A stretch of 63,633 nt of DNA, the filler included, from Squatina squatina (Eukaryota): assembly GCA_031763465.1 (NCBI GenBank). It is 3 parts of 3 records of this genome, joined end to end, with 100 filler letters (N's around TTAATTAATTAA, not from the genome) between each part and the next. Parts side by side here need not be neighbours in the genome. Positions count along the whole stretch, not along the records: positions 1 to 31,702 come from JARFOE010000189.1; 2 more parts are not named here. One strand, written 5' to 3'. Of this stretch, positions 1 to 63,633 are shown in pieces. Within the stretch, counting starts at the first letter, position 1. Each line of letters opens with the position of its first letter. The translations under genes and the position numbers were made by a program. The notes below the pieces were generated by a model. That model saw only the letters and a list, made by a program, of their open reading frames with translations, made no database searches and was not told the origin of the DNA.

Positions 1-222
1 ATGATGTGGGACTGAACTTAAATGTAGGCCAGGCTGGGTAAAGATGGCTGATTTCCTTCCTTAAAAGGAACAGCAGTGAATTAGTTGGGCTTTTATGACC
101 ATCTGACTGGTTCATGGTCAGCTTTACTGTTGCCAGCTTTTTACTTCCAGATTTTTTTTTAAACTTGGAATTCAAATTCTCAAACTGCCACAGTGGTATT
201 TTTGAACTCAAGGTCTCTGAAT
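1..222 (-). mobile_element. tRNA-derived SINE fragment (same family as 17120-17535 and 28925-29265)
   Basis: Shares gtaggccag..gggtaa..gg..g.tttccttcc.taaaagga..agtgaa...gg.tttt and ttcatggtca..ttccagattt blocks with the other two copies. Confidence 0.65.
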
Positions 223-2519
223 TATTATGCATTTGGTTCTTGCGCATATCAGCTCCAACTGCTTCCCTAGAACTGACTTGATATTTCTTTTTGGATGGTT
301 GTCAGAAATAGAGCAAACAATGCAATTTGGTTGCTCTATACAACAGCATTGAGCCAGTTTTATGGCACTACAGGAATAGCTTATGCTATATCTTGGGTGG
401 GTGTGTTTGCAATGATATATAGAGTATAAATAGTAGCAATCTATTTTCCCAACAAAGATAATCCTCACCTTGATGAGGTACAAAAATTCACGCCCCAAAC
501 TGTGCATTTTAAATGGCTGCTGTAATGTACATTACAAGTCAGGGGAAAAGAACAATCCCAACTCCTAGGAACCAAGAACAAAGTCAGTTTTCAAATTAAT
601 CCTTAATATCCTAGGTATAGCATTTAATGGACAATCAAAATTCATGAAAAATTGGCATCAAGCCGGGTTGTAACTATTATTTACAAGTTCTATTATGTTG
701 TCACTTTTGGATTGCAACAATAATAACTTGCATTTGCAAAGCGCCTTTAATGTAAAGAATATCCCAAAGCTTGTCACAAACAGGTGTAAGGAATTTATCT
801 CTGAGCCAGGAAGGTTAGGAGGGACAGGTTGAAGAGATGGATTTTTACTAGGTTGTTACAAGAATAGAGAGGNNNNNNNNNNNNNNNNNNNNNNNNNNNN
901 NNNNNNNNNNNNNNNNNNNNNNNNNNNNNNNNNNNNNNNNNNNNNNNNNNNNNNNNNNNNNNNNNNNNNNNNCATACTTTAATTTTTGTGTAACCGCAAT
1001 TAATGGTAGTAGGTATCTCTGCAGAATGGTACTCCTACATACACAATGAAAGTGACAGGACAGGTGCTTTCACCTGAGATTTCCCAATTTGTGAGCAGTA
1101 ACATTAGTGGGGATGTTGAGCACGGCCACGCAATTGCCCATGGGATAGAATGAAGGAAAAGCGACAGATAGGCAAAAGCATCGAGATACATTTTTTTCTG
1201 GGAAATCAATCTAGTATTCATAGATGGCAAAAAAAATTTAAATTCAGGTAGTTTGTTATATTTCTGTATAGGAATTCCTAAACTTCTTAAATGATGGAGA
1301 AAACTTTGCTGAAAATGTGTAATCCTGAACCATTTTTGTGCGCTTCCTTAAACCTAGCAAGGGAAGGACATCAACAGAAACTTGGAAGCAGTTTCCCTCC
1401 AGCTTCTCTCAATCAAGATACAGTGAGAAAAGATTTACTGTGTCCAGTGGGCAACAAAATCATTAATTCTTTATAATCAATTATGTCACACACACTTTTC
1501 ACAGAAAATTGCCCCCACAGCGGTGGCATGAGGTTGGAGGATGCTGGGAAGTATAATTTTTTTTTAATCTTTTTACAGAAATTACAGATGTACTCAAAGA
1601 AAGATGAAGCTCAAGAATAGCGTGTCTCATGATGCTCCACTTTTGCAATGTGCTCCCCTCTGTGGTTTCCCACGAACACAGAAGTCAAGATTCTGATGTC
1701 AGAAGCTAAACATATTAAATTAGCTCAGCAAGTCCAAATTTGTGACTGAAACCTATTCAATACGCACACAATAATTAAGCAGTTATCAAAAAACGTTTAA
1801 CATCTGGTTTCCCAGGAACACGATTGGCATTTAAAAATTCCTGCAGATACTGTACGGCTGAAGTTAAATAAATCTTTCCTATTCACAGCTTGTGATCATT
1901 TAGAAGGAATTTTCCAAAGCAACTTTAAAACCACAGAGGCTAATATTAGAGTTCAAATGAACNNNNNNNNNNNNNNNNNNNNNNNNNNNNNNNNNNNNNN
2001 NNNNNNNNNNNNNNNNNNNNNNNNNNNNNNNNNNNNNNNNNNNNNNNNNNNNNNNNNNNNNNAGAGGCCCAAAGGATCAGACATATTTTTAGTGCACTAA
2101 TCTTTCCTCCAGGCTACCAGGTACACTGAAATATTAGACCCATGTGCCACCTTATTGTACAATCAGTAAAGTAGTCTTGAAATGCTCAAAGTTGAAGAAG
2201 CACATGCACAGTGACAAACATGTACACAACTTGCACGCCAATCTTGGTGTCAGTAAGTGACAATATATCATGCAGCTCAGGGTTTTACAACGACCTGAGG
2301 TGTTCTACCCTTGGAAGCTGCAGGTGTGGCAAGGCTTTCAATTGTACTTTACATCTTGAAGGTGTGCCCTACTGAAGTATGCATATGCATTAGATGCAAT
2401 AAAATAGCTGCAAGTTTGTGTGAGGGCCCAAGAGCAAGCAATAAATATGGAACAGGCAATATTTTGTGCCATGCAATTTTGGGCCATCTACCCGATACAT
2501 GGTACTGTCGGGTAGTCTT

Positions 2520-2770
2520 ACCTTTGCCATATTTCTTTAAGTGTGCCATCTTCTTGCGCATCTGTTCCCATGTTTTGCAGACAGTGTATGCAGCGTTGAG
2601 CCTGGTCACCAGCTGCTGCCAAAAATGGTACACCACTGTCCTCTGGGGAAGTTGCCCTGAAGTGTCAAAAAGGGGAACCATATCACACATCCATTTTGCC
2701 AGCATTAAACAGTGGGTTTGGGTGTTGTATCACTTCGTTATTTGCCCACAGAATCTGTTTTGTGCCATCA
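2520..2770 (-). mobile_element. Degenerate Myb/SANT-like DNA-binding domain, probably a Harbinger/PIF transposon remnant
   Basis: Translation PLFDTSG..VVYHFWQQLVTRLNAAYTVCKTWEQMRKKMAHLKK fits the LF..W......NA.....TWEQ.RKK..L pattern of NAIF1/MSANTD-type domains; there is an in-frame TGA just upstream of the ORF. Confidence 0.55.
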
Positions 2771-4329
2771 TACTGGCATTTCCTTGCACTTAACTTTTGA
2801 ATCGCATCTCTCTTCTCTTGCTCCTCTCCTCGCCCCCCCCCACTCGCCCCCACCCGGGTAAAAATTTAACATTTATTCTTAAACTGTATAAAGCCTGACA
2901 TAATATTGGTCTCCATAAGTAATATCGCNNNNNNNNNNNNNNNNNNNNNNNNNNNNNNNNNNNNNNNNNNNNNNNNNNNNNNNNNNNNNNNNNNNNNNNN
3001 NNNNNNNNNNNNNNNNNNNNNNNNNNNNTTCCTGCTTTGCCGTCTGTGACGATACATCAATCTGATTGATTGAACAGCTTCCCTGCTTGTTGTCCTGCTC
3101 ACAGACACCACAGATCCCCTGTAGAGGGCGCTGAATTCAAACAAACAGACTGTGGAAGACTGGAAATCTACGCTGACAAGCTGGGCAGCTGTAAGCGAGG
3201 TGAACAGCGAAAGCCGTTCTTTCGCCACTCACAGCAAAATCCGAGCTAATATTTCTTTTGCAGCAGCATGACTATTTTTTCTCCTAAGCAATAATTTTAC
3301 TTCTAAACTCAACAAACCAAACTTCAAATTATGTAGTAGCTACAAATAGGACTGTAAAAATAAAATCAACACTAGATGCTCAGGTTTTACAATTAGTCAA
3401 TGTGTGGTACAAGACTTTTGAAATGCTCCCTAAAATGGATACTGAAAGTATTTCAATTATTGGCCAGGGAAGCCGCACTGTTCTAATACCTGTGGGTTTT
3501 CCCTGGCTAAGCCTGCATTTTTCCATGATGAAGATTTTCCACACTCAAAAAGAATCAACACATGCATTAAGTCTCAAACATGTGTTTTCACATTTTTCTA
3601 GTTTTTTTTTTTAAAAAGATTAAGATTCCAAAAATATCCGCCTCCCATTGCTACACTGTCTCCGACGCCTAGGAGCTACGAAGAATAGCCCAGAATGATC
3701 CCGTCCTGCCCCTGGTTTTCCGCCCCTCACTGTGAATACTATTCACAAATTTGCAACTAATAGTGTACAACAGTTCCATGAAAGCCATTATTAATAGGTA
3801 TTTTCCCTCAGAAACAAATGGTAGGAGGTGGACAGTACATACACAATAGTCGCTGCATACATGCACTAACGCTTTGCTCATTAGGTGTTACTTTTAAGGC
3901 TGGGGAGCACCTTCTCAGTTTCACCTTAAACACTTTTTTCATATTGTTGAAAAAAAAGTCACATATATAATTCATAAGACTGGTGCAAAAGTTGTTTATA
4001 ACCAAAGATTTTCAGATAAGGGCATGGCTTTGCCATTTATCAGGAGTAGGAACTCAACTGGAGTTGATCACTATGTAAAATGCATCCTGTAAATCAAGTC
4101 TTGTGCCATTTACTGTACAAAATCCAATTCAAACCTTTGCATCAATACTACAGAAGAGAGGCAAAGAGGCAGCTTGGATAGAAATCAGCTAGTAGGAGTA
4201 AATAGATGGCTCGCTGATTGGTGAGATGTNNNNNNNNNNNNNNNNNNNNNNNNNNNNNNNNNNNNNNNNNNNNNNNNNNNNNNNNNNNNNNNNNNNNNNN
4301 NNNNNNNNNNNNNNNNNNNNNNNNNNNNN

Positions 4330-4845
4330 GATATACTTGCCATAGAGGGAGTGCAGCAAAGGTTCACCAGACTGATTCCTGGGATGGCAGGATTGTCGTA
4401 TGAGGATAGATTGGGTCGACTAGGCCTGTATTCACTCGAGTTTAGAAGAATGAGAGGGGATCTCATTGAAACGTATAACATTCTGACAGGGCTCAACAGA
4501 CTAGATGCAGGGAGGATGTTTCCCCTGGCTGGGGTGTCTAGAACCAGAGGTCACAGTCTCAGTATACAGGGTAGGCTATTTAGGACTGAGATTTGGAGAA
4601 ATTTCTTCACTCAGAGAGTGGTGAACCTGTGGAATTCGCTACCGCAGAAGTCGGTGGAGGCCAAGACATTGAATATATTCAAGAAGGAGATAGACTTCTA
4701 AATACTAAAGGCATCAAGGGATATGGGGAGAATGCGGGAATATGGCGTTGAGACAGAGGATCAACCATGATCATATTGAATGGCGGAGCAGGCTCAAAGG
4801 GCCGAATGGCCTACTCTTGCTCCTATTTTCTATGCTTCTATGTAA
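4330..4845 (+). mobile_element. CR1 LINE 3' end (ORF2 C-terminus, 3' UTR and short repeat tail)
   Basis: QQRFTRLIPGMAGLSYEDRLGRLGLYSLEFRRMRGDLIETY...NFFTQRVVNLWNSLP is typical CR1 ORF2; ends in a ttctatg repeat tail. Confidence 0.9.
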
Positions 4846-5289
4846 AAAGTACTTGAGAAACTAAAAGCTGACAAATCCCCTGGACCGGACAGCCTACATT
4901 TCTGAAAGAGGTGACTGCAGAGATAGCGGGTGCATTGGTTTTGAACTTCCTGTGTGAGCAAGCCGAAAAGCACATAATTTGAACTTGATTAAAATTTCTA
5001 TTCACTTAATGCAAATATTACTTAAATGGAATTAACTAGTTCCAATGGTCTATAATTGAAATTGACAGCAGGCTGTGTAACCTGTATTTCTATACCATGA
5101 ACAAGGACAACAAACAAAATAATCTAAGCAGATAGGGGTCCAAATAGAGGGGTCACAGACATAGTGTGTACAACTTGCATTCTCTCAATATTGAGAGTTA
5201 TCATCCCTTTAGCTCTTACCCAATTCACCAGCATTGCATGTTACCTTCTGCCAAGTGCACCAATAATAAAAACAAAATTAGCTGTTTGA

Positions 5290-5615
5290 AACATGAAGGC
5301 ATTAGGCAAATCGCCAAGGCTTCTTCAATACCACCTCCCAAACCCACGACCTCTACCACCTAGAAGGACAAGGGCAGCAGCCGCATGGGAACACCATCAC
5401 CTGCAAGCTCCCCTCCAAGTCACACACCGTCCTGAAATATATCACCATTCCTTCATCATTGCTGGTTCAAAATCCTGGATCTCTCTCCCAAACAGTACTG
5501 TGGGAGCACCTTCACTGCAGCAGTTTAAGAAGGCAGCTCACCACCACCTACTCAAGGGCAATTAGGGATGGGCAATAAATTTTGGTCTTGCTAGCAACAC
5601 CCACATCCCATGAAT
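5290..5615 (+). mobile_element. LINE 3' end (second family, CR1/L2 clade)
   Basis: ORF2-like tail FIIAGSKSWISLPNSTVG..LQQFKKAAHHHLLKGN*, then agggatgggcaataaa. Confidence 0.75.
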
Positions 5616-5719
5616 GTATAAAAAAACAGGAAGCATAATGTATTAGCAGTTTCCATTTTCAACAGGACTAGAATTTTAGTTGGCAAGTCTGAAATAAAAG
5701 GACAGCACACCAAAGCCCC

Positions 5720-5779
5720 AAATTTGGTATTCTGCCCAGAAATTTGGTATTCCGCCCAGAAATTTGGTATTCCTGCCAA
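5720..5779. repeat. 20-bp tandem repeat, 3 copies
   Basis: aaatttggtattc(t/c)gcccag repeated three times, third copy imperfect. Confidence 0.9.
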
Positions 5780-7624
5780 ACAATAAAGAGTTGAACAAAA
5801 TCTACAAATTAGCTGTTAAAGCAAAGATTAAAAGATTTTTTTTTTGCCTATTGAACACTGAAGCAAAGCTAATTGCAGGCAAATGGTAATATTTGACTTG
5901 GACGTTTCAGTGCAGTTCGCAGGAATGTTATGGTGAGATAAAGGGTGATCTAATAATTACACTGGATTAGCATCTTGCAGCAAAAAAATTAAAGTCCAAA
6001 CAGAACTTAATGCAAATGACATGTTTAGCAATGCAAGAAAATGCATCAAAAACTATTTCAACTTATTCTGAGGACAATTCAAACATGGCCAAACTAATTA
6101 TAAACATACATAATTAGTACACTGTTTTTATTATTGGTGCACTTGGCAGAAGGTAACATGCAATGCTGGTGAATTGGGTAAGAGCTAAAGTGATGATAAC
6201 TCTCAATATTGAGAGAATGTAAGTTGTACACACTATGTCTGTGACCCCTCTAGTTGGACCCCTATCTGCTTNNNNNNNNNNNNNNNNNNNNNNNNNNNNN
6301 NNNNNNNNNNNNNNNNNNNNNNNNNNNNNNNNNNNNNNNNNNNNNNNNNNNNNNNNNNNNNNNNNNNNNNNCAATAAATGTTCACTGTACATCTGGCACT
6401 CAGGAATAACACACACTAATATCTGTGAGTATGTGCATACTTGGCTGTGCTTTTAGCCTACTAATCATAATTCCACTTTATAAACAAATCCTCACAGAAA
6501 GCTTTAATGCCACAATGAGCTAATACAAGTGAAAGCTCCTAACCAGAGAGAGAATTTTCTTGTTAAATGCCCAGTTTCACCATGGCTGCAACTGCTGCCA
6601 CTCAACAGAACAAAATGTGCTCGCAACAGACACCACTGTAAAATGTTAAAACAAAATAACACTTCCAAATTATCCGCTCACACTAAATTTTACAAAATTA
6701 CATACACTTCTTTGCATTGTTGCATTTCAATCTTTGTGAAGAGCTCTTTTTAAAGCAGTTGTTTTATTCAGCATGCAAAGTCTCGAGGCATGGATAAATT
6801 TTCTAACATATCCTTTTTAAATAGGGGAAAGAGGAGAACAGGATTGATGACAACTTTTCTAGGTATTTTCCTACAAAGTAAGTGATTCAAAATACTCACT
6901 TTGTATTAAAAAAAGACGGCAATGGTCAATGCATCCTGTAGATCTGTATTCAGAGTAATACAATTGTAATTTTAGATGCATGCATTATGGAAGAAGTTTA
7001 CCACATTGCAACCATCTAACAGGCCTCCACAAAAACCAACCCCATTGATTTATAATGTGCACACAGTTCCAGAAAACTCCAAAAAGAATCCAATGGCATT
7101 TTTCAAATTGATTTCTTCAAAAATGTTAGTACAGTACACAAATTCATATCTTCTCACACTATGGCCCTGAATTTCCTCGTAGTCAGATACGCTGTAGTTG
7201 CGCCATTATTGTGCCAGAAAGTTACACCATTCACCAGCAGACGGAATTGCACATAAATTTCCTAAGTTAATTAATTTTCAAGCAACTCTGGTGTAACATG
7301 AGTGTTAAAAACTACGTTGCTAGCCCTGCCCCCGTAAACTTTTATGCAATGGTGACTCTTTAAAAGCACTCTAAAAATTCCCGGCAGCATCAGAACATTG
7401 TTTGACAGCAAGGTAAGCAGCAGACAAATACTGTTGCTGGCAATTTCCACCATCACTTGAGAACAACTCTCATCCACAGTATCAGTCCAAATTGGCACCA
7501 TGCCCACTTAGGTGCCAACTGTGCCNNNNNNNNNNNNNNNNNNNNNNNNNNNNNNNNNNNNNNNNNNNNNNNNNNNNNNNNNNNNNNNNNNNNNNNNNNN
7601 NNNNNNNNNNNNNNNNNNNNNNNN

Positions 7625-8891
7625 NGCCTTCGTAGACGGGGATCCTGGTGTATCCGCTCTCCATGATTTCGGACATGGTGTTGAAATCCAAGATCGCGTC
7701 GCAGGTGATCATAAAGCAATCCCGGAGCGGGGTCATCACGTCCTCCACCGTCTTGGTCCGGAGCTCCAGGGCGCCCTGGATGATGTTGAGCTCTTCCTTC
7801 ACCAGGTCGTTGTACGGGTCGGTGACCCGCAGCATCTCCAGCAGCTTCTCGCGGTTGTAGACGGTGCCAATCTCCTGGCCCAGGATGACGTCCAGCAGCC
7901 GGCTGACCGGGTAAGAGGCCGGGAAGGTGAGCAGCATGAAGAACTTGGTCAGCACGATGGTGTTGGCGCCCACCGCCAGCCCGTGGCGGGAGCAGATGGC
8001 CTGCGGCACGATCTCGCCGAAGATGACGATGCCGACGGTGGAGATGGCCACGGCCACCACCCCGGAGCCGGCGATGTCGTCCAGCAGGATGGTCAGGGTG
8101 GTGTTGACCAGCACGTTGCCCAGCAGCAGCGAGCACAGCAGGTAGTTGCCCTGCCGGCGCACCGGCTCGATGCGCTTGGCGTAGTTCTTCTCCTTCTCGG
8201 TGCCGCAGTTTTGCACGATCCGCAGCTCCATGGGGTCGAGCGCCATCAGCCCCAGGTTCAAGCCGCCGAACATGCCCGACAGGCACAGCAGCACCGAGAT
8301 GAAGATCACCTGCAGCCAGAAGGGCAGCAGGAACTTGCGCTCCTCCACCACCACCACCATGGTGTCCTCGGTGTCGTGGTACAGCCAGTCGGCCTGGCCG
8401 CCGGCTCCCGGCTCCGGCGCCCGGCCGGCCGTGCACAGGTAGTAGGCTTTGGTCTTCTCCGTCTTGCGCAGCGGCTTGACCTCCATCTCGATCACGCCGC
8501 TGCTGCGCCGGCTCACCGCCACGCCGGGCAGCACCACGATGTCCGAGGTGCGCACGCCGCACGGGTCGAAGCTGCCGCCGCCGTCGACCGCCGCCGCCGC
8601 GCGCCGGTGCTCGGTGAAGCCGATGCGGCTCCAGGTGGCGTTGTCGATGGCGCGGCCGTACAGCCGCAGCCGGACCCGCGTCCGCTCGCTCACCCGCACC
8701 ACGCCTCCCCCCAGGCCCGTCACGTCATCTGTGTCCTCCAGCCTCAGGCCGATGATGACCGTGTCCGTGTCGTCGCCGCCGTCCTCCTCGGCGGCCGCCG
8801 CCGCCGCCGCGCACAGGGACAGAAGGCTCCAGAAGCAGCAGCAGGCGGACAGGGTGAGAAAGCCGATACGGCCGCTACTGCAGGCCGCCAT
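7625..8891 (-). CDS. CNNM2: Metal transporter CNNM2, coding exon 1 (signal peptide, extracellular domain, DUF21 TM domain, start of CBS pair); 3' end lost in gap
   Basis: [84 protein letters not shown] match recalled CNNM2; in-frame stop upstream of the ATG; synteny with WBP1L/SFXN2/ARL3/TRIM8. Confidence 0.96.
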
Positions 8892-9560
8892 CTTTGTAAT
8901 GGAAATGGAGGCAGTATCCCCTCAGGGAAAAAAATGTATAATTATGGAGGGGGGGTTTTCAAAAAAAAAAAGGGTCACATCCGACAATAAGTGCCTTTCA
9001 TTCCTCTCCCTTCGTTTTCTCTCTCTTTTTTCACAGACATAATAGACTTTTTTTGACAATGTATTTTCCCAATCGGTCACATAACTTCCACCCGCTTTCA
9101 ATCAGCTCGCGCTCTGACTCAAATCCAGCTGAAGCTCCGAGCGCGAGCCCCGTCCAACCGTTCCGCCCCCCCCTTGACGGACAAGGCCGACCAACCAACC
9201 GGAAGAAAGGGGGCGGAGAAGGACTTGAACCAATCGCAACGGTCGAGGTGGGCGGTTCCTGGACAGCGGTCAATCAGCAGCCGCACACGTGGGGTCCCCG
9301 CCCCACAAAGCGGCCGGCGGAGGGGTGGGGGTCTCCCTCCCAACTCTCGCTTCTTGACAGGCCCCTTGCATCCCGATTGGCTTCCGTCAACGGGCGCGTG
9401 AAGCGGCTGCACGGAGGCCGCCAATCGGAGAGCGGGACGCCGGGCCTGCAGCCAATCGGCGCATATTTTCCTTTTCTGGAGCGCAGGCTCGTGCACGTTT
9501 TGTTGCGAGGACCTTGTGTTTGGAGCTTGTGTCAAATAGCGTCAATGTGCACGTGTGTGC
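8885..9560 (-). promoter_or_regulatory. CpG-island promoter and 5' UTR of CNNM2
   Basis: CpG-rich 7625-9560; CCAAT boxes at 9230, 9376 (reverse), 9421, 9452; GGGCGG at 9211 and 9250; CACGTG at 9286 and 9550; YY1-like AAGATGGCGG over the start codon. Confidence 0.75.
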
Positions 9561-9861
9561 GTACCTGTCAAGCCACAGAGAGCAAATGTCACCCTTTCAC
9601 TTCTTTTCCCCCACCCACTGCTTTAAGGCGATACTGTCAGAAAATAAACCACTTGGACGATTTTTCAAAACAGATTTAAAAATTTTTAAGACACAATCAA
9701 GATTTTTTTTAATTGTCATTTATTTTAGATCACGAGAATAAAAAGTTGCAATTAAATGTGTTGCCTAAATAAATTAGTTTTATGGAAGAATGCGTACTTA
9801 ATAGAATAATATTTTTGGAAGCAAAATTATGTTTTGTTGGGAATTTAATGCATCTTTGAAA

Positions 9862-9972
9862 GAAAGATTTGCATTTATCTAGCGCTTTTCACAACCACCA
9901 GACGTCCCGAAATGCTTTACAGTCAATGAAGTGCTTTTGAAGCGTAGTCACACTGTTGTTGGTGTAGGAAAT
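9862..9972 (-). mobile_element. DeuSINE-like SINE 3' fragment
   Basis: Reverse complement of the tail seen at 13985-14090 (ttcctaca..acagtg..actac.cttcaaaag...gaaaagcgct..ataaatgcaa). Confidence 0.7.
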
Positions 9973-11309
9973 GTGAGTGAGAGAATGCTAAGATAAAGTA
10001 ATCAAATCTCAGTCAAGCAGGCTGTGAAGAAAGAGAAAAAAGAACCTTAGGAAGAGGATGAGAGACACACTATATCAGTGTCACTTGGTGCCCCCTGTGG
10101 CCCATGTGACTGATGCAGCTTGGCAATTTTAACCACACTTATTGTTTCCGTACAAGGCAACCCCTCAGGTGTACAGCTTGCAACTGAAAATCATACACCT
10201 AGGAATTGTTTAATGTTCATAGCACCAGTTTAAGGGTCTTAACCTTCACACAGGATAGTAATTGTGATTCTCAAATTGACTTGCAGGAATGGTCACTTTG
10301 CTGTGGAAAAACATGTTATTGGANNNNNNNNNNNNNNNNNNNNNNNNNNNNNNNNNNNNNNNNNNNNNNNNNNNNNNNNNNNNNNNNNNNNNNNNNNNNN
10401 NNNNNNNNNNNNNNNNNNNNNNNAACACGTATCTGAACAATAGAGGGATTAGAAGGCTGGTTGATGGATTTGAAGTTCAAGACAGGATGGGTTTATTAAG
10501 CCTACTGTCTTTTCCCTTTTCCTACAAATATTTTATGCCCCACAGACAGTGCACTGATACAACCAAGCAACTGTTCTCCTGGGTATCTCTTTAATTTATT
10601 TCTATCCTGTTTCATGTTACTATATGAAATTTTTAAAAATCAAAATCAAAATAAAGACCATTTAATCTATCCTAAAATCCATTCCATAGAGATTTTCACA
10701 GATTTTCTTTCCTTCTCTGAAAGCAGTGACTCAGTCTGCGATATGGTTCCCTGAGGAAGGTTTACTTTGCATTGAACCTGTGCTATACCTGACCTGAGAG
10801 TGCCTGAAGCAGAATGCAAGTATTTCCAAACCATCTCTCAATAAGCACACAATGTCCTGACTCCCAAACAGTTTAGCACATGATGGGGCGTGGGAGATCT
10901 CATCAGCATTCGAAGACATTCAGGTTTTGCCTATCATTCTGTGAGAGGCTAGGCCAGTGGCAGGGTGTGTCCAGCATATTGTGTAACTCAGTACCACCAG
11001 CAGTTTATTAACCAAGTGAGCTTTGTTTTCTTTGGTTTTATGCAGAGAGATAAAAAAAGAGTGGCATTAGAAATGTTTTTAAGGATGCGTATCTTCATTC
11101 GATCACTCAATTTAAAACAGTAAAACTGATTGTAAAATGAATGTATTTTATCCAACAGTGAGATGCACAGAAACAGGTAGTAATGTCCTTACAACACAGG
11201 AGGCCGCCTGGTGCATTTGAGATAGAGCACTGCTGGCTCTGCAATGTAAACAAGGCAAATTCAGGAGCACCAGCAGCTTAAACAGACTCATATGTAACAT
11301 AATGAATCA

Positions 11310-11620
11310 TAGAATCACAGACTATTACAGCACAGCAGGAGGTATTCGGCCCATCGAGTCTGTGCCGGCTCTTTTGAAGAGCGATCCAGTTAGCCCCCTT
11401 CCCCTGCTCTTTCCCCATATCCCCGCAATTTTTTCTCCTTCAAGTATCTATCCAATTCCCTTTTGAAGGCTACTATTGAGTCTGCCTCCATCACCCTATC
11501 AGGCAGAGCATCATTCCAGATCATAACCAGTCGCTGCGTAACAAAGTTTCTCCTCATGTCACCTCTGGTTCATTTGCCAATCACCTTAAATCTGTGCCCT
11601 CTGGTTATCGACCCTCAGCC
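11310..11620 (-). mobile_element. CR1 LINE 3' end
   Basis: ttcggcccatcgagtctgtgccggctc...ctatccaattcc.ttttgaagg is the reverse complement of a CR1 3' UTR/ORF2 end. Confidence 0.7.
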
Positions 11621-13759
11621 ATGGGAAAGGTGGCATCATGGAAAAAAATGAGGCTTGCTTCATGGAATTGTATCTCCTCCCCCTCCCCCCCATTGTTGCT
11701 TTCACCTCAGGCAAGCTGCATAGTAGGATCAGGCAGGGAGTACTTGTGGCAATCGTTTTCTCTTTGAGTATTGAATTTCCAGTACAGCTGATAGCAGCAG
11801 TTCATTGATGTCAGTCAGCTGTCCCGTGAAAGTAAGTGGATTGTGTGGGGAAACTGCAGCATGNNNNNNNNNNNNNNNNNNNNNNNNNNNNNNNNNNNNN
11901 NNNNNNNNNNNNNNNNNNNNNNNNNNNNNNNNNNNNNNNNNNNNNNNNNNNNNNNNNNNNNNNACCCGAAACGTTGACTCTGTTTTTCTCTCCACAGATG
12001 CTGCCTGACCTGAGTTTTTCCAGCAATTTTTGTTTGTATATTAAACAATTAAGTTCAGCTGTCTATTAGAATCTGCAACTGACTGATAAGAGTCTTTGCC
12101 ATGCTTTTTTTAAAAAAAGACTTCAATTGGTGAATAATTTTCCTCTCAGTAAAATCGCTGACTGACCGAGTTGAACAGGCTTCGCAGGACCAATTCGGTG
12201 CCGCTAGGAAATGATAACCAGATACCACAGTAATGTGATGCTGTGAGCGGCCCATTCTTCCGGACATTGTCTTGACTGCAAGGCAATCAGCAGGTGATTT
12301 GTTGTGAGGTGAGGTAACGTTATGCGACGTGACATCCCGCGGCAAACCCTGCAAAATTTATGTTAATAAGGGCATGCAGTTAAACTTACTGCTGCAATTT
12401 TGTATGTGAAGAGGGCCAGACGCGGTCGAAGTGCCAGTTTGAGGGGGATTGGAGTGATAACAAATCCCTGGTGCTAGTAATAACGTGCAAGTTCTTACAA
12501 GAAAAATAATGACCATGAGATCAGAAGACACTATTGATTTTTTAATAAATCATTAAAATAACCATTGGAAAATTACAATGTGATGTTAAAACCAAGTTAA
12601 AGCTAGCAGTTGGTAGGAGTACTCCAAGGAGCGCGACATCAAGTGAAAATCGTGATTACTTAAGACCAGTCCAGCCTAGTATGCATCTGTATGAAGCTCC
12701 CTGCAGTCCGTATGAAAGCATTTCCTTTTGCATTCAGTAGTTTCTACCTGTGTACTTCAAGATTGCTTTTTTTTTTAAATGAGTTTTCAAATTGAAACAG
12801 CAAATCTAATTTTAAATCCACACTTAATGTCACCGTGAGAGATTCTTCCCCCACCCCACCAAACCCCATTTAAAAAAAAACTCTAAACTAGTCTTGCGAA
12901 TGGAACTGGAAATCCCAATCATTCTCCTACACAGTTGTCGATATTCAGTCAGTGTGGGGGCTAAACACTGCAGTGCGGTATTGCCCCCACCCCCCAATCC
13001 CCACCCCACACCCCAAACAAAAACCAGGTTCACTTCAGCAGCCCTGCTGCCAATCACTATACACGTCTCAATCTGCACCCCAATGGCTCCCTCATTCACA
13101 AGGCTGACTATGAAGCAACCCAAGTGTCTACACCGTGGTTAAACTCTACGTGATGCAAGTTCCTTTGGCTCCATAGTATCTCCTTGCTCAGTTAGAAAGG
13201 TTGGATTGCCTGCTCATTTTCCATCGTGGCATCACATGACCCCCCCGTCTGCCATGACTTTCTTCCCACCAACAGTGAGCCTCAGATCTACGCTGTCCCA
13301 TGACACCCACCGACACCACTGAAAACCTACGCTTGGCGGCCTTGGTCTGAAGGAGTCGTGATCAGGCAAGAGCCGTTTGGTTCACTCGCCAATAAGCTTG
13401 ATCAGCAGTTCCAATACACGAGTCGTTCCCAGAGTTGTTGAGGCAGTGCACAAACTAAGTGATCGAAAATNNNNNNNNNNTATAAATCTAAAACTCACTG
13501 TGACCCAACACCAGATTCAAAGTTACAGAATGTAGTGGGGTGTGCTGGGGAGGAGAAGGGAAGAAAAAGAGGAAAACTTGGCTTGCACATTCTACAATAA
13601 CCTGCATAAACAATCAGGAATGAATTACAGAGGTGTGCTCAGGCCCAGGTAACAGGTTTAACATTTCTGTGTGCACAGCCAAAACAAACCAGACAGCGTG
13701 CACATGCATATGTGCACAATGGATCTGTAATTCACCTAACATTTTCTATTTATACTTCA

Positions 13760-14090
13760 GTGTGGTGCTGCACTGTTGGAAGTGCCATCATTTAGGTCAG
13801 CCGTCAAACCGAGGCCCCGTCTGCTCTCTCAGGTAAAAGGTCTCCCGTCACTATTCGAAGAACAGCAAGGGAGTTCTCCCCAGTTTCCTGGTCATCATTT
13901 ATCCCTCAGCCAACAGCCAAAACAGATGGTAGGGCAATTTATTTCATTGCTGTTTGTGGGACCTTGCTGTGCACAAATTTGGTTTCCTACATTACAACAG
14001 TGACGACACTTCAAAAGTAATTAATTGGTTGTAAAGCGCTTTGGGACACCCTGAGGTTATGAAAGGTGCTATATAAATGCAAGTTCTTTC
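13760..14090 (+). mobile_element. DeuSINE (AmnSINE1/SacSINE1-like), Deu domain and tail
   Basis: aaaccgaggccccgtctgc.ctctcagg...cactattcgaagaa..gca.gggagttctcccc...ttgctgtttgtggga.cttgctgtg matches the recalled Deu-domain consensus; several copies in the window. Confidence 0.8.
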
Positions 14091-15632
14091 TTTTTTTTGT
14101 TTTATATGGCGCTTAAAAATAAAGCCAAAGTATATGTTAAAACATTAAATAAATTCCAATTAAACTTGCAACGATGTGCAGAAAATAACAATACAATAAA
14201 CGGCAATTAATCTTCTCTTGGCCAATTGACCAATTCCCAGACAGTTAAACAAAGTACCGTTCATGATACAATGCTGCCTGCTGTTTGAGCCAACCCTAGA
14301 ATAAAGGCAAGAATCAGATTTGATTCATGAAATAAAATGAAAATTCTGTATTTTGGCACTTATATGGATCTAAGAAGTAAAAGATTGGTTTAGCCTTCAC
14401 TGAAAGGCTAAGAAGAGATTAAGTAAGTTTTGATAAATTATGAAGGGTTTTGATAGAGTGAACAGTGAAAGATTAATTCTTCAGGGTGGGTGTCGATAAG
14501 GAAGGATCATCCATTTTACTCCATCACCAAGACCGCCTACTTCCACCCTCCATAATACTGGCTGACTCCGCCCCTGCCTCAGCTCACCTGAAACCATCAT
14601 CCACGCCTTTATAATCTTTAGATTTGGCTATTCCAATGGCCTACTTGGATTTTAAAATTCTCATCACTCTGCTCAACATGTAATCCTCAACCATTTGGAG
14701 CTTTTAAATTAAAGCTTTTCATTAAAATAAGAAACCCAATTCTATATCTTTTTTTAATTGTGAACAATCAGCTTTCATTGAAATTTTTTTGGCCTAAGTT
14801 AAACACAGAGGCAAACGGTAATGAAATTATACAGAATGATAAGTTGCAGTTCATCCCTGTCTNNNNNNNNNNNNNNNNNNNNNNNNNNNNNNNNNNNNNN
14901 NNNNNNNNNNNNNNNNNNNNNNNNNNNNNNNNNNNNNNNNNNNNNNNNNNNNNNNNNNNNNNGTTTCCTGAGCCTCCTCCGTACACAATGTCGTGAACAG
15001 AGAGCATAAAAAGTAAAAGCCTTAGCAACCAAAATAATGAAACTTGTGCTTCAGTAGAGAGAGAGATGAGGCAGAAAGATGTCATTTATGCAGTTTAAAG
15101 CTGGTATTCACAGTCCCAGATGAGAGAACCATCACCCCTTCTATTCAAAAGTACACTGTGCATCAGTACTAAAGTCTCCCAAGTTCCCATTCTGCTTGCG
15201 ATTTTAACCCAGGAGTATAAAGCGGTCTCTCTTACAATGACACAGGTGAAGAAAAGTAAAGTGGTCTCTTCAAGAGCCACAAGATGAATGTAGGGTCATG
15301 ATCCCATGCAAATATGTTTTGATTAAAAATTTAAATGCTGGATATAAAATTCCAGTTGACGTCATAATTGCTTCTATACCACAATACGACAGGCCAACAC
15401 TAACCATCGCAGAGTGCCAGTCCTGTAGCTGGGCTGACCAATTTCTCCTGGTTCAATGCTGCCAGCTCAGTCTTTGCTCCATAACCCCAGAAACCTGGCA
15501 TTTACTGTATTTTCCCTCTTTCTCTCTTCCAAGTACGCTCCGCACCACAATGGTTCTGAGGTTCAGTGGAATCAAGTACTCGGAGTCCTGGAACACAAAT
15601 GTCAAACAGTGCAGCCGACAGGGCAGCTGCAG

Positions 15633-16304
15633 TTAGGTCTGGGAGTCATGTTGCTGGTGAGCTTGCAGCAATTCATTCTCATTGATGGTGTCCAGCAACA
15701 GGCACACCGGCTCCTCCATGACCTCTGGACTGTGTTGCTCCTTGAGGTCCTGTTGCTCGCGTGCTTCGGCGAGGGCGTCCTCTCTCATGTCGGCACGAGG
15801 GCAGGAGTCGCACATGTTGCAGCTATCGCAGAACTCCATTGCATTCCCCAGCCCATCAATCAGGCTGTCCAGCTCCTTCGGATCGTCGTGGTCTCTGTTG
15901 CAGACACAAACCTCGATGCCAGAATCTCCGGTGAACCTTCGGTGCCTCCCGGGGGTCTTGTCGACGTCCTTGATTTCCAAGCAGGAGTGGTGATGCCAGC
16001 TCTCGATCTTGGAGGAAGAGCTCGGGTAATAGTCAACAAGTTGCTCCTTCTCGGGGCAGCTCAGCTCCTCTTCCAGGTCCAAGCAACATGCTCGCACGGG
16101 TTCTAGTTCGGTGCCGGCAACCAGATCCTCCGCCTGATCGGCTGCGGGCGTTTTGTTCAAGTTACGTTCGGAGTACGCGAGAGGAGAGTCCAGGTCCAGC
16201 GCACTCCCGTGACGGGCCACTGCCTCGCAGACCGTCGGGATGGAATTACTTGGGGTGGCCGGAGTCCTGGCTGGCTCGGGGTTGGAGGAACCCAGCATGT
16301 AGTT
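15633..16304 (-). CDS. WBP1L: WW domain binding protein 1-like, last coding exon (5' part lost in gap)
   Basis: PGRHRRFTGDSGIEVCVCNR..DD.KE...LID.L...EFCDSC and P.CLLL.TINE match the recalled WBP1L C-terminus; syntenic position. Confidence 0.92.
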   Translation of the reverse strand, partial: NYMLGSSNPEPARTPATPSNSIPTVCEAVARHGSALDLDSPLAYSERNLNKTPAADQAEDLVAGTELEPVRACCLDLEEELSCPEKEQLVDYYPSSSSKIESWHHHSCLEIKDVDKTPGRHRRFTGDSGIEVCVCNRDHDDPKELDSLIDGLGNAMEFCDSCNMCDSCPRADMREDALAEAREQQDLKEQHSPEVMEEPVCLLLDTINENELLQAHQQHDSQT

Positions 16305-16913
16305 NNNNNNNNNNNNNNNNNNNNNNNNNNNNNNNNNNNNNNNNNNNNNNNNNNNNNNNNNNNNNNNNNNNNNNNNNNNNNNNNNNNNNNNNNNNNNNNN
16401 NNNNTGTCTAAATCCCTTTGAAGCCTCTTTGCATCCTCCTCACAACTTACATTCCAACCTAGACTTTGTATCATCAGCAAGCTTGGAGATATTACATTTG
16501 CTCTCCTCATCCAAATCATATTTTGAACTTGTGTACGTGTTGGAGGAGGAGTGGATTTGAGTTGCATGAGATGCCCCCCACAGTAAACTAACACGTTGAC
16601 ATTCACTGTCCACACTCAGAACTGAACAATGGGCGCCTGGGTGAGGAGCCTGGTGTCTGTGGGTCTGCACGACAGCAGCAGTCAAAGTCAGCAAGAGAGA
16701 AGGAAAGGGAAGCAAACATTGGCAAACGCTTCTGATTTGCTAAACACAACAACAAAACTGCAAAAACCAAGCAGAACTGCCAGCTCCAACAGCTGCACAT
16801 TTATGAATAAAATCAGCCAGTTTCTGGCCCTATTGGAAACTCGCTGTCTGTGGATGAACAAAGGAAGAGGGAGCGAGACAGAGATGGTGACTAATTAGGT
16901 CCAAATCACTTAC

Positions 16914-17012
16914 TTTGCGCTTATTGGCGATGCTGCATTCCTATTGGTGTAGTTGACCAAGGCGTTGAACGACTGGTTCACCCACTGCCAAAATACCACA
17001 GCTGGAACTGTT
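16914..17012 (-). CDS. SFXN2: Sideroflexin-2 internal exon (99 bp)
   Basis: Not in the ORF track. ttttcag|..(R)[32 protein letters not shown](K)..|gtaagt is the sideroflexin signature; paralog assigned from NAASP and its position between WBP1L and ARL3. Confidence 0.93.
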
Positions 17013-17119
17013 CTGAAAAGGAATGGGGAAAAGTACCGGTCACAGCAGGGTCAGAGAAAGGTCATGCAAACACATAAAACATCAGTCGCTGCAAATTGAT
17101 TTTGTTTAAAAAAAAAATT

Positions 17120-17535
17120 CATTCTCGGGATGTGGGCGTCGCTGGCAAGGCCAGAATTTATTGTCCATCCCNNNNNNNNNNCTAATTGCCCTCGAGAAGT
17201 TGGTGGTGAGCCGCTATTGCAGAGGACAGTTAAGAGTCAAGCACATTGCTGTGGGTCTGGAGTCACAAAAAGGCCAGACCGGGTAAGCACGGCAAAATTC
17301 CTTCCCTAAAAAGGACATTAGTGAACCAGATGGGTTTTTACAACAATCTGCTAGTTTCATGGTCACCATTACGGACACTAGATTTTTAATTCCAGATTTA
17401 TTTGATTAATTGAATTTAAATTTCCCAGTTGCCATGGTGGGATTAGAACTCACTTCTCTGGATTATTATCCAGGCCTCTGGATTACTATCCAGGCCTCTG
17501 GATTACTCGTCCAGTAACAGAACCACTGTGCTACT
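17120..17535 (-). mobile_element. tRNA-derived SINE, near full length
   Basis: On the minus strand: A-box-like tagcacagtgg head, B-box-like gagttctaatcc, a body shared with 1-222 and 28925-29265, and a tail matching the LINE end at 5530-5615. Confidence 0.75.
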
Positions 17536-18648
17536 TTTCCCCCAAATACAGTAAATTGCCAATCTCAAACATCCTGCCACAGGATTGGTACAGTGCGCAA
17601 GGGCAGATCATCCCCCGGTCTATCTATTTCATTCAGGATCCCAATGTAAAGTTTCCTCGTATCCATGGTATTTCCTCATTGCACTGGTGCTCAATCACAT
17701 TTATCAACTTGGTGTAGATCAACTATTAAAAGTCCTGAGCCGTACAGATTGGAAGATCACAGATTCAATTCCCGATCCGTGCTCAAGAACATTAGAAATA
17801 GGAGCAGGAGTAGGCTATTTGACCCTTCGAGCCTGCTCCGCCATTCAATGAGATCATGGCTAATCTGATTCTGGCCTCAACTCCATTTTCCTGCTTGTTC
17901 CCCATATCCTTTGACTCCCTGCTGACAGAAGTGACAGAGTCTTACTTGACACAATGGTTCCAATAACCTGTGGGGGCGAGGGAAACAAACTTAAGCCAAT
18001 ATTATTTAGTGTCGTGTCAAACCGCTTCNNNNNNNNNNNNNNNNNNNNNNNNNNNNNNNNNNNNNNNNNNNNNNNNNNNNNNNNNNNNNNNNNNNNNNNN
18101 NNNNNNNNNNNNNNNNNNNNNNNNNNNNGCTACATTCTTTAAACTGAGAAGCCAAATGAAGTGGAAGGCCTATAGTTCAGGACACCAGAAAAGTTGGAAT
18201 GTGTAAAATAGATGAAGTAAATCAGAAAACAGCCAACAGGTAATGCCACACCCTTGCTTTAAAAGCTTGAAGATTTTAGGTGGCAGGAAAAATTGGGGGA
18301 GATGAGGAGTTCCACAGTTTTAGGGAAAGAATGAGTGAAAGTAGGAGACTCTGCAATGAATCTTGATTTTAACACGTGAGCAGGAAAAGCAAGTAGGGCA
18401 GCATATCTGCAGCTTAGCAGTTAAAGTGGATTATGGGTGTACGTTTGTGTGTGAGCACACACTGCTATATGGTGATATGTATAGAGTGGAACAATTGCTT
18501 TATCCACTGCTAATTGGTAAATATACTGTACAGTAACTGTAAAAGCAAAAATCCTGTTTGTAGTCTACACATCAATATGTAGCTCACTAGTGTGAAAAAT
18601 CAATACCTATATGTACAGCTAAAGGTGACTACTTCTATTTGTTCTCAG

Positions 18649-18792
18649 GGCTTGCTGTCAATCCTGCGCAAATTGAAGAGTGCCCCAGATCAGGAGGTTA
18701 GAATTCTCCTTCTGGGTTTGGACAATGCAGGGAAAACAACATTACTCAAACAGCTGGCTTCAGAAGACATCAGTCACATCACACCGACACAG
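18649..18792 (+). CDS. ARL3: ADP-ribosylation factor-like 3, exon 2 (P-loop)
   Basis: ttctcag|[48 protein letters not shown]|gtaatg; 144 bp, phase 0/0. Confidence 0.97.
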
Positions 18793-18864
18793 GTAATGTC
18801 TGCATTCAGTGACAACTTCAAATTTCAAGGTGCTTTCTAAATTTAAAAAAAAAACAGCGGAACT

Positions 18865-19065
18865 GGATGTTGCAATGGGTTTGACGCTGACCTTTCATCT
18901 GAGACTTGGGATAAAATTCAGCCTAAACTGACAAGAAAAACCTGCCTGTCTGCTGGGTGGAAGGGTGCTACATGCAATCCGTTTTGGCCGCCTCAGTCCA
19001 GTTCTCCAAGGTGTAGGCCTACAGCAGAAAATTGCCCCAAATTCAGTAGTAAATTGAGATTCTCA
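18865..19065 (+). mobile_element. Highly degenerate LF-SINE-like element
   Basis: cctttca.ct..gac.tggg..aaa.tcagcc and ctcagtccagtt blocks resemble my recollection of the LF-SINE consensus; weak match. Confidence 0.35.
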
Positions 19066-20082
19066 CTAGGGAGGCCACTGGGATAGCAGGTTTTGGAAAA
19101 GTGATAATTGAATCTGCAAGGGAATGCTCTGAAAGTATATGGATATTATTAAGGCAGAATATAGGGAGCTTTACTTGGGATCTAACCATATAGTACCCAA
19201 CCAGGGAATGCATGTGTATCTGAAGCAGAAAATATTCCGTTCCAAACAACCACGTCCCTCAGCTTGCTGAGCACAAAATATATATATATATATTTTTTAA
19301 GGTCATTAAACTATAATTTGAAGGTTGTGTATCTGTCATGCAAGTACAGTTTTAAGTGCGACTGGCCTCCATACTTGATGCCCGCTGATATTTAAATACT
19401 CCGAAAGAATGTGGATATCTTGGTTAAGAGAAACACACACAAGGCGGCAGAAAACATTTGCTGAATGGGGTTGTTCCTGCAGTTTTCCTACATGGTGTGT
19501 TCATGTTGGCTGTGCCCAGTAACTCAGGAACCATTGTGTCCTATGAAATATTTGACCAAGGTGCCCATGTAGCAGCTGATTGCCTTGGACTGGCTGCCAT
19601 TTACCTTTTACTGTTTGTGGATACTGATTTTGAGAACTGAAGTTTTAATGTAAAGGAGACAGATGGGACAGAGATTGTTAAGTATTTCCATGAAGGATTC
19701 CTGACACAGTANNNNNNNNNNNNNNNNNNNNNNNNNNNNNNNNNNNNNNNNNNNNNNNNNNNNNNNNNNNNNNNNNNNNNNNNNNNNNNNNNNNNNNNNN
19801 NNNNNNNNNNNGCAGGCTCGAAGGGCCAAATGGCCTACTCCTGCTATTTTCTGTTTCCATGCTACGCAAAGCCATTATATTGCACTAGGGCCACCAAAAT
19901 ATCCCCATTGTTCAAAATGGTGGGTAGGGTGCACTGGATACCCAGGTGAGTCTACCACCAGCACCTGTTCAGCCAATTGTATTTGGGTTTAACACTCAGC
20001 TATACCTGCTAAAAGGTATTGAATCCTACTGTGTAATTTGTGATTTTTTTTATTGGGTTAAAATCCTGCAATTCTATTTCAG

Positions 20083-20130
20083 GATGGAATGAACTGGGTC
20101 TGCAAAAATGTCAATGCAAAAAAGAAATGA
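20083..20130 (+). CDS. ARL3: ARL3 last coding exon
   Basis: Not in the ORF track. tatttcag|GAT GGA ATG AAC TGG GTC TGC AAA AAT GTC AAT GCA AAA AAG AAA TGA = DGMNWVCKNVNAKKK*. Confidence 0.96.
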   Translation, partial: DGMNWVCKNVNAKKK

Positions 20131-20465
20131 AACCGCCTCAAAGCACAAAGAAGGGACCCAGAAGAGACCATTCCTAATGTGATGACACTAATTAATTGTT
20201 CCTGACCAAAATCTCCACTATTCAGTTTTAGCTATGTACCAAGAAGAAACCTGGGAGTACTATAGCTCCAATACACTACCGGAGTTTCCACGACCCTTTT
20301 ATAAATACTGTACTTGTGAATGTTGCTGCGATACATCAGTCTGCGCATTTTTCATACTATCCTCTGGATGTAGTGTGCGATAAACTGCACGGACTGATGT
20401 GCGATAATAACTCTTGTGGAACATGCCTTTTATTAGTTTCTTTTGCTGGAAGGTTTAAAAAAAAT

Positions 20466-20471
20466 AATAAA
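20466..20471 (+). terminator. Candidate ARL3 polyadenylation signal
   Basis: AATAAA ~335 nt after the stop, followed by GT/T-rich gttgggtgtgtgttttt; more distal AATAAA hexamers also exist. Confidence 0.45.
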
Positions 20472-23400
20472 TTGTAATTGTCATGGTTGGGTGTGTGTTT
20501 TTCTCCTCCAGTTCAGTTTTTTATAAACTTGTATCTCCCTTCCCCTCCTTTTGTGCAGATGAACCATTTTCCTCTATTTCCAATTATACTGATTTGTGTA
20601 CCCCTTTGCAGAGAACTCTATTCCACATCAATATGTACAGTTAAATATATATTTTCTTAATTGGAACTGGAATGATTTGCCACCTCCGCTCCCAAAAGAA
20701 ACTCTTTGTTTTCCTTTCCCACGCCTCCTGGTGCATCAGTGCTCCAAACATTTGAAACTGTCATTAATTCAAAATATGGAGGTACAAGATAGATGGTTGG
20801 GGTGTGATTCAGGCTGATTATGCAGTTACCCTGCAAATAAGCCCAACCCAGAAGAGCAGCAATGAAATTTACTAAAAGCTCTATTATAACCTTAGTTGAA
20901 CTAGAAACTAGCCCAACATCATACACAAGTGTTTGGACCAGATTGGATGCAACTGATGAGTTGCCTTAATTGTCAGGTTTTTTTCATCTACAAATTTGGT
21001 TCTTAGAATCCATTNNNNNNNNNNNNNNNNNNNNNNNNNNNNNNNNNNNNNNNNNNNNNNNNNNNNNNNNNNNNNNNNNNNNNNNNNNNNNNNNNNNNNN
21101 NNNNNNNNNNNNNNNNNNNNNNNNNNNNNNNNNNNNNNNNNNNNNNNNNNNNNNNNNNNNNNNNNNNNNNNNNNNNNNNNNNNNNNNNNNNNNNNNNNNN
21201 NNNNNNNNNNNNNNNNNNNNNNNNNNNNNNNNNNNNNNNNNNNNNNNNNNNNNNNNNNNNNNNNNNNNNNNNNNNNNNNNNNNNNNNNNNNNNNNNNNNN
21301 NNNNNNNNNNNNNNNNNNNNNNNNNNNNNNNNNNNNNNNNNNNNNNNNNNNNNNNNNNNNNNNNNNNNNNNNNNNNNNNNNNNNNNNNNNNNNNNNNNNN
21401 NNNNNNNNNNNNNNNNNNNNNNNNNNNNNNNNNNNNNNNNNNNNNNNNNNNNNNNNNNNNNNNNNNNNNNNNNNNNNNNNNNNNNNNNNNNNNNNNNNNN
21501 NNNNNNNNNNNNNNNNNNNNNNNNNNNNNNNNNNNNNNNNNNNNNNNNNNNNNNNNNNNNNNNNNNNNNNNNNNNNNNNNNNNNNNNNNNNNNNNNNNNN
21601 NNNNNNNNNNNNNNNNNNNNNNNNNNNNNNNNNNNNNNNNNNNNNNNNNNNNNNNNNNNNNNNNNNNNNNNNNNNNNNNNNNNNNNNNNNNNNNNNNNNN
21701 NNNNNNNNNNNNNNNNNNNNNNNNNNNNNNNNNNNNNNNNNNNNNNNNNNNNNNNNNNNNNNNNNNNNNNNNNNNNNNNNNNNNNNNNNNNNNNNNNNNN
21801 NNNNNNNNNNNNNNNNNNNNNNNNNNNNNNNNNNNNNCTCCCTCGGTCCCAGTAGGCAAGGATATCCTGTTTGTTCACTATACATGCTTAACTACTTACT
21901 GAATTACACTACTGTATATTCACAAAGCCATCTTAACACCGTAGTGAAGGCAGTGATCCTAACAAAATACTAAACAGAGCTGTACAGCAGTAGCCAAAAT
22001 ACTATATAGAAAATGCTCCCTACTTCGTTATGACATTACAAATTGAAACACTCACCAAAGTTTCCTAGCATCATCCTGCAGATCTGTTCTGACTTTAGTA
22101 TATTTCTATGTCTGCCTGGTTTCTGTCAAGGAAACCAGGTTGGCGCACACTCCCCTGAATTCTCGACCGGATACAATTTAGCAGTGTCAAAGAGGCCTGC
22201 GAGAGTGCCAGAATGTGTCCAAGCTTTATTTTCGTTCTGTGGGAAAGAATTAATGTTACAGAAGACTCCACAGCCTACAGCAGGTGTTGTAGCCATGGAG
22301 GAGTCCAGCTTGAATTTCCAGCCTGCAGTTTATTGTTGTGATGTAGGTGATCAGAACATTGTGTGTGTGTGTGTTTTCAGTGACACTGAGCTACATCTTG
22401 TAGCAGAGCAAACTGAGTTTTAACTTGATATTTTTATTCAGTATTAAAAGGTTTTTATGGTTTAAAAGAAAAAAATGTTCCCATGGATGTATCAAGCTTA
22501 AATAATAGATGAGAAATAAATGGTTTTTATTATTTTTTTATGAAGTAAGGTCGATTTCACTTTTCTTCATTTAAAGATGGTACTTTACATGTCACTCGTG
22601 TGCTGTTTTGCCCTAGTCTTTACAGTTTTTAGCTGAAGTGCACTCCTTCACTCTGCGGTTTGCAAAGTTGTATCTTGCAGTTATTTATGACTTTCACCAC
22701 TAGTAAATATTTTATCCACAATTCATGAAGCTTTTCTTTTTTATTTATACCACAGTTGCTTTTCATAAATGCTTAAAGTTTGGCTAAAAATCATTTTAAG
22801 AACAAACTTCCCTCCATCTCGTTGACGAGGCTTCTAGTAACTTCCTGAGGAATTTGATTTACATAAAGCAGCTGTGTACCACTTCCAAAAATAAATCCGC
22901 CATGGTGTCAATGGGTGCATGCTTCAACCAATCTGATTGGTGATGGAGGGTTTCCAAAATGAACAGGACCTCATGGCGCAAACTAATTGGCTTATGCCAC
23001 TGTTGCCTAGTCATAAGTTTTGACACTAAAACTGATATATATGACCCTACGACCATCAATGAACCTGACGTGTTAGGCTGGATTCTGATGGCACGACCAT
23101 ACTGACAAACTCCCCTTCGAAGGATACTGCTGCTGAATAAAATACAAAGATTGCACAGCTACACCAAGTTTTCTCCATTGTCTGTATTAACCTGATGTGA
23201 ACCTTGATATCTGAGCTATTTGGATTAAGATTTAGTCTGTACATGTTGAAAGTCTGAAAACAAAAAACTAAGTGAACAACAGGCCAGTCAGCAACTGAGA
23301 AAAGTAGGTTAGTGCTTTTAGGTGGGAAATTTCATTGGAAAATATTAACTGACCTGCACATTTCTAGTATTTCTTGATCCTGTAAAACTAACGTGTGTCT

Positions 23401-23634
23401 GCTGATTATTTAACTGTCCACCAACACCTGGCTTCTAAATTCATAGGGAGATTCTATGAAGGCAGAAATTCCACTTGGTTCATGCTTGTGTGCTCTTGGA
23501 GTTCTTTGAGTTTGTAAAGTTAGTAGCCATCCAAGTGACACTTGAGAACAGAACTTTTACCCACGTTGTATTGAAAATAATAATTAGATTTATTTAGCAT
23601 CGATAGCATCTACAAAACACTTCACATATTACAG

Positions 23635-23785
23635 GAATAAAAACAGAGAATGCTGGAAATACTCAGCAGGTCAGGCAGCATCTGTGGAGAGAGAAACAGT
23701 TACCGTTTCAGGTCGATCACCTTTTGTCAGAACTGGAGAAAGTTAAAGATGTAACGAGTTTTAAGCAAGTGCAGGGAAAGGGGGA
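23635..23785 (+). mobile_element. Interspersed repeat (possibly Penelope-associated); other copies near 11964-12035(-), 48505-48564(+), 60010-60100(+)
   Basis: tgctggaaa.actcagcaggtcaggcagcatctgtggagag..aaacag recurs at least 4 times; class assignment is a guess. Confidence 0.6.
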
Positions 23786-26700
23786 GGGGTGGAAAAAAAA
23801 CAATTTTTAGCATTTTCTGTTTTTTTTCATATTGCCAGCATCNNNNNNNNNNNNNNNNNNNNNNNNNNNNNNNNNNNNNNNNNNNNNNNNNNNNNNNNNN
23901 NNNNNNNNNNNNNNNNNNNNNNNNNNNNNNNNNNNNNNNNNNAAACAGTTAAACTTGTTAAAAAGGGACATAGAACAGCCCTGGTCTGATTCTGTGGTGG
24001 AAGAGTGTGTGTACCAGTGACCTGTTCTGCTAGTTAAGGTACTGGTAAGCTCAGCAATTATTCTTAACTACATGCGTGGAAAATGAAGCCATCTCAATAA
24101 AAAAAGATTGTCCTTGACATCTTAGTTGCTCAGATAGCACAGACTGTCATGTAGCAATGACCAATCTGTTGGTCTCAGAATTCAAACTGGCAAAACGTTT
24201 TTCTGCCCCTTGAGCTTTCTACTCAAGTTACGTATTCAAATTCTTATACCAGGGCCCCTTCTGGAAGTAACACACACTCCATCCGGTTAATAGATGAAAC
24301 CCCATAATTGCAGACAGTCCCTGATCAATCTTCGAAGTCTATGTGCTTGCTGCAAACTATCGCTGAGGAAATCCCTGTCCTAATAAGGCTGTCTCTAATT
24401 TGCATTTGTGAATTTTGCCTATTGTTCAGCAAATATGATAATACCGGAATGGGTGGGGGTGGGGCAGAAGAAACGGGGAGATTTTGAGGATTAAACTTTT
24501 TGAGGAGGATAATATAACATTTTCTAATTTTATGTATTTCTCAGTGATATTGTATTTTAACGCTGTTATTTTAAGTACAGCTGTAACTTGGATGGCATGT
24601 ATCTTTTTCAAGCAGTTCCTTCTACAATCCCTTTTTTAAAAAAAAAAACTTGGTAGCTAAGTTCATCCTGGAGTGCATGTGTTTTTGTGTTGGTAAAGCG
24701 TAAACGATCGTGATCCTTTTAACATGCAGTTTATTTGGCTGTAGATATTCTGTCTATGGTTATTAAGTTCATATTGTTGCTGTGTTATCAACTATTTGCA
24801 GCTTTTATATTTTTCATTAGTCAAGAGGCAAATAAAGAAACTAGTATTTTGTCATAGTCCATACTGTATATGTAATTCAGATGCAGACTGTCTTGTTCAT
24901 GGAATAAAGACTCTTTTTAATAGAANNNNNNNNNNNNNNNNNNNNNNNNNNNNNNNNNNNNNNNNNNNNNNNNNNNNNNNNNNNNNNNNNNNNNNNNNNN
25001 NNNNNNNNNNNNNNNNNNNNNNNNNCTTTCTTTCTCGAAACCTCTGTTTAACCGAGCCTTCGGGCACCTCTCTTAACTCATCTCCCATTTGGCGTCCGCT
25101 CCGCTCCTTTTGTGAAGAACCTTGGTACGTTTTGCTACATGAAAGACTCTAGCAAAGGGCAGGCTGTTCCTGCAGGTAGAAACCTGTGTTTCACAGTAAG
25201 TGCAATAACTCAAGAGCACAAATTGTAAGAATGGCTACAGTCCAAGCAGGCAGTGGTACAAACCTCAAAAGGAAAAAAAAAACTAATTTACTGACATATC
25301 GCTGTTTCAAACCCTTTGCAATTTTACACTCAGATCAGATTGCTGATAGCTGTGTCATACTATTAAATATGCATGTACTTTGACAAGCACCTACTCTGTC
25401 ATCACCCTGGGTTTAACTGTGATCAAGGCAAAGCCAGCTTTAGGTTTTTTTTTTGGGTCCTTTCACATGCAGTGCTGCGTTAAGGATTAAATTAACGCAG
25501 AAAATGAAGTACATTATAATCCTGCACGGCTATCAAGGAGTTCTGGAACAATCTGTCCTGTGCATTAATCATGTGTCAGCATCAGATGGGTTTAGATCAA
25601 GGTCGGAAAGTGAGTTGATCTGCCATCTTCCAAACTTCCTCCCCCCTCACCCTGCCCCTTCATCACATCCTTCCAGCAAAAACAGCACCAACCAATCGAA
25701 ATGCATTTCAAAAAGCGCCTCGGAGAGCCATCTCCATCAGCAAAAGAATGCATGGATTAGCCAGAGTTTAAAGTTGGATTACTTCTCAATTTAAGGCTCG
25801 GAAAAATATTGTGTTGGCAGGTCGGTATTCTAATTCCACAGTTAGTTGGTTAATCTGCATGTNNNNNNNNNNNNNNNNNNNNNNNNNNNNNNNNNNNNNN
25901 NNNNNNNNNNNNNNNNNNNNNNNNNNNNNNNNNNNNNNNNNNNNNNNNNNNNNNNNNNNNNNCCCTTGATGAAACAAACTTCGTTATAACATGCAGATCA
26001 GCAGATCCATCGGCACCATTTGTAAATGAATTATCTTTCATTCTTTTGCCCAGTTATAACAAACTGCGCGGCTGTAGTTTTTTTTTTAAACCATTCACAG
26101 AATATCCTATTGCCACCAACATTGCCCGGATGCAGAACTGAAAACAAAAAAACAAAAAAAATGGATGAAACATATTTTCCAGCAGTCGGTGGTGAAGGAA
26201 TAAAGTCAGAATTGGAGCTCAAACCTCAGCAAGTTGAAGCCCCCCCACACCCCCCCCACCCCCCCACCACTGACAAAAACCACCACGGGTTAGTAATAAT
26301 GAGGTTCCACTGTAATAGCCCATTAAACACAACAGGCCTGAAAAGATGTTTGTTCGACAAACAGATCTTCAACCCTTTGAGCATTATTGTAACACATCCC
26401 TCCCACCCCCACCAATTTATAGAAATTAAAAACAAGATTCCCAAATACTCCAGTTTTTTTTCTACAGAATACTGATTAAGAAATGTTCATGTTATGCATT
26501 AAGCATATTCCCAATTATTTATCAATATATAGTTTACAGGACAGCATTTGCCAAACCTAAAATAATCTGTCTTTCTTCTAGCTGGCCNNNNNNNNNNNNN
26601 NNNNNNNNNNNNNNNNNNNNNNNNNNNNNNNNNNNNNNNNNNNNNNNNNNNNNNNNNNNNNNNNNNNNNNNNNNNNNNNNNNNNNNNNNNNNNNNNNNNN

Positions 26701-27355
26701 NNNNNNNNNNNNNNNNNNNNNNNNNNNNNNNNNNNNNNNNNNNNNNNNNNNNNNNNNNNNNNNNNNNNNNNNNNNNNNNNNNNNNNNNNNNNNNNNNNNN
26801 NNNNNNNNNNNNNNNNNNNNNNNNNNNNNNNNNNNNNNNNNNNNNNNNNNNNNNNNNNNNNNNNNNNNNNNNNNNNNNNNNNNNNNNNNNNNNNNNNNNN
26901 NNNNNNNNNNNNNNNNNNNNNNNNNNNNNNNNNNNNNNNNNNNNNNNNNNNNNNNNNNNNNNNNNNNNNNNNNNNNNNNNNNNNNNNNNNNNNNNNNNNN
27001 NNNNNNNNNNNNNNNNNNNNNNNNNNNNNNNNNNNNNNNNNNNNNNNNNNNNNNNNNNNNNNNNNNNNNNNNNNNNNNNNNNNNNNNNNNNNNNNNNNNN
27101 NNNNNNNNNNNNNNNNNNNNNNNNNNNNNNNNNNNNNNNNNNNNNNNNNNNNNNNNNNNNNNNNNNNNNNNNNNNNNNNNNNNNNNNNNNCATTCGTGAA
27201 TGGATTACTAAAACCAGCACTGGAATTCAATTGCACAAAAAGTTTACATCATGTGCGGAATGTATTTTCTAACTTTTTTTTTTAAGCAAATGATTTGAAA
27301 TTAACATTTACAGAAAGAAGAAAATTTTTTTAAAAAATGAGAAAATGCACACTGT

Positions 27356-28026
27356 TCAAAATGTATGATAGACAGAATTTAGAAGATTAGCTTGCGGTGT
27401 AGTGTTCAGTGAAGGATTGGCCATATATCCTGCAGTTATCTTGCCTGCAGTGTTGTTGTGAGATGCCGATCCCATTCCGTACGATATTAGGGACTGAGGT
27501 ACCGAGGGAGCAGGTGGAAGAGCATGTGCGTATTCCTGCGATGTCACAGACCATGGGAAAGTGCCCGATCTGCTGTATGGCTGGTGTCCATTGTGGTTCG
27601 AAACAGAAGGCACGCCAGAACAGTAACAGTTATCCACGGAGCAGACGAGGATTTTGCGCCCACCGTAGCCGACTGACTGGGAAAGTACAGACTGCTGGGA
27701 AGGCGTGCCGTTGGGATAGTGAGTTGTATTGAAGACTGGACCCGTGTGGACGGGCTGCGGACCGCTGGTCAGTCCCACAATGTGCTGGGAAGAGCTGCAG
27801 GGCACAAGGGACNNNNNNNNNNNNNNNNCTACGACAGGACCGCCCTGGCCCATAAACTGGCTGGCAACATTCCCAGCTGTTACTTCCAGGAAGCCATTGT
27901 CCACAGCAGATGTTGTGGGCATAGGGAAAGCAGTGGAGTGCTTACGTTTTTCTCCAGTAGCATTGGAAATGTTGCAGGTGTAAGCAGGAACGCTCTGCAG
28001 AAACGGTACGGGAGTGCTTATTGTTC
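27356..28026 (-). CDS. TRIM8: E3 ubiquitin ligase TRIM8, last coding exon
   Basis: ccaacag|GA ACA ATA: (G)TISTPVPFLQSVPAY...EKRKHSTAFP...YGGRKILVCSVDNCYCS..NHNGHQPY.RSG.FPW.V.SQEY.H.LPP.PSVPQSL matches recalled TRIM8; tail-to-tail with ARL3; 16-N gap inside the exon. Confidence 0.95.
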
Positions 28027-28380
28027 CTGTTGGATGTACAGCAAAGAAACAGGTTACACCAGGAATCTACAATTACTGCAAACACATGCACAAAAGTAGT
28101 TTTGCCAGTTATCCACTGGACTGGATTTGCATGGTTGAAAACAAAACATTTGATTTGTTTAAGCTTCTGTTCCTCCTCAAAAACTTTTCAACACAAGACA
28201 CAGGCTTTTGTCCAAGTTACACAAGCAGTTTTTCTTGCTCACATGTAAAAGTCCAAGGAACCTATTAAAACACTCGGCATTAACAACTATGGAAACATTG
28301 TAGCATGAGTGGTTGTACTTTCCTGGCACATTAGGACCACATTCTACCAAATCCTAGATTTACTAAAGACTACTGATCCC

Positions 28381-28420
28381 CACCTGAATGTAGGAGCTCC
28401 CACCTGAATGTAGGAGCTCC
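28381..28420. repeat. Perfect 20-bp tandem duplication
   Basis: cacctgaatgtaggagctcc x2. Confidence 0.9.
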
Positions 28421-28924
28421 CTTGAGCTTTCCCAGTTTCATCACTCACCAGCACTTTACAACATGAATACTTAAGTGAAGGCGCTCTGAAGTGAAGCAAG
28501 TTACCAGTTTACAGTGGCCAGTCGGGCTTACAATCAGCACCTGCTAGACTCACCAATACTTTGATGCTGATTTCAATTTTAAATGGTGCTGCTGGGTGCA
28601 GTGGGCACTTACTGACTGCAAGACCAGCTTCTTTCACTGTTAGGCACATGGAGAGAGTTAGAGAAATATCGCTTTAAAAACAGTGCAAGTGCAAAAACAG
28701 TCTTTCAGTACACGGGCACGTCACTGAATTTGAAGTCTACCAAAAAAAAAATCTTCCACTTTAGTAGAGCTAGCAGTCTACTGTAAATGGCATTTTTATA
28801 TGTAGTACTCATTATACTATAGTACTTTCACAAGGGAAAAACTGGTAAAATGACTGTACTGTATTATTAGATGAACTGACACTTAACCAACTTTACAGCT
28901 CCCAATTTTTGCTTTTTGTTTGCT

Positions 28925-29265
28925 CTCAAGATGTGGACCACACAATCAAGGCTGTATTTAATGCCTATCCCTACCTGCCCCAAGAAGTTGATGGTGATTA
29001 TTTTTACAACTGCGTGGTTTTCCAGGCACTAATAGCCAACCATGTAATGTGGGACTGGAGTCACATATAGGTCAGACCAGGTTAGTTGAGAGACATTAGT
29101 GAATCAGATGGGTTTTTACAATCAAACAACTTTCATGGTCAGTTTTCCTGGTGTCAGGCTACAAATTAACAGATTTATTGCATTCAAATTTCACAATTTG
29201 TCCTGGTGGGATGTGAACTCGCACCCTCTGGGCTGCTAGCCCAGTACCGTATCACTATATTACCA
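28925..29265 (-). mobile_element. tRNA-derived SINE, diverged copy
   Basis: Collinear with 17120-17535 (ctggagtcacat.tagg.cagacc, gacattagtgaa.cagatgggtttttacaa). Confidence 0.7.
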
Positions 29266-30834
29266 TATCAATCATACAGTGGGATGCAGGTGAAAAATTA
29301 ATAAAGGTTACCAATAAAAACAAACAGTCACGCAAGCAAAAGTGTTTGAACTAATATTGATGATAGGCCGAAATGGCTGCCTTCAACACTGATCACAGAA
29401 AGTTGCTACAAGATGACCTGCTTTTGCATTTGGGAGGGGAACAAAATCTGGTTGATTTTTTTTTATACTTGCATTGTTTAGNNNNNNNNNNNNNNNNNNN
29501 NNNNNNNNNNNNNNNNNNNNNNNNNNNNNNNNNNNNNNNNNNNNNNNNNNNNNNNNNNNNNNNNNNNNNNNNNNNNNNNNNCTGGTGAAGACACAGATTT
29601 ACCCCATAAGTTTAGCGTCAGTGTGAAGCTGAAATCTTGACGCACTGGTGCTAGAGTTGGAGCACCAATTGGTCCAAACTGACTGAGGAGACCTCATCCT
29701 TCAGGAACTCGCACTCTGCTGTCAGATCCTGCCCCAAATCCAGCTTCAGGCTGCAGTCACGCTATAAACTGCACTACTACTGAAGCCACTTTGCAGTTGT
29801 AGTGTGAATGCGCCCTCCTACCTGCACCTGGAATATGATGCTCTCCTGGCTTCACCTTAAGGAGCGTAAAAAGTATAATTATGGAGAAAGAGAGCACAAT
29901 TTAGAGCAGAGAGACGGCACATGATTTTTGAATTACTAAAGAAGGTTTCTTTTTAAAGCAACACTTTAGTTTAACCGTTCAACGATCATACACAAACATG
30001 AGAACTGGCAAACATTTTACAGTTAAATATCCACTTGTAAAATTTTAAATTGTAAGATTCTTTGGATTTTTAAATGAGGGAGAAAAAAATCATATTTTTT
30101 TTACACCGATCAAACAGAGCAGCCTCTAACCTGGTCACATCCAGTCAAGAATGGTTGTCAATCAGACAACTAGCAGGATGAAACAACTCCATGAACATCC
30201 CCATCTTCAATCATAGGGGAGCCCAGAACGCGAGTGCAAGATATGAGGCTGTTTGTCGTCCATTACTAATTTTTTTAATTTACTGAAGAGAAATGCAAGA
30301 TCTACATCTGGATTCCTAGTTCACATATAAACATATAAACCACTGGATAGGCCTCAGATTCAATGGTAACTTTCAAAAAGGAAGTGGATAAATGTTTGAA
30401 GGGAAAAAATTTACATGGCTATGAGGAAAAGCAGGGAAGTGGAACTAATTGGATAGCTCTACCAAAGAGCTGGCATTGGCAGGATGGGCTGAATGACCTC
30501 TTTCTGTGCTTGTAAGTTTCTATCATTCTATAATTCCACGATAGTCAAAATCTTTGATTATTTAGCGACACACTTTTTCAGCATTTGTCAGCAAATATCA
30601 GCAAACTCCCTGGCAACTGGACTCCCAAGACTGTGTAGCACGGATGGTGTTTTATGCTTTTCTGACAAGGGGCTGTAGCAGCACAAAGTAGTGCATTTCC
30701 TCAAGAGGAATTGAAGAACCACTAAGACTGTTCTCAAATTAAATGGAGGAAGCTCATGTTTCATTTTACTTCTGTGGTTGAAATATTCTTTACAGTTATC
30801 CCCTGTACATCAATCTATTTTCATATAGGTTGGG

Positions 30835-31702
30835 AAATCAGAAAGGTAGCGAATTTCATGAGTGCATTCAAGATAGTTTTCTGAAGCAATACGTTGTAGA
30901 ACCAACAAGAGGGCAGGCCATACCAGATTTAGTAATGCGTAGTGATCCAGACTTAGTTAATAATCTAACAGTAAAGGAACATTTATCTAACAGCAATCAT
31001 AATATGATCGAATTTAATGTTAGGTTTGAAAAGGAGAAACTTTACCAGTTACCAAGATTCTAGATTTTAGTAAGACTAACTTTAATGGGATGAGACAGAG
31101 ACAACAACACACTGGTCAAAGCTGGTATCAGGTAAAACTACAGATGAACAGTGAGAGGTGTTCTCAAAACAATTTACCTTCATACAGGACCAGTATATGC
31201 CCCTAAAGGGCAAGAGGTCCATTTACCAAATAAAATAACCGTGTTTGACAAAAGAGGTGAGAGATAACATAATACCAAAGCAAAGAGCATACAAAAATAC
31301 AAAGAATAGTGTAGATCCAGGGGACTGGGAGAGATAAAGAACAGCAAAGGAAGACAAAAAAGACAGCAAGAGCTACAAAAACAGAATACAGAAAGAAACT
31401 TGTGAGAGGTATCAGGATTAACACAATAAGCTTTTACAATTGGGCCAGAAGGAATGTGGGCCCTTTGAAAACAGCGACGGGTAATAGTGAAAATGAAAAT
31501 AATGAAATGGCAGATTATTGATCACAGTAGAGGAAGAGGAACTAGTAATGAACCAAGGACTGGAACTCATTAAACTTAACGTAAGCAAGAAAACAGTAGA
31601 ATAAAAAATAATGGCTCTAAAGACTGACAAATTTCCAGGACCTGAGGGTTTACACCCCAGCAATTTAACGGAAGTAGGTGTGGAAATTGCAGATGCTTTA
31701 AT
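30835..31702 (+). mobile_element. CR1 LINE ORF2 fragment (endonuclease end to pre-RT region), degenerate
   Basis: FHECIQDSFLKQYVVEPTRGQAIPDLV..EHLSNSNHNMIEF and a later K.PGP.GLHP motif; stops and frameshifts. Confidence 0.85.
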
Positions 31703-31802
31703 NNNNNNNNNNNNNNNNNNNNNNNNNNNNNNNNNNNNNNNNNNNNTTAATTAATTAANNNNNNNNNNNNNNNNNNNNNNNNNNNNNNNNNNNNNNNNNN
31801 NN
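31703..31802. other. Artificial scaffold linker N44-TTAATTAATTAA-N44
   Basis: A 12-mer with stops in all six frames, centred in a 100-nt N run; gene neighbourhoods differ on either side. Confidence 0.95.
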
Positions 31803-32018
31803 TGCAAACAGGTTCCAGCACTTAACCAAGTGGCAGCAAATACATTTGAGATACTACAGCCCACCTACTCAGTGATGATATTTGTGTCCCTCCCTGCTTG
31901 GTTATTAACAGCTGAAAAGATGATAAATGGGCCTCAGTGATAAGAACAATGTGGCTCTGATGCTGAATGTGCTAATTGTTTTTTCTCTGGAGGGGGAATT
32001 TTCCATTTATAATCTCAC

Positions 32019-32089
32019 CTTCTTCAGCAAAGCCTGGTCTTCTGGGACTGGGCACTGTTCCACTGCTTTCCAGAACTCTTCTAAGGTCA
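32019..32089 (-). CDS. ACOXL: Acyl-CoA oxidase-like, internal exon near the C-terminus (71 bp)
   Basis: Not in the ORF track. gtttgcag|(V)TLEEFWKAVEQCPVPEDQALLKK|gtgaga vs recalled human [24 protein letters not shown]. Confidence 0.88.
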
Positions 32090-34042
32090 CTGCAAACAAG
32101 CAAAAAGATGAAAGAGCTTCATATCTTCAGGAATTATTTTTCTCCTTTCATTGAGATTCTACATGCCTGTGATCTACACTTCACTATTTTCAGAAAAAAT
32201 ACATGTTCGGTTTCTTTGACATATAGCTATAAACCTTCTCAAAATCCATCTGTTCAGTCACCTCTCCGAATTCTCGCACCATGTCGAGAAGTCTGTTCTT
32301 TTATCTTCATATTATTTTCTTTCCTACCCCTTGTGTAAAGTTCCTTGGGACAGTTTCCACGTGGTATAAAAGCAGATTGTTATTGGGGGGCAGGGTGTGG
32401 GGGGGGAAAAGAGATGGAGCCTCGTTTTAATGTCTCATCTGAAAGACGGCCCCTCTGACAGTGCNNNNNNNNNNNNNNNNNNNNNNNNNNNNNNNNNNNN
32501 NNNNNNNNNNNNNNNNNNNNNNNNNNNNNNNNNNNNNNNNNNNNNNNNNNNNNNNNNNNNNNNNGATTTCCAGCATCCTTAATATTTTGCTTGAGTCTTG
32601 AGAATTTATAGAGATGTTCAAAATTATGAGGCAATTTTGAAAGAGGACGACAAGGCCATGGGAGAAGCGAAGAATTAGTTTAAGAACACTCTTCTAGTTT
32701 GTAACTTTACATATTCTGTGGTTTTCCCTCCTGTCTTGAAGTATATGCAAAGCATTAAACCTAAAGATCAAAACCTCACAGATTTACACATAATCCTCTC
32801 AAGGTGCGAACTGCTGCTTCAGAGGGATTGGAGCTCAGTGCATATGAATGGAGGAGGCACAATGAACAGAAGCACAGAGTCTTCTGCTGCAGCTGAAGAT
32901 AATTGTCCAGCAAGGCTTGCTGCCACTCTAAAGCTGCTTTTATAACGATACACGACCCATGCTAGCGGTGCCTGTTCTGGACTCAAGTGTCCTGTGCAGC
33001 CGGAAAGAACGTGAAGGTTAATCCGATGGGATTTGTTTAGGGTTGCTAAATTCTACCACCCCTACCAAGACTGATATTAGCTAACTAAGCCCAGACTACA
33101 AAGTGAACCTGGAACCTTCTGGTCCGTAGAGCTCAGTGTTACACTAGAAGATGCCTTTACCATCTAAGTGTACGGTGTATTTTTATAAAGTGAGGAACTT
33201 GATCATCGGTGCTTTGTTCAAGCAGCAGGATTAGTGATAAATTTTCATCGCACGGACAAGTGGCCAGATTTTTTTCGTCAGCTTTTACAGAGGGATCCTG
33301 TCCTGCCTTGAACAATACAAGTTAAATTACCACAAAAAAACAATTCAATACAAATCAGAGGAAAGGGTCACCAAAGTGTACGGTGTGCTGATCAAATTGC
33401 GTCTTGAGTAGTGAGCCCAGTCCAAGTCACCGAGACATAAGGGCCACATTCAAGAAATGAAGACAATGCAGAAAAGAGTCACAGGGCTGATCCCCAACAT
33501 CAAGAGTTATGAGGGAACACTGGAGGAATATNNNNNNNNNNNNNNNNNNNNNNNNNNNNNNNNNNNNNNNNNNNNNNNNNNNNNNNNNNNNNNNNNNNNN
33601 NNNNNNNNNNNNNNNNNNNNNNNNNNNNNNNTACCCTAAACTTTGCGCACCGTAATTTTAAAGCCAAAGACCTTATTACCTTATCTAGTTGGTATTACTT
33701 TACTGTGTTTTACAGTGCTGGTGACAAGTTGAAACAGTGCAGCCTAGTTCAAGAGACAACTTTTATCATTCATAGAAGAGATGACTCAGTATCACAAGGC
33801 CACTTGATGATTTCATATAGTGCTGTGCTTGTGAAACAATGTGAAGATAATTTATACATACAGCATCTGAACCACAGAAGCTATTGCTCTCTCGCTGGGA
33901 AAACCCTTTGGCATTGGCTCGAAAGTCACTTGTGTGCCTACGCCGTGGTTCGCTTGCTGTAAACTGACTACTGTGCCCACATACAATCATTTAAAGAAAA
34001 AAATAATCACAGCTAGAAAGTTATTACTAGCTCCATGCCATG

Positions 34043-34368
34043 TCAGCGTGGCTCAGTGGTAGAACTCTCGCCCCGAAGTCAGAAGGTTGCAGGTTCAAGT
34101 CCCACTCAAGAGGTTTGAGCACAAAGTCTAGGCTGACACTCCAGTGCAGCACTGAGNNNNNNNNNNGTAAACGATCCCAAGGCACTATATCAAAGGAGAA
34201 CTGGGGAGATATCCCCGGTGTCCTGGCCAATATTTATCCCTCAACCAACATCACAAATGGTCATTATCTCATTGCTGTTTGTGGGAGGTTGCTGTACGGA
34301 ATTTAGCTGCTGTGTTTCCTACATTACAACAGTGACTACACTCAAGTACTTCATTGGCTGTAAAGCGC
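34043..34368 (+). mobile_element. DeuSINE-like SINE with tRNA-derived head
   Basis: A box tggctcagtgg, B box ggttcaagtcc, then Deu-domain sequence shared with 13760-14090. Confidence 0.82.
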
Positions 34369-34583
34369 ACAGGAACAGGAATAGGTTATTCAGCCAAAAG
34401 AGGCTTGATAGGCATGATGACCCTTTATCTTTTCCAATCCCATTCACATCCTTATGTCTGTATCCCTTAATACATTTACTTCCNNNNNNNNNNNNNNNNN
34501 NNNNNNNNNNNNNNNNNNNNNNNNNNNNNNNNNNNNNNNNNNNNNNNNNNNNNNNNNNNNNNNNNNNNNNNNNNNNNNNNNNN

Positions 34584-34975
34584 AGGGCTCTTTTCTCTCA
34601 AAAAAAAGACTGAGAGGTGACCTGATTGAGGTCATAAGATTATGAAAGGGTTTGATAGAGTAGACGTAGAGAAGATGTTTCCACTCGCGGGGCAGACCAG
34701 AACTAGGGGCCACAAATATAAGCCAGTCACTAATAAATCCAATAGGGCATTCAGGAGAAACTTCTTTACCCAGAGAGTGGTCAGAGTAGCCAGCAGAAGG
34801 AGTAGTTGATGCGACTAGCATAGATGCGTTCAAGGGCAAGCTGGATAACCACATGAGGGAGAAAGGAATAGAAGGTTATGGTGATGGGGTTGGATGAAGA
34901 AGGATTGGGAGGAGCTCGTGTGGAGTACCGGCATGAACCAGTTGGCTTGTTTGTGTGCTGCTAATGCGATGTAAT
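34584..34975 (+). mobile_element. CR1 LINE 3' end
   Basis: KRLRGDLIEV, MKGFDRVD.EKMFP, RNFFTQRVV motifs plus 3' UTR. Confidence 0.85.
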
Positions 34976-36187
34976 GCAACAATAATTCCACTGCCTTACT
35001 CTGCCTCCTTAATTCCTTTGCTTCAAATCTTTATCCATTTTCCCCTTTCAATTCTGTATCCCCACCATAAATAGACCCTGTTACACAGTGACATTTTCTG
35101 AGAGCTGCAAATAACATTCAGTGCGCCAACAGCTAATGTGCTAAGAGCATTATAAGATGCAGTAGTTTCAGTTAAAAGTGCAATGGAACAGCAGCAGGAC
35201 TGGAAATAAAACTACAGATGCCACAAGAATACAGAAAGCACTTCAGGATTAAGTAACAAATAGTGTCAGCATAAAAAGACAACACAAATTACATCGGCAA
35301 TAAAGAGGAACTTAAGTCCCGTTTAAAGCACGCAAACTGATGGCACTTTGCCTGCAAAACAGGAATTTAAGCAGCATTCTTCCTGGCTGGAGTTGTATTT
35401 AAATTAACGAGCTTCACATGATGTCAGCATGAAAATGTTTCACACGACACTTTTCTCTAATATTCAGTCAGTGCATCTACCTTCTATTTTTCACAATGAC
35501 AGAAGTTTTACTAGTTTTTAGTGCTCACCTATTTTATATTCAGCCTCACTTGCATGTGTATTTTAATTATAATTAGCATAAATTATTCCCGCATTCCCCA
35601 AATGTTCTGTTCTGTTATCTGATTTCACCTGAAGGCATTGACTCACAGTGGGAGGACTGTTCAATAAACAGTGGGAAGCCTCCTCTTCCCCCCCCTCCCT
35701 CCCCTCCCTCTATACTTTATGTGGGACTCTAGACAGCAAGTGCTAGTAGACTGTTCAACCTTGTAAAGATTCAAAGCTACACCCAATGTCCACAGGTACA
35801 ACAATAAATTTATAATCCTGCTCTTTGTATCGGCAGACAACTGTGAGCGCTTTACAAGGAGTGGACATTGAGCAGAAGACAGAACAGAGATAGACAGAAN
35901 NNNNNNNNNNNNNNNNNNNNNNNNNNNNNNNNNNNNNNNNNNNNNNNNNNNNNNNNNNNNNNNNNNNNNNNNNNNNNNNNNNNNNNNNNNNNNNNNNNNA
36001 ACATTTGCAAGAATTCATGGGACTGAGTCAAGTACCATCCTTGCGATGGTGCTCACACCTGTTAATATTTCTCGGACACAGAAAAGCTAGAGCCCCTGAT
36101 TTATAGCAAATGCAGCTCAGCATCCATATAGTTTTTAAACATCTTGTTTCACATTGTGGATGACGAAAAATGAAACCAGTTTCCTAC

Positions 36188-36304
36188 CTGCTTGTAAAAG
36201 TCAGTGCGAGTGAAGCAGCGAGGTGAGGCATAAGGCGAAGGTACTGGGTCTGGTGCTCAATGATTTTCACCTCTTCTTTGTCTTTAGGTCCAAACTGCCT
36301 CCGG
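36188..36304 (-). CDS. ACOXL: ACOXL internal exon (117 bp)
   Basis: Not in the ORF track. gtattag|(S)[38 protein letters not shown](R)|gtagga; acyl-CoA oxidase RRQFG motif, near-identical to recalled human ACOXL. Confidence 0.95.
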
Positions 36305-39300
36305 CTAATACCAAAACAATGGAAACAGGAGTAAAAGATTAGCCAAATATCTGAGCAAAGCTTGCATCGTAGCCTGGTGACGGTGTATTACACTGAAAAA
36401 CAAAAGGCTGCATATAATGACACCGTATGTCCCAACCAGAATGGAGATCTGGAGCTCCCAAATTTTGTTTGATAATGCTCCTGTGAAACATTTAATTACA
36501 CTAAAGGCGCTATATAAATGCAAGTAGTTGCTGCTTTACCATCCGGAAATATGAAGCATTTTGAAATCAGATTATTTTTTCAAATGATCAAATGATCAAA
36601 ACCTATTTGGCATGGCAGTTCATGTTGTTTCCCCTCCTGTACCCAGGATGTGACGTCAATGACCTGACTGAGGAGTATTGAGAAAGACACAAAACTTTAG
36701 ACTGTGACTAAATGGTTACCCAACGATTGAGGATACTTTCCCATCGTGGCTATGAAGTGGATGTTCCATAAACGTAGAACCATTTTGATAACTGGGTATT
36801 TGCTGGCAATATTTAGAGCTTTCAAGGCCTCATTGCTCTGGTTTCATACTCTACGTCCAGTACATATATTCATACATTCATGTCCATGCATAGAATTTCA
36901 ACAGCGAATGCTCCAAGAGACTTCCTATTCACTCCCAAGTCACAGAATTCCTGATCTGTATATAACAGTTCGTAGAATTATACTGCACAGAGTGGGAGGG
37001 CCACACGTACATGAGCACCTCAAAGGCAACTCGGCTGTACCAATAGGACTCCAGGAATGGGAAGGGCTGAAGGAATGTTAGAATTTTTTCCTTCTGCTCC
37101 TAAGGGAGAAAACAGCATGTTTCCGAAGATAATTGACCTCCTCTGGGATGAATCACCTTTCCTCAGTGCAGTTCTGCGGCCTTTAATATTTCTGAGTTGG
37201 AATCAGTACTGTTGGGGTGCAGGGAGAGAATGATGGGCAGTATTCCTGGGCTAGCCTGGGAAATTCAGGATATTCTGCCCTTATAAGGTCTTGGGGGAAT
37301 GACAGCTAAGAACAAGTGTGAATTGCCCTGAGAACCTTGTGAATGTCCCAAACCTTTACTAGAGAAAGGTGATTGGTCCAGGAGAAGATCCATTACCTTC
37401 CCCAAGAGGCTGGCTTGCTCATTTGGGAGCCAAAGAGGTGAGAACAAAGATATCCCTTTCCAGGGATGGGGCAATGTTCCCTGGAGGTCCCGCGCAGCTG
37501 GCTCACCGACTTTTAAAGGGAANNNNNNNNNNNNNNNNNNNNNNNNNNNNNNNNNNNNNNNNNNNNNNNNNNNNNNNNNNNNNNNNNNNNNNNNNNNNNN
37601 NNNNNNNNNNNNNNNNNNNNNNATGATCATATTGAATGGCGGTGCAGGCTCGAAGGGCCGAATGGCCTACTTCTGCACCTATTTTCTATGTTTCTATAAA
37701 AAGCATGTCACCTCTAATTGTGCAGTACTCCCTCATTTTTGCACTGCTGTGAGCCTAGATTATGTGCTCAAATACGGGAGATAATTCCCAAATACACCAT
37801 CATTAGACATGAATGTTCCTGAGAGCACAAAGTACTTTCACCTCTAACTGACTTTAATGGTATCTTTTAACTTACCTCCTTCCCTTTGACAGTACTCTGT
37901 ATTGCTTATAAGGACTTGTCATGTAAAATTAACTATGAATGTCTTTTTTTTCCCTTTATTGAAGATCTAAGGTTTTTTTTTGCAAGCAACGCAATTCTGA
38001 ATGGGATGCAAAGCATGTTTGTTTAAAATAGCAAAGGCACCCCACCTTAGAACCATCAGAACAAAAACATCGAGATAACAGATATCATATCTGATACAAT
38101 GCTCATACAGGCAGGATTCCCTCGCTTTGCCTACTCCTACACAGTTTTAGGTTGTTACAAATGGTATTTAGTATCAAAAGAATATCAAATGTGAAAGTTG
38201 AATGTGGCTTTGTATCATCGTCAGAGTAAGATGTAAGTACCGAACGCACCATTTCATGAATTTACAACATTGACATGCAATTACAATTATGACCTACATG
38301 GAATGAAAATGTAGTTTTCAAAAGCTCTAAATTTTAAATTACTATGACAGATTTATTAAAACAGCACACACAACGTGCTATGCCTGTTCGACAACAGCAA
38401 GAAACTGATTTGCGCTTTCCTGAAGAACTCAGGTTCACAGATTTGCAATTGTCATCATATCTTGAGTGTAAAGGGTTAATGTCTATGGCTCTTCGGACAA
38501 ATGCGTCACATGGCCCGATATTGAGCTACACTTGGTGTAGACTGGATCACACACACAAAAGAATAGCTACTTGGGCCNNNNNNNNNNNNNNNNNNNNNNN
38601 NNNNNNNNNNNNNNNNNNNNNNNNNNNNNNNNNNNNNNNNNNNNNNNNNNNNNNNNNNNNNNNNNNNNNNNNNNNNNTCCCCAATGAGTCTGCCAAGCCT
38701 ACTCCCTTGGCTGTGATTTCACTAAATAGTAGAAGGGACAGCAGGAATCTCACTCATGCAGTCATGTGTGTCATTATATAGATGGCTAAGCATTGGGTTA
38801 TTTTGAAAGTGTCAGCTAGGCTATTTAAATTTTAGTGGGGACAAGGGAGCGGGTGGGGGGAGGCAGTGTTGCAGGCTACAGCCATGCAAGATCTCTTCCT
38901 TGCCAGGCATCCATAATGATGCACTTTCCACCAGCAGCCACTGGATACGTCCAGCATGCCCCCACCCCGAGTGATCCATCGCCCTCTGAGCCTGGGAACA
39001 CCGAGGCCAGTCATAGTGCCTCATTACAGTCCTGGTTGAGATCACAAACAAACTCAAGGATCGACCTGGGAATTTGCTGTGTGTATTGTACCTTGCAGTG
39101 CACTTACACAGTGAGCCATTACCACTGTTTTAAATAGAATGGAAAACCTTTTAAAATCCTGCATGTAAGTTAACTGAACATAAAATATTTCCAGCCTTTC
39201 AACATGATCATAAATCTTCAGAGCAAATCTGCGAGACTTATAGAGTTTGTGCCCAATGAGAAATTTAGTTTTAATGATTTTTTTTGCTGCAAGGCTATTA

Positions 39301-39824
39301 AAAAAAGGCAATGGAAAAATGTGCATGATATAGTCTATCCCTAAAGAACTAGACAACGACTTTGAACTCTTATATTTGGTTATAAACATCCTCTCTCAGT
39401 TGCTGTATGGTTTACGGGGCCCTTAGAATTCAAAACATATGTGGCTAGCAGCAAGCCGTAAGACAAATGACAACTGTAGCTCTACACCACAAGACTACAG
39501 CACCTGCAACTGTCTCCACCATTTTGCCTTTTTTAATGTACGACAAAGATTTTTTTTAAATTGCAACTGCTGCAGAATTAAAATTGTTCCCTAAAAGTGC
39601 TAGCAATTGCAACCTGTATTCACCTGTTTGCAGAATAATTATTGTGCGCTGGTTTAAACTAATTGAGGTAATATTCAGTGATTACATAGTATGGGATAAG
39701 AGCCTGAAACTATATATAATTTTTCTAATTTAAAAAAAATGCTTTAAAAATACTTGGACCTCGTCACATCTTAAAATCATTCAGATGTAATGAGTTCCTT
39801 TGAGGTACAATGCCTGTTACACAA

Positions 39825-40061
39825 GAACATAAGAAATAGGAACAGAAGTAGGCCATTCGGCCCTTCGAGCCTGCTCCTCCATTCAATAAGATCATGGCTG
39901 ATCTGATTCTGGCCTCAACTCCACTTCTCTGCCTGTTCCCCATAATCTTTGACTCCTTGCTGTTCAAAAATCTGTCTATCTCAGCAGCCTTGAATATATT
40001 CAATGACTCAGCCTCCACAGCTCTCTGGGGTAAAGAATTCCAAAGATTCACGACCCTCTGA
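39825..40061 (-). mobile_element. CR1 LINE 3' end
   Basis: VNLWNSLPQRAVEAESLNIFKA.EIDRFL and the 3' UTR ggctcgaagggccgaatggcctac. Confidence 0.85.
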
Positions 40062-40229
40062 NNNNNNNNNNNNNNNNNNNNNNNNNNNNNNNNNNNNNNN
40101 NNNNNNNNNNNNNNNNNNNNNNNNNNNNNNNNNNNNNNNNNNNNNNNNNNNNNNNNNNNNNAAATAGGGCGACCACATATTACTTGGAAGAAACGAATCT
40201 AAATGAAGTAGAACAGCAACGTGATTGCG

Positions 40230-40920
40230 GAGTACAAATACACAAATCACTAAAAGTAGCGACACAGGTTAACAAGGCCATAAAAGAAAAAAGCAAACCA
40301 AACACTAGGGTTTATTTCTAGAGGGAATGAATTGAAAAAGTAGAGAAATTATGCTGAACTTGTATCGAACCTTGGTTAGACAACACTTGGAGAACTGCGT
40401 ACAGTTCTGGTCGCCATATTATAAAATGCGAGTCGAGGCTCTGGAGCGGATGCAGAGAAGATTTACAAGGATGATACCAGAAATGTGAGGGAAGGATGAA
40501 CAGGCTGGGTCTCTTTTCTCCTGAAAAGAGAAGGCTGAGGAGTGATCTAATAGAGGTCTTTAAAATCATGAAACACTTTGACAGAGAATATACAGAGAGA
40601 ATGTTTCCATTTGTGGGGAAGAGCAACACTAGAGGCCATCAATTTAAGATAGTCACCAAAAAATCAAATAGGGAATTCAGAAGAGATTTCTTTACCCAAA
40701 GAGTGGTGAGAATGTGGAACTCTACCACAGGGCGTGGTTGAAGCGATCGTGTAGTTGCATTTAAGGGGAGGCTACACAAGCATATGAGGGAGAAGGGAAT
40801 TAAGAGGGTTATGCTGATAGATTTAGATGAGTAAAGATGGGAGGGGACTCGAGTGGATCATAAATGCCAGCATGGACTGGTTGAGCTGACTGACCTGTTT
40901 CTGTGCTGTATATCCTATGT
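40230..40920 (+). mobile_element. CR1 LINE 3' portion
   Basis: RLGLFSPEKRRLRSDLIEVFKIMK.FDR...FRRDFFTQRVVRMWN. Confidence 0.87.
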
Positions 40921-41579
40921 AATTTTAAAGTTTGCAGCATAGCTTGACTAGCAAAACAAAAAAAGCAAGATATTTTTAAAAAGTCTACAGTTCGCCACTA
41001 GTTTAGGCACTTTGCCACACTCGTGATTGGATGATCCCCTTTACTTATTACTTAAACATTTCTACACCACCTTATGCTTCACTGTGTAATCATACCACAC
41101 TTTAGTACATGAAAAAAAAATCATAAGCTATTTGCAAGATTCAGTTCTTGTGGAGTTACACAACCACCCACGAGGAAGTGGATCTTTCTTGTGTAGGTGG
41201 AGGAGTGGGGGCGCATGGGGAGCTACGCTCTCTGTCAGGGGGTTTCTGGGGATGCCAGGAAATTAGCCATGGTGGTTTCTGAACCTACAGACACAGGCAT
41301 ACGCTTTGCCCTGTCATGGAAATTTATCACTTGCAATAAAAATGAAGACCATTATATTGAGCGACGGCTAAAGCTAAATATATGGAAGGAATGAGTCAGC
41401 AAAGCAGTCTGTACTTCCCCTTTGCATCTCCAGAACCTAAACCACAACTTAAGAAATGATATTTTTTCCCCTCTCCCATGTAAATAGAGATTCAAAAAGA
41501 ATTATGTTGTATTTACCTGTGACTGTAACGAATGGCGATTGTCAGTCCAAGCTGCAAATGCAAAAATAAATGTTATAAC

Positions 41580-41847
41580 AAAGGAATTGTACTTCTATAG
41601 TGCTTTATCACATTCTTGGAATGGCAGAGCTTCACCATCAATGGATTACTGTCCTTTTTCTTTGTTTGAAGTGCAGTCATTATTAAGTAGCCAAACCCAA
41701 CGGTCAGTTTGGAGTCCCACAAACCGCAAGAGATGAATGACCATTAGCCTGCTTTTGATTGAGGGAGGGATGTTGTCCAGGACACCTGGGAGAGCTCCTT
41801 GCTCCTCTTCAAATTGTTCCATTAGATCTTCTGTGCCCATTTGAACA
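41580..41847 (-). mobile_element. DeuSINE-like fragment
   Basis: Reverse complement of the Deu domain (tcccacaaac.gcaa, ccaggacac..gggaga.ctcc.tgctc.tcttc.aa). Confidence 0.65.
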
Positions 41848-41947
41848 NNNNNNNNNNNNNNNNNNNNNNNNNNNNNNNNNNNNNNNNNNNNNNNNNNNNN
41901 NNNNNNNNNNNNNNNNNNNNNNNNNNNNNNNNNNNNNNNNNNNNNNN

Positions 41948-42180
41948 GAGGGTTGTGAATCTTGAAATTCTTTACTCCATAGAGCTGTGGAGGCTGTCAT
42001 TGAATATATTCAAGGCTGAGACACAGATTTTAGAGTAACAGGGGAGTCAAAGGTTCTGGGGAACAGGCAGGAAAGTAGAGTTAAGGACAGAATCAGATCA
42101 GCCATCATCTCATTGAATGGCGGAGCAGGCTCGAGGGGCCGAATGACCTACTCCTGCTTCTATTTCTTATGTTCTTATGT
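41948..42180 (+). mobile_element. CR1 LINE 3' end
   Basis: Same 3' UTR as 4700-4845, with a ttcttatg tail. Confidence 0.8.
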
Positions 42181-42795
42181 TCACTGTGTACCATTGATAA
42201 GGTGAAGCACTGTGCACCATTGATAAGGGGACACACTACACCATTGCGCACCATAAGGGGAAGCACAGTACATCATTTTCTCATTCTTCTACTTTATATT
42301 GCTAATAGGACACATGGAAAATGTATTTACCTTCATGGCTCCCAAGGCCTGAAGTATTAAGGCAATCCTTGTTGGTGTAAGGGCTGCTAACATAGCATTA
42401 AACCTAGCACCTTTGTCTTCAATGGGCGACTCATAAACTCCATTCTGAGATACAGAACCAAACCTGTGTGTGAAGAGATCAGAAAACGCATCTTGAGTAC
42501 TTCGACATATATTAGTCTGTGATAATGCTCTGGGCCCTGAAGGCTCTGTTCAATGCAAAATACAAATTCAGACACAAGTTCCCTAACTCCTCCCCTCCCA
42601 ATGTCCCTTAACATCAATGTTACATTGCTCACTTATGATCTTAGCTCCCCCCACCTCCTTCCCTGTTGCAATTTTGATTTGTGCATTTGTCACAGNNNNN
42701 NNNNNNNNNNNNNNNNNNNNNNNNNNNNNNNNNNNNNNNNNNNNNNNNNNNNNNNNNNNNNNNNNNNNNNNNNNNNNNNNNNNNNNNNNNNNNNN

Positions 42796-43270
42796 TGATA
42801 CAGCACCACCTGCACTGGGACAACACCACCTGCACTGGGATACCACCACCTGCACTGGGACATAACCTGCACTGGAAACAAAACCAACACTGCGACACCA
42901 GCTGCACTGTGACACAAATTGCACTGGGAAAATAAATGCACTGGGCCTCTACTGGCACTGGGACCCCACCATTGCTGGGACAGCACCAGCACCTACAGTC
43001 GGACAATATCTCCCTGGGACAACAACTGCACTGGGCCGCCACTTGCACAGGGACAATAACATCTGCATTGGTATAACAGCACTTGCACTGGGAAAACACC
43101 TGTACTGGGATAACACCTGCTCTGGGATAACAGCAGTACTAGGACCACACATGCACTGGGACAATACCTGCACTGGGACACCACAACCTGCAATGGGACT
43201 GCAACACTGGCACTGGGACAATAATATCTGCCCTGTGATAATAGCACCTGCACTGGAACAGCACCACGTG
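42796..43270. repeat. Degenerate ~20-21-bp minisatellite (about 20+ units)
   Basis: Repeated a(c/t)a(a/c)caccacctgcactggga core; begins at a gap edge. Confidence 0.9.
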
Positions 43271-43491
43271 CAGCAGAAAGAACATTCCAAGGGAGGGATC
43301 TGCACGTCATGATGTAACCGGCATCAAAAATAACTCCACTCAAAAAGGAGAAAATGTGAAACAAACTGCATGCAACCCGGAAAGAGGAAGGAAGGATCCC
43401 TGCCAGCTGGCGCGGCCCGGTGCAGGGTTTGGCGGGGGTGCTCAGGGGCCGCCGAGCTGCGTCTCATTCCCCCACCTTCGGGGAGGGTTAC

Positions 43492-43671
43492 CTGTGCTGG
43501 GAGAACAGCTGGCTCTGGGCTGTCTGCCGGCGGAGCTCGTTCTTCAGCTGCCAGTGCTGGCCGTCCAGGTACCTGGCCAGCGAGGTGTTCCTGATGCCGA
43601 GCCTGTTTTGCATTGCATCCACCTCCTCCTGCTGCTGCTGCTGTTGTTGTTGTTGTTTCTGGTGATGATGC
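43492..43671 (-). CDS. ACOXL: Probable first coding exon of ACOXL, with a His/polyGln tract; 5' end in gap
   Basis: GC-rich; HHHQKQ9EEVDAMQNRLGIRNTSLARYLDGQHWQLKNELRRQTAQSQLFSQH(R)|gtaacc; L..YLDG resembles acyl-CoA oxidase N-termini; same strand as and upstream of the ACOXL exons; head-to-head with BUB1. Confidence 0.65.
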
Positions 43672-44001
43672 NNNNNNNNNNNNNNNNNNNNNNNNNNNNN
43701 NNNNNNNNNNNNNNNNNNNNNNNNNNNNNNNNNNNNNNNNNNNNNNNNNNNNNNNNNNNNNNNNNNNNNNNGTGTCACATTGAAGCACTTCAAGGTAGTT
43801 CACAGAATGAATTCTAATGAAGTGCAATCACTCTTTTATGTGGGAATACCATCACATTACAATTTAACTTTTGTTTATCTAGCATGATGCCTTCTGTTTA
43901 GAGCTTTGTGTGACTGTGGATAGTTTTCATTCTGCATGTGGTGTGATTTCTATAAGCATCTCTAAATGTTTCCTAATTTCTCTTTTAAAATATCTTTTTA
44001 G

Positions 44002-44195
44002 AATTTCAAATCCAGCTGAGCCTGTGCTTCAAAATGATAGCCACGGTAAAATTCAGGCAGCGTCCGGTGAACTTCAGCAAGTTATCATGTACCATAAAGA
44101 TGTTCTCTTTTCTGGAGATAAAGAGATGTGTTTTGAAGAAATTCGAGCTAAGGAACACATTGCGCGAAGCCAACAGAAGGAAAAGGAGGAATGGA
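44002..44195 (+). CDS. BUB1: BUB1 exon containing the GLEBS (Bub3-binding) motif
   Basis: ttttag|..IMYHKDVLFSGDKEMCFEEIRAKEH...KEEW|gtatgt vs recalled human VMYCKEKLIRGESEFSFEELRAQKY..HEQW. Confidence 0.88.
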
Positions 44196-44842
44196 GTATG
44201 TCTTTTGTTTTTTCTGTCATCATAATTTGTAGCCAATCTACTGGAAATGACTGGAGCTGCTTGTCTTCTGTGGAGTTGCGCTCCATTTTTTGCTCACCTC
44301 CCTGGTGGCATGGGTGCTGGCCTGTAGTCTGTTGTTCATTGACACAGCATGTTGACACATCAACATAAAAATGAAAACTTAAAACTGAAAAAATGTAATG
44401 TAAAATTTCTGGTTTCCTTGTGCGTTCTGGCCAACATCATCATTGAGCGATTTAAAAACCTGCTCACGTCCTCTCCTGTAAATATTACTTTTTCGGTGAA
44501 AGGTGTTGATACAGTATGGAAGAAATGATGAAGATTTATTATTGCTTTGAGACAGAATATGGAATAGCATCCTGTGTTACAGCACAATTGTTCAGACGTT
44601 TCTCCTGATATAGGAAAAAAAAGGGTCGTCAGCAGATAAGTAATCCTCTCCCCTCAATCTTTAACTTACATTCATTTTTTATTCCCCACACAAGTGTCAA
44701 AATAATTTACAGGAAATAATGTATTGCCACACATAGCAGGGCGGTTATTTTGGTGCAAATGCTACTTCTGGCCACTTGATTAAGTTTTTCTTTCAATTGT
44801 GAGGAGAAATTAACACTAATCAACTAATTAAATACAATAGAG

Positions 44843-45321
44843 ATGGCAATAGAGGGGATGTGTTGCAGCTGTATGATGTGGGAGCTGCTGGACACCAGGG
44901 TGATCCAGGACGACCACATCTGCAGTAAGCGCCTGCAGCTCGAGGAACTCCGGCTCCGAGTTGAGGAGCTGGAGTCCGAACTGCAGACGTTGCGATGCAT
45001 CAGGGAGGAGGAGAGTTACCTGGACATTTTGTTCCAAGAGGCAGTCACACCCCTTAGAGTAGATAATTCACTTTTGGTCTGTGATCAGGGGCAGCAGGGT
45101 GTGACTTCAGGTGAGGCACGTACAGGGATCCAGGAGGTAGTGTTGGAGGAGCCTCGGCCCCTGCACTTGTCTAACAGTTACGAGGTTCTTGCGAGCTGTG
45201 TGGACGAGAGCAGGGACTGCAGGGTGGATGAGCAACCTGACCATAGCACCGTGGTACAGGGGGCCATTCAAGTGGGGGGAGCAAAAAGGAACGTAGTAGT
45301 GGTAGGGGACAGTATAGTTAG
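44843..45321 (+). mobile_element. CR1 LINE ORF1 (zinc finger/leucine zipper and start of SGNH esterase)
   Basis: CxxCxMWE..HICSK..L......L..L heptads, LSNxYEVL, VVVVGDSIV. Confidence 0.85.
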
Positions 45322-46550
45322 NNNNNNNNNNNNNNNNNNNNNNNNNNNNNNNNNNNNNNNNNNNNNNNNNNNNNNNNNNNNNNNNNNNNNNNNNNNNNNN
45401 NNNNNNNNNNNNNNNNNNNNNTATGCCTTTCATTAGACAATTAAGATCTTGTATTTCCACCACCCCACAATTTTTCTGAAAATTGTTTCTTAATGTCTCT
45501 TACAAGTTTCATCTTATTGATGACATTACCCTTAATCATTCATCAATTGACGTCCTTGACCACACTACATCTTTTGACTTCAAATGGAATGAATATTGCC
45601 TCCATTGCTAATGCTATCTACAAGAAATTTGGTTTCCTCTTTGGTACCAACTGCGCTTGTTTTCAACGATGATTAACTCTCTCGTACTGCTTCATTATCT
45701 TGGGAGGTTCTTCGAACACCATTTTTGGACAGATACAAGAAAACGCTTGTTTGATGGGTAACCTTTCACTCACCTTTTACCTCTAACATCTCTCTGTTGC
45801 TACTTTTGTCATCTTTTTATTGATGCTGCTATGGTCGGTATTCCTCTACTTTCTCTTCCTGTTCCTGCTAAGCTCAGAGTACACTGTCTGAAGTGCTATT
45901 CCTGCACCCATGTCCCACTGTTTTGAAATAAAGACTTGCCTTACTTTCTGCAAAATAATTATTTCCCAGGACCCATAAATAGTGGGACCCCTTGCCTCCC
46001 TGCCATGGATCGCTCTACAATATACAGTGTTCTGATACCCAATCTCCGTGTCCATTAAAGACTACTTCTTAATTTATCTCGTCTTTGCTTTTACAATGTG
46101 TGTAAGCTTGTTGGTGCTCTACAGTTATAGGTATTGGCCAAATTTGTAAAGGCTGATACCAAACTAATTTTTACGGTCCCTTTACACTATAAAACTGGTG
46201 TTTTTGCAAGAATGTGTGGAACAGTGAGTAAATGGGGGTAGGGTGGGAACCTGTTGAGGACGCTCCCTCTGTTTATGACAAAGATCTCTGCTTGGTGCTT
46301 TCTCACAATAATGTGGCTGAGTGGCGGATCAATCTGTGGCACCGTGCATTGCTACTACAATGCACTGCACCTTCCTGTTTATCTTTTAATCTCAATTTTT
46401 CTCGCATTCTTATTGTATGCAAAAGAATTCTCACTAGCAATACAGATGTATGGTAACATAGATCTTGATGAAAGTTTCTGGAAGTGTTCTGAGACCAGTT
46501 TCATTTGAATAATGCTACTTAATTTTTTTTGGCCTCTTCTTCTCCTCAAG

Positions 46551-46647
46551 ATATCCATCAATCCATGGAAATTCTGGGTACGAACTTTGATCCACCTTCC
46601 ATTGTTCCATTTTCAATCTTTGAAGATGATGCTGGCGATATGAATAG
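46551..46647 (+). CDS. BUB1: BUB1 exon with ABBA motif (97 bp)
   Basis: ctcctcaag|(D)IHQSMEILGTNFDPPSIVPFSIFEDDAGDMN(S)|gtatag; FxIFED is an ABBA motif; phase-compatible with the next exon. Confidence 0.8.
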
Positions 46648-46737
46648 GTATAGAAAACAGCTACTTGTAACTTTTTTTGAAAAAAATATAGCCAGTTGGA
46701 CTCTTGATAATTAATAGTGTGATGTTGATTTGAACAG

Positions 46738-46804
46738 TAAACCTGCCGAATCGAGACCATTGGAAGAATTGTCCGAGAAACAATCCACAGCTAGTGAAGC
46801 AAAG
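46738..46804 (+). CDS. BUB1: BUB1 exon (67 bp)
   Basis: gaacag|T KPAESRPLEELSEKQSTASEAK|gtaaga; phase 2 in and phase 0 out link the two flanking exons. Confidence 0.75.
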
Positions 46805-46834
46805 GTAAGACTTCTGTTTTTTTTGCTGCCCTAC

Positions 46835-47235
46835 CAACAGTGTGGAATGTTCCAAAGTGCTTAACATACAGTAAATTCTTTTTTTCAAGTGCAGCAATAC
46901 GGCAGCTATTTTGTGCACAGCAAGGTTCCACAACCAGCAATGAAATGAATGACCAGTTAATCTGTTTGGTTAGTGTTAGTTCAAGAAAGGAATGTTGCCA
47001 GGACACCTGGAGAAGTAGAAACATGGCATCTTTAATTTCCTACTGAACTGATAGAACAAGCAGACAGGACGTTGGGAATTTAATGCCTCGTCTAAAGGAA
47101 GGTACTTCTGACACTGCCGCATTCCCTCAGCAATGCACTGGAATGTCGGCTTAGATGATCTATTTCAGTCCTGTAACAGAGTTTGAACCCAAACTTTCTG
47201 ACAACAAAAACAAAATTGTTGATAACTGAGCTAAA
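46835..47235 (-). mobile_element. DeuSINE-like SINE, diverged
   Basis: tgtgcacagcaagg.tcc.caa.cagcaatga, gccaggacacc, tctgaca.tgc.gca.tccctcag and tttgaaccc B-box, all in reverse orientation. Confidence 0.7.
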
Positions 47236-47726
47236 CTAACGTGAATTTTATAACCACCTTCAGGTACTTGGTATAGACCACAGAGAGGATGAGTCTTGCT
47301 CAAAGATGTATGATAAATGATTATCTCCTGAGTGATGCCAGTTGAATAACTCGTAAATTAAGTCACAAGTTGGCATGATCTGTCTCCGAAGTAGCCATGA
47401 TAGATTCCATTTATACTTACTATCTTTATTTTCCTGTGGAATTCAGTGAGTAGTTTCACAACTCAATTGGTTGAAACCACTTTGTGATGTCACATGGTCA
47501 TTATGATATAAATTTCCCACCCCCACCCCGACACAGAATGGGGAATAAAGCCTTGAAATCACTCACCGCGACCCACCTATTCCGAGAGTAATAATGTGAA
47601 AACTGTCCCAGTAAACCAGCAATAATGTTGCAATTCAGTTGTTAGGGAAATTTTTTGACCGGTTAACAACAAGAATTAAATTTGTTTTATAAACTATGAA
47701 TTTGATTTTCAAAAACCTTTGTTCAG

Positions 47727-47904
47727 GAAGTAGATGACCAAGCCGTTTGGGCCGTGTGTGATAATCGAACCCTGGCAATTAATCCAAATGATACAGAGGA
47801 TTTTGCCCTTGCAGCACCACTAGCATCAACTCCATTCTATGGGGTACCACAGCAACCAAAGCAAGATTCAGAGGATTACAATGAAGGGAAGAATCTGTTT
47901 TGTG
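47727..47904 (+). CDS. BUB1: BUB1 exon with S-T-P polo-box docking motif
   Basis: Not in the ORF track. gttcag|EVDDQAVWAVCDNRTLAINPNDTEDFALAAPLASTPFYG...|gtgggt vs recalled human LDDSTVWGIRCNKTLAPSPKSPGDFTSAAQLASTPFH; 3' boundary less certain. Confidence 0.88.
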
Positions 47905-49044
47905 GTGGGTATCAACTTTAAGCAGTGATTTCGCACTTTGCAGCAATCCAACAAACAAGCTCTTTGCGAGTCCCGCCGTCTCACGAGCTGGTCTGACACC
48001 TACCGGACAATGGAGAAACTGCAGCTACCAAAAATAAACGTCACCGCAGCCCGGAGTTTTCTTTCTGTGTTTTCCCCCTCAACCCCCGCTGCCAATTTCC
48101 TTAAGCAATGGTCCAGGGTGTCAGCTCTTAAACCAATTTTAAATATGCCCGTCTAAAGATTGAAATTGTAAAATAATGAACGGAAGGAAATTAATTATGT
48201 TTTGTACAATTCTTTTAAATCGTAAAATGATGATTAAATATAAATTAACAAATAAAAAAAATCCCAACTAGGCGAGACGATAGCCAAATTTTAATACGAA
48301 TTTTGGAAAGTGCCAATATCAACTCAAATACAAATAAGAAATTATTTAAAGACGTTCAAATCTGGGTCTCACCTGCAGGGGAAAGGCGCGATGTCAGCGC
48401 CACATCGGAAGAACTGCACGGTCAAAATTGCATGAACCATGAACCAAGTTGTTCGTGGTTTGAGGTTTTGACCCCGCCAAAGTGAGGCGGAGGGATAGTG
48501 AATACAAACAAAAATTGCTGGAAAAACTCAGCAGGTCAGGCAGCATCTGTGGAGAGAAAAACAGNNNNNNNNNNNNNNNNNNNNNNNNNNNNNNNNNNNN
48601 NNNNNNNNNNNNNNNNNNNNNNNNNNNNNNNNNNNNNNNNNNNNNNNNNNNNNNNNNNNNNNNNCTGTAAATGTCTGTGATTGTAAATGTGCAAAACCTG
48701 TTGAGTAATAGCTCACCTAAAACCCGTGCTCCAAATTTCTACTATTAATCTTGCATAGTTAATCTAAGACCCCCTCTGCTTGTTCTATTGCTCTTCTGTA
48801 ATGAGGAAAGGGAGCAGTATCCATGAGTATTCTGCATTTGTAGCAGCTACCAAAATGTGCATATTATGAAATTTGCTACCGTTGAGAAATGGATCTCTCT
48901 TTAGGATGCGAGAAAGACAGAAGGGTATGTTTGGGAGATTGGGGAGGGGAGGAGTGTAATTGCACTCTTGAAACTTAATTTTCTTTTGAACATGTAGAAG
49001 TGAACCCTTCTTTGAAAACTACTAAATTTCAGTATTTTCTTTGA

Positions 49045-49793
<749 letters not shown>

Positions 49794-50137
49794 NNNNNNN
49801 NNNNNNNNNNNNNNNNNNNNNNNNNNNNNNNNNNNNNNNNNNNNNNNNNNNNNNNNNNNNNNNNNNNNNNNNNNNNNNNNNNNNNNNNNNNNNCAATTCC
49901 CAATTAGTCTTCCTCGTTATGTCCTCATTGCAAATTGGGAGCATGGCTATAAAACCATTACTGACCAGCCACTGCCAAGACACTGGTAAATAGGTGGAGC
50001 AGAATTGGTCCAATTGTAACTGGTCTTCAAATATCCTAGCTCTTAAATTTATCAATATTTTCCATTTTTTGGATACAAGATAGCAGCGCTATTCCAATTC
50101 AAGAGGGAAAAGAACACAATTATTTGTAAATTAAAAA

Positions 50138-50146
50138 AAAGGATAT
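50138..50146 (-). other. U12-type (AT-AC) 5' splice site
   Basis: CAG TGG CAT G|ATATCCTTT, exactly where channel homology ends. Confidence 0.88.
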
Positions 50147-50366
50147 CATGCCACTGATTGACCACTGTCAATTCGATCAGCAAAATGAAGGCAGAGACGA
50201 GATTATTGAAGTTATTCTTGCAGTATCTAAGAGCAGCAAACTGAGAACCCTTCAGTGCTGGATTCCCACAATATTTGGCTGCAGGGTCACTAGAATTAGC
50301 ACCATAAAATCGGATTCTGCCTTTGAATGCTTCCATTCCAACTATTGCAAATATATAGTACACGAC
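50147..50366 (-). CDS. TPCN3: Two-pore channel 3, exon encoding domain II S5 to the pore filter
   Basis: ctttag|VVYYIFAIVGMEAFKGRI...YCGNPALKGSQFA.L.YCKNNFNNLVSAFILLIELTVVNQWH; the VVNQW filter and adjacency to BUB1 point to TPC3. Confidence 0.9.
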
Positions 50367-50448
50367 CTAAAGGAAAATGCATTTAAATTAAAAATTTTAA
50401 AGGGAGCTTGTTGATCCCAATGCCAAAAAAAATGCCATCAATACTTAC

Positions 50449-50518
50449 CACAATAAGTCCTGCATAGGTTAGCATTGTAGGAATAAGTTTTACCAGTGTG
50501 TTCAGCAGAACCCTGAAC
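50449..50518 (-). CDS. TPCN3: TPCN3 exon (domain II S4-S5 linker, 70 bp)
   Basis: Not in the ORF track. tttaaag|(R)FRVLLNTLVKLIPTMLTYAGLIV|gtaagt; an 82-bp phase-0 intron joins it in frame to the next exon. Confidence 0.88.
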
Positions 50519-51364
50519 CTTTAAAAGTAAACAAAATGTACAGAATTGTATATAAAAAGCAAGTCCAGAGTAAAACAAACCCAATCCTTTCAGAGCATGT
50601 ACAATGGCCGTCGCTTCATTTAGTCACTTTCAATTATTCCCCCTCTTCCCTCTCCTGTTAGCTCATGAAGGTACTGATTCATGCTGGGGTAAGATCTGCA
50701 TGTCAGTAGTCATCTTAAGTAAATTGTTTCATGGCCTTGCTCCACACTACCTCTGAACTTCCTACTCTAGTCTACTGTATGTCTGTTTACGTTTTCCCTT
50801 TCCCGCTGCTCCACCATCAATGGAGGAACGTTAAGCTATCAAGCTTCCACACTCTAGAATTTTATTATGAATCACTGCTTTACATCATCTCTCTCCACTT
50901 TCAAAAGACTGCTTAAAATTTGTTTACTGCACCAATACCATATCATCAGTGTGAAAGGAGGGTGAAATTGAGGATCACGACTGGTTATCTTTCTAGTGTT
51001 TGTCAAGACTGGTTGTCTGTTTGCCCTTTTGCCTGACATTGTATGGATAAATATGGAGGTGGAGAAAGATCAAAGAGTGAAATATCTTTTGCACCCATTG
51101 TGCTGCCATCAGGACATTCAAGTCAGCTGTAACATAAGTTAGAAGCAAGATAAAGTTCCTGCTGCAATTCCCAAACATGTATCTCTGCCCCAGTTGAAGA
51201 GTTTATATTGAATTGGATAGGTCCACATTTGATTGTTACAGTTGACTTATTCCCTGCACCAGAGGCTGTCCTGTTCACTTAAAAGTTCTCTTATCCATTG
51301 AGCAGCACGCAAACACTAGCCCATAACTAGTGGAGAGTGGAATGTATTATTAAATGAATCATCA

Positions 51365-51918
51365 AGTTACATCGAGTCTACAGCACAAACATGCAATTTG
51401 GCCCAACTGGTCTATGCTCCACTCGCGCCTCCTCTCGCCCATCTTCATTTAACCCTATCAGCATATCCTTCTAATCCTTTCTCTCTATCCTGGTTTTCTT
51501 GCTTCTCCTTAAGTGCATCTGTGTTATTTGGCTCAACTACTCCTTTTGGTAGCACGTTCCACATTCTTGCTACTCTTTGGGTATGAAGTTTCTCCTGGAT
51601 TTCCTATTGGATTTATCAGTGACTATCTATATTTATGGTCTCTAGTTTTGGTCTGCTGCCACAAGTGGAAACATTTTCTCCACATCTACCCAATCAAAGC
51701 CTTTCATTATCTTAAAGACCTCTATCAGGCTACTCCTCAGTCTTTTTTCTAGAGAAAAGAGCTCCAGCTTGTTGAGTCTTTCTTGCTTGTTATAACCTCA
51801 GTTCTGGTGTCATCCTTGTGAATCATTTTTGCGCCTTCAACAATGCCTCTATATCTTTTTTTTATATAATATGGGGACCAGAACTGTGCCCAGTACTCCC
51901 AAGTGTGGTCTAACCAAG
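51365..51918 (-). mobile_element. CR1 LINE 3' portion
   Basis: Reverse complement is collinear with the CR1 copies at 34584 and 40230. Confidence 0.8.
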
Positions 51919-52018
51919 NNNNNNNNNNNNNNNNNNNNNNNNNNNNNNNNNNNNNNNNNNNNTTAATTAATTAANNNNNNNNNNNNNNNNNNNNNNNNNN
52001 NNNNNNNNNNNNNNNNNN
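51919..52018. other. Artificial scaffold linker N44-TTAATTAATTAA-N44
   Basis: Identical structure to 31703-31802. Confidence 0.95.
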
Positions 52019-52059
52019 GTCTATAATTCTAACGCGTGCAGGAGCTGCCTTGGGAAGGA

Positions 52060-52340
52060 TTTATGCAACAGTATAGAGAGGGTTTGCACCATATCGAACC
52101 CAGTCTATTACAGTCCTGGGATTATTTGATGGGAATGTTCAGCGGGACCTGTACTTTGTATCTACCCCGTGCTTAACATGACCTCATAGTTATTGATGGG
52201 GTCGTGTAGATGGACTTTTATCCTGTACCTAACCAGTGAGGAACATTCTCTGTGAGTCCTTGTTGCGACAGTTTGGAGAGAGCTTTACTCATCACCAAAC
52301 CCAATCTGTGGCTGCCATGGGAATGTTGGATGTGACACAT
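52060..52340. repeat. Degenerate ~66-bp tandem repeat (about 4 units)
   Basis: Recurring gag.g.ctt.act.tgtatcta.ccc.tg....cctgggag.gtttgatggga-like units. Confidence 0.55.
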
Positions 52341-52429
52341 TGTTGTTTGCTCTTAATACACTACAGGTAAATTTATTACAGTGTTCAGCTCATCTCTGTG
52401 AAATACACTGTTCACAAGAATTTGTGAGA

Positions 52430-55040
52430 GACACAGCTCAACTGTGAAATACATGCAAACGGGAATGATATATTTGCAGTTATGGAAACATGGCTGCTGA
52501 GTGACCAATTGGGAACTGAACATTCAAGGTTATCAAAGTTTAGAAAGGGCAGGCATAAAGGGAAAGGAGGTGGGGTGGCTTGTTTCAGGAAAGGATGAAA
52601 TCAATGCATAAAGTGAGAAAGGATATTGACTTGGAAAATCAAGATATAGAGTCAGTCTGCTGGAGCTAAGTAGCAGTAATGACATAAAACATTGGTGGAA
52701 GTTGTTCCTGGGCCTCCAAACAGCAGTGGTAATGTTGGGGATGGCATTAAACAGATTAGAGAAGCATGCAATAAGAGTTCAACTGTAATCATGGGTGCAC
52801 TTAATCTACATACAGGCTGGGCTAACCAAATTAGCATTGATACTTTGCAAGATGAATTCCCAGAATGTGTACAAGACATTTTTTTCGACGAGTACTATGA
52901 GTAACCGACTGGGGAACAGGCTGTCCTGGATTTTGTATTGTGCAATGCGAAGGGTTTAATTCATAATCTTGTTGTGAGATGCCCTTCAGGGTGAAGTTAC
53001 CATAACATGAAAGAATTCCTCATTAAGATAGAAAGTGATGTGGTTCAATGTAACTCTGGTCCTAAATCTAAGCAAACAGAACTAAGAAGTTATGAGGGTC
53101 GAGTTGTCTGGGACAGATTGGGGAACTTCATTACAAGGCATGATGGGGGATAGGCTTTGGCTAACATTTAAGGAATTAATGCAGGAAGTGCCACAATTAA
53201 GCATTCCCTTCTGCCGCAAAAACACAACAGGAAAGGTGACCCAACCATAGCTAACAAAAGAAAAACATAGTATTAGATTATCTTTAATTTGCCAGAAATT
53301 GTTGTAATCCTGAGGATTAGGAGCTCTTCAGAATTCAACTAAGGAGGAAAAGTGAGTGAATAAAAGGGGAACAATAGATTATGAGTGTATCTTGCAAGGA
53401 ATATAAAAGCAGACTGTAAAATGCACAGTTTAAAAGTAAAAAGAAAAATCGTGAATAAATGCAGGTCCCCTCCAGTCAGAAAGGCAAGAACGTAGAAAGA
53501 GTACAAGTGAATGGCAGTCCAGTTAAATGCATACTTGTGTTCTTTCTTCACAGAAGAGGACACAAATAATCTCCCCACAATGCTCGGGAACCCAGGGTCC
53601 AGTCAGTGGAAGGAATTTAAAGAAACGAATATTTGTAAAAAAAAAATAGTGCTGGAGAAATTTATGGGATTGAAAAATGAAAAATCCCCAGGGCCTGATA
53701 ATCTACACCCAGAGGTGGCAATAGAAATGGTGGATGAAATGTTTGCCATCTTGCAAAATTCTTTAGGTTCTGGGACAGTTGCTGATTGGCGGATTGGAAA
53801 TATGACCCCACTATATTAAAAAAAACAGGGAATTATAGACCTGTTACCCTGACATCTGTAGTAGGGAAAATACTGAATCAATTATAAATGCTGTAAAAAC
53901 AGGAGACTTGGGAAGTAGCAAAGGGATAAGACAAAGTCAACATGTTTTTATGAAAGTGAAATCATGTTTGACAAACGTTGTGGATTTTTTTTGAGGATGT
54001 AACTTGCAGAATATATAGAGGAGAACCAGTGGGTGTGCTGCACTTGCTTTTCAGAAGCCTGTTGATAAAGTCCCATATAAGAGGTTAGTATGCACTTAAA
54101 AGGCATGGGATTGGGATAACAGACGGGCATGAATTGAGAACTGTTTAATGGTTAGGAAACCGAGAGGGGGGATAAATGGATCTTTTTCCGGGTTCAGGCG
54201 GTTATGAGTGGGTTGCTGCGGGGATCAGCACTTGGGACCCAGCTATTCACAACAGAGATAAATGACTTGAATGATGGAACCAAATGTAATTTTCCATGTT
54301 TGCTAATGACACCAAACTGGGAGGGAATGTGAGTTGTGAGCAGGATGCAAAGTGTCTTCAAGTAATTTGGACAATTTGAGTGACAGGGCAAATACATGAC
54401 AGATGCAATATAACGTGGATTAATGTGAAGTTATTGACTTCGGTGTGAATAAGTGAAAGGCAGACTATTATTTAAATGGTGATATTTTGGGAAATGCTGA
54501 TGTGCATAGAGAACTGGTAGCCCTTGTACACCAGTCAATAAAAGCAACGAGGCAAGTGCGACAACATTTAGGAAGGGGAATGTAAGTTTGGCCTTCATTG
54601 CAAGAGGACTCGAGTGCAGAAGTACAGATGTCTTCCTGCAGTTATACGGCCTTGATGAGGAGACGCCAGTCGTGTTGCCTGCAATTTTGTTCTCCCGACG
54701 TCAGAAAGGATATTCTTGCAATAGATGGAGTGCAGATAGGTTTCACCAGACTGATACCTGGGAGGGCAGGACTGTTGTATGAGGAGAGATTTAGACTGGG
54801 CCAGTATTCTCCAGCATTTAGAGGAAAGAGAGTGGATCTGATTGATACGTGTAAAATTTTGAGAGGGTTCGACAGGCTAGATGCAGAGAAGATGTTTCCG
54901 CTGTTTGGGGAGCCGAGAACCAGGGTTCACCATCTCACAATACTGAGTAGAGATAGAGGCTCAGCAATGATCATAGTGAATCGGGGAGCAGGATCGAAGG
55001 GCCGAATGGCCTACACTTGCTCCTATTTCTATGTTTATGT
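52430..55040 (+). mobile_element. Long decayed CR1 LINE ORF2 (endonuclease, RT, 3' end)
   Basis: GGGVA, IMGALNL, KSPGPDNLHP, NYRPVTLTSVVGK, GSALGP.LF..IND and FTRLIPG motifs, in order, with many stops and frameshifts. Confidence 0.9.
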
Positions 55041-55129
55041 GCTTTCCCTGTTTCTAAGTTTCTATCTCAAAAGGACTGCTCCCTGTTTGGTTCATCAAAA
55101 TGCTGATCTCGAAAATTATCTTGTATTCA

Positions 55130-56700
55130 GGAATCGCGACACCAGACCAACAATGGAAATTTGGTTTTCCCAGTCTAGATTTCGATTAAAGTCATCCATG
55201 GCTATTGTTTTACCCTTCATAAATGCAATTCTAAATTCCTGATTTGCACCATGTTCAACATGACCATTGCTGTTTGATGGGCTATAAATAATTCCCACTA
55301 AATGTTTCTGCACCTTGCTTATTCTTAGCTTCACCCAAACCGATTACACATCATGAGACACCAAGCCAAGATCATTTCTCACTATTGTACTGACCTCATC
55401 CTTTATTAACAGCGCTACCCCTCCTCCATTTCCGATTTGCCTGACCTTCCTAAATTAAACATAACGTTGACAATTCAGTTTGCCGCCTCAGTCACCCTGC
55501 AGACACGTTTCCTTAATAGCAATTTGATCATACCCATTGAGTTATATTTGTACCATCAATGCAACTGCCTAATTGCGAGAGCTGTGTGCTTTCAGATACG
55601 TTGCCTTTAGTAATTTTTATTTTTTCGCTGCCTGCCAATTTCACGTATTACTTTCATGCTGTTCACTCCAGATTTCTTACTCTCTCTCTTCTGAATCCCA
55701 TCTAAGATTCCCACCCGCCCTGCCACCTTAGTTTAATCTTACGGCCACAGAAGTTCTCACAATCCCCCTTTGAGGATATTGGCCGAGCAGTGTGAGGTGC
55801 AGCCTGTATGGTTGGTACAGGTCCCACCTGCCCCAGAAACAGACTCATTGCCTCAGGAATTTTAAGCAGGCACCATCTCTCAGACTACGCCAATATCTGC
55901 TCAATCCTCCTATTTATGCACTCACTAGCGAGTGGCACTGCAAATTAATCCTGAGACAACCATTAAAGCCCTGCTATTTAATCTCTTTCCCAGGTCTCTC
56001 ACAACTGCTTCCAGGACCTCTTCACTCTTTTTACCGATGTGACTGGCACAGACATAGACGACAACTGTTCACTGTCCCCGATAAGAATGTCCTGCAGCTG
56101 CTCAGTGACATCATTGACCCCAGAACCAGGGAGGCAAAATTCCCTCCTGGAGTCACGGCAATGGCCAGAGAAACGCCTGTCTTTTCACTAAAGCATCCAA
56201 ATCCCTGTCAGTATTGCTCTTCTATGCTTCATCCTCTGCTCGTGTGCAGCTGAACCACTCATGTTGCCAGGGATTTGACTCTGGCTGCACTCCCCTGAGG
56301 TACCATCCTCCTCACCAATATACATAACGGAAAACCAGTTAATGAGCTTGATGGACTCAATCGAATCCTGATCTACCTGCTTGGTCTTCTTGTCTGCCTG
56401 GTCTTCACAATTCCATCTCTGCCTGCACTCCCTTGAGCTGCGGTGTGACCTCCTCCCTAAACGTGCTATCCTTGAAGTTCTGAGCCTCATTGATGCACCA
56501 CAGTGACTCTGGCCACCGCTCCAGCTCTGAATCACGGAGATCAAGTAGCTGCAGCTGGGGGCACTTCCTGCACCTGTGGTCCTCCAGGTCCACCACTTCC
56601 CACATGACACACGATGTACAGTCCACGCAGCCGAACTGCCCTGGCTTGCCTTTACTTTACCTTACAGAATACTGGCTATCAACTAGCAAGTGGAAATACT
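55130..56700 (-). mobile_element. CR1 LINE 5' half (ORF1 and ORF2 endonuclease), decayed, convergent with the previous element
   Basis: CTSCVMWE..HRCRKCPQLQLL ORF1 start homologous to 44843; LVGIIYSPSNS...AMDDFN..LDWENQ endonuclease motifs. Confidence 0.82.
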
Positions 56701-56789
56701 CACCAGTTACTCAGCAATCAGTTGCCTTCCCGGTGCCGACGCAAATTTAATTCCTGACATCGCATTTGGAGCTCTGGCTGTGCTCTGCC

Positions 56790-57140
56790 ATTGCTGTTTC
56801 TGTCTCCGTTACTTTCTCCCTATCTCCGACTGACGTTCTCTGTCCCAATATCACTCTCCATATCTGGTACTGTTTCTGTTACCTTCTCCCTACCTTTCAC
56901 TCTCGGTCTCTGTCCCAATATCTCTCTCTCCTCTTCTGCCTCTGGCTCCGTTATTCGCTCCCTAGCTCTCACTCTCGCTCTCTCTGTCCATATCCCTCTC
57001 TCCTCCCTTCTGTCTTTGTCTTTCCTACTCCCTCCCTCGCTCTCACTTTGAATCTCTCTCACGCCAGTTCAATCTCTCTCTCTTCCCTTCTGTCTCTGTT
57101 TCGATTAAACTCTCACATTCTGTCTGACTCTCTTCCACTG
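56790..57140. repeat. CT-rich low-complexity tract (degenerate microsatellite)
   Basis: Runs of ctct/tctg; strongly pyrimidine-biased on the + strand. Confidence 0.85.
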
Positions 57141-58044
57141 ATTACTTATTTCACTAACTTTCCCTCACCATTGCACTTCCCCATCGAGCACTGTATGATC
57201 ACTATGTGTAACAGTTTCAGCTCTGTGTCATTAAATGTATACAGCAGGTAATGGATACAAATTATTCATGTCTGAATCCGTACTTCCCATGTGTTTATCA
57301 GTGCCTGATTACCTACATGTACAGGATGGAGCAGCTAAAGGGGAATGATTCACTGAGTGGACTGAGTCTCTCTCAATTGGAACACCTGTATATTTTGTAA
57401 ATAATTTATAAAAGATAATTTGTGTGAGATAAAGCAAGAGTTCAGGAGAGAGAGGCAGTGAGAAAGAAATATTTAAGGCAGGGCAGGCGAGAGAGTTTGT
57501 GTGACTGATTCAATGCACAAGATAAACAATGCCGGTGATAGAGAGAGATAGAGGGATTCATGGAATTTGTTATGATTTAAAGTTAGTTTCTCTCACTCAT
57601 GCTGCATATTTCAGCCAAGGGTCTGTGGGAGTCTTTTATTGTTTATTGGAAGCCATTTGCTCCACAATTGTACGGTAAGAACCTGTCAATGAGTGTTCTA
57701 TTATTGCCCTGTGGTCACTGTCAGAAGCAGGAAATTGCTGAGGTCAGTTGGAGAGTTGTCATTTCACATGGTGTCTCTGGCGAAGTGCTGTGATATACAC
57801 AACCTGTCAGTAAATGATTCAACATTACACTGTGATTTGTGGCAAAGAGTTAATATTCTTGGGGTCAGACGTCCGTGAGAGTCTGTTTCAGTACATAATG
57901 CTTCTCTGTCGGCGGGTTATGATGTACAATGTGTGCCAGGCAATACATCAATATTAATCCCGAAACACAGGGCCGCAGGGCTAGATGGTCAAAAAGAATA
58001 TGAGGTCGGATATCGTCATGAAGGAAATTATTCATTTCTTCTCA

Positions 58045-58943
58045 TCATATATTTAGATTTGCAATTAGAGTAAATGGATATTTCACTAGATTCCGCAACT
58101 GCTCCCTGAACTTAGTCTGGGTCACAGCATAAATGCAAGTGTTTGTGCAGCAACTCAGAAGCTGGAGCATGAATCCTATTTCCTTTACATAATGAGGTAG
58201 ATTTACAGACCTATCCCCCAAACGCCATACACGGTTCCATATTGAATACACCATGAGCACAAAATTTAAGAGTATGAAATTCCCCGAGATGAAAAGGAGT
58301 AAAATGATGGACTTCCTCCTGCTCTCCATCTCTGGGTCTCTGGGACTTTCCCCAGTTCTGTGACCCCGGATTCTCCTGCGAGCTCTGCTGGCCACGAAAA
58401 TGTGTCTGACGGTTACAGCGTTGAGCAGCAGAATTAGGACAAATGGGAAACATGGTGTAAAAATCTGATGAAGAAACTCGATTGCTGACCAGACTCGTGA
58501 AAATGCAATATCGAATGTTACAAAACAAAACCAGGGAGTGTTGGTCAAAATATATGAACCCGTCAACATAAAATACCAGAAAATGTTCTTCAGACAGCTC
58601 AGAACAGTCACTAGTCCCAGAACCAAAGCCGCCGTTTTCTCCGTGCAATATTTAGATTTCAACTTTTGGCAACAAATGGCCACGAATCGATCAAAGGTAA
58701 AAGTGACGGTGAACCAGACAGAGCAGTCTGTTGCTGCATAAAGCAGGATGGCGTGGATATTGCACACATGGATAGACATCAAGAAAATAAACTGCTCCAT
58801 GTAAACAATCGGAATCTGCCTCATTATCAGGTCGAGGATAATGACCAGTAGATCTGCCACTGCCATGGCCACCAGGTAACGGGTGACACATTTGGAGAGA
58901 CCGCAATTTCCACGATACAGGATCATAATCGTCACAAAGTTAA
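58045..58943 (-). CDS. Class A GPCR, GPR139/GPR142-like, coding exon 2 (end of TM1 to C-terminus)
   Basis: ctctcag|TT AAC acceptor; YLVAMAVADLLV (TM2), DCSVWFTVTFTFDRFVAICC (TM3), P.F.LILLLN (TM5), CCTNTCIY (TM7); open to the stop. Confidence 0.92.
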
Positions 58944-60369
58944 CTGAGAGGAAGATAAATACACAGAAAATTGTTAAGAGGCTTGGAGGAAGAACAATGA
59001 TTTGATGGAATTCGGGTTGAAATCTGCAACTCATTAGCGACAAGCAATGGAGTAATCAAATTATTTTACCTGTCGAGCTGGATACAGGGATTATTGTAAT
59101 CGGAAAAGCACTGCAGAATCAATCAATAAAAAATGAATAAATAGAAAATGCAAGTAACAGAAGTTTAATCAGTGAGAAATTAAATGAGAGATCTGCCTTT
59201 TGCCCAGCAGACAAAAGCACAGCCCGAGCTCCCAGGGACAGAACAGACCAGAACCTCTCAGGAAGCTTTGGTGTCCCAGGAAAGTTGAGCTGTTAGACCG
59301 GTGCAATTCACTTCTGCGCTCCCAAGTTAGGGAGCAGGTAATCCCATTTTAGTTCCTGCCTCTGGTTAGAATATCCATTATAGATGGAACTGAACATAAA
59401 TACAACAGCAAATTGCAGAAAATGCAACCTTGGGATGCTACAATTAAAGGCAAATGTGATGTCATGAACGGACCTGATTTGCAAATGGTAAGATCACAAA
59501 TTAAACTGCAATACATTTACACAGATAACCTGGTCGGGCGAAGTGTTTTGAATGAGGAGCATTTTCAATATTTGTTGAAATACAGAAACAACCTCATTAA
59601 AATGGTTTTTATATAAAAATAAATAGTTATTTTTCTCCAGGTGCTGTCTCACTAAATTCAGTTCTTTGCATCAAAGCCAGACGAATCATCCAAAAGGCAA
59701 TGTGCCACTTAACGTTTTATTAAAGTGTCTGAACAGGAATTGGAGAGATTTATACTTGAAGTCCTTCAACGGTTGGTGTCCATCTTGTGTAGGGAATATT
59801 AGATGGAAACATACCAAAGGATTTTATTGTTCCCACTATTTCAGGTACAGCGAGTTCGGCTTGTTTATGCTACAGCACAGCAGGAGGCAATAAGGATTCA
59901 TGTGTATTTGGTCTACTAGGATTTGTTCCTGCGATTCTATGCAAGTAACCATGTCGAACCATAGTTGAAAACAAATATGATATAATAGGAATTCTGAAAA
60001 TCTCAAAGAAGAACAGAAAATGTTGGAACTACTTATCAATTCAAGCAGCATCAGGGGAGAGAGAATCAGAGTTAAGGTTCCAGGGCGATGACCTTCTGAC
60101 ATTCAGTTAATAACTCATAAACCAAGGGAAGATTCTTCTGATTTTTTAGACATGATCAATGGATATCACAGACTGAAATTCGGCAAGAAAGTAACCTCTT
60201 TCAATAACTTTTCTTCTGAACAATACCGAACATTTCAATCTCGATAGCACTGTATCACCTGCAGGATTATTACCCTAAACAGCATGAATGATGAATGAAA
60301 ATGGGAGAAATACTGGAAAGCATTATTTGTATAATTCATAGCTAGATACAACAACTTGCGCGGGGCACC

Positions 60370-60990
60370 ACCAAGAGTCTGAGGTAGTGGAGAGTAAATG
60401 ACAATGAAAGTAATTCAGAGAAACATGGATAATAGAATTAGAAGCTGGTTGCAGAGATTATGGTGAAGACCAAAAGCAGCCTGGAAGGGTGGACAGTAAA
60501 TTACAATGAGAGTAATTCAGTTTAATATGGATCCGAGAATTAGTGGCTGGTTACAGAGATTACTGTGAAGACCAACAGCAGTCTGGAAGGGTGGACAGTA
60601 AATGAAAATGAGAGTAATTGAGTGAAACATGAATCATAGAATTAGCAGCTGGCTACAGAGATTACTGTGAAGACCAACAGCAGTCTGAGGTATTTGGAGA
60701 TTAAAAGACTAAGTGAGTAATTCAGTGAGACATGGATCCACCAATCAGTACCTGATTGCAGAGATTACTGTGGAGTCCAACAGCAGACTGGAAGGGTGGA
60801 GAGTAAATGACAATGAGAGTAATTCAGTGAAACATGGATTCTCCAATCAGTAGCTGGTTGCAGAGATTACTGTGGAGACCAACAGCAGACTGGAAGGGTG
60901 GAGATTAAATGAAAAGCAGAGTAATTCAGTGAAACATGTATCATAGCATTAGTCACTGGTTACAGAGATTAATGTGAAGACCAACAGCAG
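60370..60990. repeat. 102-bp tandem repeat, about 6 copies, inside the GPCR intron
   Basis: agtaatt anchor at 60409, 60511, 60613, 60716, 60818, 60920. Confidence 0.92.
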
Positions 60991-61153
60991 AGACTCTGTT
61001 ACAATATCATCAAACAGCATTCCTGTGTTAACACAGAGGAACAAACTATAACATGGAATATATTTAGTACCAGATTATTCCATGTCAAATAACAAGAATA
61101 ATATTACAGAGTAATACGTTTTATATAATTAATAACTAGAGATAGATACATAC

Positions 61154-61274
61154 GGGGAACAGCAACTGCAGCGAGGAAGGGATAGTAAATCTTTCGTAGA
61201 TAGAAAATGATGCGCCCAATTCGCAGGACTTCGTCCCAATTATCAGGAATTGGTGGGGCGGGGGGAGGACTCAT
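61154..61274 (-). CDS. GPR139-like GPCR coding exon 1
   Basis: MSPPPAPPIPDNWDEVLRIGRIIFYLRKIYYPFLAAVAVP C|gtatgt; phase 1 joins exon 2 as ...VP-L-NFVTIMIL, giving 339 aa; YY..L.....P.N is the GPR139-type TM1. Confidence 0.85.
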
Positions 61275-61789
61275 GATGCCCCTTCTGCGGGTCGCTGTAG
61301 CTGCTGAAAGTATGAGGTGATACCGTGAAGGGAGCTCCTTATGTACAGCAGAGATAAATCCCCGAGTGACATCATTAGGCTGTACTGTAACTGGCATTAA
61401 TTACAGACATTTAACAAACAGACTCACTGAACCGTTTTCCCCTCCACACTTTACTGCAACAGAATCTCGACACCTTATTGTACACAGCTTGAAAATAATA
61501 AAATGAGCTAAAGCTCAATATATCACCCAGCCAAAAATTACCCAGGACAGAACACAGAGAACGGAGTTTCTCTTCCTGCATTGAAATACACCTCAGAAAA
61601 AAATGACAAGAAACTGAGCGAAGAAATTGGAGATTAAAAGCTGAGAAACGATGGATCGCCTCAATCTTCTGGACTTCATCCCATCCGAGAACATCAGTGT
61701 AAAAACCATCACAGTATTTAAATATTCCTAAAAGGCAGCAACTTAGAGAGATCTCAGTGAGGGAACCAATAATGTGTCGACATGACAAT

Positions 61790-62175
61790 GCCCCCACTTT
61801 TATCCATGAATTTCATCCCGAAGGCCGCCTGGATTACACTACTCTCAGCTCAGTCCAGGAATTCCATTCCCGAGGTCATGTGGATTACACATCTCCCACC
61901 TCAGTCCAGGAATTTCATCCCAGAACTATCTAGCTTGCTCTGCTCTGCCTCAGTCCATAAAATGAATTCCTAAGGCCGCCTGGATTATATGTCGGCCAAC
62001 TCGGTTAAGGCCTTTCATTCCCAGGGCCGGCGAGAATCTACTGCTCCTGCCTCAGTGCAATAATTCATTTTCCAGGGCCACCTAGATTGCACAACTTCTG
62101 CCTCAACGAGGATTGTAATTGCCAGGGCCTGCGAGATAATACTTCTCCCACCTCATCCAGGAAGTTCTTTCCCAG
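61790..62175. repeat. Degenerate ~51-bp tandem repeat, about 7 copies, upstream of the GPCR
   Basis: Recurring cctcagtccaggaattycat.ccc.aggcc.cctggattacac units. Confidence 0.75.
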
Positions 62176-62449
62176 TGCATTTTACTTTTGCCTGACACTG
62201 CAACAATAACCACAACAGCATGTTGTGAAAGAATTTACTTTCCCGGCCAAACAGGCCTTGGAAATCTACAGAAGAAAAGAACAAATAAATGGAGCAAAGT
62301 GTCATCGAGGTAATCAAAGGAAAGCACGTAACACGTTAACGCATGCGACAAATATCCAGCATGCCTCAGAATACTCCGTGACTCGCTGTGGAAAGATTCA
62401 GAAACTCACATTGTCATCCTCATAGAAATACACCGATCAAGAATATCCC

Positions 62450-63180
62450 CATTCCCTCTCTCAGCATCCCAGGGCATGTTCTGTTCCATCCAAACAGAGG
62501 CGGGGCTGCAGTGATTCTGTGTGAGTGAACTTCGAGAGCTCAACATTGACTCCAGACTCCAAGAAGTCTCATGGCTTCAGGTCAAACATAGGCAAGGGAA
62601 CCTCATGCTGAGTTGTCAATGTGACACTTCATCAAGTGATGATTCAGTACTCCTCCATCCGGAACACAACTTAAAAGAAGCACTGAGAAGAGCAAGTGCA
62701 CAGAATGGGCTCTGGGTTGGAGACGTCAATGACTTTCATCAAGAGTCAGTTGGTAGCACCACTACTATGTGAGCTGGCCAAGGGCTGCAGGAGCAAGCTA
62801 CCACCATAGGCCTGCTGCAGCTGCTGGGAGAATCAACTCGAGGTAAAAGCTACTTGCTTTCGGCCTCACCAATCTACCTGTCGCAGCTCACTCTGCTCAT
62901 ATTAGCATTGGTAAGATTGACCACCACACAGTCCTTGTGGTGGTAAAGTCCCGTCTTCACACTGAAGACGCCCACCACCGTGCTAAATGTGATAGATTCA
63001 GTGCAAATGTAGCAGGTTATAAATACACATTCCTGAGACATGGTGGTCTGTCAGCATCAGCAGAGTTATATTCCACCACAACCTGTAACCTCGTGGCCCA
63101 GCATTTTCCTCACTGTACTATTACTATCAAGCCAGGGGACCAGCTCTGGTTCAATGAGAATTATAGAAGAGCAGGCAAAC
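62450..63180 (+). mobile_element. LINE ORF2 endonuclease fragment, degenerate
   Basis: EVSWLQVKHRQGNLML, LWVGDVN, DHHTVLV, IKPGDQLWFNE motifs. Confidence 0.75.
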
Positions 63181-63189
63181 AGCAGAACA

Positions 63190-63633
63190 TGGAAACATAG
63201 AAACATAGAAAATAGGTGCAGGAGTAGGCCATTCGGCCCATCGAGCCTGCACCACCATTCAACACGATCATGGCTGATCAGTACCCCGTACCTGCTTTCT
63301 CTCGATATCCCCGGATCCCTTTCGTCGTATGGGCCACATCTAACTCCCTTTTGAATGTCGCCAATGAACTGTCCTCAACAGCTTCCTGTGGTAGAGAGCT
63401 CCACATGTTCACCACTCTCTGGGTGAAAACATTTTTCCTCATCTCAGTCCTAAATGGTTTCCCTCTTATCCTCAAACTGTGCCCCTGTTTCTGGACTTCC
63501 CCAACATCGGGAACATTCTTCCCGAATCTAGCCTGTCCAATCCCTTAAGAATTTTGTATGTTTCCATAAGATCCCCTCTCATTCTTCTAAATTCCAGTGA
63601 ATATAAGCCTAGTCGATCCAATCTTTCTTCATA
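63190..63633 (-). mobile_element. CR1 LINE 3' end, continuing beyond the window
   Basis: LRIRGKPFRTEMRKNVFTQRVVNMWSSLPQ; tail reads (catagaaa)n on the + strand. Confidence 0.9.

Follow-up and report, generated by a model that had tools for sequence, protein, structure and literature searches.

A net change of seven bases has probably exchanged the last 35 residues of TRIM8 for a conserved tail of 43 residues, likely in the common ancestor of the cartilaginous fishes, and the shifted tail is common to all cartilaginous fishes examined, not special to Squatina squatina. The last exon of the gene was analysed in a window of 63,633 nucleotides (the whole stretch of S. squatina DNA, filler included, from assembly GCA_031763465.1), which holds only this exon of TRIM8, those for the RING, the B-box and the coiled coil lying outside it; the RING and coiled-coil families are carried by the full-length, open TRIM8 proteins of close relatives. 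By tblastn the exon matched shark TRIM8 records at 93-96% and Callorhinchus at 86%, and it contains the TRIM8 orthologue landmarks KRKHS and RKILVCSVDNCYCS. A PRY-SPRY domain is absent from it, and a Pfam search of the exon returned no family. An exon-like ORF at 32118-31975 was also considered as a TRIM8 exon and was rejected, as tblastn gave no match. The features of the exon, in window coordinates, are:

27356-28026, minus strand: coding part of the TRIM8 last exon, with the acceptor AG at 28028-28027 and 16 N at 27813-27828
27483-27487, minus strand: frame junction, ATATC, five bases where bony vertebrates have four codons (net -7)
27359-27487, minus strand: cartilaginous-fish tail, 43 residues in frame 0, with 37 of 43 columns invariant across the window and 15 named species
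27387-27482, minus strand: -1-frame relic of the tail of bony vertebrates, 31 codons and TAA
27387-27389, minus strand: TAA in register with the bony-vertebrate stop, aligning to the TAA of teleost locus L001
27359-27388, minus strand: ten-codon extension NLLNSVYHTF, 9 of 10 columns invariant
27356-27358, minus strand: present stop TGA, the identical end in the named cartilaginous-fish records

The other reading frame matches the tails of bony vertebrates

Frame 0 runs from PSVPQSL into ISYGMG and on to VYHTF, followed by TGA at 27358-27356, and the -1 frame over 27482-27387 gives 31 codons and TAA, so that both translations stand as the first-pass annotation gave them. The match reported there between the -1 frame and the human tail was reproduced (15/31, ungapped, with the stop in register) against the mammalian tail, which was taken from 23 of the 85 stored bony-vertebrate records, is present in macaque (P0101) and served as a stand-in for human, the human record itself not having been fetched. 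Amphibian and reptile tails matched the relic at 17-19/31, likewise free of gaps and with their stop aligned to its own; for the Xenopus tail the score was 17 at the relic and never exceeded 8 elsewhere in the window, over 127,075 six-frame positions. The frame-0 shark tail shared 4 identities at best with bony-vertebrate tails. At the DNA level, the relic was identical at 55 of 96 bases, ungapped and with TAA on TAA, to L001, a teleost trim8b exon that was the sole locus obtained from 107 stretches in a metagenome scan and whose DNA has two stops that close the shark frame. The other frame of the shark exon thus encodes the motif of the sister lineage, as in a frameshift-derived C-terminus of the euAP3 type. 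In two mammal-like records (P0049 and P0148) the end is read, probably because of sequence errors, in the frame that corresponds to the shark one, and there it agrees with the shark tail at 9/30.

The proposed indel of about 7 nt was likewise borne out: because five bases (ATATC, 27487-27483) separate the Leu and Val codons here and four codons do so in all 80 bony-vertebrate tails caught by the pattern, the net change is -7. The earlier claim that many differences in the -1 frame are reachable through wobble positions of frame 0 held in part. The six listed changes that were tested were all silent in frame 0, but W>G is not a wobble change, as it alters frame 0 (ATG, Met, against ATT, Ile). 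At the position listed as L>I, most non-mammalian tails already have Ile, like the shark relic.

The shifted tail is shared by cartilaginous fishes

With the last 151 residues of the exon as query, stingray (98%) and elephant shark (92%) matched over the entire query, whereas bony-vertebrate matches ended at about 72% of it. The shifted tail was present in the records of 15/15 named sharks, rays, skates and Callorhinchus examined (the main cluster listed 15 of its 26 members); their tails differ from the window at 0-4 of 43 residues and the remaining exon at 3-21 of 174. The last-exon landmark was present in 179 database proteins, of which 25 end in the shark tail, 147 in the bony-vertebrate tail and 7 in neither, these seven being cut, mis-framed or missed by the pattern, and no named record among the 179 carries the tail of the opposite class.

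Contigs of eight sequencing runs, from related species 95-99% alike and not from the specimen's own reads, were aligned to the window in place of raw reads. Six of these runs cover the exon, none with an indel in the coding stretch, and five (X1, X7, X11, X14 and X19, from five studies and four organisms) bridge the junction, none with an indel that would restore the bony-vertebrate frame. X20, which covers the junction with just 30 bases on one side, was left out of the bridging count, and X17 and X18 yielded no contig aligned to the window. Indels in the runs are numerous just beyond the present stop, from 27347 on into the 3' UTR, and the tail has none. At 28028, the acceptor, the contigs of X1 and X11 part from the window and continue into KEKHIRKLL, the end of the preceding exon (read by hand); the shifted tail therefore sits on spliced molecules. 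The RNA-like status of these and the other run contigs is the tool's guess, none being recorded as RNA.

Orthology and gene neighbourhood

In a tree of 29 rows, the 25 TRIM8 rows grouped at 100/100 and the 18 bony-vertebrate rows at 84/100, with the long outgroup branches flagged, and three divergent matches clustered with teleost trim8a. By this tree and the homologue searches the chondrichthyan gene is a single-copy sister to bony-vertebrate TRIM8, as expected of an orthologue; a second chondrichthyan copy was not found among the matches listed (76 matches; the best 150 of 8,103 representatives; 120 listed of 179; 81 of 81). Between RING and first B-box, TRIM8 of cartilaginous fishes carries an insertion that is rich in Ala and Ser, varies in length and is missing from bony vertebrates (about residues 80-115 in P0002, P0079, P0088, P0089, P0091 and P0099). 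Paramormyrops has extra, strongly diverged TRIM8-like copies (P0130, P0141 and P0144) whose C-terminal regions are unrelated.

The surroundings of the exon include the following:

7485-8921 and 15636-16439 region, minus strand, downstream of TRIM8: an exon of a CNNM metal transporter (Pfam) and, in the same region and on the same strand, an ORF without Pfam match that we take to be WBP1L-like
36187-36387, 8 kb upstream of TRIM8: ACOX-like exons
43883-44365 and 49045-49740, upstream of TRIM8: BUB1-like exons
50055-50366, upstream of TRIM8: ion-channel exons

The order of these downstream genes may be shared with human. Window positions 873-52018 form a gappy scaffold with 39 runs of N, mostly of 100 bases; given this, the lone TRIM8 exon and the ACOX, BUB1 and channel exons upstream, the sequence upstream of TRIM8 may have been joined to it in error during scaffolding.

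Such a scaffold, holding just the last exon of TRIM8, and the moderate support of the bony-vertebrate clade (84/100) are what could be cited for an error of assembly or base calling, or for a decayed paralogue, the chance of which we regard as negligible. An error is already refuted by the recurrence of this tail in the records of 15 independent species and across the six covering runs, in agreement with the earlier view of an old, fixed frameshift; no named chondrichthyan was found to encode a tail of the bony-vertebrate type in frame. A decayed paralogue is also at odds with the full-length open proteins, which include RING and coiled-coil domains, and with the finding of no second chondrichthyan TRIM8 among the matches listed.

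Selection acts on the shark frame

The coding exon showed 18 substitutions, of which 15 are at third positions and silent in frame 0, the other three being upstream of the junction. The two that fall within the tail leave the frame-0 protein unchanged and alter the -1 protein (Arg to Trp and Gly to Ser), and over the open -1 stretch 5/5 substitutions change the -1 protein and 0/5 that of frame 0. This is coding-type evolution in the new frame, as in euAP3, seen at few sites and thus with modest power, and it supports selection on frame 0, as had been proposed. The -1 frame has decayed. In the window it matches 9 of the 14 positions that are near-invariant in 106 bony-vertebrate tails, having lost Trp, Phe, Tyr, Lys and Val, and at seven positions no bony-vertebrate residue is possible in the -1 frame in any of 16 rows, as deduced from the proteins. 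In skates two further positions are unable to give bony-vertebrate residues, and Asp is forced at a conserved Gly; in eight galeomorph sharks the -1 frame is forced to Asn or Asp at the last Ser, which Callorhinchus loses too.

Since changes in the tail are silent only in frame 0 and five of the 14 near-invariant residues are gone, the dual-coding tail suggested by the first-pass annotation, in which ribosomal frameshifting or another splice would still yield small amounts of the old tail, is highly unlikely. The -1 frame stays open between 27629 and 27387 with its stop retained, and all five sites at which one silent change would close it are open (about 0.08, given exon codon use), but an open frame is also expected from slow drift off the old state. 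A heptamer of the form XXXYYYZ, TTTCCCA (27560), lies in frame, and the overlap region, one of four stretches tried, folds at z -2.3. Canonical slippery sites have AAA or UUU at the YYY of the heptamer, whereas TTTCCCA has CCC, is forced by Phe-Pro codons that the teleost has too, and has no stable fold just downstream (z +0.24). No joint within the exon was seen in the six covering runs, whose contigs drop rare forms. Thus neither a second frame conserved as protein, nor a canonical heptamer with downstream structure, nor a frame-changing splice was found. An isoform of Scyliorhinus canicula (P0084) leaves the tail after HNNTA through a GC-type donor into the 3' UTR. In window coordinates its joint runs from 27446-27445 to 26139-26091 (minus strand), and at the acceptor the window has a pyrimidine tract and AG, with a 12/17 match; the joint was seen in no aligned contig, but the alignment ended before the acceptor.

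Conservation of the new tail

Four residues of the new tail are aromatic and none is Arg or acidic, against five aromatic, two to three Arg and three acidic residues in bony-vertebrate tails; an ESM Atlas search gave no usable match. That it should be functionally neutral, and conserved by slow evolution or an RNA-level element, is most improbable. Just two DNA changes were seen in the tail, the nearby 3' UTR is conserved too (P0095; 26141-26091) and the z -2.3 fold could reflect an RNA-level element; against this, 15 of the 18 exon changes and both tail changes are silent, the indels pile up from 27347 downward with none in the tail, and protein changes within the tail are conservative. The skate-like record P0095 reads the TGA as Trp and continues with TVCIF, which corresponds to the first 3' UTR bases of the window. 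This readthrough is probably an artefact of the code used by the gene caller, though it shows a conserved UTR, and the two tail substitutions together with these five conserved codon-lengths of 3' UTR mean that conservation may partly be at the DNA level.

At the end of the tail (27370-27359, minus strand), the shark sequence closes with YHTF, most bony vertebrates with YVTS and many percomorph trim8a proteins with YGTK. Tyr fourth and Thr second from the end thus occur in both classes, encoded by different DNA, a pattern noticed post hoc; in some bony-vertebrate records Ala, Asn or His replaces the Thr. A single-copy gene that swapped its tail without a spare and rebuilt the lost terminal Tyr/Thr pattern from captured 3' UTR is a quite unlikely account of this. 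If true, it would imply an unrecognised C-terminal binding or degradation motif in TRIM8 of all jawed vertebrates.

Direction of change

No jawless-fish TRIM8 was found among the matches (76 matches; the best 150 of 8,103 representatives, with 20 checked by name; 120 listed of 179; 81 of 81), and because no outgroup TRIM8 was found the direction of change was judged from composition. The wobble argument is symmetric, being predicted by both directions, and so cannot supply it. The ten-codon extension has a G+C content of 7/30 and a third-position G+C of 1/10, against 109/207 upstream (Fisher p 0.009), and G+C falls at the old TAA from 0.49-0.55 to 0.23, close to the 3' UTR level of 0.27 (45/165). 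None of 565 upstream 30-base windows reached the A+T content of the extension, no fall in G+C was seen over the final ten codons of two control last exons, and Gly, Ala, Arg and Pro make up 0/10 residues of the extension against 48/174 upstream. A two-segment fit placed the best G+C change point at 27390 in 5/5 ranges, with a posterior of 0.50-0.74 for a position within 8 bases of the old stop and of 0.008-0.075 for one near the present stop, the fit being of one sequence with a 90% range that spans the present stop in 4/5 ranges. As the extension resembles former 3' UTR, its composition argues that the shark frame is probably the derived one and that its last ten codons are likely captured 3' UTR. 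Callorhinchus shares the shift, so the event is older than the split between chimaeras and sharks, which took place over 400 million years ago.

The reverse direction, with the shark tail ancestral and the bony-vertebrate stem gaining seven bases and ending at the first stop of its new frame, is unlikely. The residual likeness between the frames is symmetric (as in the two mis-framed mammalian records that match the shark tail), there is no outgroup TRIM8 among the matches and a rooted tree is unable to split the stem branch; however, this direction predicts no composition step at the -1-frame TAA, where the drop in G+C was observed, and it sits poorly with an extension devoid of Gly, Ala, Arg and Pro.

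Indel model and proposed course of events

By back-translation, a single 7-base deletion needs two to three further substitutions and an in-frame deletion of 6 bases plus a single base needs one to two; this one-substitution gap does not decide for either model. Against the ray-finned linker QGLS the shark Ile-Ser aligns with Leu-Ser, and in-frame deletions in the linker occur in sturgeon-like, shad and mudminnow records. With the shark frame as the derived one, deletions at this indel-tolerant linker, perhaps of 6 bases in frame and one more base, would have shifted the frame. Frameshifts in a last exon escape nonsense-mediated decay, and the message would have done so here owing to its position. 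The old TAA, now split across Ala-Asn codons, would have been read past, and ten codons of 3' UTR taken in. The swap was likely tolerated because it spared the RING, B-box and coiled coil as well as some 180 residues of the disordered region and because one polar, Tyr-containing end was exchanged for another. A minimum of seven additional changes, affecting both frames, would have fallen on one or other stem branch, and the new tail would then have come under purifying selection. Its most likely role is that of the terminal part of the disordered region that forms condensates.

Relation to human TRIM8 and to known frameshifts

The C-terminal region of TRIM8 in human cells is described as disordered and as the driver of nuclear condensates, of turnover and of TAK1 recruitment, and its place can be taken in part by a FUS segment (bioRxiv 2025.01.02.630836), which would be a precedent for the tolerance of a foreign end. 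The first-pass annotation had linked the shark state to the last-exon truncations that cause a human neuro-renal syndrome. The likeness holds in that both lie in the same exon and disordered region and lose the native end (PMC11482035; bioRxiv 2025.01.02.630836). In contrast, the reported patient variants fall at residues 367-495 of 551 and remove at least 56 residues (PMC11482035), whereas the frame junction corresponds to residues 517-521, about 22 residues past the most distal of them, and the shark shift, near residue 517, removes 35 residues, adds 43 and is fixed. The shark state is therefore no copy of a disease allele as far as these reported variants go.

The mechanism is not new, and the shark proteins are already in databases: the models XP_059803028.1, XP_007909622.2 and UniRef100_V9KHN7 have the same tail as their annotated C-terminus, under RefSeq and UniRef names that are silent on a frame change relative to bony vertebrates. 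The closest parallel is euAP3 of APETALA3, where a C-terminal motif was likewise replaced through a frameshift, with the old motif readable in the other frame and the new one conserved as coding (Kramer et al. 2006, PMC1513400). Fixation across a clade, expected of a change of this type, was seen for the shark tail in 15/15 named chondrichthyan species examined. A multi-base model for euAP3 was later simplified to a single-base deletion, and the same is possible for shark TRIM8 (PMC1513400). Unlike euAP3, which arose after a gene duplication with TM6 keeping the old motif, chondrichthyan TRIM8 has no duplicate that was found in our searches; the altered stretch is roughly four times as long, the change extends over an entire vertebrate class and likely captures 3' UTR, and its direction is drawn without an outgroup (PMC1513400). 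Compensatory pairs of frameshifting indels have also been fixed in vertebrates, but they restore the frame, which the shark TRIM8 shift does not (Biba et al. 2022, PMC8935012); the words TRIM8 and shark have no occurrence in the main text of that paper. The word 'shark' was likewise absent from the TRIM8 papers and preprint checked, and no paper noting a TRIM8 frameshift in cartilaginous fishes was found in a search of openly available main texts.

What sets the case apart is that no duplicate was detected and that both tails are strongly conserved: the same 96 bases yield two unrelated protein ends, each near-fixed through the history of its class. The shift provides a rare indel marker separating cartilaginous from bony vertebrates, and a natural test of how far exact sequence matters in a condensate-forming disordered region. 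It suggests that the last 35 residues of TRIM8 are replaceable, which bears on the reading of very distal human variants.
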